Part shown: positions 1-64,000 of the stretch, one piece after another
Layout of the letters: each line of letters opens with the position of its first letter
Numbering within the stretch: position 1 is the stretch's first letter
DNA from: Bacteroidales bacterium
GTDB lineage: Bacteria > Bacteroidota > Bacteroidia > Bacteroidales > UBA3663
Assembly (NCBI GenBank): GCA_045639585.1
Contig: JAZUDJ010000140.1
Location: 10,522-74,521, forward strand
Length of the DNA: 64,000 bases
Direction: 5' to 3'
Translations under genes and position numbers: made by a program
Notes under the pieces: model-generated
The model's database searches: none
The model's input: the letters and a program-made list of their open reading frames with translations, nothing else
What the model was told of the DNA's origin: nothing

Positions 1-1383
1 ACCACCATCGGTGTCAAAAACGACGAGGCAGAAGAGGCCATCCGCGTCCTGCAGGAGGAGTTCCGCTTCGAGATTCAGGCAGGCGAGCTTAGCAGCATCA
101 CGGCCGAGCATGACCTGGCTACTGTGGCAGTCGTCGGCGAAAAGATGAAGTCGACCACCGGTATTGCCGGTAAGCTCTTCCGCATCATGGGTCTTAACGG
201 TATCAACATCATTGCCTGTGCACAGGGTGCATCTGAGACCAATATCTCATTCGTCATCAAGAAGATACACCTCCGCAAGGCGCTCAATGTCATCCACGAC
301 TCATTCTTCCTCTCGGAGGTCTCTATCCTCAATGTCTTCCTCACCGGTGTAGGCGTGGTCGGCAAGAACCTCCTCTATCAGATCCGCAATCAGCAGGCTT
401 ATCTGCAGCAGCATAAGAACCTCCAGCTCCGCATCGTCGGCCTTTCTAACAGCCGCCAGTGTATCTTCAACCGCGAGGGTATTGACCTCGACAACTGGGA
501 GGCTGAGCTCAAGGCTTCTACCCACCGCTCATCGCCTGACATCCTGCGCGAGGCCATCATTGGCATGAATGTGTTCAATGCAGTGTTTGTCGACTGTACG
601 GCTTCGCCTGCCATTGCCAGCATCTATCAGGATCTGCTCAACCACAATGTCAGCGTAGTTTGTGCCAACAAGTATGCAGCATCGGGCGACTACAACACCT
701 ACCAGCAGCTCAAGCGTACGGCTCGTGTACGCGGCGTGAAGTACCTCTTTGAGACCAATGTAGGTGCCGGTCTGCCTATCACCAACACCATCAATAACCT
801 CATCAACTCAGGTGACGAGATCCTCAAGATCGAGGCTGTAGTGAGTGGCACGCTCAACTTCATCTTCAATGTCCTCTCAAAGGAGATTCCTATGAGTCAG
901 GCCATCAAGATGGCACGTGAGGCAGGCTATGCAGAGCCAGATCCTCGTCAGGATCTCAATGCCAGCGACGTGATCCGCAAGATCACCATCCTGGCACGTG
1001 AGAGCGGCTACCGCCTCAGCCAGGAGGATGTCGAGAAGCATCTCTTTATCCCGGATGAGTATTTCGAGGGTCCTGTAGAGGACTTCTGGAAGCGCATTCC
1101 AGAACTTGACGACCACTTCGAGCAGATGCGCGCCGAGGCGGCTCAGAACAATGAGGTCTTCCGCTTTGTAGCCACCTTCGAGGATGGTCATGCACGTGTA
1201 GAGCTTCGCAAGGTAGGTCCTACCCATCCATTCTATCACCTGGAGGGTTCTAACAACATCATCCTCCTCACCACCGCTCGCTACAAGGAGTATCCTATGG
1301 AGATCAAGGGATACGGCGCAGGCGCTGCGGTAACCGCTGCAGGTGTGTTTGCGGATATTATTGGAATTGCTAACATCAGATAA
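1..1383 (+). CDS. thrA: Bifunctional aspartokinase/homoserine dehydrogenase (5' truncated by window edge)
   Basis: Frame is open from base 1. ACT domain (VAVVGEKM..GIAGKLF, AQGASETNIS), then HDH with GVGVVG NAD motif, ETNVGAGLP, SGTLN, EPDPRQDL, GYGAGAAVTAAGVFAD. Confidence 0.95.
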   Translation, partial: TTIGVKNDEAEEAIRVLQEEFRFEIQAGELSSITAEHDLATVAVVGEKMKSTTGIAGKLFRIMGLNGINIIACAQGASETNISFVIKKIHLRKALNVIHDSFFLSEVSILNVFLTGVGVVGKNLLYQIRNQQAYLQQHKNLQLRIVGLSNSRQCIFNREGIDLDNWEAELKASTHRSSPDILREAIIGMNVFNAVFVDCTASPAIASIYQDLLNHNVSVVCANKYAASGDYNTYQQLKRTARVRGVKYLFETNVGAGLPITNTINNLINSGDEILKIEAVVSGTLNFIFNVLSKEIPMSQAIKMAREAGYAEPDPRQDLNASDVIRKITILARESGYRLSQEDVEKHLFIPDEYFEGPVEDFWKRIPELDDHFEQMRAEAAQNNEVFRFVATFEDGHARVELRKVGPTHPFYHLEGSNNIILLTTARYKEYPMEIKGYGAGAAVTAAGVFADIIGIANIR

Positions 1384-1389
1384 CCCTCA

Positions 1390-2148
1390 ATGCTCGAAGT
1401 AAAATCCCTCCATAAGTCATTTGACGGTCAGGAAGTACTCAAAGGTATCAACTGCGAGTTCCGCCCCGGCGTCAACAACTTGATCATCGGACAGTCAGGA
1501 TCAGGTAAAACGGTGCTGCTGAAGTGCATCATCGGTCTGTTCCGACCAGAAGAGGGTCAGGTGCTTTATGATGGTCTCGACTTCCATGCGCTGGGTCGTA
1601 AGGAGCTTCGCGAGGTGCGTAAGCAGATCGGCGTACTCTTCCAGGGATCTGCACTCTTCGACTCGATGACTGTCGAGGAGAATGTAGCCTTCCCGCTGCG
1701 CATGTTCTCAGACAAGACCGATGCAGAGATCCGTGAGCGCGTGGACTTCTGTCTGGAGCGCGTCAAGCTACAGGGTGCACACAAGAAGATGCCATCAGAA
1801 ATCTCTGGCGGTATGCAGAAGCGCTGTGCCATTGCCCGTGCCATCTCGCTCAATCCGAAGTATCTCTTCTGCGACGAGCCAAACTCAGGTCTCGATCCTC
1901 AGACCTCCATCGTCATCGACCAGCTCATTGACGACATCACCAAGGAGTATGGTATCACCACTGTGGTCAATACTCATGACATGAACTCCGTGCTGGGTAT
2001 CGGTGACCATATCATGTTCCTGGCCAACGGCAACGTAGAGTGGACGGGATCGCGCCACGACATACTTGAGACGGACAATGAGATCCTCCAGAAGTTCCTC
2101 TTCTCAGCACCTACGCTGCAGAGGATCCGCGACACCCGCAACAAATAA
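1390..2148 (+). CDS. ABC transporter ATP-binding protein (MlaF/Mkl-like)
   Basis: Walker A GQSGSGKT, FQGSALFDSMTVEENVAFPL, ISGGMQKR, Walker B CDEPNSGLDP. Confidence 0.9.
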   Translation: MLEVKSLHKSFDGQEVLKGINCEFRPGVNNLIIGQSGSGKTVLLKCIIGLFRPEEGQVLYDGLDFHALGRKELREVRKQIGVLFQGSALFDSMTVEENVAFPLRMFSDKTDAEIRERVDFCLERVKLQGAHKKMPSEISGGMQKRCAIARAISLNPKYLFCDEPNSGLDPQTSIVIDQLIDDITKEYGITTVVNTHDMNSVLGIGDHIMFLANGNVEWTGSRHDILETDNEILQKFLFSAPTLQRIRDTRNK

Positions 2149-2186
2149 TCATTTTTCACTTTTCCCTTTACCTTTTTCCTAAAAAA

Positions 2187-2573
2187 ATGATTACCGAAGA
2201 ACAAGGCCAGCAGCAGTTCGACGCTGCCGATCGTCTGGAAGCCGCCGTCCTCAAAGGCCGCTGGAAAGGGATGGTGGCCGAGAAGCTCTGGCTCATTGAG
2301 TGTGAGCAAGGTATCATGCTCGAAATGGAGCTCGACAAAGCCGTGAAAGGTCTCCGCCTCATCGGCACTCCAGATGCCACTGACGATGGCAAATACCTCC
2401 TGCAGCTCACCATGAGCGAAGGCAAACCTTGTCCGAACAAGGCCAAGGTACTGCAGGCCGCAACGGATTTTGCTCCGTCGGCCGACAAAGATATTATTGC
2501 CGAGAAATACGTTGAAAATGACCAGATAGCACCTATCTGCGAAATGATATTAGATAACCTATTTACAAAATGA
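2187..2573 (+). CDS. Hypothetical protein (128 aa)
   Basis: ATG after an A-rich leader, host-like codon usage, stop overlaps the next start (ATGA). Confidence 0.75.
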   Translation: MITEEQGQQQFDAADRLEAAVLKGRWKGMVAEKLWLIECEQGIMLEMELDKAVKGLRLIGTPDATDDGKYLLQLTMSEGKPCPNKAKVLQAATDFAPSADKDIIAEKYVENDQIAPICEMILDNLFTK

Positions 2574-3697
2574 AAAAGCTATTATTCTTGATCAGCGTCA
2601 TTGCATTGACGCTTTCTTCATGCACTCAGCAGCCAAAGCCAGAGAAGTATCTCTTTCTCTGCATCGGTCAGTCAAACATGGTAGGCAAGGGTATTGTCGA
2701 GCCACAGGACACCATCGTCCCTGCACGTTTCCTCAACCTCGCTTCGACCAATCAGGAAGATCGCAAGATCGGTGAATGGCGTCTTGCCAAGCCAGGCAAC
2801 TGCCGTCCTAGCGCTAACTATCCTAACTATGTCTCTCCTACCGATTACTTCGGCCGTACGCTTCTTGAGTACCTTCCAGAGACTGATTCAGTAGCGATCA
2901 TCCAGGTAGGCGTCGACGGTTGCCCTATGCGCCTTTTCGACAAGGACGCTCAGTTCTGCGACTCTATTCAGGCCGACTGGATGGAGGGTCAGATCAATGG
3001 CTATGACCGCAAGCCTTGGGAGCGCCTCATCACCCTCGCACATCAGGCCATCAACGAAGGCTGGAAGGTCAAGGGTCTCCTCATCCATCAGGGTGAGACC
3101 GACGCTTATTCTGCTGCTTGGCCAAACCAGATCAACAAGATTTACCAGGATCTCCAGCAGGAGCTCGGCTTCACAGCAGCCGACTGCCCTATCCTCGCTG
3201 GTGAGGCTGTAGGTGCTGATCAAAATGGTGTCTGCGCTCATGCTAACCCAACCATCGACCACATCCACGACTATATCCCTACCGCATACGCTATCTCAGC
3301 TTATGCTTGTCAGGTATCGCCAGACAATCTGCACTTCTCGTCAGAAGGCTACCGCCGCCTCGGCAAGCGCTATGCTATCAAGTGGCTCCAACTCAATGGC
3401 TACGACGTAGCTGACGACGCTGACAGCAAGCTTCAAGTAGAGATGGGTGATCCATCAGATGCATTCGAAGTAAGCGCTTATATCCGTATGCCAGCCGGCC
3501 AGCTCATGGTTGCTTCGAGCGTACCTGTTGCCTCTGTTGACCTCGTATCATACAGTGGCCAGACTCTCTGCAATGTACCATTCGACGGTGCTACCGTCAA
3601 GGACATCGACATTTCAGAGTATGCTACCGAGGACCGCATTGTCCTCAATATTCACTCGGTAGACGGCCAGACCGTCAATCGTCAGGTCAATCGTTGA
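2570..3697 (+). CDS. CE6/SASA-family acetylesterase lipoprotein
   Basis: Lipobox LSSC; GQSNM catalytic Ser motif; HQGETD; DNLH (DxxH). Confidence 0.85.
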   Translation: MKKLLFLISVIALTLSSCTQQPKPEKYLFLCIGQSNMVGKGIVEPQDTIVPARFLNLASTNQEDRKIGEWRLAKPGNCRPSANYPNYVSPTDYFGRTLLEYLPETDSVAIIQVGVDGCPMRLFDKDAQFCDSIQADWMEGQINGYDRKPWERLITLAHQAINEGWKVKGLLIHQGETDAYSAAWPNQINKIYQDLQQELGFTAADCPILAGEAVGADQNGVCAHANPTIDHIHDYIPTAYAISAYACQVSPDNLHFSSEGYRRLGKRYAIKWLQLNGYDVADDADSKLQVEMGDPSDAFEVSAYIRMPAGQLMVASSVPVASVDLVSYSGQTLCNVPFDGATVKDIDISEYATEDRIVLNIHSVDGQTVNRQVNR

Positions 3698-5494
3698 TCA
3701 TTTGATCCTCACGATGCGAATGCCACTGATTGACTTCTGCACCTTGGCATATTCTGCAATGGTGCGGGAGTCGACGACCACTTGCTTCTGAGCAGAACTG
3801 GCATGCATCAAGCGAGGAGTAGCATCAGGCGTTGGCTTCCAGACGAAACCGACGTGCTGCACATCAAGACCAGTTGTGGTGGTAAGGAAAACCACGATAT
3901 CGCCATGCTGCATCTGTGAATAAGCCTTTGCAATATGCGATGAGGGGATGTATGAGACACTCTGTGTACTCAGCATCTCCTCTATTTTTTTGACCTCATT
4001 GAGCATCGCCTCACTCTGCTGCAGCTGCGGATAGAAGCGAGGGTTCTGGCTCATGAAATTGATTTTCTTGCTCAATGGCTGAGCCCCCTTGAGCTGTGAC
4101 GTCACGTCCTGGAGCAATCCCTGCCACTCTGCATCGCTGATCCACTCGCTGAAATAATGCTTACGCGTAGCATAGTTGCCACGGATGCTGTGACGGTAGC
4201 GCAAGGCCTGGAGATAAGCTGCAAACACAGAGTCTTTGGCAGCAGGCTGTGCGACGCGTGCCAGACGAGCGGCAGTGACATATTCTACATAAGTGGTGCA
4301 ATCCACGCCATCGAGATTGACGATGAGTGGCTCTGTGAATTTTTCTTGATCGGAAGGGAGATTCTTGGGTTCAAGAGTTGAAGCGACGTAGGGAGTTCCC
4401 TTGCCTGTCTGAGGATCATAGAAAGGAAGATAAGCCTCATCGAACGAAACAGGGGTAAGACGTGGCAGCCAAGCGTCGGCCGACTGAGAGAAAACCTTGT
4501 CGAGCGTCACCTGCTGCGCCTCAGCAGCAGAGAGCTGGCGGCTCCACGCTACTCGCTGAGCGGTAGCAGCGCCCTCTCCCACATTATTATATTCTATAAA
4601 GCGAGCAGTAGCCTCGCGCTTCGGATCATTCCAGTTGTCCCATCCTGCAGGACTCAGTTGCGCAGGAAGTTCACAATTCATAAACAGCACGCTGGCATAG
4701 TTGCGCCAAGGACGACCTAAGTGCAGACGCTTGACCTCAGGAGCCGCAGTGACCAGACAATGATTGAACACATAGCCACGAGGATTCTCCGCAGGCGTAG
4801 AGGCCGCAGTGATGCAGCCATCACCGATGGAATGGATATGACACTGCTCCATCCAGACGGTAGCAGGACCGAAGATATAATCGACAGCACCCTCGACGTA
4901 GCAATCGACGAAGAGCTGGCGCGAACGTGCATTGCCATTGAACATCGTATCCTGGAAGCCACGGAAAGTGCAATGACGGAAGACGGAACGATCTGCCTCA
5001 TTATGCAATGCCACCGCCTGACCGCCACGAGCGTCATTGACGATGGTCATATTCTCACACTCAAATCCCTCACCATAGACCTTGATCGTATAGCTCTCGA
5101 AAGTTCCCAGACGATGGCCACGCTCAGAAGACTGACGGCCACCATGACCCATCTGGTCGGCTAATGATCCTAACACTACACCCTCGAAGCGACCCGTCTG
5201 CTGCAGATTAGCGTGGTCGTGCCAGATCAGGATGGTGCTATCGCGATCCTCTCCTACCAGCGTAATATTGGTCTTGTAAGCCGGTACGATGACCTTCTCC
5301 TCATAAACACCCTTGCGCACCAGAATGTGCAGTCGGCCCTCAGGACTATAGTCGCGGATACTGAGGATAGCGTCCTGGATAGAGGTATAGTCACCCGAGC
5401 CATCTTGTGCTACGATGGCTCGATAGAGCTGTGCATGTGTTGCCATCAAGGAACACTGGACGACAAAGAGGAGCAGAAAGAATAGTCTTTTCAT
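3698..5494 (-). CDS. Secreted pectin methylesterase (CE8) fused to a C-terminal DUF1460 (NlpC/P60-like amidase) domain
   Basis: Signal peptide; CE8 motifs GVYEE, QAVAL, QDTM, DYIFG, LGRPW; then LIVNLDGVDCTTYVE, RKHYFSEW, GLDVQHVG, HASS. Confidence 0.85.
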   Translation of the reverse strand: MKRLFFLLLFVVQCSLMATHAQLYRAIVAQDGSGDYTSIQDAILSIRDYSPEGRLHILVRKGVYEEKVIVPAYKTNITLVGEDRDSTILIWHDHANLQQTGRFEGVVLGSLADQMGHGGRQSSERGHRLGTFESYTIKVYGEGFECENMTIVNDARGGQAVALHNEADRSVFRHCTFRGFQDTMFNGNARSRQLFVDCYVEGAVDYIFGPATVWMEQCHIHSIGDGCITAASTPAENPRGYVFNHCLVTAAPEVKRLHLGRPWRNYASVLFMNCELPAQLSPAGWDNWNDPKREATARFIEYNNVGEGAATAQRVAWSRQLSAAEAQQVTLDKVFSQSADAWLPRLTPVSFDEAYLPFYDPQTGKGTPYVASTLEPKNLPSDQEKFTEPLIVNLDGVDCTTYVEYVTAARLARVAQPAAKDSVFAAYLQALRYRHSIRGNYATRKHYFSEWISDAEWQGLLQDVTSQLKGAQPLSKKINFMSQNPRFYPQLQQSEAMLNEVKKIEEMLSTQSVSYIPSSHIAKAYSQMQHGDIVVFLTTTTGLDVQHVGFVWKPTPDATPRLMHASSAQKQVVVDSRTIAEYAKVQKSISGIRIVRIK

Positions 5495-5521
5495 AGAAGG
5501 TGTGTGATGATTTTTGAGGTA

Positions 5522-6820
5522 TTACTTGATCGCTGGTCCCTGGCTGGTCTCAATGAGGTCATTGCCGAGGGTAACCTGCTGACAGACATTGACCAACGAA
5601 GGATCGAACGGAGCCTCAACGCGGATATAATTCTCAGTAAATCCGTGCATCAGCTTTTTATTTCCATGAGTAGGTTCTTCCCACAAGACACGGCGAGAAG
5701 TACCGAACTGTGTGCGATAGAAGTCGCGCAACTTCTGGTCGGACAAAGCCACCAGACGCGCAGTACGCTCATGGCGCTCAGGGCCTGGAATGATCGGTTT
5801 GATCTCCAAAGCGCGAGTACCAGAACGCTCGCTGTAAGTAAATGGATGCAGCTGTGACACAGGCAAGGACTCTAGGAAATCATACGACTTCTGGAAGAGC
5901 TCAGCCGTCTCTCCTCGCATTCCTGCCATCACGTCCACTCCGATGAATGCATCCGGCATGAGCTCTCGCACCATCTCGATCTTGCGACGGAAGAGAGAGG
6001 TGTCATAACGGCGACGCATCAAGGTCAGCACCTCATCGCTACCCGCCTGCAGTGGAATATGGAAATGAGGAGCAAAGCGCTTGGAATCCGTGGCAATCCA
6101 GCGGATCAGGTCATCGGTCAGGAGGTTAGGTTCGATGGAACCAATGCGGTAGCGCTCAACGCCTTCCACCTCATCGAGTGCACGACAGAGGTCAAAGAAG
6201 TTCTCATCAGTACCCTTACCGAAATCTCCGATATTGACACCGGTCAGGACAATCTCCTTGCCACCCTTGGCAACGACGTCCTGCGCCATCTTGACGAGCT
6301 CTGCGATGCTGGTGCTACGACTGCGGCCACGCGCCATCGGGATGGTGCAATAAGTGCAGAAATAGTCGCAACCATCCTGCACCTTGAGGAAGTGGCGCGT
6401 ACGGTCATCGGCCGAGCAACCACCGTGGAAGGTGTGGATGTCTTTATATTCAGTATGGTAGAGCAACGTCTCCTGACGCTTCTCCAGATTACCTAATAAT
6501 GAAGTGATATTCTCACCCTTGAATTCCGTACCGACAATCACGTCGATACCCTTCACTCGCTCTGCCAGCTGCTGTGGCTCGATCTGCGCGTAACAGCCTG
6601 TAACAAGGACGAATGCATCAGGATTCTCGTGTATCAGCTTATTGATCTGCTGACGGCTCTTGGCCGTGGCCTGCTCAGTAACGGCACAGGTATTGACCAC
6701 CACCAGATCAGCCTCCTTGCGGCTCTTCTCGAAGCCGAGCTGCTCAAGGCGATAGGCGAGTGTAGAAGTCTCGGCAAAATTCAAGCGGCAGCCGAGGGTA
6801 TAGTAAGCGACTTTTTTCAT
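5522..6820 (-). CDS. mtaB: tRNA t6A37 methylthiotransferase (radical SAM)
   Basis: TLGCRLNFAET, NTCAVT, KVQDGCDYFCTYCTIP (CxxxCxxC), C-terminal GFTENY. Confidence 0.93.
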   Translation of the reverse strand: MKKVAYYTLGCRLNFAETSTLAYRLEQLGFEKSRKEADLVVVNTCAVTEQATAKSRQQINKLIHENPDAFVLVTGCYAQIEPQQLAERVKGIDVIVGTEFKGENITSLLGNLEKRQETLLYHTEYKDIHTFHGGCSADDRTRHFLKVQDGCDYFCTYCTIPMARGRSRSTSIAELVKMAQDVVAKGGKEIVLTGVNIGDFGKGTDENFFDLCRALDEVEGVERYRIGSIEPNLLTDDLIRWIATDSKRFAPHFHIPLQAGSDEVLTLMRRRYDTSLFRRKIEMVRELMPDAFIGVDVMAGMRGETAELFQKSYDFLESLPVSQLHPFTYSERSGTRALEIKPIIPGPERHERTARLVALSDQKLRDFYRTQFGTSRRVLWEEPTHGNKKLMHGFTENYIRVEAPFDPSLVNVCQQVTLGNDLIETSQGPAIK

Positions 6821-7416
6821 AGTGAGGAATTAGGAGTGAGGAGTGAGGAATTAATTGCTGCGAGAAGGTGGTTGAGTTCCTGCTCCTCGAATTGCAGAGT
6901 AAACATTCCCTTGCCTTGCAACTGACGCAGCTCATCGATCGTAAAGAAACGACCCTCATCGACCTCATCATGATCAGGATGCAGTTCTCCATCATAAGTA
7001 ACAGCAAAGGCGGTAACAAGCTCTCGTTCACGAGATGATTGCCAGATATACTGGAAGAGGAAGCGAAGTGGAGAAGGCTGGCCGTTGGAGCAAATTACTC
7101 CTAACTCCTCACTCCTAACTCCTAACTCCTCTCGCGCCTCCCGTCGCACCGCCTGAGCCAACGACTCGCCGACATCGACATGACCACCTACCGAGGTATC
7201 CCACAAGCCTGGCGCGATATCCTTCTTCATTGATCGTTTCTGCAAGTAGAGTCGGCCCTCTCGGTCAAAGACATGCAGGTGCACGACAGGGTGCAATGCC
7301 ATGCTGCCACCGTGGCAATAACGTCGTGTGGCCTGACCCACTACGTGGCCTTCCTCGTCGATCAGAGGGAAATATTCATTGCAGGCATCTGCTGCAGGGT
7401 ATTGAAGTTCAATCAT
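6817..7416 (-). CDS. NUDIX hydrolase (Idi/YfcD-like)
   Basis: LHPVVHLHVF, QKRSMKKD, Nudix box GGHVDVGESLAQAVRREAREELG. Start placed at the ATG downstream of the promoter. Confidence 0.9.
   Translation of the reverse strand: MIELQYPAADACNEYFPLIDEEGHVVGQATRRYCHGGSMALHPVVHLHVFDREGRLYLQKRSMKKDIAPGLWDTSVGGHVDVGESLAQAVRREAREELGVRSEELGVICSNGQPSPLRFLFQYIWQSSRERELVTAFAVTYDGELHPDHDEVDEGRFFTIDELRQLQGKGMFTLQFEEQELNHLLAAINSSLLTPNSSL
6821..6858. repeat. Heptamer repeat (GAGTGAG/GAATTAG), inverted partner of 7090-7130
   Basis: agtgaggaattaggagtgaggagtgaggaattaattgc read directly. Confidence 0.8.
7090..7130. repeat. Heptamer repeat (ACTCCTA/ACTCCTC) in-frame inside the NUDIX gene
   Basis: gcaaattactcctaactcctcactcctaactcctaactcct read directly. 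Confidence 0.85.
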
Positions 7417-7437
7417 CTTTTTTCTATTTAAGCGGTG

Positions 7438-7516
7438 CAAAGATACTCATTTTATTCCAAAAACTACAAGTTCTGCCACTTTTTTTTGGTATTTTCGGAG
7501 AGTTTGAGTATCTTTG
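7438..7516. promoter_or_regulatory. Divergent Bacteroidetes sigma-A promoters (NUDIX-mtaB / IMPase-trpS)
   Basis: TATCTTTG on - at 7438-7445 and on + at 7509-7516, the latter with TTTG 20 nt upstream. Confidence 0.75.
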
Positions 7517-7525
7517 CGCCCAATT

Positions 7526-8365
7526 ATGGACATAGCTAAAAAACAAATCATGAGTCTGAGACATCCATTTGCGCCTAAGGAAATGACCGAAGACAATGCA
7601 TGTATCATGCAGTGTGCCATTGATATTGCCATGGCAGCCGGCAAGATACAGTTTCATAAATTCCGTAGTCGTGGCCTTGACATCGAGACCAAGAGCAACC
7701 TGCACGACCTGGTCACAGAGGTCGACAAGGAATGTGAAGCATTGATCATCGACAGGATCCATCAGGCCTATCCTTCGCACAGCATCCTGAGCGAGGAGAC
7801 GGGCATGCACCGCAATGGCGACTCTGATTGGGAGTGGGTGGTCGATCCGCTCGATGGCACCAACAACTACTCCGAGGGTCTGCCAATGTATTGCGTCAGC
7901 ATCGGCGTGCAGTACAAGGGTGTCACTCAAGTGGGTGTGGTCTATGCTCCTTCGTTCGACAGCCTCTATACCGCCATCCGTGGCGAGGGTGCACAGTGGA
8001 ACGGCAAGCAAATCCGCGTGAATCGCAAGACCGACCTCAACGAGTGCATCGTAGCAACCGGCTTCCCTTACGACAAGGCCACCGTCGGCCAGGACAAGAA
8101 CAACCTCGACAACGTCTGCCGCATGCTGCCACAGTTGCGCGGGTTGCGTCGCATGGGTTCGGCCGCCTTCGACCTCTGCTGTGTGGCTTGTGGTATGCTT
8201 GATGGCTACTGGGAGCTCAATCTCAACGCCTGGGACGCTTGTGCGGGTATGCTCATCGTCGAAGAGGCTGGCGGCGTCGTCCGTCCGTTCCGCGAGGATC
8301 GCAAGATCTCCATCGTGGCTGGTTATGAGCCGATTGTAAAACTGATTCTTGAAAATGTAAAATAA
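7526..8365 (+). CDS. suhB: Inositol monophosphatase (SuhB family)
   Basis: DLVTEVD, SEE, WVVDPLDGTNNY, GSAAFDLC, WDACAG. Start uncertain (7526, 7550 or 7583). Confidence 0.88.
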   Translation: MDIAKKQIMSLRHPFAPKEMTEDNACIMQCAIDIAMAAGKIQFHKFRSRGLDIETKSNLHDLVTEVDKECEALIIDRIHQAYPSHSILSEETGMHRNGDSDWEWVVDPLDGTNNYSEGLPMYCVSIGVQYKGVTQVGVVYAPSFDSLYTAIRGEGAQWNGKQIRVNRKTDLNECIVATGFPYDKATVGQDKNNLDNVCRMLPQLRGLRRMGSAAFDLCCVACGMLDGYWELNLNAWDACAGMLIVEEAGGVVRPFREDRKISIVAGYEPIVKLILENVK

Positions 8366-8373
8366 AAAAATAA

Positions 8374-9372
8374 ATGGAAAAGAAACCCATCGTGCTGAGT
8401 GGCATCCGCTCTACCGGACACCTCCACCTCGGCAACTACTACGGAGCTCTCCGCAATTTCGTGGAGATGCAGAATGACTACGATTGCCGTTATTTCATCG
8501 CAGATTATCACTCACTTACCACCCAGCCTGATCCAGAGATCCTGAATCCAAACGTGCGCAGCATCCTGGCAGAGTATCTCGCAGCAGGTATGGATCCTGA
8601 GAAGTGTACCGTATACGTTCAGTCAGACGTTCCTGAGACCTGTGAGTTCTATACCCTCCTCAACATGCACGCTTATCTTGGCGAGCTCGAGAAGACCGTA
8701 TCGTTCAAGGACAAGGCTCGCAAGCAGCCAAACAACGTCAATGCAGGCCTCCTCACCTACCCTGTCCTCATGGCAGCAGACATCCTGCAGCACCGCGCTA
8801 ACTTCGTGCCAGTAGGCAAGGATCAGCTCCAGCACCTCGAGATGGCTCGTAACTTCGCTAAGCGCTTCAACAACTTCTATAAGTGCGATCTCATGATCGA
8901 GCCAAAGCCATACGAGGCTAAGGGTGAGCCAATTAAGATCCCAGGACTCGACGGCTCAGGCAAGATGGGCAAGAGCGAAGGCAACTGTATCTACATCAAC
9001 TACGACGACAAGACCGTCATCAAGAAGTTCAAGAAGGCCGTGACCGACATGACTCCTGAGCAGCCAAACTCAGAGATGAACGAGCCAATCAAGAACCTCT
9101 TCTACTTCCTCAAGCTCGTCTCAACTCCAGAGATCTACGACCAGTACCTCGCAGCATGGAACGATTGCTCAATCCGCTACGGCGACCTCAAGATGCAGAT
9201 CGCTACCGACGTACTCAAGGTCACCGCTCCTATCCGTGAGCGCTACAACGAGATCTACGCCGACACCGAGTATCTTAATAAGGTACGCGAGATGGGTGCA
9301 GAGAAGGCTCGCACTTACGTCCGTGAGACACTCGACGAGATGCGTCGCCTCATGGGATTCCGCAAGTTCTAA
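8374..9372 (+). CDS. trpS: Tryptophan-tRNA ligase
   Basis: HLGN, YPVLMAADIL, VPVGKDQLQHLE, KMGKS. Confidence 0.96.
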   Translation: MEKKPIVLSGIRSTGHLHLGNYYGALRNFVEMQNDYDCRYFIADYHSLTTQPDPEILNPNVRSILAEYLAAGMDPEKCTVYVQSDVPETCEFYTLLNMHAYLGELEKTVSFKDKARKQPNNVNAGLLTYPVLMAADILQHRANFVPVGKDQLQHLEMARNFAKRFNNFYKCDLMIEPKPYEAKGEPIKIPGLDGSGKMGKSEGNCIYINYDDKTVIKKFKKAVTDMTPEQPNSEMNEPIKNLFYFLKLVSTPEIYDQYLAAWNDCSIRYGDLKMQIATDVLKVTAPIRERYNEIYADTEYLNKVREMGAEKARTYVRETLDEMRRLMGFRKF

Positions 9373-9406
9373 AGAAAATTGACGTTACGTACACAACGTC
9401 ACCTTT

Positions 9407-9458
9407 CACGACCGTGGATGTCAACAAATGAATTCAAATGTCGACATCCACGGTCGTG
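9407..9458. repeat. Perfect 16-bp inverted repeat (hairpin) after trpS
   Basis: cacgaccgtggatgtc ... gacatccacggtcgtg; a second hairpin ggcatctcc/ggagatgcc follows (9458-9491). Confidence 0.8.
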
Positions 9459-9552
9459 GCATCTCCCCCACTGTACGGTGTAGGAGATGCCGAGATGCTG
9501 GCATCCTTCACCCGGTACCGAGTTTAGGATGACGAGAGTTAGGAAGGGATGT

Positions 9553-9615
9553 CTTGCATGCAGGACGTCCCTTCTTGCATTCAGGAATGGACATTTTGCA
9601 TGCACGGCGTCCGTT
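9553..9615. repeat. Degenerate 21-bp tandem repeat (x3) with TTGCATGCA core
   Basis: cttgcatgcagga at 9553, cttgcattcagga at 9574, tttgcatgcacgg at 9595. Confidence 0.65.
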
Positions 9616-9688
9616 CCGTGATCAAGAATCGTATTTCCGGAGTCTATTACATCGTCCCGATGAAAAAAATCGCCTGATTCGCTATTTT

Positions 9689-9847
9689 ATCTGCCATCTG
9701 CCACAAGCAGCTTCTAACCTTTTCATTCACAAGACGATGGGCTTGTGGCAGATACTTCCTTCATCTGCCACTATCTGCCACACATCTGCCACGCTAAATG
9801 CTACATGAGAATCAATAAGTTACAGCGTTTGTGGCAGAGTGGCAGAT
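9689..9847. repeat. Cluster of ~8 ATCTGCCAC/GTGGCAGAT motifs in both orientations
   Basis: Copies at 9689, 9696, 9745 (rc), 9763, 9773, 9784, 9831 (rc), 9839 (rc). Confidence 0.8.
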
Positions 9848-9977
9848 AAATTGAGATTCGTTGAAAAACTTTTTGATGCTTGTAATAGCTTGACAGGATT
9901 GACACTTAACCCTACCTTCGTTTGACTACATTGATGTCTTAACCCTGGTAGGTCTTTACTAACCATAAAATTTTGCA

Positions 9978-11696
9978 TTATTCGAATTCTTCGATCAATT
10001 TCTCGAAGGCTCCGGAATTCCGTAACTGCTGTATTTCGAAACAATGCTTCAGGAAAAATTCAGGATATGCATAATGTTCAAGAATCCACCGCACATCATC
10101 CAGCGCCTGCTCTTCCTTACCAATACGGCAGTAGCAGGCAGCTCTTCGTAGATGCAAGACACTCAGTCCCTCGATGTCATCACTGAGCATATCATATTTT
10201 TCCTGTTCAAGCTGAATCTGTTGATCGAGCAATTCAAGGATCGTTTGTTTTGTTTCAATTCCTTTCCTATAATTGGATAGGGGATTATGTAGTGCTGTTT
10301 CACCATGAAGCAACAACAATGCTAATGGCAATTCATCGAAGTTGCCTTCCATCGTTGGAGTATCAATGATTAGCTTATATCCTTCTACCGCCTTTTCATG
10401 ATTTCCTGTCTGCTCATAGGCAATAGCCCTACGCAATACAGCCCATGCATTATCAGCTTGCCATAATTCAAGTAGTTTATCAAATGCACGGATAGCTTCA
10501 AGTGGTTGTTCAAGGAGCTCGTTGTAGTAGGCACGGTAATAGAAAGTGTGACCTTCTTCCGGACAGATCTTCTCCAAAGCATCACATATTATGAATACGA
10601 AGTCAGAGTCTGTATCACTGTTGACACGTTGAGACACTTCATCCAAAAGCCTTTCTGTGCCCTGAGGCTCGCACTGAATGACTAATTCAAGCAGATTTTT
10701 TGACTTTTGCATTTCCCCAGCCTTGTACATGAGAAAAGCCTCGTTTACTAATCGTTCATAATCGTGGCTGATCATGAAACTTTTATGAGCCCATTCTGCA
10801 GCTTCCTTATAATTCTTAACATAATAGCACATTCGCATAAGTTCTACCATGAAACGATCTTTGAACCTGCCCTTGATAGTCATCTTTTTTATCTGCTCAT
10901 AATACAAATCATAGGCTTCATCACAAAGCATCTGACGAACTTTGGATGTATAACTATCATACGTTTCCTGTTCATATTGGATTCTGATTATTTCTGCTTG
11001 AGCGCGTACTGCATTTCGAGTCTTGCCCAGACGAAACAGAACTGCTGGAATGTATGCCAAGGCAGAAATATACTCAGGGTCTTTCTCCAGAGATTTATTA
11101 AAATAAGATAGGGCAGAATCAAAATGAGAGCACTCCATCTCTATGCACCCTCGGAACGTATAAAAAAAGGAGTTTTCCGGAAATGACGCTATGCCTTTAT
11201 CTGCATATTCCGCAGCTTCCTTATATAACTCTTGGGAGTAATAATACTCTATAATCTCTTGTAGCGCCTGTCGATTTTCTGAATTTATATTGTACTCTTT
11301 TAAGGCATAACTTATCCAAAGCTGTTTGTTGCCAAGCTGACGATAAATGCGTGATGCGGTTGAATAAAAACCAGGAAATACTTCTTCTCCAATTATATTC
11401 AGCGCTTTATCTATCACAAATGAGGCCTGCCTGTAATTCTGATGTTTGTGATATAAATCGGCCAGTAGATTGAGTGCAAAACAATTGTCTGGGTTTTCCT
11501 TGAGAGCCAGATTCAATTGCTTGAGGGCTTGATGGTCCTCTCTTTTATCAAGAAATTTTACAGCCCGTTTGACATGACAGTTCTTCAGATATGAGATCAA
11601 GATATGAAGCTTATTTTTCTTTGCCGTCAAAGAGTTGTTATCTTCTTCAATTGACAACTTATATATTTTGTCATCGATTGTTATCAGAGAGTCCAT
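9978..11696 (-). CDS. Tetratricopeptide-repeat protein
   Basis: Repeated helical TPR-like units (ALKENPDNCFAL, SLEKDPEYISAL, RAIAYEQTGNHEKA); AT-rich. Confidence 0.8.
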   Translation of the reverse strand: MDSLITIDDKIYKLSIEEDNNSLTAKKNKLHILISYLKNCHVKRAVKFLDKREDHQALKQLNLALKENPDNCFALNLLADLYHKHQNYRQASFVIDKALNIIGEEVFPGFYSTASRIYRQLGNKQLWISYALKEYNINSENRQALQEIIEYYYSQELYKEAAEYADKGIASFPENSFFYTFRGCIEMECSHFDSALSYFNKSLEKDPEYISALAYIPAVLFRLGKTRNAVRAQAEIIRIQYEQETYDSYTSKVRQMLCDEAYDLYYEQIKKMTIKGRFKDRFMVELMRMCYYVKNYKEAAEWAHKSFMISHDYERLVNEAFLMYKAGEMQKSKNLLELVIQCEPQGTERLLDEVSQRVNSDTDSDFVFIICDALEKICPEEGHTFYYRAYYNELLEQPLEAIRAFDKLLELWQADNAWAVLRRAIAYEQTGNHEKAVEGYKLIIDTPTMEGNFDELPLALLLLHGETALHNPLSNYRKGIETKQTILELLDQQIQLEQEKYDMLSDDIEGLSVLHLRRAACYCRIGKEEQALDDVRWILEHYAYPEFFLKHCFEIQQLRNSGAFEKLIEEFE

Positions 11697-11756
11697 ATTT
11701 AGTACAATGAGTCAGTGTATTATTTTTCTGGTATAGTACATGATTATATTTCTCCT

Positions 11757-12167
11757 TTATTCTGTAGCTCCATATAAAGAATCTTGAAGAAGCTGCAAAG
11801 AATGAACTTCTTCAGGAGTCATGAGGGGTAAGACATTACAAAGAGAGTCATATAGCTCCTCAATAGATCCAAGTTCTAAGGCTAATCCATATTGTATCAT
11901 TTTTTCTTGATTACCAAGAATATCTATAGCATCTGGATATTTTTCCCCCAGTTCATTGGCCTTTTTCATAAAATCGTCAAAAGCATTATTCAACTGAGTT
12001 GTTGATTTTGCACTTTCCAGAATTAAACGGTATTCTACCAAGAGATTGTGAATCTCCTTTACACATTGTTCTTCGTGGTTGTTAACAGAAGAAGAATGGC
12101 AGCTACTACATAATAATGAAATAGCAGAGAACAGGGCAATAAACTTTTTACTCATAGAATGATACAT
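11757..12167 (-). CDS. Hypothetical lipoprotein
   Basis: MSKKFIALFSAISLLCSSC signal peptide with lipobox. Confidence 0.65.
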   Translation of the reverse strand: MYHSMSKKFIALFSAISLLCSSCHSSSVNNHEEQCVKEIHNLLVEYRLILESAKSTTQLNNAFDDFMKKANELGEKYPDAIDILGNQEKMIQYGLALELGSIEELYDSLCNVLPLMTPEEVHSLQLLQDSLYGATE

Positions 12168-12272
12168 TAGAATTAGTGGGTTGTTAGAAATGGTATAATA
12201 TGGCAGTATAACGCTGCAATACGGAGAATCTCTGTTTTTCCATATACCTGTTTTTTCAATTATAGAACTTTT

Positions 12273-15200
12273 TTAATCAAAATCTGCACCAGCCTCAATC
12301 ATATAGTCCATTTCAGAATCTTGACCCCAATCATCAGCATCTCCATCAGAATAATCTATATCATCAAAGGATACTATCTTTCTAGGATATTCAATACTCC
12401 ATCTGATTAAAACTCCACTATGATTAAAAATATAGGAATTCTTCTTAATTTCTGTAGTGATATTATCTGAAGATATTGAGATTTTTTTGAATCGCGCGGG
12501 AATGATCACCTTTTGTGTTTCTAAACTAATTACACCTAATAATGTAGATTCCTCAAAAACTATAAATTTCTCGTTATCAACATTGTGTAAATATTGATAG
12601 CGAAATGGCAGAATTGTGTTACCTTGGCAATCTATGACACCCCATTTCCCGTCCTTACAAGCGGGGAATTTTTCAGCAGTAATTATTCTTCTCTGATCAT
12701 AATTATAATCAAAATGTGTGGAATATTCAAATTTGTTAATCCTTTGGATTCGATTATTCGTAATATTCCCCAATGCCGAATATATGCACGGGATAATTAT
12801 TTCAAAATTGTCATTCATCATGCCATACAAAGATGTTTCTATTTTCTCATAACAACCTTTGAGTTCTTTCTTTAAAACCCAACCATATTTACTTTTTGTT
12901 ATAGTAGAATATAATAATTGTATGATCACAGAAGCATTATTATTAATTATGCCACATTCTCCATTTTTATAAACTTTGTAAAAACCGTTCCCAATAGCCT
13001 CTATGTGGCTGAAAGTTGGAGGGAAAACCTCTTCCAGTTCCCTGTTTATTAAGCCAAATAAGCCATTATCATAGCCACATACAATAGCGTATTCTCCGTC
13101 GAAATCTGTAATTCCCTTATATTTTGAGGTTCTGATGTTTACGGATTCGTCCTCTTGATTAACAATGAATGATCCATTTAGGCTTATTTTGACTATAAAT
13201 GCCGTATCTTCTTTCAGTGTAGCTTCAAATATACCATCTTTTAAGGATATAGACGTGTATAATGGATCTACTATCCAGAATCCGCAAGTGTCTATTATAC
13301 CACATGTACTACCAGAATATTCTCTTTTGGTGGTATTGTAACAAATTTGCGGGTAGAATACTATATATTTCTCATTTCGCTCCCCGATTTTTCCCTTTAC
13401 AAGCCTATTCCCATATAGATCAAAAATATAATCATGATCATATTCTGATTGGCCAATCAAAATATCTCCACTTTTTATAATTTTATGATCAATATGCAAT
13501 TTACTAGTAACCCCTGCAATTATTCCATTATAATCAAATAATTTGTTGGCAAACAAAAAGTACCCATTTGACAATATTTCATACATAGTACTTTCTCCAT
13601 CGAATGAGTAGCGATATGGCCATTTTACAACACGAACAACAGATCCTCTCGCGTTAATAATGGTATATTCCCAACTGTTATCATTATATTTTTTTAAGTA
13701 AAACAATGGTTCACCTAAGATTCTATCAATTTTTGTTTCACTTCTATAATAAACCAATCCTTTATCTGATAGAATACAAAAATCTCCCGAATCAGAATCT
13801 CTTGCTGTCGCAAATCCGGACTGAAATATAATTTGTCTTCCATAATTGCCATAGAGGCCATAAGATGTAAAAGAAAACAATAGATTCCCATCTTTGTCGA
13901 CAATCTTATTGTCATATGGACAATCTTCATACAAATAATATAATCCATCGCTCCCTTCTATCAGATTATTGAGCCATTGGTGGCTTTTTGCGTTTTGGGG
14001 AGATTTTGGTTTTATATCTTTATTAGAATCTTCTATTACATCTTCCAATCTTGTTTCCGCAGTTTCTAAATCTGAGATATATGAGGAGAGGTCAATGGTT
14101 CTATTATGATGTTCTTCAATAAATGTAATTACGCCATCTGCATCTTTAACGTTATAACCATTTATTGTTGGGCGCCATTCTATTTGATTTTCGATCAATA
14201 TTTCGCCCGTATCATTAATAATGCCAAATGTTTTCCCAGATTTCGAAAAAATAAATAAATTAGAATCTATTTCTATTCTTTGTAAATATGGCACATTATC
14301 GATAATAATTGTACCATCAGTTTTTATTACCGAATACAATTCAATAAGATAATCAAAATAAGTCTTAACATATTCTACTTCACCAATTTCTGGTACGTAA
14401 ACGGGGGTTTCTATCCAATCTCGTACGGAATTAGATAGATAAAAGGTATTACTCCCCATTTCATTTATTGACCCAGAAAACATCTCGATACTATTGTCTG
14501 GAGCTATTTTTATTGTGGAACTATTTCCGTTAGTTCCATTTCTTTGACTTAACAAAAAGGTTCTATCATCAAATAGTATGGAATTATTCCAAACAGGAAG
14601 CTCTGCTAACTCTTTGCCATCTTTTGAAAATAAGATACGCCTATTAGTACCTTTTTCAAATAATATGGCGGAATCTGCTCCAACAAAGAAGCCGTAATAG
14701 TATTTGTCTGGAAGCACTACTTCAATATCTTCCTTAGACAAAATAATTCTTCCATCTTCATTAATTATAGAGGATGGACAATGATTAAAGCATACTTTCG
14801 CCTTACCATTTATGAAATTACCAATTTGAGTATAATGATAATCCGATATAATGCTACCTTTTTTATCTTTTAATCCGTAATGGCAATAGTCTATTGGAAA
14901 TATTTGTGGAGTATTTGACCCCGGAATATAAGGATTCGTTTTAGACTTCTCTAGCTTTTCTCCCTTATTAGAAAAACAATATACCTTATAATCCTTTATT
15001 GCGTATATTACATTATTATAAATAGTTACAGCTTTATATTCTGGCTCAATAATTATCTCACCTAATCTGTTTATTACACCTTTACCCCATTGTTGTCTTA
15101 TTACAGCTAAATCGTCCACGAAGTGGCTAATCTCATCATATTGTGGTTTAATAATTGATAGATGATTCAATCTACAAGATATAAATCCATTTCGGCCTTG

Positions 15201-15590
15201 TCGTCCTTCAATATTATATGTATAAGCGATACCATTAGTAAAATCGGAAATATAATCATATTCACATGGTATAACTTCTTTTTGATTTATATCTATTATA
15301 CCACATTTCCCCTCTTTGATAACTATTGAGTAGAGGTCTTTATAATCGCGGGCTGAATCATATCCAGGCAGATGAATAAATTCTTCATCAAGAAGAATGA
15401 CTGGATGCTCTGATAAATCTATGCGTCCGTTTAACGTTTCTGCTATTCCTCCTTTAAAAGATGATAGATAGTCATATTTTGGTTGTATCAAAATGTTGCC
15501 GCCAGATAAAATTGCTCCGTACTTCCCATCTTTTATAATTACAGAAACACCTTCGTTTTCTGGAAAAACATGATCATATTTTGTTCCCAT
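12273..15590 (-). CDS. Large WG-repeat (KWG) protein, 1105 aa
   Basis: Many GKxGxIDxxGxxIIPxxYDxI units; acidic C-terminal tail; strongly AT-rich. Confidence 0.85.
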   Translation of the reverse strand: MGTKYDHVFPENEGVSVIIKDGKYGAILSGGNILIQPKYDYLSSFKGGIAETLNGRIDLSEHPVILLDEEFIHLPGYDSARDYKDLYSIVIKEGKCGIIDINQKEVIPCEYDYISDFTNGIAYTYNIEGRQGRNGFISCRLNHLSIIKPQYDEISHFVDDLAVIRQQWGKGVINRLGEIIIEPEYKAVTIYNNVIYAIKDYKVYCFSNKGEKLEKSKTNPYIPGSNTPQIFPIDYCHYGLKDKKGSIISDYHYTQIGNFINGKAKVCFNHCPSSIINEDGRIILSKEDIEVVLPDKYYYGFFVGADSAILFEKGTNRRILFSKDGKELAELPVWNNSILFDDRTFLLSQRNGTNGNSSTIKIAPDNSIEMFSGSINEMGSNTFYLSNSVRDWIETPVYVPEIGEVEYVKTYFDYLIELYSVIKTDGTIIIDNVPYLQRIEIDSNLFIFSKSGKTFGIINDTGEILIENQIEWRPTINGYNVKDADGVITFIEEHHNRTIDLSSYISDLETAETRLEDVIEDSNKDIKPKSPQNAKSHQWLNNLIEGSDGLYYLYEDCPYDNKIVDKDGNLLFSFTSYGLYGNYGRQIIFQSGFATARDSDSGDFCILSDKGLVYYRSETKIDRILGEPLFYLKKYNDNSWEYTIINARGSVVRVVKWPYRYSFDGESTMYEILSNGYFLFANKLFDYNGIIAGVTSKLHIDHKIIKSGDILIGQSEYDHDYIFDLYGNRLVKGKIGERNEKYIVFYPQICYNTTKREYSGSTCGIIDTCGFWIVDPLYTSISLKDGIFEATLKEDTAFIVKISLNGSFIVNQEDESVNIRTSKYKGITDFDGEYAIVCGYDNGLFGLINRELEEVFPPTFSHIEAIGNGFYKVYKNGECGIINNNASVIIQLLYSTITKSKYGWVLKKELKGCYEKIETSLYGMMNDNFEIIIPCIYSALGNITNNRIQRINKFEYSTHFDYNYDQRRIITAEKFPACKDGKWGVIDCQGNTILPFRYQYLHNVDNEKFIVFEESTLLGVISLETQKVIIPARFKKISISSDNITTEIKKNSYIFNHSGVLIRWSIEYPRKIVSFDDIDYSDGDADDWGQDSEMDYMIEAGADFD

Positions 15591-15720
15591 AGATTTTATC
15601 GAATAAAATTAAAAGAATAGTTGCAGATCAAATAACATTATTTTATGAAATAAAAGCACAAAATACAAAGAACATATGAGTCTCTGTGCGTCCTATTAAT
15701 CGACTAGATTTGGGTGTAAT

Positions 15721-16836
15721 TTAGTTATCTGCCAGCCATAGTGCGAAGAACTTATCATATACTTCGTAGGTGCCTTTATCGTTGGTGATGATGTGCTGAC
15801 GGATGAGCATCTCAGAAGCTTTTTGCACGCTGCTGGCAGTTGACAAACGATACTTCTTGATGAATGCAGAACCGGTGATCTGTGTGGCTTTGCCTTCGCG
15901 ACTGATGGCGAGGAGAAGCTCTTTCTGTCGGGTAGAAAGCTGATAGAGGATGTCCTGATAGGTCTCTGTATTTGAGTCGATAATATGCTTGATGGCAGGA
16001 ACGACATCAGACAGGAGACAAGGCTGGCCTTCTTGGGTGGTGCGCCAGAGCTCGTTCATTACTTTCTGGAGATACCAGGTCGTTCCATCGAAGCGACGAT
16101 AGACTTCCTCAATGGCCTCTTTGGCAATATATTTGTCCGATTGCTTGAAATGATGCTCGGCAAATGGGATATACTTGTCGGCAGGAATGGCATAAAGGGG
16201 GAGGTTGGTGGTGCTCTGATAGAATGGACGAGCGGGCGACTGGAACATTTCGCCCATCATGCTGCGCTGCGAACCGCAGAAGACGAACCAGGTCTGGTGG
16301 CAACGCTGCACGTAGGTGCGCAGTAGTTCCTCAATATTCTTCTCTGGATATTCGGTGATGGATTGGAACTCGTCAATGGCTACCAGACAGGGCTTGTCAG
16401 CATGCTCTAGGTAGCTGAAGATCTCGTCGAGCGTGATGGTCGGAGTCTTAACATCGCCTAATTCCACATTCCACGAAGGGTTTCCTGCTTCGTCGAACGA
16501 GATGCCTGGTCGCAGCGAAGTCACGACATCGAGGAATTTGTCAAAGGCATGACGACCACGAGGTTTCAAGGCACTAACGATGGATTTGCCCATGGTATAG
16601 ACCATGTCTTGAAGCGACTTAGTGGCATAGATGTCGATAATGAACGTATGGTATTTCTCCTTGATCTCTGGTTGGGCAAAACAATGATACAGCAAGCCGG
16701 TCTTACCCATGCGGCGCGGAGAAATCAGCGTCACATTATTGCCATTTGTGAGCAGGCTTGTGAGCTCTGCAGTCTCAGAAACTCTATCACAGAAGTATTC
16801 TGCTGAGTGATAACCAAAGGTTAGGAATGGATTCAT
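15721..16836 (-). CDS. AAA/'archaeal ATPase'-like P-loop protein with C-terminal winged helix
   Basis: NPF..FCDR, Walker A SPRRMGKT, Walker B VAIDEFQ, YDKFFALWL. Confidence 0.85.
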   Translation of the reverse strand: MNPFLTFGYHSAEYFCDRVSETAELTSLLTNGNNVTLISPRRMGKTGLLYHCFAQPEIKEKYHTFIIDIYATKSLQDMVYTMGKSIVSALKPRGRHAFDKFLDVVTSLRPGISFDEAGNPSWNVELGDVKTPTITLDEIFSYLEHADKPCLVAIDEFQSITEYPEKNIEELLRTYVQRCHQTWFVFCGSQRSMMGEMFQSPARPFYQSTTNLPLYAIPADKYIPFAEHHFKQSDKYIAKEAIEEVYRRFDGTTWYLQKVMNELWRTTQEGQPCLLSDVVPAIKHIIDSNTETYQDILYQLSTRQKELLLAISREGKATQITGSAFIKKYRLSTASSVQKASEMLIRQHIITNDKGTYEVYDKFFALWLADN

Positions 16837-16851
16837 GCGTATTATTTTTTG

Positions 16852-16910
16852 CAAAAGTACGCAATGATTTTCAAATTATCCAAATTGGATAATCCAATTC
16901 GGATAATTTG
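16852..16910 (-). promoter_or_regulatory. ATPase promoter with overlapping 18-bp-arm palindrome
   Basis: TACTTTTG on - at 16852-16859; caaattatccaaattgga-taa-tccaattcggataatttg at 16872-16910 (17/18 match). Confidence 0.65.
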
Positions 16911-17009
16911 TATAAAACTTTGTCAAGAATGCTGTGAAATGCTTTTTGGGTATTGCAATTTTATTGTCTTTCGATTGGAAAAACAGCATGGTATAACCGG
17001 AGGGAATAA

Positions 17010-18596
17010 TCAGAACTCGTCGATTGACTGCAACTTTCCTTTCTGGAAGTACAGATACAGATCATGGCCATAGACCCACTGCTCGAGAGTGGTGAACATA
17101 TTCTGAGTCGTGTTGATGTAGTCTGGTTCGCCAAGAGCCTCCTTACACATCTCCTGAGAGAAGCCGATGCTGACCTTGCCATCTGCAATGATCTTGGCAT
17201 TCTTGGCGCCAAAGCGCTTGGTGAGATCTGCGAGACGCTCCTTGGCCAGACGTTCCTGAATCTCCGGATCAGGACCTTCTGACTTGACGGTAATCTCTGG
17301 AGTCTTGATTTCTACTGGTGCTACAGGGGCTGTGGTAGTAGCTGCTGCGACCTTCTTGGGTTCAGCGACCTTCTTGACGACGACTGGCTGGCTAGGGATC
17401 TCTACAGCCTTAGTCTCGATCTTATTTTCTGCCACGACATTCTTTGGTTTCTCGTCGATCACCCAAAGATTCGTCTCCACTGGCACCTCCTCTATAATAT
17501 AAGAAACCTCTTCTGTGTTTTGTTTCGTGTCTGCGCTAGCAACAACGGTGGTTTCCTTTTCCTTTGTAAGCTTTGGAGTTTCTACCGTCACAGGTTTTGC
17601 CTCCTCCGCAACTATTTTTGACTCAGGAGCAACGGGTTTAGCTTCGACAGTAACTGGCTTTGGCTCAACTGTGGCTGGCTTTGGTTCTGCAGCGACTGGT
17701 TTAGGAGTCTCTTCTACCTCAGGCTCTGTCGCCAATACAGACTTGGTGGTATTTTCTGCCAATAGAGGTTTGTTCTCTGCTGGAGCACGAAATACCGTAT
17801 TGATACTGAAATACGAACCATAAACAGACTCACCATTTCCGCGGAAATCAAACACTGGCAGCTTGATCTTCTTACCCTTGAGATTACCGAATGCAAGAGG
17901 CTGACGGAAGACGTAGCCCTTGACATCGACGAAACTGATGGAGTCACAATAGACTGAAGTTGAGCGGACAATCTCATCTCCCAGATCTTTATTGAGATAC
18001 TTGACCAGTGTACTTACCGTCATATCCACGTCACGACCCATCTGGCGCGAGAGGGTCTGACCAGCCATCTGACCAGTAAGTTTCTCCAACTGGCTGACAG
18101 GGCAGGCAGGAATATTGATCAAACAGAGCGAAGGACCCGAACGGAACGAGTTCTTCTCGTTGAGAATCACGGTCATACCTCGAGTCAAGGTATTGTCAGT
18201 TGACTTGCGCACGAAAGGAATGCGAAGCAAAAGACGCTCTCCATCATCACGTACCAGGAAGCAGAGGAAGTTCTGCTGACTGACTGGCTTGTCGGAGTTT
18301 TCCTTGAGTGCATTTTCTAGCACGAAAGTATGTCCCTCAATCTCGCTATAAGGAGTCACACCATTCGCATCGACCCTGAATCGATACTCTCGCTCAGGAT
18401 AGGTCTGGCCGTTCTTATATGCCAGTTCTGGCACATAGAAGCAGTCATAACCCTTGATCACCTGCTTGTAGACCTTCGACACTGGATAGAATACGAACTC
18501 CTCGCCTTTCTTCGGGCAATAGGAATCGGCCCAGGACAGTACTGGTAAAAGCACCGCCAGAGCAACTATGGAGAGTTTTTTTGCGAATGGTTTCAT
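17010..18596 (-). CDS. Secreted hypothetical protein with Pro/Val/Glu/Lys-rich linker and small C-terminal domain (SmpA/OmlA-like)
   Basis: Signal peptide; PKPVAAE-type heptads; IGFSQEMCKEALGEP..EQWVY..LYFQKGKL. Confidence 0.7.
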   Translation of the reverse strand: MKPFAKKLSIVALAVLLPVLSWADSYCPKKGEEFVFYPVSKVYKQVIKGYDCFYVPELAYKNGQTYPEREYRFRVDANGVTPYSEIEGHTFVLENALKENSDKPVSQQNFLCFLVRDDGERLLLRIPFVRKSTDNTLTRGMTVILNEKNSFRSGPSLCLINIPACPVSQLEKLTGQMAGQTLSRQMGRDVDMTVSTLVKYLNKDLGDEIVRSTSVYCDSISFVDVKGYVFRQPLAFGNLKGKKIKLPVFDFRGNGESVYGSYFSINTVFRAPAENKPLLAENTTKSVLATEPEVEETPKPVAAEPKPATVEPKPVTVEAKPVAPESKIVAEEAKPVTVETPKLTKEKETTVVASADTKQNTEEVSYIIEEVPVETNLWVIDEKPKNVVAENKIETKAVEIPSQPVVVKKVAEPKKVAAATTTAPVAPVEIKTPEITVKSEGPDPEIQERLAKERLADLTKRFGAKNAKIIADGKVSIGFSQEMCKEALGEPDYINTTQNMFTTLEQWVYGHDLYLYFQKGKLQSIDEF

Positions 18597-18600
18597 TTTC

Positions 18601-19539
18601 TTATTTATTGATATTTGCCACTGCCTCGCGATAGTTTCTCAAACTACCACTTTTGAGGACTTTCTTCACCGCCTTATGGCCGAAAAGCGGTTCCTGGTAT
18701 TCCCAGAACGACTGCATCTTCTGTACCAGCTGACCTTCACCGCCTTCAATGGCCTCAGAATAATGAGCCATGAGCTGACGATGCATCTCGAGCACCTTAC
18801 GACGTGCCTCTTCGTCGGAGAGAGATTGACCAGAGATGTATTCCTGCGCTAAAGTTGGACGAGCAAGCAGGCCACGGCCGACCATCAGACCGACCAATTT
18901 CGGGAAAGAAGACTCCATGCGCTGCAGGTCTTCCACAGATAGTAACATACCATTGAAGACAATTGGATTGCTACTCTCATTATAGAAAGCACCGAAGCTA
19001 TCCATATCAAGCTCGCCTTTATACTGGCTACGACCTACGCGCGGATGCAGCGTTATGTGCTTGAGCGGAGTATCGTTGAGCATAGGCAATAATGACATGC
19101 ACTCTTCAGGAGACTCCTGACCGAGGCGCATCTTCACGCTAAAGGAAACTCCTTTTTCGTTGTGCAGACGAGTAGCCTGATGGAGTATGCCGGTCACCTT
19201 ATCAGGGTAAGGCAGGATGCCCGATCCCCTCCCCAAACGGGTCTGGAGAGGGAACGGACAACCCATATTGATATCGATCTCCTGATGTCCCAGTTCAATG
19301 AGTTTATCGGCCAAGACCGCGAACTCTGCACCATCGCTGGCAATCACCTGTGGCACAATATGTACGCCGACATTCTGCTCCGGAAGCGCTTCTCGTAGAT
19401 CTTTCTTGCGAATCTGGCCATGTTCCAGACGAATGAATGGTGTATAATATGTGTCTACACCTCCGCACACACCCTGATGGATGCGGCGATAAGGAGCCTC
19501 GGTATAGCCCTGCAGGGGCGCGAAATGAATGGGAAGCAT
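18601..19539 (-). CDS. tRNA-dihydrouridine synthase family protein
   Basis: FAPLQGYT, DINMGCP, SVKMRLG, TLHPR, MVGRGLL. Confidence 0.9.
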   Translation of the reverse strand: MLPIHFAPLQGYTEAPYRRIHQGVCGGVDTYYTPFIRLEHGQIRKKDLREALPEQNVGVHIVPQVIASDGAEFAVLADKLIELGHQEIDINMGCPFPLQTRLGRGSGILPYPDKVTGILHQATRLHNEKGVSFSVKMRLGQESPEECMSLLPMLNDTPLKHITLHPRVGRSQYKGELDMDSFGAFYNESSNPIVFNGMLLSVEDLQRMESSFPKLVGLMVGRGLLARPTLAQEYISGQSLSDEEARRKVLEMHRQLMAHYSEAIEGGEGQLVQKMQSFWEYQEPLFGHKAVKKVLKSGSLRNYREAVANINK

Positions 19540-19540
19540 A

Positions 19541-20524
19541 TCAGATAGACAATACGCGGAGTACGGTGAGGAGTTCTGGGTCGATAGGCTTATCCTTCTT
19601 GATAGCCTTAGCGAAAGGAACGTTGACGATATGGTCGTTGTGAATACCGATCATGACATTACGCTGACCCTGGAGGAGCGCCTCGATGGCTGCATAGCCT
19701 GTGCGGCTGGCAAGGATACGGTCAGAAGCTGTTGGAGAACCACCACGCTGGAGGTGACCGAGGATAGAGCAGCGGACATCATAGTCAGGGAACTCCTCCT
19801 TCATCTTCTGAGCCAGGCCCATGGCGCCACCATTAGGATCCTTGCTCTCGGTCACGATGACCATGGCCGAAGACTTGCTCTTGCGGAAACCATTGGCAAC
19901 GAGTTCCTTGAGCTGCTCATACTGAGTCTTCTCCTCTGGGATGATTACGTCCTCACAACCAGTAGCGATGGCACCATTGAGCGCGAGGAAGCCTGCATCG
20001 CGGCCCATGACCTCGATGAAGAAAAGACGAGCGTGAGAGGTAGCGGTATCGCGGATCTTATCGACACAATCCATGATGGTGTTCATAGCGGTGTCATAGC
20101 CGATGGTAACGTCGGTACCAGCCAAGTCATTATCGATGGTACCAGGAAGACCGACAATAGGTACGTCATACTCCTTGGCGAGGTAAGAAGCACCAGTGAT
20201 AGAACCATCGCCGCCGATGACGACGAGTGAGTCAATGCCATGCTTCTGCATATTCTCATAAGCCTTAGCACGGCCTTCTGGAGTCTTGAACTCTGCCGAA
20301 CGAGCGGTCTTGAGGATGGTACCACCACGCGAGATGATGTTGCTCACGTTCTGAGTACGGAACTCCTCAATACGATCTTCGATGAGGCCCTGATAGCCTC
20401 GACGGATACCGAAAACACGCAAACCATTGTAAATTGCAGCACGAGTGACGGCACGGATAGCCGCATTCATGCCAGGGGCATCTCCACCACTGGTGAGAAT
20501 ACCTACGCTTTTGATCTCTGACAT
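19541..20524 (-). CDS. pfkA: 6-phosphofructokinase
   Basis: [39 protein letters not shown]. Confidence 0.96.
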
Positions 20525-20535
20525 AACACTATATA

Positions 20536-20590
20536 GTTTAGAGTTAAAAGATTAGAGTTTAGAGTCGAAGATTAGAGTTTAGAGTCGTGA
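20536..20590. repeat. TTAGAGT-based short tandem repeat (20-bp duplication) spanning the ispH stop
   Basis: attagagtttagagtcg at 20551 and 20571. Confidence 0.7.
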
Positions 20591-21450
20591 GTATCAGCAC
20601 TCACAGCCGACAAAGCCACAGCCACCTGTTCCATCTGCCACTTCGGCGTAGAGGTTGCTCCACAAATGCCGATGGTCTCTGCATTCTGAGTCATCTCCGG
20701 ACGGATCTCATCAGGATGGCTGACGAAATAGCTGCGAGGATTGACCTCCTGACAGACGCCGAAGAGCGCCTTGCCATTGCTCGACTTCTTGCCGCTGACA
20801 AAGAGGACGACATCATGCTGACGAGCGAACTCCTTGAGATGAGGGATGCGGTTGGCCACCTGTCGGCAGATTGTATCCTTATAGATGAACTGGCTCGGAT
20901 CGACCATTCGCTCACTGACAGTTTCTGCCAGACGGAAGAAGGTATCGACGGGCATGGTCGTCTGGCTGAAGAGGCGGACAGGACGGGAGAAATCGATCTT
21001 ATCCAAGTCACAGGCACCTTCGACAACGATGGCAGAACCCTGGGTCTGACCCACTAGGCCATTGACCTCAGCGTGTCCTTTCTTGCCAAAGATGACAATC
21101 TGCACGCCTGGCTCCTCATCATAGACCTTCTTGATGCGCTTCTGGAGCTGCAACACTACCGGACAGGTCGCGTCGATGATCTCAATGCCATTCTGCTCTG
21201 CCAGCTGGTAGGTCGAAGGCGGTTCACCATGAGCGCGGAGCAAGACCTTGGCGTCATGGATCCCTGCCATCTGCGCATGGTCGATGGTCTTGAGACCCTG
21301 TTGCTCCAAGCGGTTAACCTCCTCACTGTTATGGACAATATCTCCCAGGCAGTAGAGATTGTCGGCCTGCGACAACTGTTCTTCCGCCTTACGGATAGCA
21401 CTGACCACACCCGGACAGAATCCGCTTTGCTCGTCAACGGTAATTTGCAT
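20572..21450 (-). CDS. ispH: 4-hydroxy-3-methylbut-2-enyl diphosphate reductase
   Basis: GFCPGV, IVHN, RAHG, DATCP, QTT, DTIC, SSN, GATSTP. Confidence 0.95.
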   Translation of the reverse strand: MQITVDEQSGFCPGVVSAIRKAEEQLSQADNLYCLGDIVHNSEEVNRLEQQGLKTIDHAQMAGIHDAKVLLRAHGEPPSTYQLAEQNGIEIIDATCPVVLQLQKRIKKVYDEEPGVQIVIFGKKGHAEVNGLVGQTQGSAIVVEGACDLDKIDFSRPVRLFSQTTMPVDTFFRLAETVSERMVDPSQFIYKDTICRQVANRIPHLKEFARQHDVVLFVSGKKSSNGKALFGVCQEVNPRSYFVSHPDEIRPEMTQNAETIGICGATSTPKWQMEQVAVALSAVSADTHDSKL

Positions 21451-21474
21451 AAACAAAAGAATGAAGTGATTCTA

Positions 21475-22170
21475 TTATTCTCCAATTGCCTCCATGGCCC
21501 ACTGATGCAGCAACGCGTTTTGCTCAGGGATGGTCATGTTAGAATTATCGAGCAATCTGGCATCCTCTGCCTGGCGCAAAGGAGTTACTTCACGATGTGT
21601 GTCGATGTAATCACGCTCCTCAACGTTCTTCAGGACCTCCTCAAAAGTGGTGGCAGTATCGCCCTTGCCCTGAAGTTCTGCCAGACGGCGCTGTGCACGT
21701 ACTTCGGCAGAAGCTGTCACGAAAACTTTGAGTTCTGCATTAGGGAAGACGACGGTACCAATGTCTCGGCCATCCATGACAATGCCGCCTTCCTCTCCCA
21801 TTTTCTGCTGCAAAGCAACAAGATGAGAGCGGACAAAACCGAGAGCTGCCACAGGACTTACGCAGTTGCTGACCAGCATCTGTCGGATTTCCTGCTCTAC
21901 GACCTCTCCGTTGAGGACGGTCTGCTTCTGGCCTTGTTCATTGAGCACGAAGCCGATCTTCACGTCATCGATCTGCTGCTGGAGCGCTTCAGTATTGATC
22001 TCCTTGGTCTCAGCATTCATCAGACCGTTGCGTAAAGCATATAAGGTAACGGCACGGTACATCGCACCTGTATCGACATAGATATATCCGAGGTCTGAAG
22101 CAAGCTGCTTGGCCATCGTACTTTTGCCACAAGAAGAGTGGCCGTCAATTGCTATAGTGATCTTTTTCAT
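21475..22170 (-). CDS. cmk: Cytidylate kinase
   Basis: [32 protein letters not shown]. Confidence 0.95.
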
Positions 22171-22176
22171 ATATAT

Positions 22177-23160
22177 TTAAAAGGTGTATCCTAATTGTAG
22201 GGTCAGCGTGCCGTCAGCCAGATTGGTACTGGCATAGCCTGCCTGAAAATTAAATGAATTATACTTCAATCCTGCTCCCATCGACAAACCGCGGAGGAAG
22301 CCTCCCTGTCCACTGAAACGGCGCTGATGACGGTAGTTGTAACCCGCTGCCAGCCAGAAATTCTGCGCTGCTGTCCACTCAAGGCCGAAGATCAAGTGAT
22401 TGAGCACCTGCTCCGAAGCGGAGAATTTCTGCTTCTGGCCATTGCCATCGACATACTCCTGGTTCCAGTCGAGCAGATGATAGGCCGTAACCGAAATACA
22501 GAACGGCAGATGCAACAGTTCGTGGCTCCAGGCGACATTGAGTTGCGTTGGAAGTTTCTGCTTACTCTCTTCATAGAGACTCTTAAATTGGCCACCGAGG
22601 TTGGTCAAGGTCAAAGAAAAAGAGTTGCCAGAGACATCATTATAATAATTCAAACCCAGATCCACTCCCATGGCAAAAGCATTATAACTCTCGTAAGAAG
22701 TGTATAGGAACTTGGTCTGAGCGCCGATATTCCAACGGTCATTAAGCGGATAGCCGATAGCACCCTCCAGGCAAAGGTCCTTTACAGAGAAAGAACCTGT
22801 TGAGAGGCCCTGGCTATCATACCCGTCGAAATGACCATAATCGACAAAACGCATGGCAGCGGACCATCCACCTACCTCCAGAAACCGGTCTGCATAAGCT
22901 GCATATCCCATCTGAATACCCGCCAAATAATTAGTATAGGCAAGTATCGCCTGCTTTTCCATCTGCGGACAAAGAAGGGCGGGGTTCTGTTCTGCAAAAG
23001 AGAGATCAGGCTCGACCACGCTGATACTCGTACCTCCCAAAGCAAGGCCGCGCGCTGACACTGGTAATTCCAGATATCCATAACCCGACACCTCCTGGGC
23101 TCGGATAAAGATAAAAGTCAGTGAAGCCGCCAAGGCCGTCAAGTATCTTCGATTTGTCAT
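22177..23160 (-). CDS. porQ: Type IX secretion system protein PorQ
   Basis: LELPVSARGLALGG, NPALL, beta-barrel ending in F; adjacent to cmk as in other Bacteroidales. Confidence 0.8.
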   Translation of the reverse strand: MTNRRYLTALAASLTFIFIRAQEVSGYGYLELPVSARGLALGGTSISVVEPDLSFAEQNPALLCPQMEKQAILAYTNYLAGIQMGYAAYADRFLEVGGWSAAMRFVDYGHFDGYDSQGLSTGSFSVKDLCLEGAIGYPLNDRWNIGAQTKFLYTSYESYNAFAMGVDLGLNYYNDVSGNSFSLTLTNLGGQFKSLYEESKQKLPTQLNVAWSHELLHLPFCISVTAYHLLDWNQEYVDGNGQKQKFSASEQVLNHLIFGLEWTAAQNFWLAAGYNYRHQRRFSGQGGFLRGLSMGAGLKYNSFNFQAGYASTNLADGTLTLQLGYTF

Positions 23161-23357
23161 GTCTTACAAGTGGCAAAGAAATGCGAATGCCACAATAAGA
23201 AACGTGGATTGCACTTAATTTGTATGCAAAAGTACCCCTTTTTCGTGTTAAAAGCAATTTTTTTGAACAAAAAAGTAAAAAAATAGCAGTTTTTTTTGGT
23301 TGCCTATAAAAAAATGCCTACTTTTGTGCAGAGTTTTTAACCAATTAAACAAGTAAC

Positions 23358-24053
23358 ATGGAAATCAAGAAAGACCCCCAAGTAGATCTTGAGCCTAGAA
23401 AAACTACCTATGCTCTTACAGGTCTTGTGGCTATTCTTGCTATCCTCTTCATTGCTTTCGAGTGGACTAATGCCACCTATCGCAAGGTCTATAATGGCGC
23501 TGGCGATGCAGTAATGGAAGAAGAAGAGGAGATAGTAATGACCGTTCAGAACACCCCTCCACCACCTCCACCACCACCTCCAATGCCTGACGTTATCGAG
23601 CAGCTCACCGTTGTAGAAGATGACGTAGAAGTTGCAGAAATCGAGATGCAGAGTGCCGAGGATGATGCTAACACTGTAGTAGAGATTGTCCAGGCCGTTG
23701 AGGAGGCTCCAGTAGAAGAGGAGGAGGCTGAGGCTAACACCATCTTCACCGTCGTAGAGGATGAGCCAGAGTTCCCTGGTGGTACCAAGGCTCTTATGGA
23801 GTTCATCAGTAAGAACCTCCGCTACCCAGCATTCGCTGCTGAGAACGGTATTCAGGGTCGTGTAACTTTGTCATTCGTCGTTGAGAAGGATGGTTCAGTT
23901 ACTGATATTCAGGAGATGCGTTCTCCTTCTGAGGATCTTACTAAGGAGGCTAAGCGCGTAGTTCAGTCAATGCCTAAGTGGAAGCCTGGTAAGCAGCGTG
24001 GCAAACCAGTACGTGTAAAGTACATGCTGCCTGTTACCTTCCGTCTGCAGTAA
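23358..24053 (+). CDS. tonB: Energy transducer TonB
   Basis: N-terminal TM, poly-Pro, PEFPGG..YP..GIQGRV..FVVEKDG..WKPG TonB C-terminal domain. Confidence 0.92.
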   Translation: MEIKKDPQVDLEPRKTTYALTGLVAILAILFIAFEWTNATYRKVYNGAGDAVMEEEEEIVMTVQNTPPPPPPPPPMPDVIEQLTVVEDDVEVAEIEMQSAEDDANTVVEIVQAVEEAPVEEEEAEANTIFTVVEDEPEFPGGTKALMEFISKNLRYPAFAAENGIQGRVTLSFVVEKDGSVTDIQEMRSPSEDLTKEAKRVVQSMPKWKPGKQRGKPVRVKYMLPVTFRLQ

Positions 24054-24060
24054 TACATAT

Positions 24061-24104
24061 TATGCCAGCCTGAGTTTCCCAATCTCAAGCTGGCATACTT
24101 TTTA
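24061..24104 (+). terminator. Intrinsic terminator after tonB
   Basis: tatgccagc...gctggcata followed by a T run. Confidence 0.75.
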
Positions 24105-24151
24105 TCGTTGCATTTTCATTACTCTTAATCGGATCACTCCTTTAATATAAT

Positions 24152-25147
24152 ATGAAAACACAAGTCGAGCTCAACAACCTAATCCAGGAAGGTATCAACA
24201 ACCTTTCTTATCCGGCAACCGCCAAAGGCATGTACGAACCAATACGTTACACATTAGCTTCTGGCGGCAAACGTTTGCGTCCGACTTTGGTTCTCATTGC
24301 AGCCAATCTCTATACCGAAGATCTCTCACAAGCTATCACACCTGCATTGGGCATTGAGATGTACCACAACTTCACCCTGCTTCATGACGATGTAATGGAC
24401 AAGGCTCCAGAGCGTCGTGGCCGTGCCACCGTGCACGTAAAGTGGAATGACAATCAGGCGATTCTTTCAGGTGATGCTATGGTGGGACTGGCTTATCAGC
24501 TGATTAGTGAGGCGCCAGCACGCGTTTTGAAGCACGTGATGGACACCTTCAATCTGATGAACCAGGAGATCTGTCAGGGTCAGCAGTATGACATGGAGTT
24601 TGAGACTCGCAACGATGTCACTATCGAGGAGTACCTTGAAATGATCCGCCTCAAGACCTCTGTCCTCCTAGGTCGCGCTCTCCAGATTGGCGCATATATC
24701 GGTCAGGACAAGACCTATGGCAACCTCACAGAACTGGGAGTAAAGCGTTACGAGCGCCTTGACAAGGACATTGACACACTCTTCAAATTCGGCGTCAGCC
24801 TCGGACTGGCCTTCCAATTGCAGGATGACTGGTTGGATTGCTGGGGCGACCCAAAAACTTTCGGCAAGCGTATTGGCGGAGACATCCTTCAGGACAAGAA
24901 GACCTATCTGCGAATCACCGCTCTAAAAAATGCCGCAGAGCCAGACACGACTGGGATGACCGACGAGCAGAAGATCGAAGCCTATAAGGAGTTCTACAAG
25001 AAATCCGGAGCAGAGAAAGCTTGTCGCCAAGCCATTGCACATTATCATCAGGAAGCCATCAAGGCGTTGCACCACCTGAGCGTGCCAAGTGAAAAAGTAA
25101 GACTACTAAAGGACTTGGCTGCCAAATTGGAAAACCGCAATGTATAA
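24152..25147 (+). CDS. Polyprenyl diphosphate synthase (IspA-like)
   Basis: GGKRLRP, LLHDDVMD, RRG, GQQYD, KT, FQLQDD. Confidence 0.92.
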   Translation: MKTQVELNNLIQEGINNLSYPATAKGMYEPIRYTLASGGKRLRPTLVLIAANLYTEDLSQAITPALGIEMYHNFTLLHDDVMDKAPERRGRATVHVKWNDNQAILSGDAMVGLAYQLISEAPARVLKHVMDTFNLMNQEICQGQQYDMEFETRNDVTIEEYLEMIRLKTSVLLGRALQIGAYIGQDKTYGNLTELGVKRYERLDKDIDTLFKFGVSLGLAFQLQDDWLDCWGDPKTFGKRIGGDILQDKKTYLRITALKNAAEPDTTGMTDEQKIEAYKEFYKKSGAEKACRQAIAHYHQEAIKALHHLSVPSEKVRLLKDLAAKLENRNV

Positions 25148-25196
25148 CCACAAAGTGTGTGCTATTTAATTATTAGTCTTTAGAATTTATACTACC

Positions 25197-25931
25197 GTGC
25201 CATACCGCAGATTACCCAATACAGATCTAAGTCGCATTGCCGCCTTACAGTCAGCCATCAAGATGGAAGGTCATAAGGAGAATGGTGAGCTGGTACTCAG
25301 CTACCAGACCATTCGTGACGCGCAGCAGATTCTTTCTAAGTTCAAGAACTTGCAGCGCCAGTACCAGCAGTACTATGACCAGTTTATCAAGATGTCAAAG
25401 TCGTTCCGCGAGGAGCAGCGCATGGCGCACATGTACGTCTCTCACTTCATTCAGGTGCTCAATATGACCATCCAGCGCGGCGAACTGCGCAAGGACATCA
25501 AAGAGGGATATGGGCTGGATCCGGACAACTTCAAGGTACCTACGCTCAAGAGCGACCATGACGTAGCTCAGTGGGGTGAGAAGATCATTCAAGGCGAGGA
25601 GCAGCGTATTGCGCATGGTGGTGTACCTATCTACAATCCGAACATTGCCAAGGTCAAGGTTCACTTCAGCATCTTTGCAGATCATTATTACAACATCAAC
25701 ACGCTGCGACACAACATCGCAAAATATCTGCAGGAATTGACAGATATGCGTCCACTGGTGGACGACCTGCTGCAGGATATGTGGAATCAGATTGAGACCT
25801 GCTACAACGACCTTCCATTGTCGGCCAAGCTCACCAAGTGCCAGCAGTATGGCATTGTCTACTTCCTCCGCTCGAGCGAGAAGAAGCAGATTGAGGCAGA
25901 AAAGATGCAGAGCCGACTTGAATTTATATAA
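25197..25931 (+). CDS. Conserved Bacteroidetes hypothetical protein (MPYRRLPNTD family)
   Basis: GTG start; helical protein between the polyprenyl synthase and TatD genes. Confidence 0.8.
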   Translation: MPYRRLPNTDLSRIAALQSAIKMEGHKENGELVLSYQTIRDAQQILSKFKNLQRQYQQYYDQFIKMSKSFREEQRMAHMYVSHFIQVLNMTIQRGELRKDIKEGYGLDPDNFKVPTLKSDHDVAQWGEKIIQGEEQRIAHGGVPIYNPNIAKVKVHFSIFADHYYNINTLRHNIAKYLQELTDMRPLVDDLLQDMWNQIETCYNDLPLSAKLTKCQQYGIVYFLRSSEKKQIEAEKMQSRLEFI

Positions 25932-25943
25932 TATATATAAGGA

Positions 25944-26729
25944 ATGATCATTGACACTCATTGTCACCTGATAGATGAGGCCTTCACCCAAGACGTGGAG
26001 GCCTGCATTGTTCGTGCCCAAGAGGCCGGCGTACAGAAGATGGTCCTGGCTTGCTGTGACGAGACTGAGTTTCCGAAGATTCTCAAACTATGCGAAAGGC
26101 ATCCTGGCGTCCTCTTCCCATCCATCGGCATCCATCCGGAGAATATGGCAGAAGACGTCGCAGCTCAGTTCGCAAAGCTCGAAGAACTATTCAAGCAATA
26201 TGGCAAGCCCCTGCCTATCGGAGAGATCGGCATTGACCTACATTGGGACAAATCCCGACTCCGCGATCAGAGGAACCTTCTAGAGGACCAATTAGACCTT
26301 GCAGCAAAGAATGCCCTTCCTGTCTTGCTCCACATTCGTGATGCGATGCCAGAATTCCTACTATTGCTACGCAGAAGGAACGACGACAACAAAGGGACTA
26401 TGCGGCCACGTGGCATCCTTCACTGTTACAGCGGAACTGCTCAAGAAGCCAAGGAAGCCATGGTTTATGGAGATTTCTATATCGGAGTTGGTGGCACGCT
26501 CACTTATAAAAAGAGTCAGGTACCAGAAGTCGTCAAAGCCATCGGCATAGAGCGTATCGTCTTAGAGACCGATGCTCCTTATCTGGCTCCTCTCCCTAAC
26601 AGAGGTAAGCGCAACGAGCCAGCTTTCACTGCAGACACCGCACGTTTTCTGGCCGATTTACTTGCGCTTCCATTTGAAGAAGTGGAAGAGATCACGACAC
26701 GAAACGCAGAGAAGCTCCTCGGGATTTAA
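25944..26729 (+). CDS. tatD: TatD-family hydrolase
   Basis: IDTHCH, GIHP, IGEIGID, HCYSG, LETDAPYLAP. Confidence 0.93.
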   Translation: MIIDTHCHLIDEAFTQDVEACIVRAQEAGVQKMVLACCDETEFPKILKLCERHPGVLFPSIGIHPENMAEDVAAQFAKLEELFKQYGKPLPIGEIGIDLHWDKSRLRDQRNLLEDQLDLAAKNALPVLLHIRDAMPEFLLLLRRRNDDNKGTMRPRGILHCYSGTAQEAKEAMVYGDFYIGVGGTLTYKKSQVPEVVKAIGIERIVLETDAPYLAPLPNRGKRNEPAFTADTARFLADLLALPFEEVEEITTRNAEKLLGI

Positions 26730-26988
26730 TTGTCTACTGGAGTTAGCAGACGAATCGCTCAAAATCGACGAAAGTATAGTTTTTATCGACGAAAATTCGA
26801 CCAAAAACACTTTATTTTGTCTTTTTCGCACAAAAAATAGAGAGAAATTCGCACAAAAGCAAAAAAAAAGTTGGAACGAATAAAGAATATTACTATATTT
26901 GCACTCGGAAATTATATATTCGACTTCCAATATTAGAAAGACATATTACAAAACCATTTTAATAACAATTTAACAAAACACAAACTCA

Positions 26989-27711
26989 ATGAAAAAGTTT
27001 TTCTTGACATTGTCAGCTATCGCTATGATGGCTCCAGTTTTCGCTCAGGAGGCAGAAGAGGCTGTTGAAGAGTCTGCAAGCTTCCACCACGTTCTTAAGG
27101 GTCAGTTCATCGATGGTGGTCCTACCTTCATGGCATTCGTTGCTCTTGCCCTCGTTCTCGGTATGGCATTCGTTATCGAGCGTATCATTTACTTGAACCT
27201 CGCTGAGGTTAACACCAAGAAGCTTGTTTCATCAGTTGAGGACGCTCTCGAGGGTGGTAACGTTGACGCTGCTCTTGACATCTGCAAGAAGACCCGTGGT
27301 CCTATCGCTTCTATCTTCACCCAGGCACTCATCCGTTTGAAGGATGGCCAGAGCCTTGAGGATGTTGATAAGGCTATCACCTCTTATGGCGCTCTTCAGA
27401 GTGGCTACCTCGAGCAGAACCTTTCTTGGATTACCTTGTTTATTGCTGCTGCTCCTTCACTCGGATTCCTTGGTACCGCTATCGGTATGATCCAGGCATT
27501 CGATGACATCGTAAAGGCAGGTGATATTTCTCCAACAGTCGTTGCTTCTGGTATGAAGGTTGCTCTTATCACCACTGTAGGTGGTATTATCGTAGCTCTC
27601 GTACTCCAGGTATTCTACAACTACCTCCTTTCTAAGGTAGAGGGTATCGTAAGCGACATGGAGGATGCTTCTATCAGCCTTCTCGACGCTATCATCAAGC
27701 TTAAGAAGTAA
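26989..27711 (+). CDS. exbB: MotA/TolQ/ExbB proton channel protein
   Basis: APSLGFLGTAIGMI..ALITT TM motifs. Confidence 0.9.
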   Translation: MKKFFLTLSAIAMMAPVFAQEAEEAVEESASFHHVLKGQFIDGGPTFMAFVALALVLGMAFVIERIIYLNLAEVNTKKLVSSVEDALEGGNVDAALDICKKTRGPIASIFTQALIRLKDGQSLEDVDKAITSYGALQSGYLEQNLSWITLFIAAAPSLGFLGTAIGMIQAFDDIVKAGDISPTVVASGMKVALITTVGGIIVALVLQVFYNYLLSKVEGIVSDMEDASISLLDAIIKLKK

Positions 27712-27733
27712 TTTTTGAAGGAGATTTTTTACA

Positions 27734-28201
27734 ATGAACAAAATTGGTAATATCGTACTCTGGGTGAGCTTCGCCATTACATTGGTAGTAGCTGGTATGT
27801 TCTTCTTCGGTGGAACATACGAGGCAACTACTTCTACTGGCGGCATCATGGAGACACCAAATGCAACCGATACTCTTCTGTATTGGACCTATGCATTGAT
27901 TATCTTTGGTGTAGCTGCACTCGTGATCTTCGCATTGAAGACTCTTGCAACTATGTTCCAGTCAGATCCTAAGGCTGCTATCCGCTCTATCGGCGGTGTT
28001 GCTGCTTTCGTGATTCTGTTGGCAGTTTGCTATTTCGCAAGTGGTGAGACCGAGTTCTCACGTGTAGTTAACGGTGAGGTTGAGTCATTCACAGCCAACG
28101 AGATGAAGATGATCGACATGTGGCTCTACTCAATCTATGCACTTATTGGTGGTACTATCGTACTCGTAATCGGTTTCGGTATCAAGAAACTCTTTAATTA
28201 A
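27734..28201 (+). CDS. Hypothetical membrane protein in the ExbBD operon
   Basis: Four hydrophobic segments; between exbB and exbD. Confidence 0.8.
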   Translation: MNKIGNIVLWVSFAITLVVAGMFFFGGTYEATTSTGGIMETPNATDTLLYWTYALIIFGVAALVIFALKTLATMFQSDPKAAIRSIGGVAAFVILLAVCYFASGETEFSRVVNGEVESFTANEMKMIDMWLYSIYALIGGTIVLVIGFGIKKLFN

Positions 28202-28211
28202 GATTTGACCT

Positions 28212-28847
28212 ATGGCAAGAAAGAAAAGAAAAGCGCCGAGCATCAACTCGTCATCAAGTGCCGACTTGGCATTTACCTTGCTTATCTTCTTCCTCGTGGT
28301 CACTTCTATGGATACTGATGAAGGTCTCGCTCGTCTCCTCCCTCGTTGGGTACCAGAGGAGCAGCAGCAGGATCAGGAAATTAAGAAGCGTAACATTCTG
28401 AATGTAATGGTCAACGCCAACAACCAGATGCTCGTCGGTGACGACTATGTTGAAGGTTCAGTTGCATCTCAGAACCAGCAGCTCCGCGCAGCTGCTAAGA
28501 GCTTCATCACTGCTACCGGCACTTATTCTGGTGAGCGTGGTCCTGAACTTCGCGACGTAGACCCTGAGAAGAATCCAGAACTTGCAGCGCTTATTCTTCC
28601 TAAGGATCCAAGCATCAAGGTTGCTAAGCAGCATGTAATTTCATTGCAGTCTGACTACGGTACCAGCTACGAGAAGTACATTCAGGTACAGAACGAGTTG
28701 GTAGCAGCTTACAACGAGCTCCGTCAGGAGGCTGCTAAGAAGTACTTCAATAAGAACTACGCAGAGGAAGAGCTCAGCTCTGACGAGCTCCAGGCTCTTA
28801 AGGATCTCTATCCTATGAACATCTCTGAGGCTAACGCCAAGTATTAA
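28212..28847 (+). CDS. exbD: ExbD/TolR family protein
   Basis: SSSADLAFTLLIFFLVVT TM with the conserved Asp. Confidence 0.88.
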   Translation: MARKKRKAPSINSSSSADLAFTLLIFFLVVTSMDTDEGLARLLPRWVPEEQQQDQEIKKRNILNVMVNANNQMLVGDDYVEGSVASQNQQLRAAAKSFITATGTYSGERGPELRDVDPEKNPELAALILPKDPSIKVAKQHVISLQSDYGTSYEKYIQVQNELVAAYNELRQEAAKKYFNKNYAEEELSSDELQALKDLYPMNISEANAKY

Positions 28848-28868
28848 TCATAATCAGGAAAATCAACT

Positions 28869-29318
28869 ATGAGCAAATTTAATAAAGGCGAAAAAAGAGG
28901 AATGCCTGAATTGAACACCTCATCACTTCCTGACTTGGTGTTCTCAATCCTGTTCTTCTTCATGTGCGTTACCCACATGCGTGAGGATACTCCAATCGTA
29001 AAGGTTAACACTCCACGTGCTGACCAGGTCACCAAGCTGGAGAATAAGTCTCTCGTAACTACCGTACTCATCGGTGTCCCACGTGACTCTAAGTATGGTC
29101 GTGAGGAGCGTATCCAGTTCAACGACGACTTCCTTGAGATGGAGAACGTCGTTCCTAAGATGACCCAGGCACGTCAGTCAATGAAGGAGGCTGATCAGCC
29201 TAAGATGCAGATTTCCATGAAGATCGATCGCAACTGTAAGATGGGTATTGTGACCGAGCTCAAGAAGGAGCTGCGTAAGGCTCAGTGTCTTAAGATTAGC
29301 TATTCTGCCAAGAAGTAA
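28869..29318 (+). CDS. exbD: ExbD/TolR family protein (second copy)
   Basis: LNTSSLPDLVFSILFFFM; D..KMGIV. Confidence 0.88.
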   Translation: MSKFNKGEKRGMPELNTSSLPDLVFSILFFFMCVTHMREDTPIVKVNTPRADQVTKLENKSLVTTVLIGVPRDSKYGREERIQFNDDFLEMENVVPKMTQARQSMKEADQPKMQISMKIDRNCKMGIVTELKKELRKAQCLKISYSAKK

Positions 29319-29346
29319 TTTGCGGCTCGAATGCTAGAATAATATT

Positions 29347-29396
29347 AAGGTCGCAATCAAGGTCCTTGAGACTTTCGGTTGCGACCTTTTCTTTTT
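29347..29396 (+). terminator. Intrinsic terminator after the exbBD operon
   Basis: aaggtcgcaa...ttgcgacctt followed by a T run. Confidence 0.75.
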
Positions 29397-29554
29397 CAAA
29401 ATCAGATGTCGCGAATTCCGACATACTTATTCGACATCAAAAATCAGACAAAAGATTCTATAGAGTCTTATATTAATTGAGCAAACTACACATTATATAT
29501 AATATATAGTGTTCAAAATATAAATCCAAAATTTTATTATTCTATAATTTCATC

Positions 29555-30271
29555 ATGGCATACAAAAGAATTCTTCTCAAGCTCAGCGGCGAATCGCTGA
29601 TGGGCAGCAAGCAATACGGCATTGACGAGCAGCGACTGGCAGAGTACGCTCAGCAGATCAAGGAGATCGCAGACATGGGTGTCCAGATCGGTATCGTCAT
29701 CGGTGGTGGCAACATCTTCCGTGGCCTTACCGGTGCAGGTAAGGGCTTTGATCGTGTCAAGGGAGACCAGATGGGCATGCTGGCTACTACCATCAATGCA
29801 CTTGGCCTCAGTTCAGCACTCAACGCAGCAGGGCAGAAAGCTCGTGTCCTCACTGCCATCAACATGTTCCCTATCGGCGAGCAGTATAGCAAGTGGCGCG
29901 CTATCGAGGTCATGGAGAAAGGTGAGATCGCCATCCTGGCTGGTGGCACCGGCTGTCCGTACTTCACTACCGATACAGGTTCGGCTCTTCGCGGCATTGA
30001 GATTGAGGCTGACGTCATGCTCAAGGGCACCCGCGTAGATGGTATCTATACCGCCGATCCAGAGAAGGATCCAACTGCAACCAAGTTCGACAAGATCACC
30101 TACGATGAGATCTACCAGAAGGGACTTAAGGTCATGGATCTCACCGCAACTACCCTTTGTCGTGACAACAAGCTGCCAATCATCGTCTTCAACATGGACA
30201 AGGTCGGCAATCTTGTCAAGGTCATGAAGGGCGAAGGTATCGGCACTTTGGTTTACGAAGAAGCAAAATAA
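29555..30271 (+). CDS. pyrH: UMP kinase
   Basis: LLKLSGESL, GGGNIFRG, FTTD, VMDLTA. Confidence 0.96.
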   Translation: MAYKRILLKLSGESLMGSKQYGIDEQRLAEYAQQIKEIADMGVQIGIVIGGGNIFRGLTGAGKGFDRVKGDQMGMLATTINALGLSSALNAAGQKARVLTAINMFPIGEQYSKWRAIEVMEKGEIAILAGGTGCPYFTTDTGSALRGIEIEADVMLKGTRVDGIYTADPEKDPTATKFDKITYDEIYQKGLKVMDLTATTLCRDNKLPIIVFNMDKVGNLVKVMKGEGIGTLVYEEAK

Positions 30272-30389
30272 GGCAAAATGATACGCGATTTCGAGTATTG
30301 AGCTCACATTATTTGGAAATCTCGAATAAATCGATTATCTTTGCACCACAAAAAAAAGAAAGAAATAATCATTAACACCTACAATTATA

Positions 30390-30950
30390 ATGTTAGACGT
30401 TAAGCAAACTATCAAGGATGCAGAAGCAAAGATGCAGGCATCTGTTGATCACCTCCAGGAAACCTTCGACCACATCCGTGCAGGTCGTGCTACAGTCAAG
30501 TTGCTCGATGGCATCAAGGCTGAGTGCTACGGCACCATGATGGAAATCAGCCAGTGTGCCAACTGCTCTACCCCAGATGCAAAGAGCATCCTGATCCAGC
30601 CATGGGACAAGTCTATGCTCCGTGTCATCGAGAAGGCCATCATCGACTCTCCTCTCGGCATCATGCCAGAGAACAATGGTGAGTACATCCGTATCGGCCT
30701 CCCTCCTATGACCGAGGATCGTCGTAAGCAGCTCTCTAAGCAGGCTAAGGGCGAGGAGGAGAACGCTAAAGTAGCTATCCGCAACATCCGTCGTGATGTC
30801 ATCGAGGTTCTCAAGAAAGACGTTAAGAATGGACTCCCTGAGGACGTTGAGAAGGATGCAGAAGCAACCGTTCAGAAGGCTCACGACAAGTATATCAAAC
30901 TCCTCGAAAGCATATACGCTGACAAGGAGAAGGAAATCATGAGCGTATAA
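30390..30950 (+). CDS. frr: Ribosome recycling factor
   Basis: IRAGRA, IQPWDK, PPMTEDRRK, AIRNIRR. Confidence 0.96.
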   Translation: MLDVKQTIKDAEAKMQASVDHLQETFDHIRAGRATVKLLDGIKAECYGTMMEISQCANCSTPDAKSILIQPWDKSMLRVIEKAIIDSPLGIMPENNGEYIRIGLPPMTEDRRKQLSKQAKGEEENAKVAIRNIRRDVIEVLKKDVKNGLPEDVEKDAEATVQKAHDKYIKLLESIYADKEKEIMSV

Positions 30951-30974
30951 TCAATTCAAATTAATAATTAAGAA

Positions 30975-32003
30975 TTGAAGGGTCTTGTAGTTCGCAATAC
31001 AGGATTTTGGTATATGGTTCTTCCCGAGGGCAAAAACCTTCGGGAAGAATCTTTACGTTTTGCACAAGCCGGTTTTGATGACGGACATCCAGTAGCAGAC
31101 GGACTTGTACCGTGCAAAGTGAAAGGCAATTTCCGACTCAAAGGTATCCGAACCACCAACCCTGTTGCTGTTGGCGATCATGTTGAATATGAACTCAACA
31201 AGGAAGGATTTGCTTTCATCAACAAAATCCAGGAACGCCGTAACTACATTATACGCAAAGCCTCAAACCTTAGCAAGCAGGCGCATATCCTAGCCTGCAA
31301 CCTTGATCAAGTTGTTTTGATTGTGACAGTAGCACATCCTCAGACTGCCACAACTTTCATTGACCGCTTCTTAGCGACAGCCGAAGCATACCGTGTCCCT
31401 GCCGTCATAGTCATTAACAAGATGGATATCTATGACGAAGACGAATCTCGTTATGCCAACAACTTGGCGTTGCTCTATCGCCATATTGGATATCCCGTCT
31501 ACCAACTCTCCGTTGAAACGGGTGAAGGCGTAGCAGAATTCCGCCAGCATCTCTATGGCAAGACGACCCTATTAGCTGGCAATAGTGGCGTAGGCAAGTC
31601 TTCTCTGATCAATCGTCTCGTGCCACAGGCTTCTGCTAAAACTGCAGAGATCAGTGATTCACACGACCAAGGCATGCATACAACTACCTTCTCAGAAATG
31701 TATGAATTGGCAGTCGACAACGAATCAGGAAATGAGACGAACGGACAAGGTGCATCTTATCTGATCGACACACCGGGTATTCGAGGCTTTGGTACCATAG
31801 AATTTGAGAAGGAAACCGTCGGACACTATTTCAAAGACATCTTTGCCATCTCTGCAGACTGCCGTTTTGGCAATTGTACCCATACGCACGAACCAGGTTG
31901 CGCAGTTTTGCAAGCCTTATCAGAACATCGCATCAGTCAATCTCGCTATGACAGCTATCTCAGCATTCTTGACGATGAGACAGAAGGCAAGTATCGCGAA
32001 TAA
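30975..32003 (+). CDS. rsgA: Ribosome small subunit-dependent GTPase A
   Basis: TTG start; [34 protein letters not shown]. Confidence 0.94.
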
Positions 32004-34164
32004 GATACTGCTGCTTCTGCTCCTGATGCTGACCATCCCTTCGGTGGCCAGTTCTAAAGACTTGGACTCACTTGTTTTTCAAATCAGCCAGCACACCAGT
32101 GACTTCCTTAAGGTCCCTGGCTCTTTCAACATCGAAGCCTACGTTTCCGGTCATTCCCACTGCGAAGAACAAGGAATCGCAGGCAAGCTTTTTCCTCATC
32201 TATTACCATTTCAGGGGAAGTACGACAAAGACATCGCTTTCGAAGCAATTGTTCAGGCCAGTTATCATTGGCCTGGAGGTATCAAGTTCAGCTGCAAGAC
32301 GATCAACTCAAACAACAACCGACGCAGCCGTGCTATGCTCAAAGATTATTATCAGACTTTCTTACCAGGATTTGAAATCCGCGATGAGAGCGATGACACC
32401 TCTGGAGAGTTCCATGTGCTGCCATTCTCCAACGAGGGCAGATCTTCCTATCATTACGAGAATATCGAATTGACAGATAGCCTGCGTCAGGTCATCTCAG
32501 AGCAGCAAGGTATTCCTATTGAACCGACTTATTGCCTCATTGCTTTTGAACCGATCAGGAAGCATCACACCATGCTTTCAGGCTGCCTGATGGTCGATAG
32601 TACACGATTTGAGGTCATAGGATTCCAAGCCAAGGGCAGTATTACCTTCGCCAAATTCGAGACACAGGTATTGTTCCGACCAGATAGCATTGCAAAACAG
32701 ATTCTTCCATATACCAATCGCACCAAGATTCATTACAACTATGGTGGCACAGAGGGTACCAATACGTTCACGACACTCTATCGCTTCAAAAGTATTGAAT
32801 CCATTGATAGCATAAAGAGTGTAAAACCTCAGCGTCTCAACCTTACTAGCACTTATGAGACCATTGAGATGAATGAAGCGGACTTTGACACAATACGTCC
32901 AATCCTTCTGTCGCCGCTTGTCGATTCTATTCTCTATACGCCAGAGGAAGTCACAGAGCCCCAACTGGAACATCATAAGAAACCTGCGGTCTTCACCTTC
33001 TCTGAGCATATGGTAGAAGGTGGACGATTTGGAGATGACAATAACCGTCTCAAACTCTATGGACCTCTTGACCCTGCCACTTTTGCCTACGACGGACTCA
33101 ATGGCTTTTCGCTCAACGAGCGTCTACGCTGGAATGTGGTTTTCCGCGACAAATCCACGCTCAATCTCTCTGCGCAGATAGGCTATGCTTTCAAGCTCAA
33201 GGAATTACGTTACCGCACGTCTATTGACTGGACTTATCTTCCAAAGATCAGGCAAGGCTTGTATGTCTCTTTTGAGCGAAGCAACTCCGGCTTCTCTTCC
33301 AAATATATTGAAACCATCAATGAGGCACTCAAGCAGAAGAAAGACACCATTGATTTCTATGGACTGGGGATTGATTATTTCCAACGCTATGAGCTGAACA
33401 TAGAGCATCACAACGAGATTTTTACAGGTCTGAACCTCTATGCTGGCATCCAATATAACTATCGGAAGCCGATCAAGCACGGAAAAATGGCCAGTTCTGC
33501 AGAACATCGTGAAGAACTGGCGGGCCAGCATTATTCTGACTTTGCACCAATTATCCGCCTGGAGTGGACTCCTCGTCAGCATTTTTATTATGACGGACGT
33601 CGTAAAATCTACATTGATGGATACACTCCAACTTTTATCTTAGAGGCAACCAAGGCCATTAAGGGAGTGTGGGGATCTGTCAGTGACTATGGCCGTGTCG
33701 AATTCGACATGACTCAGAATATTCGTGTAGCGCCTAAAAGAATCATCTCCTATCGTTTAGGTACCGGAAAATTTATGAATCAGAAAGGAGAATACTTCAT
33801 CAACTATCATTATTTCTCACGACGTTATTACCCTGCCAACTGGCAGGACAATCGTGTAGGAGGTATCTTCCAGCTATTGGACGAGACCTGGTTCAGTTCT
33901 TCTCCAAGCTATCTTAGAGGTCATGTCATGTATGAAACTCCTTATGGTATCATCCACCGCACCATGCGGTCACTCAGCAAGTATGTGATCAAGGAACGAG
34001 CCTACTTAAATATCTTAGGTGCTGAAGGCAAGAGTTCGTATACCGAATTAGGATACGCTTTTGCAAATAACTACGTAAATATTGGATTCTTTGTCGGATT
34101 CAAGGGTTCAGACTTCTATAAGTTTGGTGCAAAATTCCGCTTTGAGCTCGAGAGGCATCTGTAA
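31975..34164 (+). CDS. Outer-membrane protein, DUF5686-like
   Basis: Signal peptide follows ATG 31975; beta-barrel-like C-terminal half, YTELGY motif. Confidence 0.7.
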
Positions 34165-34182
34165 GTTACCCTTCTATATAGT

Positions 34183-34253
34183 CAAAAAGAAAAGAAGGGC
34201 ATCTCCCGACGACCTTCTTCCGTTAACCTTAAATCTAATACCATGAAAAACAC
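34183..34253 (-). ncRNA. Candidate ~70-nt small RNA
   Basis: TTTG-N20-TATCTTTG promoter (34258-34289, - strand), then gtgtttttcatggtattagatttaaggtt, then a hairpin and U tract. Confidence 0.65.
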
Positions 34254-34406
34254 GGTGCAAAGATAAAGGTTTTCAAATTATTCTACAAATATTTTATGCT
34301 AAAAATATCTTGATAAAACATTTTTTAACAATATCGTTTGTTTTTCAATTACAAATCAATATTTTTTTAATTAATTACTAATAATTTTAACTATCTATTA
34401 ACAAAA

Positions 34407-35138
34407 TTACAGCAAACAAATAGCAGAAACGATACGACCCGTTTCAATTCCCTGCTGACGTGCAGAGTATAAAACAGAGTCATTCTGGAAAGTACAGAGA
34501 GGAGTACAGTCAATATGGTCGAGTTCCACCCCAGCCTCCAATAAATCCATAGCATTGCTCTGCCACAAATCTACATGAGGCTTTGCGAAAGAAACAAGTC
34601 GACCCTGTGCACTCAAAGTCTGTCGCAGGACACACTCAGCACGTCCCGCTTCGACAAAAGCCTCTGCGACCTCCTCTCCTACTTCAAAAGACTCGGGGCT
34701 GATGCTTGGACCGATCATCGCCAACAGATTCTCAGGGCGTACGCCCAGCATTTCTTGCATTCGTTCCACCGTTTTTCGCACAATATGCTTTACTGTTCCT
34801 CGCCAGCCAGCATGAACGGCGGCGATAGTGCGGGTCTCTGTATCATATAGCAGCACTGGCACACAGTCGGCGGTCCTTACACCAATCCAGCGTCCTTTCA
34901 CTTGCGTGATGACAGCGTCTGCATCCACATTCTGCAGCGCAGACGACTCATCAAATGGAGTATTCTCCTCCACTACTACTATCTCCGTACCATGCACCTG
35001 ACGAGGTATCCACACTCCAGCTCCCGCGTCCTCAAATCCGCGCATAGAGCAATAATGGTCAATCCCAGTCACTCCAAGGAGCAGCTGGGATTGCAATATA
35101 GGCTTTTGTTCAGAATCCTGAAATTTAGACTGAATCAT
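34407..35138 (-). CDS. pgeF: Peptidoglycan editing factor PgeF (YfiH/laccase domain)
   Basis: QVHG, DAVIT, TADCVPVL, HAGWRG, GPSI, CT..YSAR. Confidence 0.9.
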   Translation of the reverse strand: MIQSKFQDSEQKPILQSQLLLGVTGIDHYCSMRGFEDAGAGVWIPRQVHGTEIVVVEENTPFDESSALQNVDADAVITQVKGRWIGVRTADCVPVLLYDTETRTIAAVHAGWRGTVKHIVRKTVERMQEMLGVRPENLLAMIGPSISPESFEVGEEVAEAFVEAGRAECVLRQTLSAQGRLVSFAKPHVDLWQSNAMDLLEAGVELDHIDCTPLCTFQNDSVLYSARQQGIETGRIVSAICLL

Positions 35139-35149
35139 ATAAAAAAAGA

Positions 35150-35230
35150 GAATTGATAATTGAGAACTGAGACTCGATTCTTAGCGCAATCAGCAATTAT
35201 CAATTATTAATTATAAATTTTCAATTAATT
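35150..35230. repeat. AT-rich AATTGAT/TCAATTA heptamer inverted repeats in the obgE-pgeF spacer
   Basis: gaattgataattgagaactgag ... caattatcaattattaattataaattttcaatt. Confidence 0.5.
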
Positions 35231-36379
35231 TCACTCATCATCCCAATCCTCCTCGATCAAGTCCTGACTGGCCACACCTTCAATTATGTAGTCATCATGA
35301 CCGTATGGATCAGCCTCCTCATAGTCATCCTCACTAGACTTTGTGAGGTCGAGGTTACGATGAGTGAAAGTCTGGATGCGATTTGACTCATCATTGAGCA
35401 TCGTCCAGAGCATATCTTTCAGTTCCTCAAGGCCTTGACCAGCCACCGCACTGATAAAGACGGTTGGAACGCCATCTGGCAATTCCCGACGCATCTGATC
35501 GATGAGTTCATCATCCAACATATCGCACTTGGTGATAGCCAGCAGACGCTGCTTGTCCATCATCTCTGGATTGTAGGTACGCAACTCATTGAGCAGGATC
35601 TCATAATCCTTCTTGATATCATTCGTATCAGCAGGAATCATGAAGAGCAACGTAGAGTTACGCTCGATGTGACGCAAGAAGCGCAATCCGAGACCCTTAC
35701 CCTCGCTGGCACCCTCGATGATACCCGGGATGTCGGCCATGACGAACGAACGGTTATCGCGATAAGGAACCAGGCCCAAGTTCGGCTCCATGGTTGTAAA
35801 TGGATAGTCGGCAATCTTAGGCTTAGCTGCACTGATACTACTCAGCAACGTACTCTTACCCGCATTTGGGAATCCTACCAGACCCACATCGGCCAGCAGC
35901 TTAAGTTCCAGGATCACAGCACGCTCGATGCAAGGCTCACCAGGCTGAGCGTAACGTGGAGCCTGATTGGTAGCCGTGCGGAAGTGCCAGTTACCCAAAC
36001 CACCACGGCCGCCCTTCAGCAGGACAACCTTCTGGTCATGATCGGTCACCTCGCAGATATACTCTCCAGTATCAGCATCATATACGACGGTACCCATTGG
36101 CACCTCGATGATAGCATCCTTGCCGTCCTTGCCGAAAGACTTGTTTTCTGCACCAGCCTGGCCATCAGTAGCAAAGATATGACGCTGATAACGAAGGTGG
36201 AGCAAAGTCCAGTAGTTACGGTTGCCATGCAAGATGACGCTGCCACCCTTACCTCCATCACCACCATCAGGACCTCCCTTAGGGATGTACTTAGCGCGAT
36301 GTAAGTGCGAGCAACCCTTACCACCCTTACCAGAGCGGCAATAGATCTTTACATAATCGACGAAATTACTTTCTGCCAT
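35231..36379 (-). CDS. obgE: GTPase ObgE/CgtA
   Basis: [29 protein letters not shown]. Confidence 0.96.
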
Positions 36380-36397
36380 ATTATATAATAGGTAGAA

Positions 36398-37027
36398 TTA
36401 TTCAAACAAAGACTCAAAGAACCAGGTGAGGCCAATGCTCAGATTGCGGTTCTGGAGCAAATCATCTGAAATATTGATGAATCCGTAATCATAAGCGATA
36501 TGAAGCTGATAGTTCTTAGCAAACATTACGCTTGCCTGCACACCCCAGCCAAGATCAAAACGATTACCGAAAACATTTGAAGAAACATCTCCAAGAGGTG
36601 TTGGCACACGGTTACGGCCAGACAAACCCAAAGCAACGTATGGACCTGTCTCTGCCATCAAAGTAACATCTTCGTTGATAAACCAGGCATATCCATAATG
36701 AACAGGGACCTCAAGATAATGAAGGGTAAGATAGTCTTTGACTGCACCAGCTTCAGCATAAGCACCCTTCATCGAATACTTAGCCTCTACTCGGGCAAAA
36801 GTATTAGGAAGGAGTTCTGAAGCATCAAGGATCAAGTTGGCGCCAACCTGCAAACCGGCACTTACCTTATAATCTCCAGACTGACCAGATACCCAAGGCA
36901 TGTTGAGGCCTACTGTAGCACCGAATTTATATGGAGGCATACCTTCAATTCCCGAAAACTGAGCTTTAGCGTTAAAGGCAAAGGTTGTTACGACAAGAGC
37001 CGCAATAATAGCAAAAAACTTTTTCAT
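36398..37027 (-). CDS. Outer membrane beta-barrel (porin family) protein
   Basis: Signal peptide, YSMKG, YLEVPVH, GPYVALG, YDYGF. Confidence 0.8.
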   Translation of the reverse strand: MKKFFAIIAALVVTTFAFNAKAQFSGIEGMPPYKFGATVGLNMPWVSGQSGDYKVSAGLQVGANLILDASELLPNTFARVEAKYSMKGAYAEAGAVKDYLTLHYLEVPVHYGYAWFINEDVTLMAETGPYVALGLSGRNRVPTPLGDVSSNVFGNRFDLGWGVQASVMFAKNYQLHIAYDYGFINISDDLLQNRNLSIGLTWFFESLFE

Positions 37028-37339
37028 AACGATACTAATATTAAATATAAATTGTTATCAATATGCTAAAAACTGCTGCAAATGTAGTCATCTTTTGTCA
37101 AAAAAACAAATAATCTGTCAGAATAATCATCACAAGTGCTTTTTTTACCAACGAAAATATGTTACGCAACATGTTTTCGCATTTTTTTATGATTTAAATT
37201 TGTGCAAAGAGAAAAAATCAGTTATCTTTGCGCAGAAATGTCGTGTTCTCATATTTATGAGTGAGTACGCATATCTTTCTTTCGTTAACCCCCTATCCAC
37301 TGAAAACAATAACATATTATAATAAATTTATTACATATC

Positions 37340-39070
37340 ATGGACGAACAGCTTATCAAAGACTGCACCGCCAAGGCTCAGACCTGGTTGGGTGCTGGTT
37401 TCGACGAAGAAACCAAAGCAGAAGTAAAGGCAATGCTCGAGAACGAGGACAAGACCGCGCTCATCGATGCTTTCTATCAGAACCTCGAGTTCGGTACTGG
37501 TGGTCTCCGCGGCATCATGGGTGCAGGTACCAACCGTATGAATAAGTATGTAGTAGGTATGGCAACTCAGGGCTTTGCTAACTATATCAACAAGGCCTTC
37601 CCTAACATGCAGCCAGCCGTAGTCGTAGGTCACGACTGCCGCAACAACGGTCGTATGTTTGCTGAGACCGTAGCTAACATCTTCTCTGCTAACGGCATCA
37701 AGGTTTATCTCTTCGAGAGCCTCCGCCCTACTCCAGAGATCTCTTTCGCCATCCGTCAGCTCAAGGCTCAGGCAGGTGTCAACGTTACCGCATCGCACAA
37801 CCCTAAGGAGTACAATGGTTACAAGGCTTACTGGGATGATGGCGCACAGGTACTTAGCCCACACGATACCGGCATCATCGAGGAGGTAAATAAGGTTACT
37901 ATCGACGACGTTAAGTTCGAGCCAAACAAGGAGCTCATCGAGATCATCGGTGGCGAGATGGACTGGGATTACCTTCAGGCAGTTAAGGAGGCAATGGTTG
38001 ACCAGGACGTTATCCTCCGTCACAAGGACCTCAACATCGTCTATACTCCACTCCACGGCACCGGTCGCGTTATCATTCCTGAGGCACTCCGCTCATGGGG
38101 CTTCCAGAATATCCACGTCGTACCTGAGCAGATGGTTATCGACGGCAACTTCCCAACCGTAGTTTCTCCAAACCCAGAGAACTCTGAGGCAATGACCATG
38201 GGTATGAACCTCGGCGACAAGGTAGGTGCAGACCTCGTAATTGCTTCAGACCCAGATGCTGACCGTTTGGCTATCGTTTGCCGCGATGCTTCGGGTAAGT
38301 GGATGATTCTCAACGGCAACCAGACCGCTATGATGTTCTACTGGTACATCATCACCAACAAGAAGAAGCTCGGCCAGCTCAAGGGCAACGAGTTCATGGT
38401 CAAGACCATCGTTACTTCTGAGCTCATCGCTAAGATCGCTAAGAAGAACGACGTTGAGATCTTCGACGAGTTCACTGGCTTCAAGTGGATTGCTTATCGT
38501 ATCCGCATCAACGAAGGCGTTAAGAAGTACATCGGTGGTGGCGAGGAGTCATTCGGCTTCCTTCCATTCGATAAGGTTCGTGATAAGGATTCTCCAGCTT
38601 CTATCTGTCTCATCTGCGAGATCGCAGCTTGGGCTAAGGATAACGGCATGACTCTCTTCGGTCTCCTCCTCAGCATCTATAAGGACTACGGCTTCCAGAA
38701 GGAGAAGGCTGTCAGCGTAACCAAGCCAGGCAAGTCTGGTGCTGACGAGATCAAGGCAATGATGGAGAACTTCCGCGCTAATCCACCTAAGGAGCTCGCT
38801 GGCGAGAAGGTAATCCTTGCTAAGGACTTCAAGACTCTCAAGCAGACCGACGCTCAGGGCAACGTCAGCGACGTTGACATGCCAGCTACCTCTAACGTAC
38901 TCCAGTACTTCACCGAGGGTGGCATCAAGGTTTCTGTACGTCCTTCAGGCACCGAGCCAAAGATCAAGTTCTACTGCGAGGTTCCTGCAGAGTTCGATGG
39001 CGACTACGAGAAGGCCAGCGCTGCCGCAGAGGCTAAGCTCAAGGTGATCTGCCAGAGCCTCGGCATCTGA
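37340..39070 (+). CDS. pgm: Phosphoglucomutase/phosphomannomutase
   Basis: FGTGGLRG, TASHNP, DPDADR, GEES, RPSGTEPK. Confidence 0.94.
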   Translation: MDEQLIKDCTAKAQTWLGAGFDEETKAEVKAMLENEDKTALIDAFYQNLEFGTGGLRGIMGAGTNRMNKYVVGMATQGFANYINKAFPNMQPAVVVGHDCRNNGRMFAETVANIFSANGIKVYLFESLRPTPEISFAIRQLKAQAGVNVTASHNPKEYNGYKAYWDDGAQVLSPHDTGIIEEVNKVTIDDVKFEPNKELIEIIGGEMDWDYLQAVKEAMVDQDVILRHKDLNIVYTPLHGTGRVIIPEALRSWGFQNIHVVPEQMVIDGNFPTVVSPNPENSEAMTMGMNLGDKVGADLVIASDPDADRLAIVCRDASGKWMILNGNQTAMMFYWYIITNKKKLGQLKGNEFMVKTIVTSELIAKIAKKNDVEIFDEFTGFKWIAYRIRINEGVKKYIGGGEESFGFLPFDKVRDKDSPASICLICEIAAWAKDNGMTLFGLLLSIYKDYGFQKEKAVSVTKPGKSGADEIKAMMENFRANPPKELAGEKVILAKDFKTLKQTDAQGNVSDVDMPATSNVLQYFTEGGIKVSVRPSGTEPKIKFYCEVPAEFDGDYEKASAAAEAKLKVICQSLGI

Positions 39071-39127
39071 TCCGACTCTTTCAAAACTTAGTCAGAAAAT
39101 CATTTATAACTAAGCGACACATACAAT

Positions 39128-39190
39128 TTGCACATCCCATTATGCTGAGTACTGAGATTTTTGCATGATGGGATGTGCAATTTCTGTTTT
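39128..39190 (+). terminator. Intrinsic terminator after pgm
   Basis: ttgcacatcccattatgc...gcatgatgggatgtgcaa followed by a T-rich tail. Confidence 0.75.
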
Positions 39191-39430
39191 GTCATATCCT
39201 GGGACGCGAATAGTACAAAATGGTTTCCGGATGTACTATCTAGGGTCGCGAATAGTACAAAACGATCTCCGGATGTACTATCTAGGGTCGCGGATAGTAC
39301 AAAACAATCTCCGGATGTACTATCTAGGGTCGCGAATAGTACAAAACAATCTCCGGATGTACTATTTAGGGTCGCGGATAGTACAAAACAATCTCCGGAT
39401 GTACTATCCAGGGTCGCGGATAGTACAAAC
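39191..39430. repeat. 42-bp tandem repeat array (~5.7 copies) with internal palindrome
   Basis: Unit gtactatctagggtcgcg(a/g)atagtacaaaacaatctccggat starting at 39191 (degenerate), 39233, 39275, 39317, 39359, 39401 (partial). Confidence 0.95.
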
Positions 39431-39499
39431 AGGAATCAAAACAAGCTTTTCGGCCAGTATTAACACATTATATATAATATAGACAACATTTTAATCAGC

Positions 39500-39991
39500 A
39501 TGAACATGCCTTTTCAGATCAAAACCTACACATTTGAGGATACTTATCTCCCTATCCGAGCATTCTTGAACATCGAAGAAGGAAACAACACCTTGTCAAG
39601 AAAGCCAGAAGACGAGATCGCCTACCCTGCCACCGACGGCAACATCCTCGATGCCGTGATCCGCATCCTTTTGACTCATCACAAGGCCAAAACCCCACTC
39701 GCAGTGGCCCACGCTCTCAACGTCGATCGTCGAGACCTCAGCGGCGCCATCCGTCTTCTCACTGGCATGAGTCACGAGGACTTCCTCCACCAGTATCGCC
39801 TCCGCGCCATGGTCGAGCTCCTCACCTCCACCAAGCTCACCACCACCTTCATCGCCAAATTCTTCGGCTACGCTAACCTCCGATCCCTGAATCAGTTCCT
39901 GGTTGACCAGACAGGCCTCACGGCCAATGAGATCCGCGCCGGCGTGGATGCTTCAGCGAAGGTCAAGAGGCTGGCGTGGTGGGAAAGATAA
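39500..39991 (+). CDS. Small AraC-type HTH protein
   Basis: VAHALNV..LSGAIRLLTGMS..YRL..LL..IAKFFGY..TGLTANEIR double-HTH pattern. Confidence 0.75.
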   Translation: MNMPFQIKTYTFEDTYLPIRAFLNIEEGNNTLSRKPEDEIAYPATDGNILDAVIRILLTHHKAKTPLAVAHALNVDRRDLSGAIRLLTGMSHEDFLHQYRLRAMVELLTSTKLTTTFIAKFFGYANLRSLNQFLVDQTGLTANEIRAGVDASAKVKRLAWWER

Positions 39992-40015
39992 AAGGGATCT
40001 TCTTCTCCTACAACA

Positions 40016-40043
40016 AGGGCGATTCTCAAATGAGAATCGCCCT
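40016..40043. terminator. Hairpin terminator between convergent genes
   Basis: agggcgattctca-aa-tgagaatcgccct, perfect 13-bp stem. Confidence 0.8.
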
Positions 40044-40053
40044 AATTTTTTAT

Positions 40054-40170
40054 TTAGTCTCCATATATTCCATCATGAGGATCTGGATCGATTGGGACAC
40101 TTGTGGCAATGATATCGGCCGTATCAACGATGATTATTTCGGCAACCGGTTTAGCATATTTCTTTTTCAT
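40054..40170 (-). CDS. Small peptide (38 aa) MKKKYAKPVAEIIIVDTADIIATSVPIDPDPHDGIYGD, YxKP family
   Basis: Translated by hand. ATG 5 nt after the upstream stop, stop 10 nt before the terminator; paralog at 44991-45137. Confidence 0.75.
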   Translation of the reverse strand: MKKKYAKPVAEIIIVDTADIIATSVPIDPDPHDGIYGD

Positions 40171-40175
40171 ACTCA

Positions 40176-41633
40176 TCATTGATTAATCACCTTATTGCCG
40201 TTAATAATCATGATACCCTTGGTTGTGCGTGGAATACGCATGCCAGCAGGAGTAAAGATCTGAGCCTCATCCTCTGAGGATTCAATCAGATTGATTCCTG
40301 TAGTGCCATTGTAGATTGTAATACTACGTGTCAAAGGAGAAGGACTACTTCCATAAGTAGGGACCTCATCCATATCCACATAAGCACGATTAGCATTGAT
40401 CTTACAACCTGTACCACATTTCACCAATTTGTTATCGTACAGCAAGTACTTTCCCTCAGGCACATCTTTCTCTGATGTGAAATTACCGATCAAGCCATTC
40501 TCTGATAAAGCTTCTGTACTTATATCAAGGCCTGAGTATGTCACAGTCAGATTCTCACTTTCCGCACAGAAAACATATGGCTTACCAGGCTCAAGCGTAG
40601 TCACTTCTTCGAGCACGAGTGAGATCGGATTACTTGTTATTATGTCGACACGTTTACCTGCTATAGAATAAATTGTTGCTCCAGAGGCTGTGCCACCCTT
40701 CGGCAAACAGAGAGTGCCATAATTACCTTCTGTGAGGCCAGAACGAGTATAAGTAATGAGTTCGTGGCACACATCACATGCGCCATCTGCGTCAGCATCG
40801 ACATGATCGTCATCAGAGCAGATGATTGTAAAGTTCGCATCCTTCACCTCTGCGCTGAGGACGTTGCCCTTGGCATCTGCAAGCATGGCATGGAGCGTAT
40901 GAGGACCATTGGTAAGGCCTTCCACACTGATCTCCGTTCCATCAATAGCCATCAGGTTGCGAGTCGTTTCGTCGTCAAACCAATAATAGAGCTGATGTGC
41001 TGCGAAATCAAGATTTACAAAGAACTGCGTCTTTACAGGACAAGGCAATCCGTTGTCATCAACAAGCTGGAAATGTACGGCATGGATTCCGTTAGACAAT
41101 GCCGAGCAATCAATGCTTCCACTTGTGTAAGCCGTCTTCACGGTTTGCTGGTCAAACCAGTAGTTGATGGCCGAATAGCTTGAAGAAGGCGTCAGATTCT
41201 CGTTCAACACCAAGAATGCCTGCGACCTTACGGGGCTCAGCAATCCGTCTGTTCCTTCTATCTGGAAGTGGGCGAAGTGCATGCCGGTAGGCAGGGCAGA
41301 GCAGTCGATCTCAGAACTACCTCTATTGAGTTCTTGCTTAGTAGCCTGCTGATCGAACCAATAGCTCATCTTTCTATAGTCCGAGACTTGCTGCACCTCC
41401 TCGTTCATCACTAGAAATGCCTTTGAGCGCACAGGCGAAAGATTCCCGTCCACTCCCGATATCTGGAAGTGAGCGAAATGCACACCTGTTGACAGGGCAG
41501 AGCAGTCAATCTCTGATCCCGAGAGCATCTGCTTCTCCAGTTGCTGATCGAACCAGTATCTTACAGAATTCTGCCCCCACGCCAGAGACGTAGTGATGAA
41601 AAGGGTTAGTAATAAAGAATAAGCTCTATGCAT
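40176..41633 (-). CDS. Secreted protein with four YWFD repeats and a T9SS-like C-terminal sorting domain
   Basis: Repeats YWFDQQ..IDCSALxxGxHxxHFQ; C-terminus TTGINLI..TPAGMRI..KGIMIINGNKVI. Confidence 0.8.
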   Translation of the reverse strand: MHRAYSLLLTLFITTSLAWGQNSVRYWFDQQLEKQMLSGSEIDCSALSTGVHFAHFQISGVDGNLSPVRSKAFLVMNEEVQQVSDYRKMSYWFDQQATKQELNRGSSEIDCSALPTGMHFAHFQIEGTDGLLSPVRSQAFLVLNENLTPSSSYSAINYWFDQQTVKTAYTSGSIDCSALSNGIHAVHFQLVDDNGLPCPVKTQFFVNLDFAAHQLYYWFDDETTRNLMAIDGTEISVEGLTNGPHTLHAMLADAKGNVLSAEVKDANFTIICSDDDHVDADADGACDVCHELITYTRSGLTEGNYGTLCLPKGGTASGATIYSIAGKRVDIITSNPISLVLEEVTTLEPGKPYVFCAESENLTVTYSGLDISTEALSENGLIGNFTSEKDVPEGKYLLYDNKLVKCGTGCKINANRAYVDMDEVPTYGSSPSPLTRSITIYNGTTGINLIESSEDEAQIFTPAGMRIPRTTKGIMIINGNKVINQ

Positions 41634-41644
41634 AATTGGTGCAA

Positions 41645-42733
41645 TTATTCAGTTGTGCTAACAGAAACAGACAATTTGCCATCTACAGCCTTCTCTCCTA
41701 CGGTGAAAGTGGTAAAGCGAGGATAAGTTACAACTGCAGAATATGGTGCTGCTCCACCGTATATACCCAATTGAGTGTTGTCGGTACCCAAAATGCTTTG
41801 TACCCCTGTAGTCAGAGCGTAATCGTTGTCCATCTCAATCGCAGTATAGCTTGTGGCAGACTCGAAAACTTCAGACATAGGCTTGTATTGACAATTTGTT
41901 ACATATTGAGGAGCAGTAAGATTTGCCATATCAGCCTCAACATCATTAAAACGTCCAGTGAAAATGCAGTTATCCATTGATGATGTTGTTGGGAACAAAT
42001 AGTAGTGTCCATATCTATCAGATGGTGTTGGTGCATTAAAAACGAAAATGGAATTATGTCCCGACATATATGTCAAAGCTCTAGGGGCGTTGTTCGTAAT
42101 TAAAACAGAATTTAGAGAATTGCCTTTTGCATTTGTTCCACGATAATCATTATCTACTCTATATCCAAATACTACAGAATTAATAAAAGAAACCTCAGAT
42201 TCATTCATAACTGAAAAAGACTCTTTTACTCGGCAATTAATCAATCTGCAATTCCTTAATGTCGCATAATAGTATCCGTTATCATAGCGATCCCTAAAAC
42301 CAACATTCTTGATTATACATCTTTTAAACTGCAAATCCTTGATCTCATAAAGATCCGTTTTGTTCAATGGTCTCTCCAATGAAATCTGACAATCGAAATT
42401 AATACCTTCAAAATTCAACCAGTGATTTGATTCATCAGGATCAGAAGATTTGCCAATTACTACTTCTGTATTGATACTTGTAGCCTGCTCAGCAGGTGTA
42501 GTACCAGCGCCCCTGATGTTGAGACTTTTATTGATACTAGCGCCATTGAAAACACCAGTAGAAAGTGTAATCAGGTCACCGTCTGCCGATGCTGCAACGG
42601 CATTGGCAAAAGCTGTAATACCATAATACTCAGTTGTGGTACCCTCATGTGTCAGTGTTGCCACCAAAGACGACTGTGCCATCACACTCAGCGAAGCGAG
42701 GCACATGGCTACGATTGAAAGAAATTTTTTCAT
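41645..42733 (-). CDS. Secreted beta-helix-like protein
   Basis: Signal peptide; AVAASADGDLITLSTGVF..INKSLNIRGAG; C-terminal GTDNTQLGIYGG..P. Confidence 0.7.
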   Translation of the reverse strand: MKKFLSIVAMCLASLSVMAQSSLVATLTHEGTTTEYYGITAFANAVAASADGDLITLSTGVFNGASINKSLNIRGAGTTPAEQATSINTEVVIGKSSDPDESNHWLNFEGINFDCQISLERPLNKTDLYEIKDLQFKRCIIKNVGFRDRYDNGYYYATLRNCRLINCRVKESFSVMNESEVSFINSVVFGYRVDNDYRGTNAKGNSLNSVLITNNAPRALTYMSGHNSIFVFNAPTPSDRYGHYYLFPTTSSMDNCIFTGRFNDVEADMANLTAPQYVTNCQYKPMSEVFESATSYTAIEMDNDYALTTGVQSILGTDNTQLGIYGGAAPYSAVVTYPRFTTFTVGEKAVDGKLSVSVSTTE

Positions 42734-42776
42734 GATTGTTATTTTATTTATTGTTAATATCTTGTCAAACTCTTCG

Positions 42777-42784
42777 CAAATATA
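42777..42784 (-). promoter_or_regulatory. -7 promoter element for the 362aa-485aa-peptide unit
   Basis: TATATTTG on the - strand, 44 nt upstream of the ATG. Confidence 0.55.
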
Positions 42785-42827
42785 ATAAGAAATCGCGAGA
42801 TATAAATATGAGAATAGGTGAGCCGAC

Positions 42828-44945
42828 TTATTCGCCTATGAACACAGCACGGACGGAACAGCCATGAGGACTATCATGTCTATCAAAACTTTGAGATGTC
42901 GTACTCAAGTAAATACGATTGCTGCCATCAATTGCCCAATACCATCCGCCATTTCCTGGTCTTTGTCCATTATTATAATAATAAGGTGTACCATTACCTT
43001 GATTCTGATCACTTACACCAGCAAGCGGCATAAAGATTGAGTTACCTGCATAATCTCCTCTACCTGTAACCTTCCAGCCATTGAGCGTACACCCCGTTTC
43101 ATATTGAATTGAACTACCATCACAATATACAAAATCACAATTATTCAACAACGCCTGCTCTTCTGCAGAAGTTGGCGTGCGCCAATTAGCTCCCCAAAGG
43201 TCCTTGGCTGTATCTCCAGAGGAAGCGCCATTAACATCGGCATAAAGATTGCGTTTGCCGCAGAAAGAGTAATAACCTCCAGTATTAGCAAATGAATATT
43301 CTGTCATACCTTCATAAGTATTTGCACTTGCTCCTACATTGAATGTTGCCCACTTAGGACCACCAGCCCAAAGCTGCACCCAATCGCATGAAGTACGAGC
43401 ATTGGCATTGGTTAGATCTGAAATCGAAACAGTTGCAGAACCTGCGATAGGTCCACTGAACCTCATCTTTGTATCGTTCCAGTCGGTATCATCCTTCAGT
43501 TTTGCCTTTACAGCGTCATCAGTCACGCCATATATGGTGAGACCATTTGCAGTATCTTTGCTTGCGTTATAAAACATCCCCCTCATCTGTTGTATGTTAT
43601 CAAGCGTAAAGTTTTCTCCGAGCTTAAGTGTAGATAGTTTATAGCAATTCATGTACATATCTGTCATAGTTGTCAGATTACTTGTGTTCCATCCAGAGAG
43701 GTCAAGGGTTTCAAGCCTTTGGCAATCGCGGAACATCGCATTCAGACGTTGAACATTTGAAACATCCCAATTAGTTATACCAGACACATCAGTGAGCCAT
43801 TTACAGCCATAAAACATATCATACATTGACACGACATTACGTGTATCAAGTTTATCAAGGCCAGTGATAGTGGTGACATACTCATAGTTACGGAAGAAAT
43901 CGCCACTGCTTGAAGGCATGAGGATAGAAGAGGCCTTAGTACGGATATACAATGTATTTGAATTTCGATCATATACTTCCCAGATAGTGTTGCAACCAAT
44001 ACCACCGACAATTCGGCACACATCACTGACCTCTGCTGTAGGAAGATCCCCTGCATATTCACATTCTATATGGATCTCTTTAGCATAAGAATATTTTCCG
44101 AAAGATGGTTTCTTTAAAATGCGGGCTTGTGTCGATATAGAGTAGTTAGTATCGTCAATCTCTCCGAAGTCATAGATATGGCCTGCCACAGCAGTAAGAG
44201 GATTGACAGCAGTGCGCTCATACACAGCTGTGGCTGTCGTATACGAAACCGTTAACTTGCCCAGATTTTGAGGAGGTACGCAAATGTAATATGTGCTACC
44301 TGCAACAAAAGGTCCGTTCAGTGCAATCTGATATTCCGTATCACTAATATAATCAATTGCACCACTATTTGTGATGATGTACAATCTACCGGCAAGCGGC
44401 TCCACACCATTTAGATATATACCCTGCACACCGTCAAGGGTTTCGGCTATCTTTATCTTAATCAACGCACATGCCTGATGAAGCGTAATCTGATCGGTAT
44501 TCGAACCTTCACCGATGCAAATCATGGCATTAGGGTCATAACTACCTGGCACGGCTTGTTGTATACCTGGCAGATCGGCATAGACTTTTCCCATATCCCC
44601 ATTAGCAGTAGATTGATAAGGACTCAAGAAATAGTATTGATCAGCAGCATCAGCAGTACCCGTGAATGTAGCTACTGAGCCTCCCTCAGCAGTAGTAAAC
44701 TTGAATTGAGTATCGTAATTAATAAACACATTGATGGCATCTTCGGCATTAAATACCACCGATTTCCCATTCTCATCGAGCTGGCTACGTGTATCTCCAA
44801 CATTGGGAGCATTCACAGTAAATGTCATCATCTGCTGCTTACCCTGCTGGGATTCTGCGGTCTCTGACACCATATTCTCATCGCCACAAGAGGCAAAACC
44901 GGCCAGAGCCAGCGCTGCACTCAGAATATATCTTACATTTTTCAT
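42828..44945 (-). CDS. Fimbrillin/type-V-pilin-like lipoprotein with BspA/DUF285 repeats and C-terminal DUF1566/CLec-like domain
   Basis: Lipobox FASC; DTRS..VF..EDAINVF pilin-like N-terminus; LDTRNVVSMYDMFYGC and WDVSNV repeats; WVQLWAGGPKWATFNVGA...GCSVRAV. Confidence 0.8.
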   Translation of the reverse strand: MKNVRYILSAALALAGFASCGDENMVSETAESQQGKQQMMTFTVNAPNVGDTRSQLDENGKSVVFNAEDAINVFINYDTQFKFTTAEGGSVATFTGTADAADQYYFLSPYQSTANGDMGKVYADLPGIQQAVPGSYDPNAMICIGEGSNTDQITLHQACALIKIKIAETLDGVQGIYLNGVEPLAGRLYIITNSGAIDYISDTEYQIALNGPFVAGSTYYICVPPQNLGKLTVSYTTATAVYERTAVNPLTAVAGHIYDFGEIDDTNYSISTQARILKKPSFGKYSYAKEIHIECEYAGDLPTAEVSDVCRIVGGIGCNTIWEVYDRNSNTLYIRTKASSILMPSSSGDFFRNYEYVTTITGLDKLDTRNVVSMYDMFYGCKWLTDVSGITNWDVSNVQRLNAMFRDCQRLETLDLSGWNTSNLTTMTDMYMNCYKLSTLKLGENFTLDNIQQMRGMFYNASKDTANGLTIYGVTDDAVKAKLKDDTDWNDTKMRFSGPIAGSATVSISDLTNANARTSCDWVQLWAGGPKWATFNVGASANTYEGMTEYSFANTGGYYSFCGKRNLYADVNGASSGDTAKDLWGANWRTPTSAEEQALLNNCDFVYCDGSSIQYETGCTLNGWKVTGRGDYAGNSIFMPLAGVSDQNQGNGTPYYYNNGQRPGNGGWYWAIDGSNRIYLSTTSQSFDRHDSPHGCSVRAVFIGE

Positions 44946-44990
44946 ACACTTTGATTGATTTTGTTTTTTACAATTCCATTGATTCACATA

Positions 44991-45137
44991 TTATCCCCAT
45001 GGATTGTACGGATCGTCTTCAAACGCAGGAACCGTACTAGTACAGATTATATCTGCTTCTCTAATCTCTACCACACTGATCTGTGGCTTTGCATACGGCT
45101 TTTTGCCGTCAGTTGCCTGAATGTATTGTTGTTTCAT
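44991..45137 (-). CDS. Small peptide (48 aa) MKQQYIQATDGKKPYAKPQISVVEIREADIICTSTVPAFEDDPYNPWG, YxKP family
   Basis: Translated by hand. ATG ~25 nt downstream of TATATTTG (45162-45169); paralog at 40054-40170. Confidence 0.75.
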   Translation of the reverse strand: MKQQYIQATDGKKPYAKPQISVVEIREADIICTSTVPAFEDDPYNPWG

Positions 45138-45161
45138 AAATTATGTAATTAAATATTATCG

Positions 45162-45329
45162 CAAATATAGTAAAATAATCACATTCTATATATTATATAG
45201 GGCAATGAATGACTCTTATAAAATACAAAATTTCTCTCATATCATACAAGACACTGAAAAATAATGAGATATGAATAAGTAAAAAACAAAAGAAAAATGA
45301 AGAGGGAATAGAAATTATTAGTATCTTTG
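45162..45329. promoter_or_regulatory. Divergent promoter region between the peptide/adhesin unit and AraC
   Basis: TATATTTG on - (45162-45169), TATCTTTG on + (45322-45329), AT-rich spacer. Confidence 0.65.
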
Positions 45330-45352
45330 CACCGAAAATAAATCATAATAAT

Positions 45353-46423
45353 ATGGATAGCCAACTATTACTTCGTGCATTCTTCAGTTTCCTACCCTTC
45401 TTCACCTGCCTATTCTGGCTGATCATCTTTGTGGTGCAATATCGCAGATTAGATGCTGCTAAGCAGATGCTGACGGTATATATCGGCACTTGCGTGGTGC
45501 TGTATTTCTGCCATGCATTGTATTTCACGGTCGGAATACCCTACAAAATAGAGTGTATATGGACGTTTTGTTCTCTATCTGTCTATCCACTATTCTTTGG
45601 ATATCTTTGTCGATTAACATCGAGCGGATTAACCTTCCGACAGGTGTTGCCGTGGCTTTGTCCGGGAGTCGCAGTGGCTTTAGCGAAGTATTTATTCCCA
45701 GATGCAGAAATTGACACACTGCGACTATTGCTCTTTGCCACTCAAATTATCTGCGTATGTTATTTCGGTCTTCGCAGGCTTAAAGCGTTTGACCATCGGC
45801 TTCAGTCATTTTATGCAGATATGGAAGGACGAGACACCACGGCGGTCCATCATCTGCTCATAGCCATCATCTGCGTCAGTGTCCTGTCTGGCATAGCTAA
45901 TACTTTAGGACGCAAGTTCTTTGGAGAGAGTTTGTATCTGCTTGGACTTATCTCGTTGGCGTTCTCGGCAATGCTATTTACGTTGAACTATATCTGTTTC
46001 AACCGTAATTTTACCATCGAAGAATTTGAAGAGGAAAGCGTAGAGAGCGATGCCGGCTCTGATACAGACACTGCAGAAGACAGTGAGGTCATTGGCAAAA
46101 AGCTTGAAGCTCTGATGAGAAACAAGCAGGTCTATCTGATAAAGAATCTGAAGATCAATGACGTGGTTAAGGAAATAGGTTCGAACCGCACTTACGTATC
46201 AAACTACATCAATTCGGTTTATCATTGCTCTTTTTCTGACTATATCAATCAGTTGCGCATCGAGCATGCCAAGGAGTTACTTCTATCATTGGACACAGAC
46301 ACAAAACTATCTACAATAGCCGATGCGTCTGGTTATTCAAGCGAGTCCTCGTTCTATAGGAACTTCCAGAAGATCGCAGGCATGACACCGAATGAATTCA
46401 GGAATAAGAAGGAAGAAAGATAA
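45353..46423 (+). CDS. Membrane-anchored AraC-family transcriptional regulator
   Basis: About 7 TM segments, then NLKINDV..IGSNRTYVS..FSDYINQLRI..SGYSSESSFYRNF..GMTP. Confidence 0.9.
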   Translation: MDSQLLLRAFFSFLPFFTCLFWLIIFVVQYRRLDAAKQMLTVYIGTCVVLYFCHALYFTVGIPYKIECIWTFCSLSVYPLFFGYLCRLTSSGLTFRQVLPWLCPGVAVALAKYLFPDAEIDTLRLLLFATQIICVCYFGLRRLKAFDHRLQSFYADMEGRDTTAVHHLLIAIICVSVLSGIANTLGRKFFGESLYLLGLISLAFSAMLFTLNYICFNRNFTIEEFEEESVESDAGSDTDTAEDSEVIGKKLEALMRNKQVYLIKNLKINDVVKEIGSNRTYVSNYINSVYHCSFSDYINQLRIEHAKELLLSLDTDTKLSTIADASGYSSESSFYRNFQKIAGMTPNEFRNKKEER

Positions 46424-46454
46424 TTTGCCGTTACACCTATTTATATATATAAGA

Positions 46455-46489
46455 GCGAGGGTGTGTCAGTTTTCTTGACACACCCTCGC
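46455..46489. terminator. Hairpin terminator / REP-like palindrome between AraC and asnS
   Basis: gcgagggtgtgtca...tgacacaccctcgc, perfect 14-bp stem. Confidence 0.75.
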
Positions 46490-46513
46490 AAATGTTCTAT
46501 TGTGAAAGTTCTT

Positions 46514-47941
46514 TTAGAACTCTGCAGTCTTAGGAGTACGTGGGAATGGGATCACGTCGCGGATGTTCTGCATACCAGTTACGAAGAGAATCAGACGCTC
46601 GAAGCCGAGGCCGAAACCTGCGTGAGGACATGAACCGAACTTACGGGTATCAAGGTACCACCACATATCCTTCATAGGGATGCCACGGGTCTCGATCTCG
46701 TTGAGGAGCTTGTCGTATGACTCCTCACGGACAGAACCACCGATGATCTCACCGATCTGTGGGAAGAGGACGTCGGTACCCTGTACGGTCTCCTCCATCT
46801 CCTCGCCGTTGAAGACTGGCTTCTCAGCATCGATCTTCATGTAGAAAGACTTGATCTTCTTAGGATAGTTGGTCATGATGACTGGCTTCTTGAAGTACTC
46901 CTCAACGAGGAAGCGCTCGTGCTCAGAAGCGAGGTCATCGCCCCAGTTGCATGGGAACTCGAACTTCTTGCCATCCTTGATTGCCTGCTGCAGAATCTCG
47001 ATACCCTTGGTGTATGGGAGGTGTACAAAGCTGTCCTTGAGAACGCCTTCGAGACGCTCAATGAGAGTTGGGTCGATGAGCTTGTTGAGGAACTCGAGCT
47101 CCTCACGACAGTTGTCAAGTGCCCAGCGTACGCAATGCTTGATGAAGTCCTCCTCGAGGGCCATCAAGTCTTCCATATCGTAGAAGCAGACCTCTGGCTC
47201 TACCATCCAGAACTCAGCCAAGTGCCGTGGAGTATTAGAGTTCTCTGCGCGGAAAGTTGGACCGAAAGTATAGATCTGGCCAAGTGCAGTAGCACCGAGC
47301 TCACCCTCGAGCTGACCTGATACGGTGAGTGAGGTCATCTTGCCGAAGAAATCGTCGTCATAGATGATGCTTCCGTTCTCGTCCTTCTTGAGGTCGTAGA
47401 GGTTCTTGGTAGTAACCTGGAACATCTGACCAGCACCCTCACAGTCAGAAGCGGTGATGAGTGGAGTATGGAAATAGTAGAAACCATGCTCGTGGAAGTA
47501 CTGGTGGATGGCGATGGCCATGTTGTGTCGGATACGAAGGATCGCACCGAACAGATTGGTACGAGGACGGAGGTGAGCCTTCTCGCGGAGGAACTCCATC
47601 GAGTGACCCTTCTTCTGGAGAGGATACTCGTTAGCATCAGCATCGCCGAGGACTTCGATGGCAGAAGCCTGGATCTCGCACTTCTGATTACCACCCTGGC
47701 TGGCTACGAGCTGGCCAGTAACCTTGAGACATGCACCTGTTGTGATGCGCTTGATAGTAGCTTCTTCGAACTTCTCAACGTCTGCAACGATCTGGATGCC
47801 AGATACGTTAGAGCCATCGTTGAGAGCGATGAATTTCAGGACCTTGTTACCACGCATGGAGCGAACCCATCCGCATACGGTAACCTCACGGTCAAGCTGC
47901 TCGCTAGCGAGGACAGCTTTGATAATTTCTCTGTTGAACAT
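46514..47941 (-). CDS. asnS: Asparagine-tRNA ligase
   Basis: [42 protein letters not shown]. Confidence 0.96.
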
Positions 47942-47959
47942 ATATACTAATACCTTAAA

Positions 47960-49480
47960 TTACTCAAACGCACCCATCTTGAGGATGTTGACCTCCTGCT
48001 GAGTGAGGTGACGCCAGCGGCCGCGTGGCAGGTTCTTCTTGGTAAGACCTGCGAAGTATACACGGTCAAGCTTAACGACACGGTAGCCGAGGTGCTCGAA
48101 GATACGACGTACGATACGGTTCTTGCCAGAGTGGATCTCGATACCTACCTGATTCTTATCCTCCTCGTTAGCGTAAGCGATAGCATCGGCATGGATAGGA
48201 CCATCCTCGAGCTCGATACCTGCTGCGATCTTAGCGAGATCGGTATCCTCAACGTCCTTGTCAAGCCATACGTGATAGATCTTCTTCTTGACGTACTTAG
48301 GATGAGTCAACTTAGAAGCGAGGTCACCATCGTTGGTCAAGAGGAGGACGCCGGTGGTGTTGCGGTCAAGACGGCCTACTGGGTAGATACGCTCCTGACT
48401 AGCGTTGCGAACGAGATCCATAACGGTCTGACGGCCTTGTGGATCGTCGCTGGTGGTAACGGTATCCTTTGGCTTATTGAGCAATACGTATACCTTACGC
48501 TCAAGGCTCACTGGCTGATCGTTGAAGAGGACGCTGTCCTTACGGGTTACCTTGGTGCCGAGCTCGGTTACTACCTCGCCATTGACCTTGACGCTACCGT
48601 TGGTGATATACTCATCAGCCTCACGACGTGAGCAGACACCTGCGTTAGCGAGGTACTTGTTCAAACGAAGTTCCTCATTTGGATCGACGATTGCCTCAGT
48701 ATACTCTACTGGACGATGTGGATTGTAGCCATTGTTCTGAGGACGACGGTTGTTCATCTGACGACCACGTGGAGCGCCATAACCCTGCTGTGGGCCACGA
48801 CCATAGCCACCCTGCTGGGGACGACCATAACCGCCTTGCTGTGGACGTCCATAGCCACCCTGTGGACGACCGTAACCGCCCTGCTGGCCATCATTGTTAT
48901 AGCTTGGACGCTGTGGACGACCATAGCCACCCTGTTGTGGACGGCCATAACCACCCTGCTGGCGACCATAACCACCCTGCTGTGGACGGCCGTAACCGCC
49001 CTGCTGGCGGCCATAACCGCTCTGCTGTGGACGCTCATAGCCACCTTCCTGCTGCTGTGGACGTTCGTAAGTCTCGCCTCCATTGTTATAAGAAGGACGA
49101 GAATAGTTATTACGTGGAGCAGATGGACGCTGGTAGCCTCCCTGCTCGCCATCGTTGTTGTAAGGACGACGATAACCGCCATTATTTGGACGAGATGGAC
49201 GCTGATAGCCACCCTGAGGACGCTCATAGCCACCTTCCTGGCGTGACTGATAACCACCCTCGCTACGCTCCTGGTAGCCACCACGGTTATAACCTCCTCT
49301 ACTATATCCTGAATAGTCATTAGAGCTACTACGCTGGTAAGGACGACGACCCTGAGGATCGTAGCTTGGCGAATTGCTGAAACGGCTCTCACTGATGCGT
49401 GGACGACGCTTTGGTGCCTGTGATGCACCATCACCACCCTCCTGTGGGGTGTTAGCCTGTGGATTCTGATTTTCTTCCAT
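47960..49480 (-). CDS. rluB: rRNA pseudouridine synthase (RluB/RsuA family) with long low-complexity N-terminus
   Basis: S4 domain RLNKYLANAGVCSRREAD, GRLD catalytic Asp, SGKNRIVRR. Confidence 0.88.
   Translation of the reverse strand: MEENQNPQANTPQEGGDGASQAPKRRPRISESRFSNSPSYDPQGRRPYQRSSSNDYSGYSRGGYNRGGYQERSEGGYQSRQEGGYERPQGGYQRPSRPNNGGYRRPYNNDGEQGGYQRPSAPRNNYSRPSYNNGGETYERPQQQEGGYERPQQSGYGRQQGGYGRPQQGGYGRQQGGYGRPQQGGYGRPQRPSYNNDGQQGGYGRPQGGYGRPQQGGYGRPQQGGYGRGPQQGYGAPRGRQMNNRRPQNNGYNPHRPVEYTEAIVDPNEELRLNKYLANAGVCSRREADEYITNGSVKVNGEVVTELGTKVTRKDSVLFNDQPVSLERKVYVLLNKPKDTVTTSDDPQGRQTVMDLVRNASQERIYPVGRLDRNTTGVLLLTNDGDLASKLTHPKYVKKKIYHVWLDKDVEDTDLAKIAAGIELEDGPIHADAIAYANEEDKNQVGIEIHSGKNRIVRRIFEHLGYRVVKLDRVYFAGLTKKNLPRGRWRHLTQQEVNILKMGAFE
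48760..49260. repeat. Coding tandem repeats (21/24 bp) encoding (Q)QGGYGRP
   Basis: Repeated ccatagccaccctg / ccataaccaccctg units. Confidence 0.85.
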
Positions 49481-49562
49481 AATTATAAAATGTGTTGTGT
49501 AATGTAGCCTCGCGGCTAGAAATTAAAAATAAAAAAATATAAAGGTTAAAGGATTTTACTTA

Positions 49563-50912
49563 TTACATACCGGTGTATGAAGCAGGGGAAAGCTGATGAA
49601 GCTCGGCCTTCACGGCGTCGCTGACATTCAAAGTATCGATGAATGCCGAGATAGTCTCTTCGTTCATACCTGTATTGACACGAGTAAGAGCCTTCAATGT
49701 CTCGTATGGCTTTGGATAACCCTCACGACGGAGGATGGTCTGGATACCCTCGGCAACGACAGCCCAAGCGTTGTCAAGGTCGCGACGGATAGCAGCCTCG
49801 TTGAGGAGGAGCTTGCCAAGTCCCTTCATAGTGCTGGCAATAGCGATAAGCATGTGACCCATAGGTACGCCGACGTTGCGGAGTACGGTAGAGTCGGTAA
49901 GGTCGCGCTGCAGACGGCTCACAGGCAACTTCATTGCCAGGTGGTCAAGGATAGCATTGGCAATACCGAGGTTACCCTCAGAGTTCTCGTAGTCGATAGG
50001 ATTGACCTTGTGTGGCATAGCGCTTGAACCTACCTCACCAGCCTTGATCTTCTGCTTGAAGTACTCCATAGAGATATACTGCCAGAAGTCCTTGTCGAGG
50101 TCAAGGATGATGGTATTGATACGACGCATAGCATCGAACATAGCAGCCAGGTTATCGTAGTTAGAGATCTGAGTGGTCCACTCCTCACGCTGGATGCCGA
50201 GCTTCTCAGCGAGGAACTTGTTGCCGAACTCACGCCAGTTATGCTCTGGATAAGCGATGTGATGAGCGTTGAAGTTGCCGGTAGCGCCACCGAACTTGCC
50301 GCTGACAGGGACAGCCTTGAGGAGCTCGACCTGCTGACGGAGACGATAGACGAAGACCATGACCTCCTTGCCCAGACGGGTTGGAGAAGCTGGCTGGCCG
50401 TGGGTACGTGCCAACATTGGGATGTCCTTCCACTCCTCTGCAAAAGCAGCAAGCTGGTCGATCATCTCCTGAAGAGCTGGGAGATATACCTCATTTACAG
50501 CCTCCTTGATAGACATTGGCACTGAGGTATTGTTGATATCCTGGCTGGTAAGGCCGAAATGGATGAACTCCTTGTACTGCTCCAGGCCGAGACGGTCAAA
50601 TTCCTCCTTGAGAAGATACTCTACAGCCTTGACATCGTGGTTGGTTACCTTCTCGATGTCCTTGATGCGCTGAGCCTCAACTGGAGAAAAATTCTGATAG
50701 ATAGCACGAAGCTCTGCAAAGACTGCTTTGTCAATATTTGCCAACTGTGGCAATGGAAGTTCGCAGAGTGCGATGAAATACTCGACCTCAACGCGAACAC
50801 GATATTTGATAAGAGCGAACTCTGAAAAATAGTTACTCAAGGCTTCGGTTTTGCCATGATAACGGCCGTCAATAGGTGATACGGCGGTAAGTGGTGAAAA
50901 TTCAAAATTCAT
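49563..50912 (-). CDS. purB: Adenylosuccinate lyase
   Basis: SPIDGRY, TNHDVKAVEY, RTHGQ, SSAMPHKVNPID, RLQRDLTD. Confidence 0.96.
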   Translation of the reverse strand: MNFEFSPLTAVSPIDGRYHGKTEALSNYFSEFALIKYRVRVEVEYFIALCELPLPQLANIDKAVFAELRAIYQNFSPVEAQRIKDIEKVTNHDVKAVEYLLKEEFDRLGLEQYKEFIHFGLTSQDINNTSVPMSIKEAVNEVYLPALQEMIDQLAAFAEEWKDIPMLARTHGQPASPTRLGKEVMVFVYRLRQQVELLKAVPVSGKFGGATGNFNAHHIAYPEHNWREFGNKFLAEKLGIQREEWTTQISNYDNLAAMFDAMRRINTIILDLDKDFWQYISMEYFKQKIKAGEVGSSAMPHKVNPIDYENSEGNLGIANAILDHLAMKLPVSRLQRDLTDSTVLRNVGVPMGHMLIAIASTMKGLGKLLLNEAAIRRDLDNAWAVVAEGIQTILRREGYPKPYETLKALTRVNTGMNEETISAFIDTLNVSDAVKAELHQLSPASYTGM

Positions 50913-50976
50913 TTTCTAATGCTCGAGGCAATCTTCTGCCTCTGAAATTAAATGGATATAAAAAAGGGATAATGGA

Positions 50977-51663
50977 TTACTTCCAAAGACGGAGGCCTAC
51001 ATTGAACATCAAGCTTCCCTGGCGTGTTTTGCTGTCAGAGATGAGGTTCGGATAGACACCCGGTTTGTAAATGACATTGACTGAAAGGCTCTTCCAATCA
51101 TAGCCGACACCAACAAGGGCACCCAAGTCCCAGTCACGGCAATGCTCGTTAGGTCCAATCATACGATCAAGGTAGAAACCTGCGTTGAGCGAAAGGCGAC
51201 TCTTGTAAGACAAAGGGAGGAAGCCGCGGAGAACGGCCTGCGCCTCAATAATCTGTGTGCGGATATTCTCGGTGAGATCTGTACGTAACTGAGGGCCATA
51301 GCCTAAGCCATTGTCCTGATAGTAGACCTTCTGTCCACCGTTCTGAAGGTAAGCCAGTGCGAATTGATAACCATAATACTTCTTCTTGCAGATATCCCAA
51401 GAGAACATGAAGTCAAAAGCATCATGGGTATTCTGGTAAGCTCCGGTCTGGCCGAACTTCTTATCCGTATTGTCAAAACCGTCTTTGGTGAGCCAGCTAT
51501 GATTATAGCCAGCAGAAAGGGTAAACGAGTGTCCGTAGAAATAGTTCTTGGCCCTTGCTTCACGCAACGCCTGTTCCTTCTTCGTAAAACGCTGGCCATA
51601 CATTGGCATAGCAAGCACCAGCGACAATAAAAGCAGGAGGCATAACCTCTTATTCAATAACAT
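50977..51663 (-). CDS. Outer membrane beta-barrel-like hypothetical protein
   Basis: Signal peptide; alternating beta strands, GVGYDW, FNVGLRLW. Confidence 0.65.
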   Translation of the reverse strand: MLLNKRLCLLLLLSLVLAMPMYGQRFTKKEQALREARAKNYFYGHSFTLSAGYNHSWLTKDGFDNTDKKFGQTGAYQNTHDAFDFMFSWDICKKKYYGYQFALAYLQNGGQKVYYQDNGLGYGPQLRTDLTENIRTQIIEAQAVLRGFLPLSYKSRLSLNAGFYLDRMIGPNEHCRDWDLGALVGVGYDWKSLSVNVIYKPGVYPNLISDSKTRQGSLMFNVGLRLWK

Positions 51664-51794
51664 GAAATAAATACCTTATTAATATAAATACGGCGCAAAT
51701 ATAATGATTTTTTGGCAATAATCTCAAGATAAGGATTAGATTTCTTCACTGTTGCGCCTAATAGTAGGACTAATGGCAGTTTGTGTTTACAAAA

Positions 51795-51822
51795 TCGCGC
51801 AGAGACTCACGCCTCTGCGCGA
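51795..51822 (-). terminator. Intrinsic terminator after the 66-aa gene
   Basis: tcgcgcagag/ctctgcgcga stem with a T tract on the - strand. Confidence 0.7.
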
Positions 51823-51849
51823 CTATGTGTACGCTGTAAAGGAGGTGTA

Positions 51850-52050
51850 TTACTTACCACCAATCTTGTCAGCAGACTTACCTCCGAAGATAAGGAGGAG
51901 CACGCCACCGACTACCATCAATGCTGCTGCGCCAAGGACTGCATGATTGGTATCAGCATCCTGAAGCATTTCGGTATAGAAAGAAACTGCAAGTAAAACT
52001 ACAGCCAACAAGATGAGGATTGAACCTCCGTACTGCTTAAGAGTTCTCAT
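51850..52050 (-). CDS. Small two-TM membrane protein (66 aa)
   Basis: Two hydrophobic helices, own terminator, host-like codons. Confidence 0.7.
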   Translation of the reverse strand: MRTLKQYGGSILILLAVVLLAVSFYTEMLQDADTNHAVLGAAALMVVGGVLLLIFGGKSADKIGGK

Positions 52051-52218
52051 AATCTATTTTGTGTTTTTAATTTGTATTTCGGTTATATTTTGGGGCAAAG
52101 TAACAAAAAAAATCAATACAATGGACAAAAAACGCCGAAAAAAGTTCGAATAATTTAAAAAAAATATATCTTTGCACCCAAATAAACACGAAAACAACGA
52201 TTTTTCTAGTCATTTGTT

Positions 52219-52962
52219 ATGCTAAAACCGCTTTTATTCGTCTACCAGTGGTTGATATTCTGTCCATGCCTTTTTGTCGTTTCTGTTCTGGCATCGATAG
52301 TCACTATAATTGGTTGCTGGCTAGGCGACGGCAAGTTTTGGGGTTACTGGCCAGGAGTCATCTGGGCAAAGATTATCTGTTGTCTGGCATTTTGTCCTGT
52401 AACCGTTGAAGGCCGCGAGAACATCGACGCCAAAACTTCATACGTATTTGTCGCCAACCATCAGGGCGCTTTCGATATTTTCCTGCTTTTTGGATATCTC
52501 GGTCACGACTTCAGATGGATGCTTCGCAAAGGTCTGCGCAACATCATCTTTGTAGGTCCTGCCTGTGAGCGTGCCGGCCATATTTTCGTTGACTCGCATG
52601 GCACAACTGGAATGATGCATACTTTCCGTCAGGCTCTCAGCACCCTCAAGAATGGCACCTCTATGATTGTCTTCCCTGAAGGGACACGAACACCAGACGG
52701 ACATCTGCACACCTTCAAGCGTGGAGCCTATACACTTGCCGCCATGCTCAAGGTTCCTGTCGTACCTTTGACATTGGACGGACCATTCCAAGTACTTCCT
52801 AAAGGTACAAGCGTGATTCATCCACATCGCATGAAGATCACCATCCACAAACCACTGGATGCGGTCACCCGAGAAGAAGGCAATGAAGCTGGCGTTGACC
52901 GTCTGCTGCACCAGTCACAGGCTATCATTGCACAGACCTTGGGAGAGAAGATTCAAGATTAA
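52219..52962 (+). CDS. plsC: 1-acyl-sn-glycerol-3-phosphate acyltransferase
   Basis: NHQGAFD, FPEGTRT, FKRGA. Confidence 0.9.
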   Translation: MLKPLLFVYQWLIFCPCLFVVSVLASIVTIIGCWLGDGKFWGYWPGVIWAKIICCLAFCPVTVEGRENIDAKTSYVFVANHQGAFDIFLLFGYLGHDFRWMLRKGLRNIIFVGPACERAGHIFVDSHGTTGMMHTFRQALSTLKNGTSMIVFPEGTRTPDGHLHTFKRGAYTLAAMLKVPVVPLTLDGPFQVLPKGTSVIHPHRMKITIHKPLDAVTREEGNEAGVDRLLHQSQAIIAQTLGEKIQD

Positions 52963-52974
52963 TACTATTATATA

Positions 52975-53382
52975 ATGAAGACAAAGACTGACAACACAGA
53001 AATGCCACCTATCATGGTACGCCTGCAGGAGTTCATTACGCACATGAACTTGTCAGTCTATCAAGTCAATCGCACCTCTGGCCTTTGTCAGGGATTACTC
53101 TCCAACGCTTTCAGCAAGAAGCAGGGATTGACCACCAGCACGCTTGAGCGATTATTGCTGGCCTACCCCATGCTCAATGCGAACTGGCTGATTACAGGAC
53201 AGGGACAGATGATTATTGAAGAGAAGAATACCGAAGAGGTCTCCCCTACTTCCCTCCAAGCTCATCTACAGAATCTCCAGACCCTGCAGGATCAATGTGT
53301 AGAGATGATCCGGCAGATACAGCAGATGAAACAAAAAGAGCAGGCGGATGCAGATACCCGCCTACTCAATAGCCTTTTATAA
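52975..53382 (+). CDS. Cro/CI-like HTH protein with coiled-coil tail
   Basis: RLQEFI..GL..GLL, LNANWLITGQGQM. Confidence 0.7.
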   Translation: MKTKTDNTEMPPIMVRLQEFITHMNLSVYQVNRTSGLCQGLLSNAFSKKQGLTTSTLERLLLAYPMLNANWLITGQGQMIIEEKNTEEVSPTSLQAHLQNLQTLQDQCVEMIRQIQQMKQKEQADADTRLLNSLL

Positions 53383-53389
53383 TCAACGA

Positions 53390-55030
53390 TTATCGGATGA
53401 TGACCTTTTGTTTGTCAATCACATAGAATCCCGCTGGCAACGACTGTTTGCTGGCGTTTTTTATTGGAGCGCCCATCAAGCTGTGCACCGCAGGAGCAAC
53501 GATGTCTTGTCCGATATTGGCAATTGCGCTCGCCACATTGCCTACTATAATCTTTGGCCAAGGTTTATTAGGTATGCACTCAATCTTCTGGCCATCTTTC
53601 TTCTTTAGAGAAAACCTGACAGAATAGATACCATCCGACAACGCTTTGGTATGAAAGCCAGAAAGCGAACCGACTAATCCTTGATCAGAGGGGATACTGA
53701 CTCCTTCGGCAGTCTCTTCACTGCAAACAGTTCCACTTTCATCGACAAATTCGAATTGTATAGAACCGGAGAATTCATTTGTAAGCATACAATAGACATT
53801 CTTTAGATCCATATCGAACAAGATCTCTTCTCCAGAATTGAAGTTTGTCTTGCTCAAAGAAAGCTCATCGACCTGAGCATAAAGCGGATTCGGTTTACCA
53901 TCATCAGGCTGGCAATTGAGCAGAATCAACTGTGTATTATTATAGGAGGACATACCAGCACCAATACCCGAACCAGAAGGAGTCAGATTAGTCACGAGAT
54001 AATTTCCATCTCCGACACCGCTCCAGCCCCAGTTGACGTGATAATAGATATTTCCATCACGGAGCTCATATCCATCAAGCACGAAAGCATGGCCTGCGCC
54101 TTTGGCATCTGCACCACTGAACATCACGGGACGAGACTGATTGATCTCTTTTACGATAATATCGCTCCAGGTATCAGCAGGCATAACATCGCCGAACAGC
54201 AAGCACATATCCTTATCATAGTCGAAATACTGAGAAAGACCTTGAGCTGCATAGATGAGCGAAGACCCGCTTTCGGCGTATGAATAATCCATACGACAAG
54301 CAGCACCAACCGTATACATGAGTTTTGCAACTGCATTGGCCTGTGCATTGGAGAACTGATTAGGAATATATTCATCGAGCATAAGATCCCAGGCTAAGGC
54401 GTTCTCTGAAAGGTCAACGGATACACTGATCTTTCTGGAATCAGTCACGTAATTGATCTTACCAGTACCTTTCTTTTCTGGCCACTTGTAGTATTTCATC
54501 ACCTGCGCTGCAGCAGTTGCCACACACCCTACCATGGAACGCGTCTGACCATCTCGGGGACACATACGGTTGTATGGATCATCTTGATTCCACTTTGTGC
54601 TAAGCATAGGATCAACGGAGGTCTGAGCGGACAAAGGAGAAAGTGCAGAGAAGCCTTCGGACATTCCAGCATAAGTCTGCATCATGCTGACCAATCCCGC
54701 AGGCAGGTCCATTCCAGGATGATATGCAGACGACGAATAACCTATAACCTCTGGCAGATTTTCTTGAGTCGAAACGATTACAAATCCATCGGATGGAAGA
54801 TTGCAAAGATAGAAAGACTCCTGTCCCAGCTCTTCATCGATAAAGGCGGAAGAGGGGAAATACTCGATCTGAGAATCTCCTCTCGTGACAGCGGAAGACT
54901 TCTGACCAAAGTATTTTTGCGCAATCTGCTGGACATCCTCGATACTACGCGTCTGAGCAGTAATCAAGGTAGGGACAAATGCCAGAGAAGATAAAAAAAC
55001 ACAGGCAATATGTGAGTTCTGAAACTTCAT
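53390..55030 (-). CDS. C10 family cysteine peptidase (SpeB/interpain-like) with prodomain and T9SS-like CTD
   Basis: GFVIVS prodomain, WNQDDPYN, GCVATAAAQ, GHAFVLDGY, NWGWSG. Confidence 0.92.
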   Translation of the reverse strand: MKFQNSHIACVFLSSLAFVPTLITAQTRSIEDVQQIAQKYFGQKSSAVTRGDSQIEYFPSSAFIDEELGQESFYLCNLPSDGFVIVSTQENLPEVIGYSSSAYHPGMDLPAGLVSMMQTYAGMSEGFSALSPLSAQTSVDPMLSTKWNQDDPYNRMCPRDGQTRSMVGCVATAAAQVMKYYKWPEKKGTGKINYVTDSRKISVSVDLSENALAWDLMLDEYIPNQFSNAQANAVAKLMYTVGAACRMDYSYAESGSSLIYAAQGLSQYFDYDKDMCLLFGDVMPADTWSDIIVKEINQSRPVMFSGADAKGAGHAFVLDGYELRDGNIYYHVNWGWSGVGDGNYLVTNLTPSGSGIGAGMSSYNNTQLILLNCQPDDGKPNPLYAQVDELSLSKTNFNSGEEILFDMDLKNVYCMLTNEFSGSIQFEFVDESGTVCSEETAEGVSIPSDQGLVGSLSGFHTKALSDGIYSVRFSLKKKDGQKIECIPNKPWPKIIVGNVASAIANIGQDIVAPAVHSLMGAPIKNASKQSLPAGFYVIDKQKVIIR

Positions 55031-55041
55031 ATCTAGACAGA

Positions 55042-57159
55042 TTACAGTTGGAATTTTGAATAAAAATCTCTCTCCGTAATGATTTCGACCCCGAGCTGAC
55101 GAGCCTTATCAAGCTTATTCTGGCCAGGAGCATCTCCAATCACCACATAATTGACCTTACCTGAAACACTGCCGACATACTTGGCGCCATGCCCCGTGAA
55201 GAACGCTTTGATTTCATCGCGCTTGAAACGATAGCTCGTACCTGTAAAGATAATGGTAAGACCTTCCAATGCATTGCCCAGTTTCTCGGCCTGTTGATAC
55301 TCCTGCTGGAAACCATAATCAGTGCCAATGCAACTGTAATCAGAGAGATCTGCATCCAGAATGTTTCGAGCCATGATCTCGCCAATACCATCAATCAGCA
55401 CCAAGTCTTCTAGCGTAGCGTGCTGGAACTTCTCCCAACTACCGAAATGTTCTGCCAAGAGTTTGCCGGTAATCTTACCGACTCCGTCAATACCTAATCC
55501 TCCGATAATTCTGTCAAGTGTCAGAGTTTGGATACTTTTTGCAACACCATCGAGCATCAATGCAATACTCTTCTCTGCATAACCCTCTCCTAAGATCTGT
55601 TGCAGATAAGCATTATAATCAGGATTGAAGATATCTGGTTCAAAAGCCTTCGCCTCACGGACAAAGACGCGATAGAGGTCATCGACTGTGGCAATATCCA
55701 GCTTATCATATAGATCTGCCAGTACATTAGGTCCTAACCCCTTGATATTAGCGCAATCTTTACCACACCAGTACTCCAGTCGTTGAATAGCTTGCTCGCG
55801 ACAATGATGGTTCGGGCAAATCCAGAACTCTCCTTTCTTCTCCAGCTTTGTTCCACAGCATGGACACACTTCCGGGAAAAGTATTTCCTTAAGCACAGGA
55901 GACTCAGCCTTCATTCGCTCTGCATCAAGGCCGGTAACTTGAGGAATCACCTCTCCTGCCTTTTGAACAAAGACATAAGCTCCGATACGCAAATCAAGCT
56001 GGCGGATATAACTCTCATTATTGAGCGTTGCTCGAGAAACCACCGAACCGCTGATTGTCGTCGGATCAAGTTCTGCCACAGGAGTAATATGGCCTGTCAT
56101 TCCCACCTGGAAGGTAACATCACGAATGGCTGTAGAGAGCGCTTCCTGTGGGAATTTTCGCGCCTTGCACCAGTTCGGGAACGTAGTATTGAGGCCTAAG
56201 AACTCCTGATGATGACGCTGATTGACCTTGATCACAACACCATCACAATCATACGGCAACTGGCGAGAGGTACGCACCTCATTGAAAGCGTTGATAGCGT
56301 TTGTCAACTCCACAAGGTTACTGAAAGCCTGCTGACCTGGCGTATGATAATAGTCAAATCCCAGACGTCCAAGCAATTCCAGAGTCTCTGCTTGACTACT
56401 AAGTATCTGACTCTGATACAAGACATCTGTACTATAGGCTGCATAGGCGTTGACCACCAAGCCTCGCTTGGCTGTCACTTTCGGATCCAGCTGCTTCAAC
56501 GAACCTGAAGCAGCATTACGCTTATTGGCAAATAATCGCTCTCCTGCAGCTTCCTTTTCAGCATTAAGTCTGTCGAAAGCTCCTTGCGGCATCAGCACCT
56601 CGCCTCGAACCTCAAAATAATCCGGCACGGCTCGAGGATCAAGCTGCAGTGGCACATTGCGGATCGTCCGGACATTGGCGATCACGGATTCTCCTTCGAT
56701 CTGATTGCCTCGGGTCACAGCATCTGAAAGCTTACCTCGGATATAAACAAGCGAGATTGAGAGACCGTCATATTTTGGTTCATAGGTATACGACACTTCC
56801 TCCCCAGGGAAGGCTGCCGCCAACTGCTTGTTAGTCGATTGTAACCATTCCTGCAACTCATCATCATTATATACATTCTCGATACTCTGCATCGGAATCA
56901 CATGCTGGTGTTTCTCGAAGCCACCCTGAATATCTGAACCTACACGCTGCGTCGGAGAGTCCGGAAGCACCTTTCCGCTGGCAGCTTCGAGCGACTGCAG
57001 CTGTTTGAATTCCATATCGAACTCAAAGTCGGACATCGGAGGATCATTCTCAATATAATATTTATAGGACGCCCATGCCAGCGCCTCAGTCAAACTCTGC
57101 TGATCGTTGATATTACGACGCTGGAACTCTTCGATTGTATATTCGGAAATCTTTTTCAT
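55042..57159 (-). CDS. ligA: NAD-dependent DNA ligase
   Basis: SPTQRVG, EPKYDG, EVRGEV, DGVVIK, Zn finger, HhH, BRCT. Confidence 0.96.
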   Translation of the reverse strand: MKKISEYTIEEFQRRNINDQQSLTEALAWASYKYYIENDPPMSDFEFDMEFKQLQSLEAASGKVLPDSPTQRVGSDIQGGFEKHQHVIPMQSIENVYNDDELQEWLQSTNKQLAAAFPGEEVSYTYEPKYDGLSISLVYIRGKLSDAVTRGNQIEGESVIANVRTIRNVPLQLDPRAVPDYFEVRGEVLMPQGAFDRLNAEKEAAGERLFANKRNAASGSLKQLDPKVTAKRGLVVNAYAAYSTDVLYQSQILSSQAETLELLGRLGFDYYHTPGQQAFSNLVELTNAINAFNEVRTSRQLPYDCDGVVIKVNQRHHQEFLGLNTTFPNWCKARKFPQEALSTAIRDVTFQVGMTGHITPVAELDPTTISGSVVSRATLNNESYIRQLDLRIGAYVFVQKAGEVIPQVTGLDAERMKAESPVLKEILFPEVCPCCGTKLEKKGEFWICPNHHCREQAIQRLEYWCGKDCANIKGLGPNVLADLYDKLDIATVDDLYRVFVREAKAFEPDIFNPDYNAYLQQILGEGYAEKSIALMLDGVAKSIQTLTLDRIIGGLGIDGVGKITGKLLAEHFGSWEKFQHATLEDLVLIDGIGEIMARNILDADLSDYSCIGTDYGFQQEYQQAEKLGNALEGLTIIFTGTSYRFKRDEIKAFFTGHGAKYVGSVSGKVNYVVIGDAPGQNKLDKARQLGVEIITERDFYSKFQL

Positions 57160-57306
57160 GAAGGTTCAAATGTGATTTTACGGGGCGAAGATAATGATTT
57201 TTACCGAATCTTCCACTAAGGAACTCAAAAAATTAAGGATATTTTTTGCTTCTTATTGGAAAATAACGTATCTTTGCAGCGAATTTATAATAAAAAAACC
57301 TATATC

Positions 57307-57711
57307 ATGATTATCAAGCAAGTCAGCGTACTGATTGAAAACCGCATTGGCAGCAGTTGGCAGGTATTCCAGGCCATGGCTGACAATAATATCAATATTC
57401 TGTCATACAGTATCGAAGATGCACCTGAAAACGGCACATTAAGACTGATTGTTGACAATTCGACCAAAGCAGATCATGTCTTGAAGGAAATGGGATTCAA
57501 GACACAACTGACCAAGGTCTATTCGATGAACGTTCCTAACAAGACGGGATCTATGAGCAAAGTTCTTAAGTTCCTTGTCGATAAGAATGTCTCGATAAAT
57601 TTTATGTACGCCTTCCAATACATGGGCATCTCTCAGACCGTGATTCATTCCAAAGACATGGCTTTGCTGGAAGAAGCACTTCTGCAGTATGAGCAGGAGC
57701 AGTTTGCTTGA
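57307..57711 (+). CDS. ACT-domain protein
   Basis: KQVSVLIENR.G..NINI, two ACT repeats; TATCTTTG upstream. Confidence 0.85.
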   Translation: MIIKQVSVLIENRIGSSWQVFQAMADNNINILSYSIEDAPENGTLRLIVDNSTKADHVLKEMGFKTQLTKVYSMNVPNKTGSMSKVLKFLVDKNVSINFMYAFQYMGISQTVIHSKDMALLEEALLQYEQEQFA

Positions 57712-57839
57712 TCATCAATTTCAGATTAGCATCATCACATTACCGTATTTTCTCAATTTCCTATATTTATTAACCACATTCAGGATGTATCGTCCATGCT
57801 ACCTAGGATTACATCTTGGAAGATTTATTCACGTAAGCT

Positions 57840-58151
57840 ATGAATAGAATTTACAGTGAGCAAATAGAACGCGCTCTTGCCTTAGCAGAAGGCCTTAAGA
57901 AAAATTCTGCTGCACTTCAGGCCAAAGGCTTTGATCTCTCTCTGATTGAGAAGCTTGAACAGGATTGTGAACAGATGGCTCGTGAAGGCGAAGCTATCGC
58001 TGCTGAAGAGGAAGCTCTTGCCCAGCATCGCGCCGCCTGCCATGTAATCCTCAGCCGACTGAAGACCAACTTCTTCAGTGGCAAAGGCTACATTAAACAA
58101 AACTATCTACAGGATCAGTGGGCCGACTATGGTGTCCCTGATAAGCGATAA
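57840..58151 (+). CDS. Hypothetical coiled-coil protein (103 aa)
   Basis: Helical, ends WADYGVPDKR. Confidence 0.7.
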   Translation: MNRIYSEQIERALALAEGLKKNSAALQAKGFDLSLIEKLEQDCEQMAREGEAIAAEEEALAQHRAACHVILSRLKTNFFSGKGYIKQNYLQDQWADYGVPDKR

Positions 58152-58159
58152 ACAAAATT

Positions 58160-59821
58160 ATGTCTGACAAAAAATCCTGGAAGCCACGCTTCCATGCTCT
58201 ACATACACCTGACGGCGCTGTATGTCTTTTGATAGTCATTGTCATCTTTGGCTATATGGGATCAAAGATGGGTGCGACCAACATGATCAACACCATGATG
58301 GCCACCTCGTATGACCTCTTGATGAAGACTGTATTCTACCTGATGTCAGTGTGTGTACTCACTGGCGCGATTTCCAAGATTTTTATTGAGTTCGGCGTAG
58401 TCAAGCTGCTTGAGAAATGTCTTCGCCCACTGATGCGACCTCTTTACAACCTGCCTGGTGTCGCATCTCTGGGTGCTGTACTTACTTTTCTCAGTGACAA
58501 TCCTGCCATCATGTCGCTGGCTCGCGACAAGCGATTTGCCAGCTATTTCCGCAAATATCAGTTTATCTCTTTCTGCAATTTTGGCACAGCCTTTGGCATG
58601 GGCCTGATTGTTGTTGTCTTCATGATTTCAAAAGGATGGTACTGGCAACCTTTTGTCGGCATCATAGGTGCTGCGTGTGGTGGCATTGTGGCAACACGTC
58701 TCATGCAGCGCTTTATCCTGCAGACTTATCCTCAATATAAAGAGGAGTGGGCTGAGATGACTGTCAATGAAACGTCAGAAGAAAGTTCTGCTGATACAGA
58801 AAAAGCATCTACTACAGAAGCAAAGCCATCCATGTTCCTCCGCATACTCAATTCTTGTCTGGATGGAGGTCGTGATGGTGTAAATATCGGCTTAGCCATC
58901 ATTCCTGGAGTCCTGATCATCACGACGTTCGTAATCATGATTACCAATGGTGCGGATCTGGAGTCTGGGCTTTATACAGGAGGTCCTCGTGAGGGTGTCG
59001 GCCTTCTCCCCTATCTGGCTTCAAAGATCGACTTTGTTTTCGAATGGCTTTTCGGCTTTCAGGATTCCCGCTTCGTTGCCTTCCCTATCACAGCTCTTGG
59101 TGCTGTAGGTGCGGCGCTTTCATTGGTCGACCAGTTCAAGGAATCGATTGACGGCAACGCCATTGCTGTCTTCACGGCTATGGGCATGTGCTGGTCAGGT
59201 TTCCTGAGTACACATACTGCCATGCTTGATACCATTGGATACCGCGACTTGACCGCCAAGGACATCTTGGCTCAGATCTGCGGAGGAATCACCGCTGGTA
59301 TCGTGGCACACTGGCTGTACGTCTGCTGCACTTTGACTGGCAGTTTCTTCGCTCCTGCCCCTTTGTGGCAGACGCCAAGCAGCACCACTTTCGCCACCAC
59401 GACACAACTCTGCTTCGAAGTAGACATTACTGCTATGGATGACGGCTCATACGTTGTAAAAGACTGGTATGGAGTCCCAGGAGCAAATCTCTCTTTCACT
59501 GTCAATAAGAATGATAGCACAATCAATGTCACCAACTCATATGACAAGATCAAAGAGAGTTATTACCTCGTCCGCATCAACAATTACGCCGAGTCAGGAG
59601 ACATCGCCTATGCAGTTCTGTACACCTCTGATGATTACTCTGAGTTTAATGGCAATGCTCAACGTGGCTATTTCTACACATACACCTTCCTGTATGATAG
59701 AAATAATAATTTGATAGATGAAGGTTTCTATGAAGTAGACTGGGGAGGCCATGAGAAAAAAGCGCCAGAGATCTCCCTGGATGAAAAGTCTGATACGAAT
59801 TCTGAGAAAGATATGCCATAA
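58160..59821 (+). CDS. Multi-pass membrane protein (nucleoside-recognition/Gate, CD0519/CD1768-like) with C-terminal soluble domain
   Basis: LRPLMRPLYNLPG, SDNPA, NFGTAFGMG, CWSGFLSTH; ~150-aa beta-rich tail. Confidence 0.75.
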   Translation: MSDKKSWKPRFHALHTPDGAVCLLIVIVIFGYMGSKMGATNMINTMMATSYDLLMKTVFYLMSVCVLTGAISKIFIEFGVVKLLEKCLRPLMRPLYNLPGVASLGAVLTFLSDNPAIMSLARDKRFASYFRKYQFISFCNFGTAFGMGLIVVVFMISKGWYWQPFVGIIGAACGGIVATRLMQRFILQTYPQYKEEWAEMTVNETSEESSADTEKASTTEAKPSMFLRILNSCLDGGRDGVNIGLAIIPGVLIITTFVIMITNGADLESGLYTGGPREGVGLLPYLASKIDFVFEWLFGFQDSRFVAFPITALGAVGAALSLVDQFKESIDGNAIAVFTAMGMCWSGFLSTHTAMLDTIGYRDLTAKDILAQICGGITAGIVAHWLYVCCTLTGSFFAPAPLWQTPSSTTFATTTQLCFEVDITAMDDGSYVVKDWYGVPGANLSFTVNKNDSTINVTNSYDKIKESYYLVRINNYAESGDIAYAVLYTSDDYSEFNGNAQRGYFYTYTFLYDRNNNLIDEGFYEVDWGGHEKKAPEISLDEKSDTNSEKDMP

Positions 59822-59867
59822 ACACTTCATCCCTTCCACGGCACAATGGAAGGGATGAAGTGTTTAT
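59818..59867. terminator. Bidirectional terminator (21-bp stem)
   Basis: ataaacacttcatcccttcca...tggaagggatgaagtgtttat between convergent genes. Confidence 0.85.
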
Positions 59868-59894
59868 AATATCTACGTTAATTACTAATTGACG

Positions 59895-61559
59895 TTACAT
59901 CTCAATATTGCAAGCACAGAGATCTCGCTCGCCATCGGCATCAAGAGCTGCATTCCAAGCTGTAGTTACCTTAGCACCATTGGCAATGATATTCTCAATC
60001 TCAGCAGGGGTACAGTCAGAAGGTTTCTTGCCATAGAAAGACTCAAACTGCAGAGCAGTCCAGTTCCACTCGAAATCTGCGAGATATCCCTGCATCTGTG
60101 GCAAGGTGATTCCCTCATGAAGCAATGCCAGCGTCTCCGACTGAGGGACAATCATTCCTCCATAATCACACCAGCGGCCAACTGCAACACTGTCCGAAGC
60201 AAGAGGCAATTGCTGAGAAATACGCTTCTGGAGCTGCTCAGACAAATACATCTCAATGGCTTGCTGATAAGCATCCAATCCATGCTGAACCTGCTCAGCA
60301 CCAATCAGGCAACCTACATATTCGTAGTAAAGTGTACCCTGTCGCTGACCAGCCACCTCATGTGGAGTCTGCTCATCGACCAGCTTCATCAGGATGGCAA
60401 CTGCCTCATTGATATAGCCTACTGTATATGGATTGAGCATCGTGAAGTTGAGCAAATCGCGACGCGTAGCCTCACCAGCGGTTCTGTGATCACGCTTTGG
60501 CCACTTCACAACATCACGACGCGTACCCACAGATTTCAATGCATGACCAGGAACGATGATGGTTCGGCCTCCTACTCCCTCTACAAGCAGTGAGAATGGG
60601 AACATACGCAAGTCGGCATGCGAGGTGTGATGACCGATAACGGTACTGAACGCTCCCACCTGCATTGGCCAATAGACATAGCTGCTACTACCCAACTTTG
60701 CGCCACGCAAAAGCTGGCCATACTTGTTTGGCCCCATCTTGTAGCTATGGTTACTCTGATTGCTGCCGGAACCTGCATTGAAGAAACTGATCTGACAAGC
60801 GATGAGCAACGTAGCCTTGTGATGGCTGACGCTGTAAGGACCAGCAAAGAGTGCACAAGCCTCACCATTCTCAAAGTGACAATTAGCGAAGAAAAGGCTC
60901 TGCGTCGCACTGAACATTCGACCTATGTGGCAACCCTGACCTACGAAGCAATAGTCCAACTGTGCAGCATCACCGATATGACTATCGCTGCAGACAATGA
61001 CATGCTCCAAGATCACATTATCACCAATATAAGAAGGTGCCTCTGGCAAACTGTTGACCGAAACTTCGACAAGGCGAGTAGCTCCTTCAACAGTGGTGCA
61101 TGGCCCCAAGTGTACATTCTTAAGAAGACGGACATTCGATACCTTGACGCCGTCCTCAATAACGACGCCTTCCATCTTCAGTTCATCAGCATAAGCACGA
61201 GCCTGAGTATGAAGCAGATCCTTGACTGATGGCTCCTGTACCTCGAGTGTTGCCTCCATTGAGGTAAGTCCATCGTACATGATGACCTCCAGGCCACCAT
61301 CTTCCTTCAAGACTCCAATCTCATCGCCATTGGCAAAAGAAGTCTCTCCCTGGCCACAGATATTACTTACCTGCTGCAAGGTGACATTGCTACCAATATA
61401 TACCTTGCCGCTGAAATTCACACAACGGATCGTATCCGCACAAAAGCCTGCAGAAACGCAGATACTCCCCCAATCGGCCGCTGTACAACCCTGAGACTGC
61501 AACTGAGCAATCTCCTGATCAGACAAAGCTCGATAGGAGGAGAGATCAAATGTCTTCAT
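59895..61559 (-). CDS. DUF4954 family protein
   Basis: YRALS..EI..L..QGC.A.DW, beta-helix repeats, FAGPYSVSHHK, NAGSGSNQSNHSYK. Confidence 0.85.
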   Translation of the reverse strand: MKTFDLSSYRALSDQEIAQLQSQGCTAADWGSICVSAGFCADTIRCVNFSGKVYIGSNVTLQQVSNICGQGETSFANGDEIGVLKEDGGLEVIMYDGLTSMEATLEVQEPSVKDLLHTQARAYADELKMEGVVIEDGVKVSNVRLLKNVHLGPCTTVEGATRLVEVSVNSLPEAPSYIGDNVILEHVIVCSDSHIGDAAQLDYCFVGQGCHIGRMFSATQSLFFANCHFENGEACALFAGPYSVSHHKATLLIACQISFFNAGSGSNQSNHSYKMGPNKYGQLLRGAKLGSSSYVYWPMQVGAFSTVIGHHTSHADLRMFPFSLLVEGVGGRTIIVPGHALKSVGTRRDVVKWPKRDHRTAGEATRRDLLNFTMLNPYTVGYINEAVAILMKLVDEQTPHEVAGQRQGTLYYEYVGCLIGAEQVQHGLDAYQQAIEMYLSEQLQKRISQQLPLASDSVAVGRWCDYGGMIVPQSETLALLHEGITLPQMQGYLADFEWNWTALQFESFYGKKPSDCTPAEIENIIANGAKVTTAWNAALDADGERDLCACNIEM

Positions 61560-61571
61560 ATAGTAAAGATG

Positions 61572-62072
61572 TTAACGAAGTCGTTCAAGTGACTTGAGCA
61601 ACGCTATATCATAGATAACGCCTCTCATCGCCATGATCAGGCAGAAGATGCTCAAAGCCGGCATGGCCAGCATCATGATGTTGGTTGAAGCATCGACTGA
61701 AAAAGTCCCGGATCCTACGGCATTCTGAACAAGCGAAACAATGTAGTCGCTATATTTATTGAAGTCGTAGAAGAACAGCACATAATAAAGCGCATTGAGA
61801 ATGGCAGTATATATGAGCATGCGGAGCTGCAACTTGCGATTCTTATAAAGGAAGATGGTTACCAGTGGCAAAATAAACATCAACAGAAGAACAATGAAGA
61901 TATCCCATGCCATCTGATCAATCTCAAAGCCAGGAGTCTTACAGAGCAAACCCATGGAATTGAGTTCGTAAGTAGCCTCCGAAGTAGCAAAAGATGCCAG
62001 CCAGAAGAAATGCATCGTTAGGATTGCAATCACACTGGCCAGCATATAAATGGTTTGGACACGTTGTAACAT
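61572..62072 (-). CDS. DUF4293 family membrane protein
   Basis: MLQRVQTIYML, IFLYKNRKLQ, D..LLKS.ERLR. Confidence 0.85.
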   Translation of the reverse strand: MLQRVQTIYMLASVIAILTMHFFWLASFATSEATYELNSMGLLCKTPGFEIDQMAWDIFIVLLLMFILPLVTIFLYKNRKLQLRMLIYTAILNALYYVLFFYDFNKYSDYIVSLVQNAVGSGTFSVDASTNIMMLAMPALSIFCLIMAMRGVIYDIALLKSLERLR

Positions 62073-62089
62073 GTAGCAGAGTCTTTTTC

Positions 62090-62437
62090 TTAGAAACGAA
62101 CCTGAGAGTTCTGCTCGTCCTTGTTCTGATTCAAACGCCAATAAACGTTACCCTCCTGGTACTCCTGAGTAGCGATGAGGGTTGGCTTTGGCAACTTCTC
62201 ATAGTAACGGCTGATCTCAATCTGCTCGCGGTTCTCGAAAACCTCATCGAGGTTATCTGTAGTAGTTGCGAACTCCTGGAGTTTCTTATCCAGGTCATGC
62301 TTCATCTCACCACCGATCTGGTTTGCACGACGTGCGATGATCTCTACAGTCTCGTAGATGTTGCCTGTGTCCTCACAAAGAGCAACAATATCACGCGTTA
62401 CAGTATTCTGTGGCGCTGTTGATTTCTTGTAATCCAT
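62090..62437 (-). CDS. rpoZ: RNA polymerase omega subunit (Bacteroidetes type)
   Basis: TGNIYE..IIARRANQI, EVFENREQIEISRYYEKLPKP; bamD-rpoZ-DUF4293 gene order. Confidence 0.88.
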   Translation of the reverse strand: MDYKKSTAPQNTVTRDIVALCEDTGNIYETVEIIARRANQIGGEMKHDLDKKLQEFATTTDNLDEVFENREQIEISRYYEKLPKPTLIATQEYQEGNVYWRLNQNKDEQNSQVRF

Positions 62438-62453
62438 ATATCTTGGTAATTAT

Positions 62454-63272
62454 TTAGTCGTGATAATTCTCTAATTTCTTTTGCACGCGGCTGAACATAT
62501 TTTCAACCTCCTTGCTATATTTTCCGTCTGGATAGTCATTGATAAAGGTATAATACTCATCGTATGCCTCACGAAGACGATCCTCCTCCTTCTCCTCAAC
62601 CGAGTTGATGGCAGCTTCATAACGAGCGCGGAAAATGATATAAGCCAGATCCTCGCGATACTTGCTATATGGGAATTCATTCTGGGCGTTACGAGCGGTA
62701 ATCACAGCCGACTCATAGTTATTACCCAAGTAAGTACCGAGGTTCAAATAAAGTTTTGCACTCAAATACTCTTTGTAGCAAAGTTTGTCTGTCAATTCCA
62801 GTCGCATCACTGCTGCGCTATCAGATAAAGCACTGTTCGGATAAGTTTCAATGAACTGGTCAATCTCCTTAATAGCACGACGAGTCACGTCCTGATCCAA
62901 ACGAGCATCTGGTGAATCTCTATAATCGCCATAAGCCACATTGAAACGAGCCTCCATAGCGTGTTTGCCTCGCGGATAGTTATTAGCATAACGAGCGAAA
63001 TACTCACCAGCTGACAGATAATCCTTCTGCTTGAAATAGCTCATAGCAAGCAACCACATAGAATTCTCTGCCTCCTCTGTACCACGGTAGATCTGCGTGC
63101 ATTCTGTCAGCAAAGTAGCAGCACGAGCATATTTGCCGTTTTCGTAATATACCTTAGCATACTCGTATTTCTCATCGATATCCGTACTCTTCAAGATACG
63201 ATTGTACTCGCCACATGAACAGAACAAAGTCATGCCAGCAAGCAGAACGAATATGATATTACTGATTCTCAT
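62454..63272 (-). CDS. bamD: Outer membrane protein assembly factor BamD
   Basis: Lipobox CSC, EYNRILKS, TPRs, SPDARLDQ, GNNYESAVI. Confidence 0.92.
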   Translation of the reverse strand: MRISNIIFVLLAGMTLFCSCGEYNRILKSTDIDEKYEYAKVYYENGKYARAATLLTECTQIYRGTEEAENSMWLLAMSYFKQKDYLSAGEYFARYANNYPRGKHAMEARFNVAYGDYRDSPDARLDQDVTRRAIKEIDQFIETYPNSALSDSAAVMRLELTDKLCYKEYLSAKLYLNLGTYLGNNYESAVITARNAQNEFPYSKYREDLAYIIFRARYEAAINSVEEKEEDRLREAYDEYYTFINDYPDGKYSKEVENMFSRVQKKLENYHD

Positions 63273-63393
63273 CTTAAAATATAACGAATTTGGGCGCAAA
63301 TATAATAATAATCACCCAAACTGCCAAATATTTGCATAAATAGTTGACCTTTTGGGTGATTATTTGAGGATATTTAATAATAGACTTGTCAAA

Positions 63394-63999
63394 TTAACTC
63401 TCTTCAACGATCTTGCGAAGCATATTCCTCAGCATAGTTTCTTGTTCGAAAAGACTATGGACAGGAACCTCATTCTGTTCGTGCATAGGACTCTTAAAGT
63501 AGAACGACAGCCACTTCTGAATACCCTTCATGCCACAACGTTTAGCCAAGTCACAGAGGAGAACCAAATCAAGAGCCAACGGAGCAGCCAGGATAGAATC
63601 TCGACAAAGGAAATTCACCTTGATCTGCATTGGATAACACATCCAGCCTACAATATCGATATTATCCCAAGCCTCCTTATTATCATTACGTGGAGGATAA
63701 TAGTTGATGCGCACTTTATGGTAGATGTCTCCGTATAAATCAGGATATTTCTCCGGTTCGAGAATCGAATCAATGACGCTCAACTTGCTCACTTCCTTAG
63801 TCTTGAAAGAATCTGGATCATCAAGCACCTCTCCATCTCGATTGCCTAAAATATTCGTTGAGAACCAACCTGCCAGACCTAACATTCTCGAATGGAATGC
63901 TGGAGCCAGAACAGTCTTCATCATAGTTTGGCCACTTTTATAGTCCTTTCCGCAGATAGGAACCTCCATCTTGTCGGCCAACTGCCACATTGCAGGGAA
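63394..63999 (-). CDS. ino1: Myo-inositol-1-phosphate synthase (5' truncated by window edge)
   Basis: GKDYKSGQT, NILGNRDG, NDNKEAWD, CRDSILAAP, FYFKSP. Confidence 0.92.
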   Translation of the reverse strand, partial: FPAMWQLADKMEVPICGKDYKSGQTMMKTVLAPAFHSRMLGLAGWFSTNILGNRDGEVLDDPDSFKTKEVSKLSVIDSILEPEKYPDLYGDIYHKVRINYYPPRNDNKEAWDNIDIVGWMCYPMQIKVNFLCRDSILAAPLALDLVLLCDLAKRCGMKGIQKWLSFYFKSPMHEQNEVPVHSLFEQETMLRNMLRKIVEES

Positions 64000-64000
64000 A

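Follow-up and report, generated by a model that had tools for sequence, protein, structure and literature searches.

A YxxP motif defines the leaders of lasso peptides. Among described lasso clusters, those of the paeninodin/pseudomycoidin type in Firmicutes, which comprise the genes A, K, C, B1, B2, N and D, are close to the system considered here, and the roles of K and N in clusters of this type are taken from parts of a review (PMC8498205). For lasso leaders in general, an excerpt of another report states a role for the Thr at the second-to-last leader position (PMC10368454). Peptidase-containing ABC transporters export double-glycine leader peptides, among them the scattered GG-type peptides known from Bacteroidales (PMC10352776). 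The proteases that remove RiPP leaders were reviewed in 2023 (PMC10885120), with no mention of signal peptidase, S26 or S24.

The window, meaning the whole stretch of DNA analysed, is 64,000 nt of the Bacteroidales bacterium GCA_045639585.1 (JAZUDJ010000140.1, positions 10,522-74,521), and it contains a surface-protein cassette with the features collected in Table 1. Both minus-strand micro-ORFs that a preliminary description of this DNA had placed at 44991-45137 and 40054-40170 are present on direct reading, and its alignment of the two peptides (KK-x-YAKP, nine residues, ADII-x-TS and 14-residue tails) was reproduced. The order of elements also agrees with it; they run from the putative promoter through peptide 1, the lipoprotein, the 362-aa protein, the 485-aa YWFDQQ protein and peptide 2 to the hairpin. 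We take the TAnnTTTG motif of TATATTTG to be the Bacteroidota -7 element. Peptide 1 begins with an 11-residue N-terminal extension, followed by the leader KKxYxxP-x10-DIICTS (residues 12-34) and a 14-residue acidic/aromatic tail. Peptide 2 has the leader KKKYAKP-x10-DIIATS and a 14-residue tail, and its alternative ATG overlaps the TGA stop of the upstream gene. RNA-library contigs of relatives that are 90-99% alike cover 43440-45101, which is weak evidence.

The ATG of the lipoprotein begins 45 nt past the stop of peptide 1. Its open frame extends to a GTG at 44987, and the resulting 719-aa reading was used for scans. DUF285/PARCEL leucine-rich repeats occupy residues 365-478 of that reading (DUF285 77 bits; TIGR02167 44.6 bits). 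The N-terminal part has a weak Mfa1-like match (NF038041, 27 bits vs a cut-off of 130), and the Pfam scan gave no PF13149 match. For the 485-aa protein, the Pfam scan found no family above cut-off.

Table 1. Features of the peptide-containing cassette and its flanks, in window positions
Feature	Position	Strand	Basis or remark
TATATTTG, TAnnTTTG-type putative promoter element	45162..45169	-	24 nt 5' of peptide 1 ATG; read from sequence
Peptide 1, 48 aa	44991..45137	-	ORF reading and family profile match
Lipoprotein, 705 aa from ATG at 44945	42828..44945	-	lipobox LAGFASC
362-aa protein, signal-peptide-like N-terminus	41645..42733	-	weak DUF4957, 22 bits, below cut-off of 30.8
485-aa protein, signal-peptide-like N-terminus, four YWFDQQ-containing repeats	40176..41633	-	translation
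Peptide 2	40054..40179	-	38 aa from ATG 40170 or 41 aa from ATG 40179
G+C-rich hairpin, then T-rich TTGTTGT, terminator-like site	40017..40042	-	3' of peptide 2; read from sequence
Divergent AraC-family regulator, 356 aa, hydrophobic N-terminal half, C-terminal HTH_18	45353..46423	+	HTH_18 74 bits
Convergent ORF, 163 aa, AraC-type HTH_18 as sole domain	39500..39991	+	43 bits

The two peptides belong to a very large family with the pattern KKxYxxP-x10-DII[A/C]TS; the tail that follows is acidic, measures some 20 residues and is aromatic close to its C-terminus. The profile search that had been suggested for the window peptides was run with a profile from four copies; it returned 12 copies in this genome of 2.83 Mb, the window pair included, at E-values from 2.5e-25 to 3.7e-6, and the next match had E = 7.2, so that the similarity lies far beyond chance. 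Family matches at E<=1e-4 occur in 24 of the 38 other genomes of the genus, with as many as 16 in one genome; overall, a single genome can hold up to 16-19 different peptides, and a library of 1.84 billion proteins yielded 3189 representative clusters at E<=1e-3. None of the Pfam or NCBIfam models matched the family peptides, those for GG-type peptides included, and no signal peptide can be read from their sequences.

The preliminary description had seen in the pair a conserved leader with a variable tail, and a YxxP of the lasso or RRE-binding kind, and this holds across 241 distinct family members. At fixed spacing, the Tyr of YxxP is present in 236 and the Pro in all 241, and the three residues of DII are found in 210, 221 and 237. 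At the end of the motif, position -3 is Cys in 122 and Ala in 112, and position -1 is Ser in 239. Thr at -2, one residue before the invariant Ser, is found in 220 of the 241, and would be the second-to-last leader residue only if cleavage follows the Ser. Median tail length is 20 aa; the net charge is negative in 98.8% of the tails, and an aromatic residue falls within the last eight positions in 94%.

The positions of 43 copies relative to other genes were compared. In 25 cases the peptide gene sits 5-48 nt 5' of a lipoprotein gene or is fused to one, including two species (L009, L010) where it is fused in frame to the lipoprotein signal peptide, and a further eight copies lie directly 3' (within 17 nt) of a gene for a large secreted protein. 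Since precursors thus stand first or last in operons of surface lipoproteins and adhesins, peptide and surface protein would be made together. The bracketing of the cassette by two peptides, noted in the preliminary description, proved to be no peculiarity of this locus: peptides are interspersed through surface-protein operons, for example in the order peptide-gene-peptide (L012) or three in a row (L021). Some copies, among them peptide 2 of the window and that of L028, are operon-final with no gene after them. Some neighbouring lipoproteins reach the Mfa_like_1 cut-off (PF13149; 66 bits in L024, and several in L044), and one in L053 is just short of it (26.9 bits vs a cut-off of 27). Close paralogous lipoproteins are found paired with unrelated tails, e.g. 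in L001 and L005. Many of the copies are near mobile-element genes (PIN, HU-HIG, Toprim/DnaB, integrase).

As the preliminary description had stated, the window itself contains no maturase. One of the options it had offered, that the peptides are precursors processed in trans, gains support from a PqqD operon elsewhere in this genome and from the adjacency of such modules to peptides in other genomes. The genome has one PqqD gene (PF05402, 56 bits vs a cut-off of 23.4), located on a different contig (G000:C109:116403-116663), in an operon with genes for an S26-type Ser/His peptidase and an HPr-kinase-like protein. The best solved relatives of the PqqD profile are lasso B1 proteins, namely TfuB1 (6jx3, 3.1e-8), 9x90 and TbiB1 (5v1u). 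The S26-like protein (151 aa) has invariant GxSMxP, YxxHR and GD boxes; among solved structures it matches SEC11A/C best (E 0.014-0.022), it has a weak TIGR02228 match, and its model (pLDDT 51) has a C-terminal helix only, with no N-terminal membrane anchor. Together, these features weakly suggest a peptidase. The HPr-kinase-like protein (279 aa) has a P-loop, and its model (pLDDT 86) matches PEP carboxykinase at E 5.6e-8 and the L. casei HprK/P at E 1.5e-5 with a TMt of 0.59. No close homolog of the ABC exporter or NTP_transf_5 protein that modules elsewhere contain was found with the module of this genome, whose assembly is 87% complete.

When PqqD was co-folded with peptide 1, the pair scored 0.49, vs 0.01 for the best of three controls, with at least 92% contact agreement between runs and a pLDDT of at least 53 for the partner. 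Of 157 solved complexes, 116 pass the mark applied, as do 2 of 215 mismatched pairs. Both of these mismatches scored 0.60 or lower, a range that only 18 of the 157 solved complexes fall into. Solved structures of lasso B1-leader complexes exist, so the pass may reflect structures already known to the predictor. The predicted complex lends weak support to binding of the leader by PqqD.

In other genomes the module also holds an NTP_transf_5 protein and an ABC exporter, and adjoins family or family-like peptides. In L053, from another family of the order, one strand carries peptide, lipoprotein, peptide, lipoprotein, HprK-like, S26-like, PqqD, NTP_transf_5 and ABC genes. In the complete genome of L056, a 72-aa family-like peptide lies inside the enzyme module, between PqqD and the HprK-like and S26-like genes, which are followed by ~0.6 kb with no called gene and then the ABC transporter; no lipoprotein is nearby, and the leader motif of this peptide is in a shifted register and lacks [A/C]-T-S. 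In L043, a homolog of the window AraC and a peptide-lipoprotein pair are divergently oriented, and the pair converges on the genes ABC-PqqD-S24-HprK. PqqD is thus in cis with peptides in L053, L056 and L043, and modules lie 2.9 kb from the peptide in L015 and 4.3 kb in L045. In L044, one operon among Mfa-like genes encodes a Cys-bearing family peptide together with a second PqqD and a radical SAM enzyme. Within the genus, 4 of 37 PqqD-like places are within 5 kb of a peptide found with the A2 profile, and ~0.6 would be expected by chance; in most genomes, this one included, the module has no peptide nearby. Among 301 sampled genomes of the order, five, from three genera, have peptides at E<=1e-5, and the HprK-like gene was present in all five vs 26 of the 296 peptide-free genomes. 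Within the genus the module does not discriminate: PqqD occurs in 22 of the 24 peptide-bearing genomes and also in 10 of the 14 that lack peptides. The family combines what is generally expected of a RiPP precursor, namely a conserved leader, a hypervariable putative core and a genetically linked RRE protein that appears to be cognate.

From these sequence comparisons, we lean slightly towards the view that the window ORFs are RiPP-type precursors, each composed of leader and core, and that they would be matured in trans by a cyclase-less, lasso-related module. The leader, with KKxYxxP and a beta-strand-like h-x-h-h-x-h stretch, would be bound by the single PqqD-family protein of the genome, and the neighbouring S26-type Ser/His peptidase would cut it off after the near-invariant [A/C]-T-S, which would place small residues at -3 and -1, with Thr second-to-last as in lasso leaders. 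The tail might then be modified by the HPr-kinase-like enzyme, and also by NTP_transf_5 where present, and be exported by the module ABC transporter in genomes that have one; the product would be the acidic tail, which is aromatic close to its C-terminus. A further step, which we consider possible but doubtful, is that the lasso pathway gave rise to this system, which has no cyclase and would form a new RiPP class, and that its anionic peptides act together with the paired, variable fimbrillin or LRR lipoprotein at the cell surface. If true, an ER-type S26 peptidase would be a type of leader protease not listed for RiPPs, one module, joined in its fuller versions by the nucleotidyltransferase NTP_transf_5 and the ABC exporter, would process and export up to roughly a dozen different anionic peptides per genome, or more, and peptide and lipoprotein could represent, e.g., cognate ligand, cap, or a strain-recognition code.

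The likeness to paeninodin/pseudomycoidin clusters extends to the YxxP of the leader, to the second-to-last Thr if cleavage is after the invariant Ser, and to a stand-alone B1-like PqqD, an HPr-kinase-like enzyme, NTP_transf_5 and an ABC exporter in the modules. In contrast to those clusters, neither an Asn-synthase-like C nor a transglutaminase-like B2 was found within the modules examined or next to them, and they contain an S26-type peptidase instead; and the precursors, of which a genome can have up to about a dozen or more, lie at scattered sites where they pair with genes for surface lipoproteins. This tight pairing is left unexplained by a plain RiPP model. A lasso system proper was considered and rejected. 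The family does have the YxxP leader and a PqqD-like B1 protein, here in trans, but neither cyclase nor B2 protease was found and the tails break the lasso core rule. For the B2 protease (PF13471), this genome gave one match of 21 bits, below cut-off and inside a 988-aa frame, and five other carrier genomes gave no match near a module. For the cyclase (PF00733), there was one partial match of 22 bits on another contig in this genome, and none of the matches in G067, G147, G177, G050 and G004 was close to the module, each being either distant from it or on a separate contig. Both parts of the core rule (G/A/S/C at position 1 and D/E at 7-9) hold in 49 of 241 tails, and D/E at 7-9 alone in 133, about chance given the tail composition. 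Only 8 of the 241 tails end in Ser or Thr, so that most do not offer the C-terminal Ser on which the paeninodin kinase is known to act.

The double-glycine system, as far as portions of its description go (PMC10352776), likewise comprises numerous small precursors whose leader is conserved and whose cores vary, and some of these lie far from the processing and export genes; a leader cut at a short conserved motif and ABC export, also found there, are proposed for the present family. The differences are that the proposed cleavage motif would be [A/C]-T-S and not GG, that the peptidase is a separate S26-like protein and not a C39 domain, and that the module adds PqqD and a kinase. With the ER- and archaeal-type signal peptidases (S26B: SEC11, SipW), the S26-like protein shares GxSMxP, His where bacterial enzymes have Lys, and the GD box, and the family motif has the small residues at -3 and -1 of S26B substrates. 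Unlike S26B substrates, however, the family peptides have no hydrophobic signal sequence, and the S26-like protein lacks an N-terminal anchor and matches these enzymes weakly (E ~0.01). Classical type I signal peptidases are not known to cleave ahead of a Pro; Pro is at +1 in 17 of the 241 members, which counts against cleavage of the signal-peptidase type.

Other explanations of the peptides do not involve the module, or concern what the product does. The peptides could serve the adjacent surface protein directly, unrelated to PqqD, for example as an upstream ORF by which translation of the lipoprotein gene is coupled or tuned, or as a cytoplasmic partner that maintains the export competence of the pre-lipoprotein. 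This would account for the placement of 25 and 8 of the 43 copies and for the in-frame fusions, and it is in keeping with the failure of PqqD to separate peptide-bearing from peptide-free genomes within the genus. However, known arrest peptides have the opposite arrangement to the conserved N-terminus and hypervariable C-terminus seen here; operon-final copies exist, as does the module-internal copy of L056; and the module is linked in cis to peptides and co-occurs with them across the order. We regard direct service as rather unlikely. It is still less probable, though the preliminary description had offered a partner role of this kind, that the exported core binds the adjacent fimbrillin-like or LRR lipoprotein, as donor strand, cap or cognate ligand of a type V pilin-like protein. 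The pairing with lipoprotein genes, the Mfa_like_1 matches of some partners and the two peptide-lipoprotein pairs that share one apparent operon with the module in L053 fit this idea, but the peptides have no signal peptide, so that an ABC exporter would be needed, and none is in the module of this genome. Moreover, the window lipoprotein falls far short of the Mfa1 cut-off, and close paralogous lipoproteins carry unrelated tails.

Compared with maturation by the module, the idea that the matured, exported peptide is a signal sensed by the membrane-anchored AraC, in a quorum-sensing-like control of the adhesin genes, concerns the role of the product and does not compete. The preliminary description had listed such a signal among its options. 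The divergent AraC adjoins peptide 1, in L043 a 69% identical homolog occupies the equivalent position and is oriented away from a family peptide, a 38% homolog is ~1.9 kb from the orthologous peptide in L016, and other AraC or DUF6377 regulators are beside peptides in L022, L029 and L003. Nevertheless, of the 35 other loci searched, L043 and L016 alone carry this AraC, as a homolog, beside a peptide, the L022 match covers only the HTH end and is ~10 kb from its peptides, and a genome can have far fewer such regulators than different peptides. We give the idea little weight. Finally, the ORFs might not be genes at all, their similarity stemming instead from repeated DNA (a recombination site or a promoter cassette, for example) that moves with paralogous lipoprotein genes; the copies do accompany such genes, often with mobile-element genes in the vicinity. 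This is scarcely credible, being contradicted by the codon pattern of the 43 copies. None of the 43 frames is interrupted, and thousands of such peptides were predicted by gene callers in other assemblies. Over the 23 ungapped leader codons, mean entropy is 1.02 at the first, 0.74 at the second and 1.53 at the third codon position, so that the third position has twice the entropy of the second. For the invariant Pro all four CCN codons occur, and for the invariant Ser there are five (AGT, AGC, TCT, TCA and TCC, thus both AGY and TCN). Because third positions vary and the Pro and Ser codons are mixed, the leader is under selection, and conserved, as protein and not as DNA.

Re-reading of the sequence found both minus-strand micro-ORFs where the preliminary description had placed them, and the pair aligns as claimed, gap-free over KK-x-YAKP, nine residues and ADII-x-TS, with tails of 14 residues each. 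The reported gene order also holds: peptide 1 is the first gene after TATATTTG, and peptide 2 is the last, following the YWFDQQ protein and preceding a hairpin. The YWFDQQ protein matched no family; its last ~40 residues resemble a type IX secretion sorting domain. The window also has, at 39201-39429, 5.5 tandem copies of a 42-bp unit (94% matches), flanked by the HTH-only AraC-type ORF and a phosphoglucomutase-like gene.

Features of the peptide operon and its flanks in the window
Feature	Position	Strand	Remarks
TATATTTG	45169-45162	-	head of operon, before peptide 1
Peptide 1	44991-45137	-	48 aa
Lipoprotein	ATG at 44945	-	after peptide 1; lipobox LAGFASC; DUF285/PARCEL repeats
362-aa protein		-	after the lipoprotein in the operon
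485-aa protein	40176-41633	-	YWFDQQ repeats; between the 362-aa protein and peptide 2
Peptide 2	40054-40170	-	38 aa; 41 aa with alternative start ATG 40179, overlapping the TGA of the upstream gene
Hairpin	40042-40017	-	after peptide 2
Divergent AraC	45353-46423		hydrophobic N-terminal half
Convergent ORF	39500-39991		HTH domain only

A profile search beyond the window, one of the checks proposed for the pair, revealed that the two peptides belong to a large family. With a profile built from four copies, 12 copies were identified in the source genome (2.83 Mb, 144 contigs) at E-values from 2.5e-25 to 3.7e-6, the next match standing at E = 7.2. Within the genus, other genomes had up to 19 matches each at E<=0.01 (20 of 24 genomes positive) and up to 16 each at E<=1e-4 (24 of 38 positive); in the order sample, matches at E<=1e-5 were found in 5 of 301 genomes, from 3 genera. 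An index of 5.8 billion proteins yielded 158 candidates, 107 unnamed clusters among them, and an HMMER scan of 1.84 billion representatives gave 3189 matches at E<=1e-3, 18 of them at E<=1e-10. Among the best 150 of the 3189, nearly all are 31-87 aa long; one protein of 924 aa has nine short matching stretches and another, of 128 aa, matches at its N-terminus only. Neither peptide matched any Pfam or NCBIfam model even at E<=1, and neither collection has a model for the family. The protein atlas returned only unnamed clusters of 'hypothetical protein' type (scores 0.89-0.90), and in the main texts of open papers we found neither a description of the family nor, in the relevant ones, its six-letter motif strings. 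At L026:3338-3633 and L027:2858-3184, family peptides form back-to-back pairs whose frames touch or are separated by 10 nt, and the predicted 87-aa protein P0205 carries two leader-tail units in tandem.

A fixed leader with a variable tail, as first described from the pair, is the rule throughout the family: the front half is common and the tails unrelated in the 137 shown of the best 150 representatives, and the same division is seen in 241 distinct members. In these, the leader has Tyr in 236 and Pro in all 241, followed by an alternating hydrophobic stretch and then D, I and I (210, 221 and 237 members). Numbered around a proposed cut after the invariant Ser of [A/C]-T-S, position -3 is Cys in 122 or Ala in 112 of the 241, -2 is Thr in 220 and -1 is Ser in 239, while the +1 residue is G (72), T (55), N (34) or P (17). 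Median tail length is 20 residues, and the net charge is negative in 98.8% of cases; 94% have an aromatic residue among the last eight, and 80 members end in Trp.

A repeated DNA element, a lipobox and a lasso system were each considered and rejected. The first of these is rejected by the codons. In an alignment of 43 copies, the 23 codons free of gaps show mean entropies of 1.02, 0.74 and 1.53 at their first, second and third positions, and the invariant Pro is written as CCA, CCT, CCG and CCC. The invariant Ser is written as AGT and AGC as well as TCT, TCA and TCC; the use of both AGY and TCN codons indicates that selection acts on the residue. Judged by this pattern of substitution, the peptide ORFs are coding. 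RNA-library contigs from two studies, 90-99% alike, span 43440-45101, which takes in part of the lipoprotein gene and most of peptide 1 (stretches without cover carry no information); they hint weakly that the two share a transcript, weakly because DNA can occur in such libraries. None of the sequencing runs contained half or more of the words of the stretch searched. DII-C is not read as a lipobox, since Ala replaces the Cys in half of the members, and no hydrophobic signal sequence could be read in any member.

The lasso reading requires closer comparison. The peptides and the enzymes considered below resemble the Firmicutes-type lasso pathway in having a leader, a B1 protein, a kinase, a nucleotidyltransferase and an exporter. 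Two defining parts of that pathway, the cyclase and the B2 protease, were found neither in the source genome nor next to the module in the five other genomes searched. The lasso core rule is followed by just 49 of 241 tails, and the tails are therefore not read as lasso cores. With cyclase, B2 and core rule all failing, this is not a lasso system.

That the window is without a maturase, as the preliminary description stated, proved correct, with no enzyme of the module (PqqD, S26-type peptidase and HPr-kinase-like genes) encoded there. The only PqqD gene of the genome is on another contig, C109, in an operon for two secreted paralogs, a 151-aa protein, the 87-aa PqqD and a 279-aa P-loop protein. 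The 151-aa protein and four homologs have in common invariant GxSMxP, YxxHR and GD boxes, which correspond to the Ser, general-base and GD boxes of S26 signal peptidases, His replacing Lys in the second. Even the best hits of the 151-aa protein, to TIGR02228 and to SEC11A/C (E 0.014-0.022), are weak, and its model, from a 5-row alignment, reached a pLDDT of 51, too low to be of use. Weak matches to HprK-related NCBIfam models were obtained for the 279-aa protein, and its sequence found nothing below E 0.69 among solved structures; it was placed by the fold search alone, in which its model (pLDDT 86) matched PEP carboxykinase and HprK/P. A repeat-like stretch, seen in ORF translations, lies directly upstream of the operon (L030:7405-7578).

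For PqqD, the nearest solved relatives of the profile are lasso B1 proteins. Co-folded with peptide 1, it scored 0.49, against 0.01 for the best of 3 controls; 116 of 157 solved complexes reach the mark, as do 2 of 215 mismatches, and scores of 0.60 or less are those of just 18 of the 157 complexes and of both mismatches that passed. Contacts agreed between runs at 92% or more, with partner pLDDT of at least 53. The model lends weak support to binding of peptide 1 by PqqD, and since B1-leader complexes of lasso systems have already been solved, the pass may stem from likeness and not from binding.

Elsewhere in the order the module recurs, with NTP_transf_5 and an ABC transporter added, and in some loci it stands beside the peptides. 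For example, at L053, from another family, one strand carries two peptide-lipoprotein pairs immediately followed by HprK-like, S26-like, PqqD, NTP_transf_5 and ABC genes, the leaders ending in A-G-S. In a complete genome (L056), PqqD and kinase enclose a 72-aa peptide whose leader reads KK-x-Y-x-K-P, in a shifted register and without [A/C]-T-S. At L015 and L045 module and peptide are 2.9 and 4.3 kb apart. L049:645-6698 has two nearly identical inverted pairs of distant peptide and lipoprotein beside a module of PqqD, ABC, HprK and S24 genes, which looks like an invertible or duplicated cassette. At L044:7465-10285, a single operon, embedded among four Mfa-like fimbrillin genes, encodes a family peptide with a three-Cys tail, a 333-aa lipoprotein, a 450-aa radical SAM enzyme and a second PqqD of 101 aa.

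Within the genus, 4 of 37 PqqD-like places lie <=5 kb from a peptide matched by the family profile (~0.6 expected by chance, by our own arithmetic). Module loci fetched through kinase matches alone had a family-like peptide nearby in 2 of 14 cases. In the order sample the kinase was present in 5 of 5 peptide-bearing genomes versus 26 of 296 others, the five representing three genera, so that the raw count overstates the independent support. Co-occurrence within the genus is uninformative (PqqD in 22 of 24 genomes with peptides versus 10 of 14 without), the module being nearly universal there. Two of these loci show further neighbours: a phage-integrase-family gene adjoins the L049 cassette, and at L043:12021-13298 the last gene of the module, next to the HPr-kinase-like gene, encodes a secreted histidine phosphatase family (branch 2) protein.

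The most economical account is that the peptides are leader-core precursors. The PqqD protein would bind the leader and the S26-like peptidase would cleave after [A/C]-T-S, a cut that would leave Thr second-to-last, as in lasso leaders, and a small residue at both -3 and -1. The kinase, joined by the nucleotidyltransferase where present, would then decorate the core, and the ABC transporter would export the product. The review PMC8498205 describes enzymes of these kinase and nucleotidyltransferase types that phosphorylate and then glycosylate a C-terminal Ser in paeninodin and pseudomycoidin. Several points count against the account: on the residues, the 17 members with Pro at the proposed +1 and the scarcity of tails with a terminal Ser or Thr (8 of 241); the absence of an exporter from the module of the source genome; and the pairing with lipoproteins, which it leaves unaccounted for.

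In the main texts of open papers we found no description of a module of PqqD, S26 and HprK. In the searched text of a Bacteroidales RiPP mining paper (PMC10352776), PqqD occurs in the reference list alone and HPr kinase is absent, and a term search of a 2023 review of RiPP leader proteases (PMC10885120) gives no mention of signal peptidases. If the peptides are RiPP-type precursors matured in trans, they would form a large unnamed ribosomal peptide family of 3189 clusters (50% identity), present many times over in single genomes of a gut-associated lineage, and RiPP biology would gain a signal-peptidase-like leader protease, in a module reusing lasso parts without making a lasso. Mining tools that demand a precursor beside its enzymes would overlook this family.

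The neighbours of the peptides were tabulated, as had been proposed, for 43 peptide ORFs, drawn from the window and 29 loci, the 20 foreign loci being chosen from the best-scoring matches and from contigs with several. Of the 43, 25 precede or are fused to a gene whose product has a lipobox: 22 peptides lie 5-48 nt upstream of one, 1 more does so at a contig edge and 2 are fused to one. Another 8, peptide 2 among them, lie <=17 nt downstream of a gene for a large secreted protein. Domains among the neighbours include Mfa_like_1, DUF285, LRR_5, Lcl_C or Fib_succ_major, Laminin_G_3, Flg_new and CotH. A homolog of the window AraC was found beside a peptide in just 2 of 35 other loci searched: L016, and L043, where a 69% homolog is divergent from a peptide-lipoprotein pair converging on ABC-PqqD-S24-HprK. 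At L022 the match is confined to the HTH end, ~10 kb from the peptides. The two peptides of the window do flank the cassette, but this bracketing is not special; L012 has the order peptide-gene-peptide and L021 three peptides alternating with two genes, so it is an ordinary interspersed arrangement.

One fusion, of a peptide in frame with the signal peptide of a ~470-aa lipoprotein-like ORF, is in the source genome (contig C5, L009:8001-9422) and is kept in a second species (L010:5980-7374); the ORF is inserted in a type VI secretion locus, with a gp25/TssE-like gene on one side of it and the following gene of the locus on the other. If the precursor reading holds, small exported peptides would be tied to a variable adhesin and lipoprotein repertoire, a link that could bear on colonisation, strain recognition or control of those surface proteins. 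Also in the source genome, a clostripain-family (C11) peptidase gene, standing in a run of lipoprotein genes, lies 41 nt 5' of a family peptide (L002:8185-9933 and upstream).
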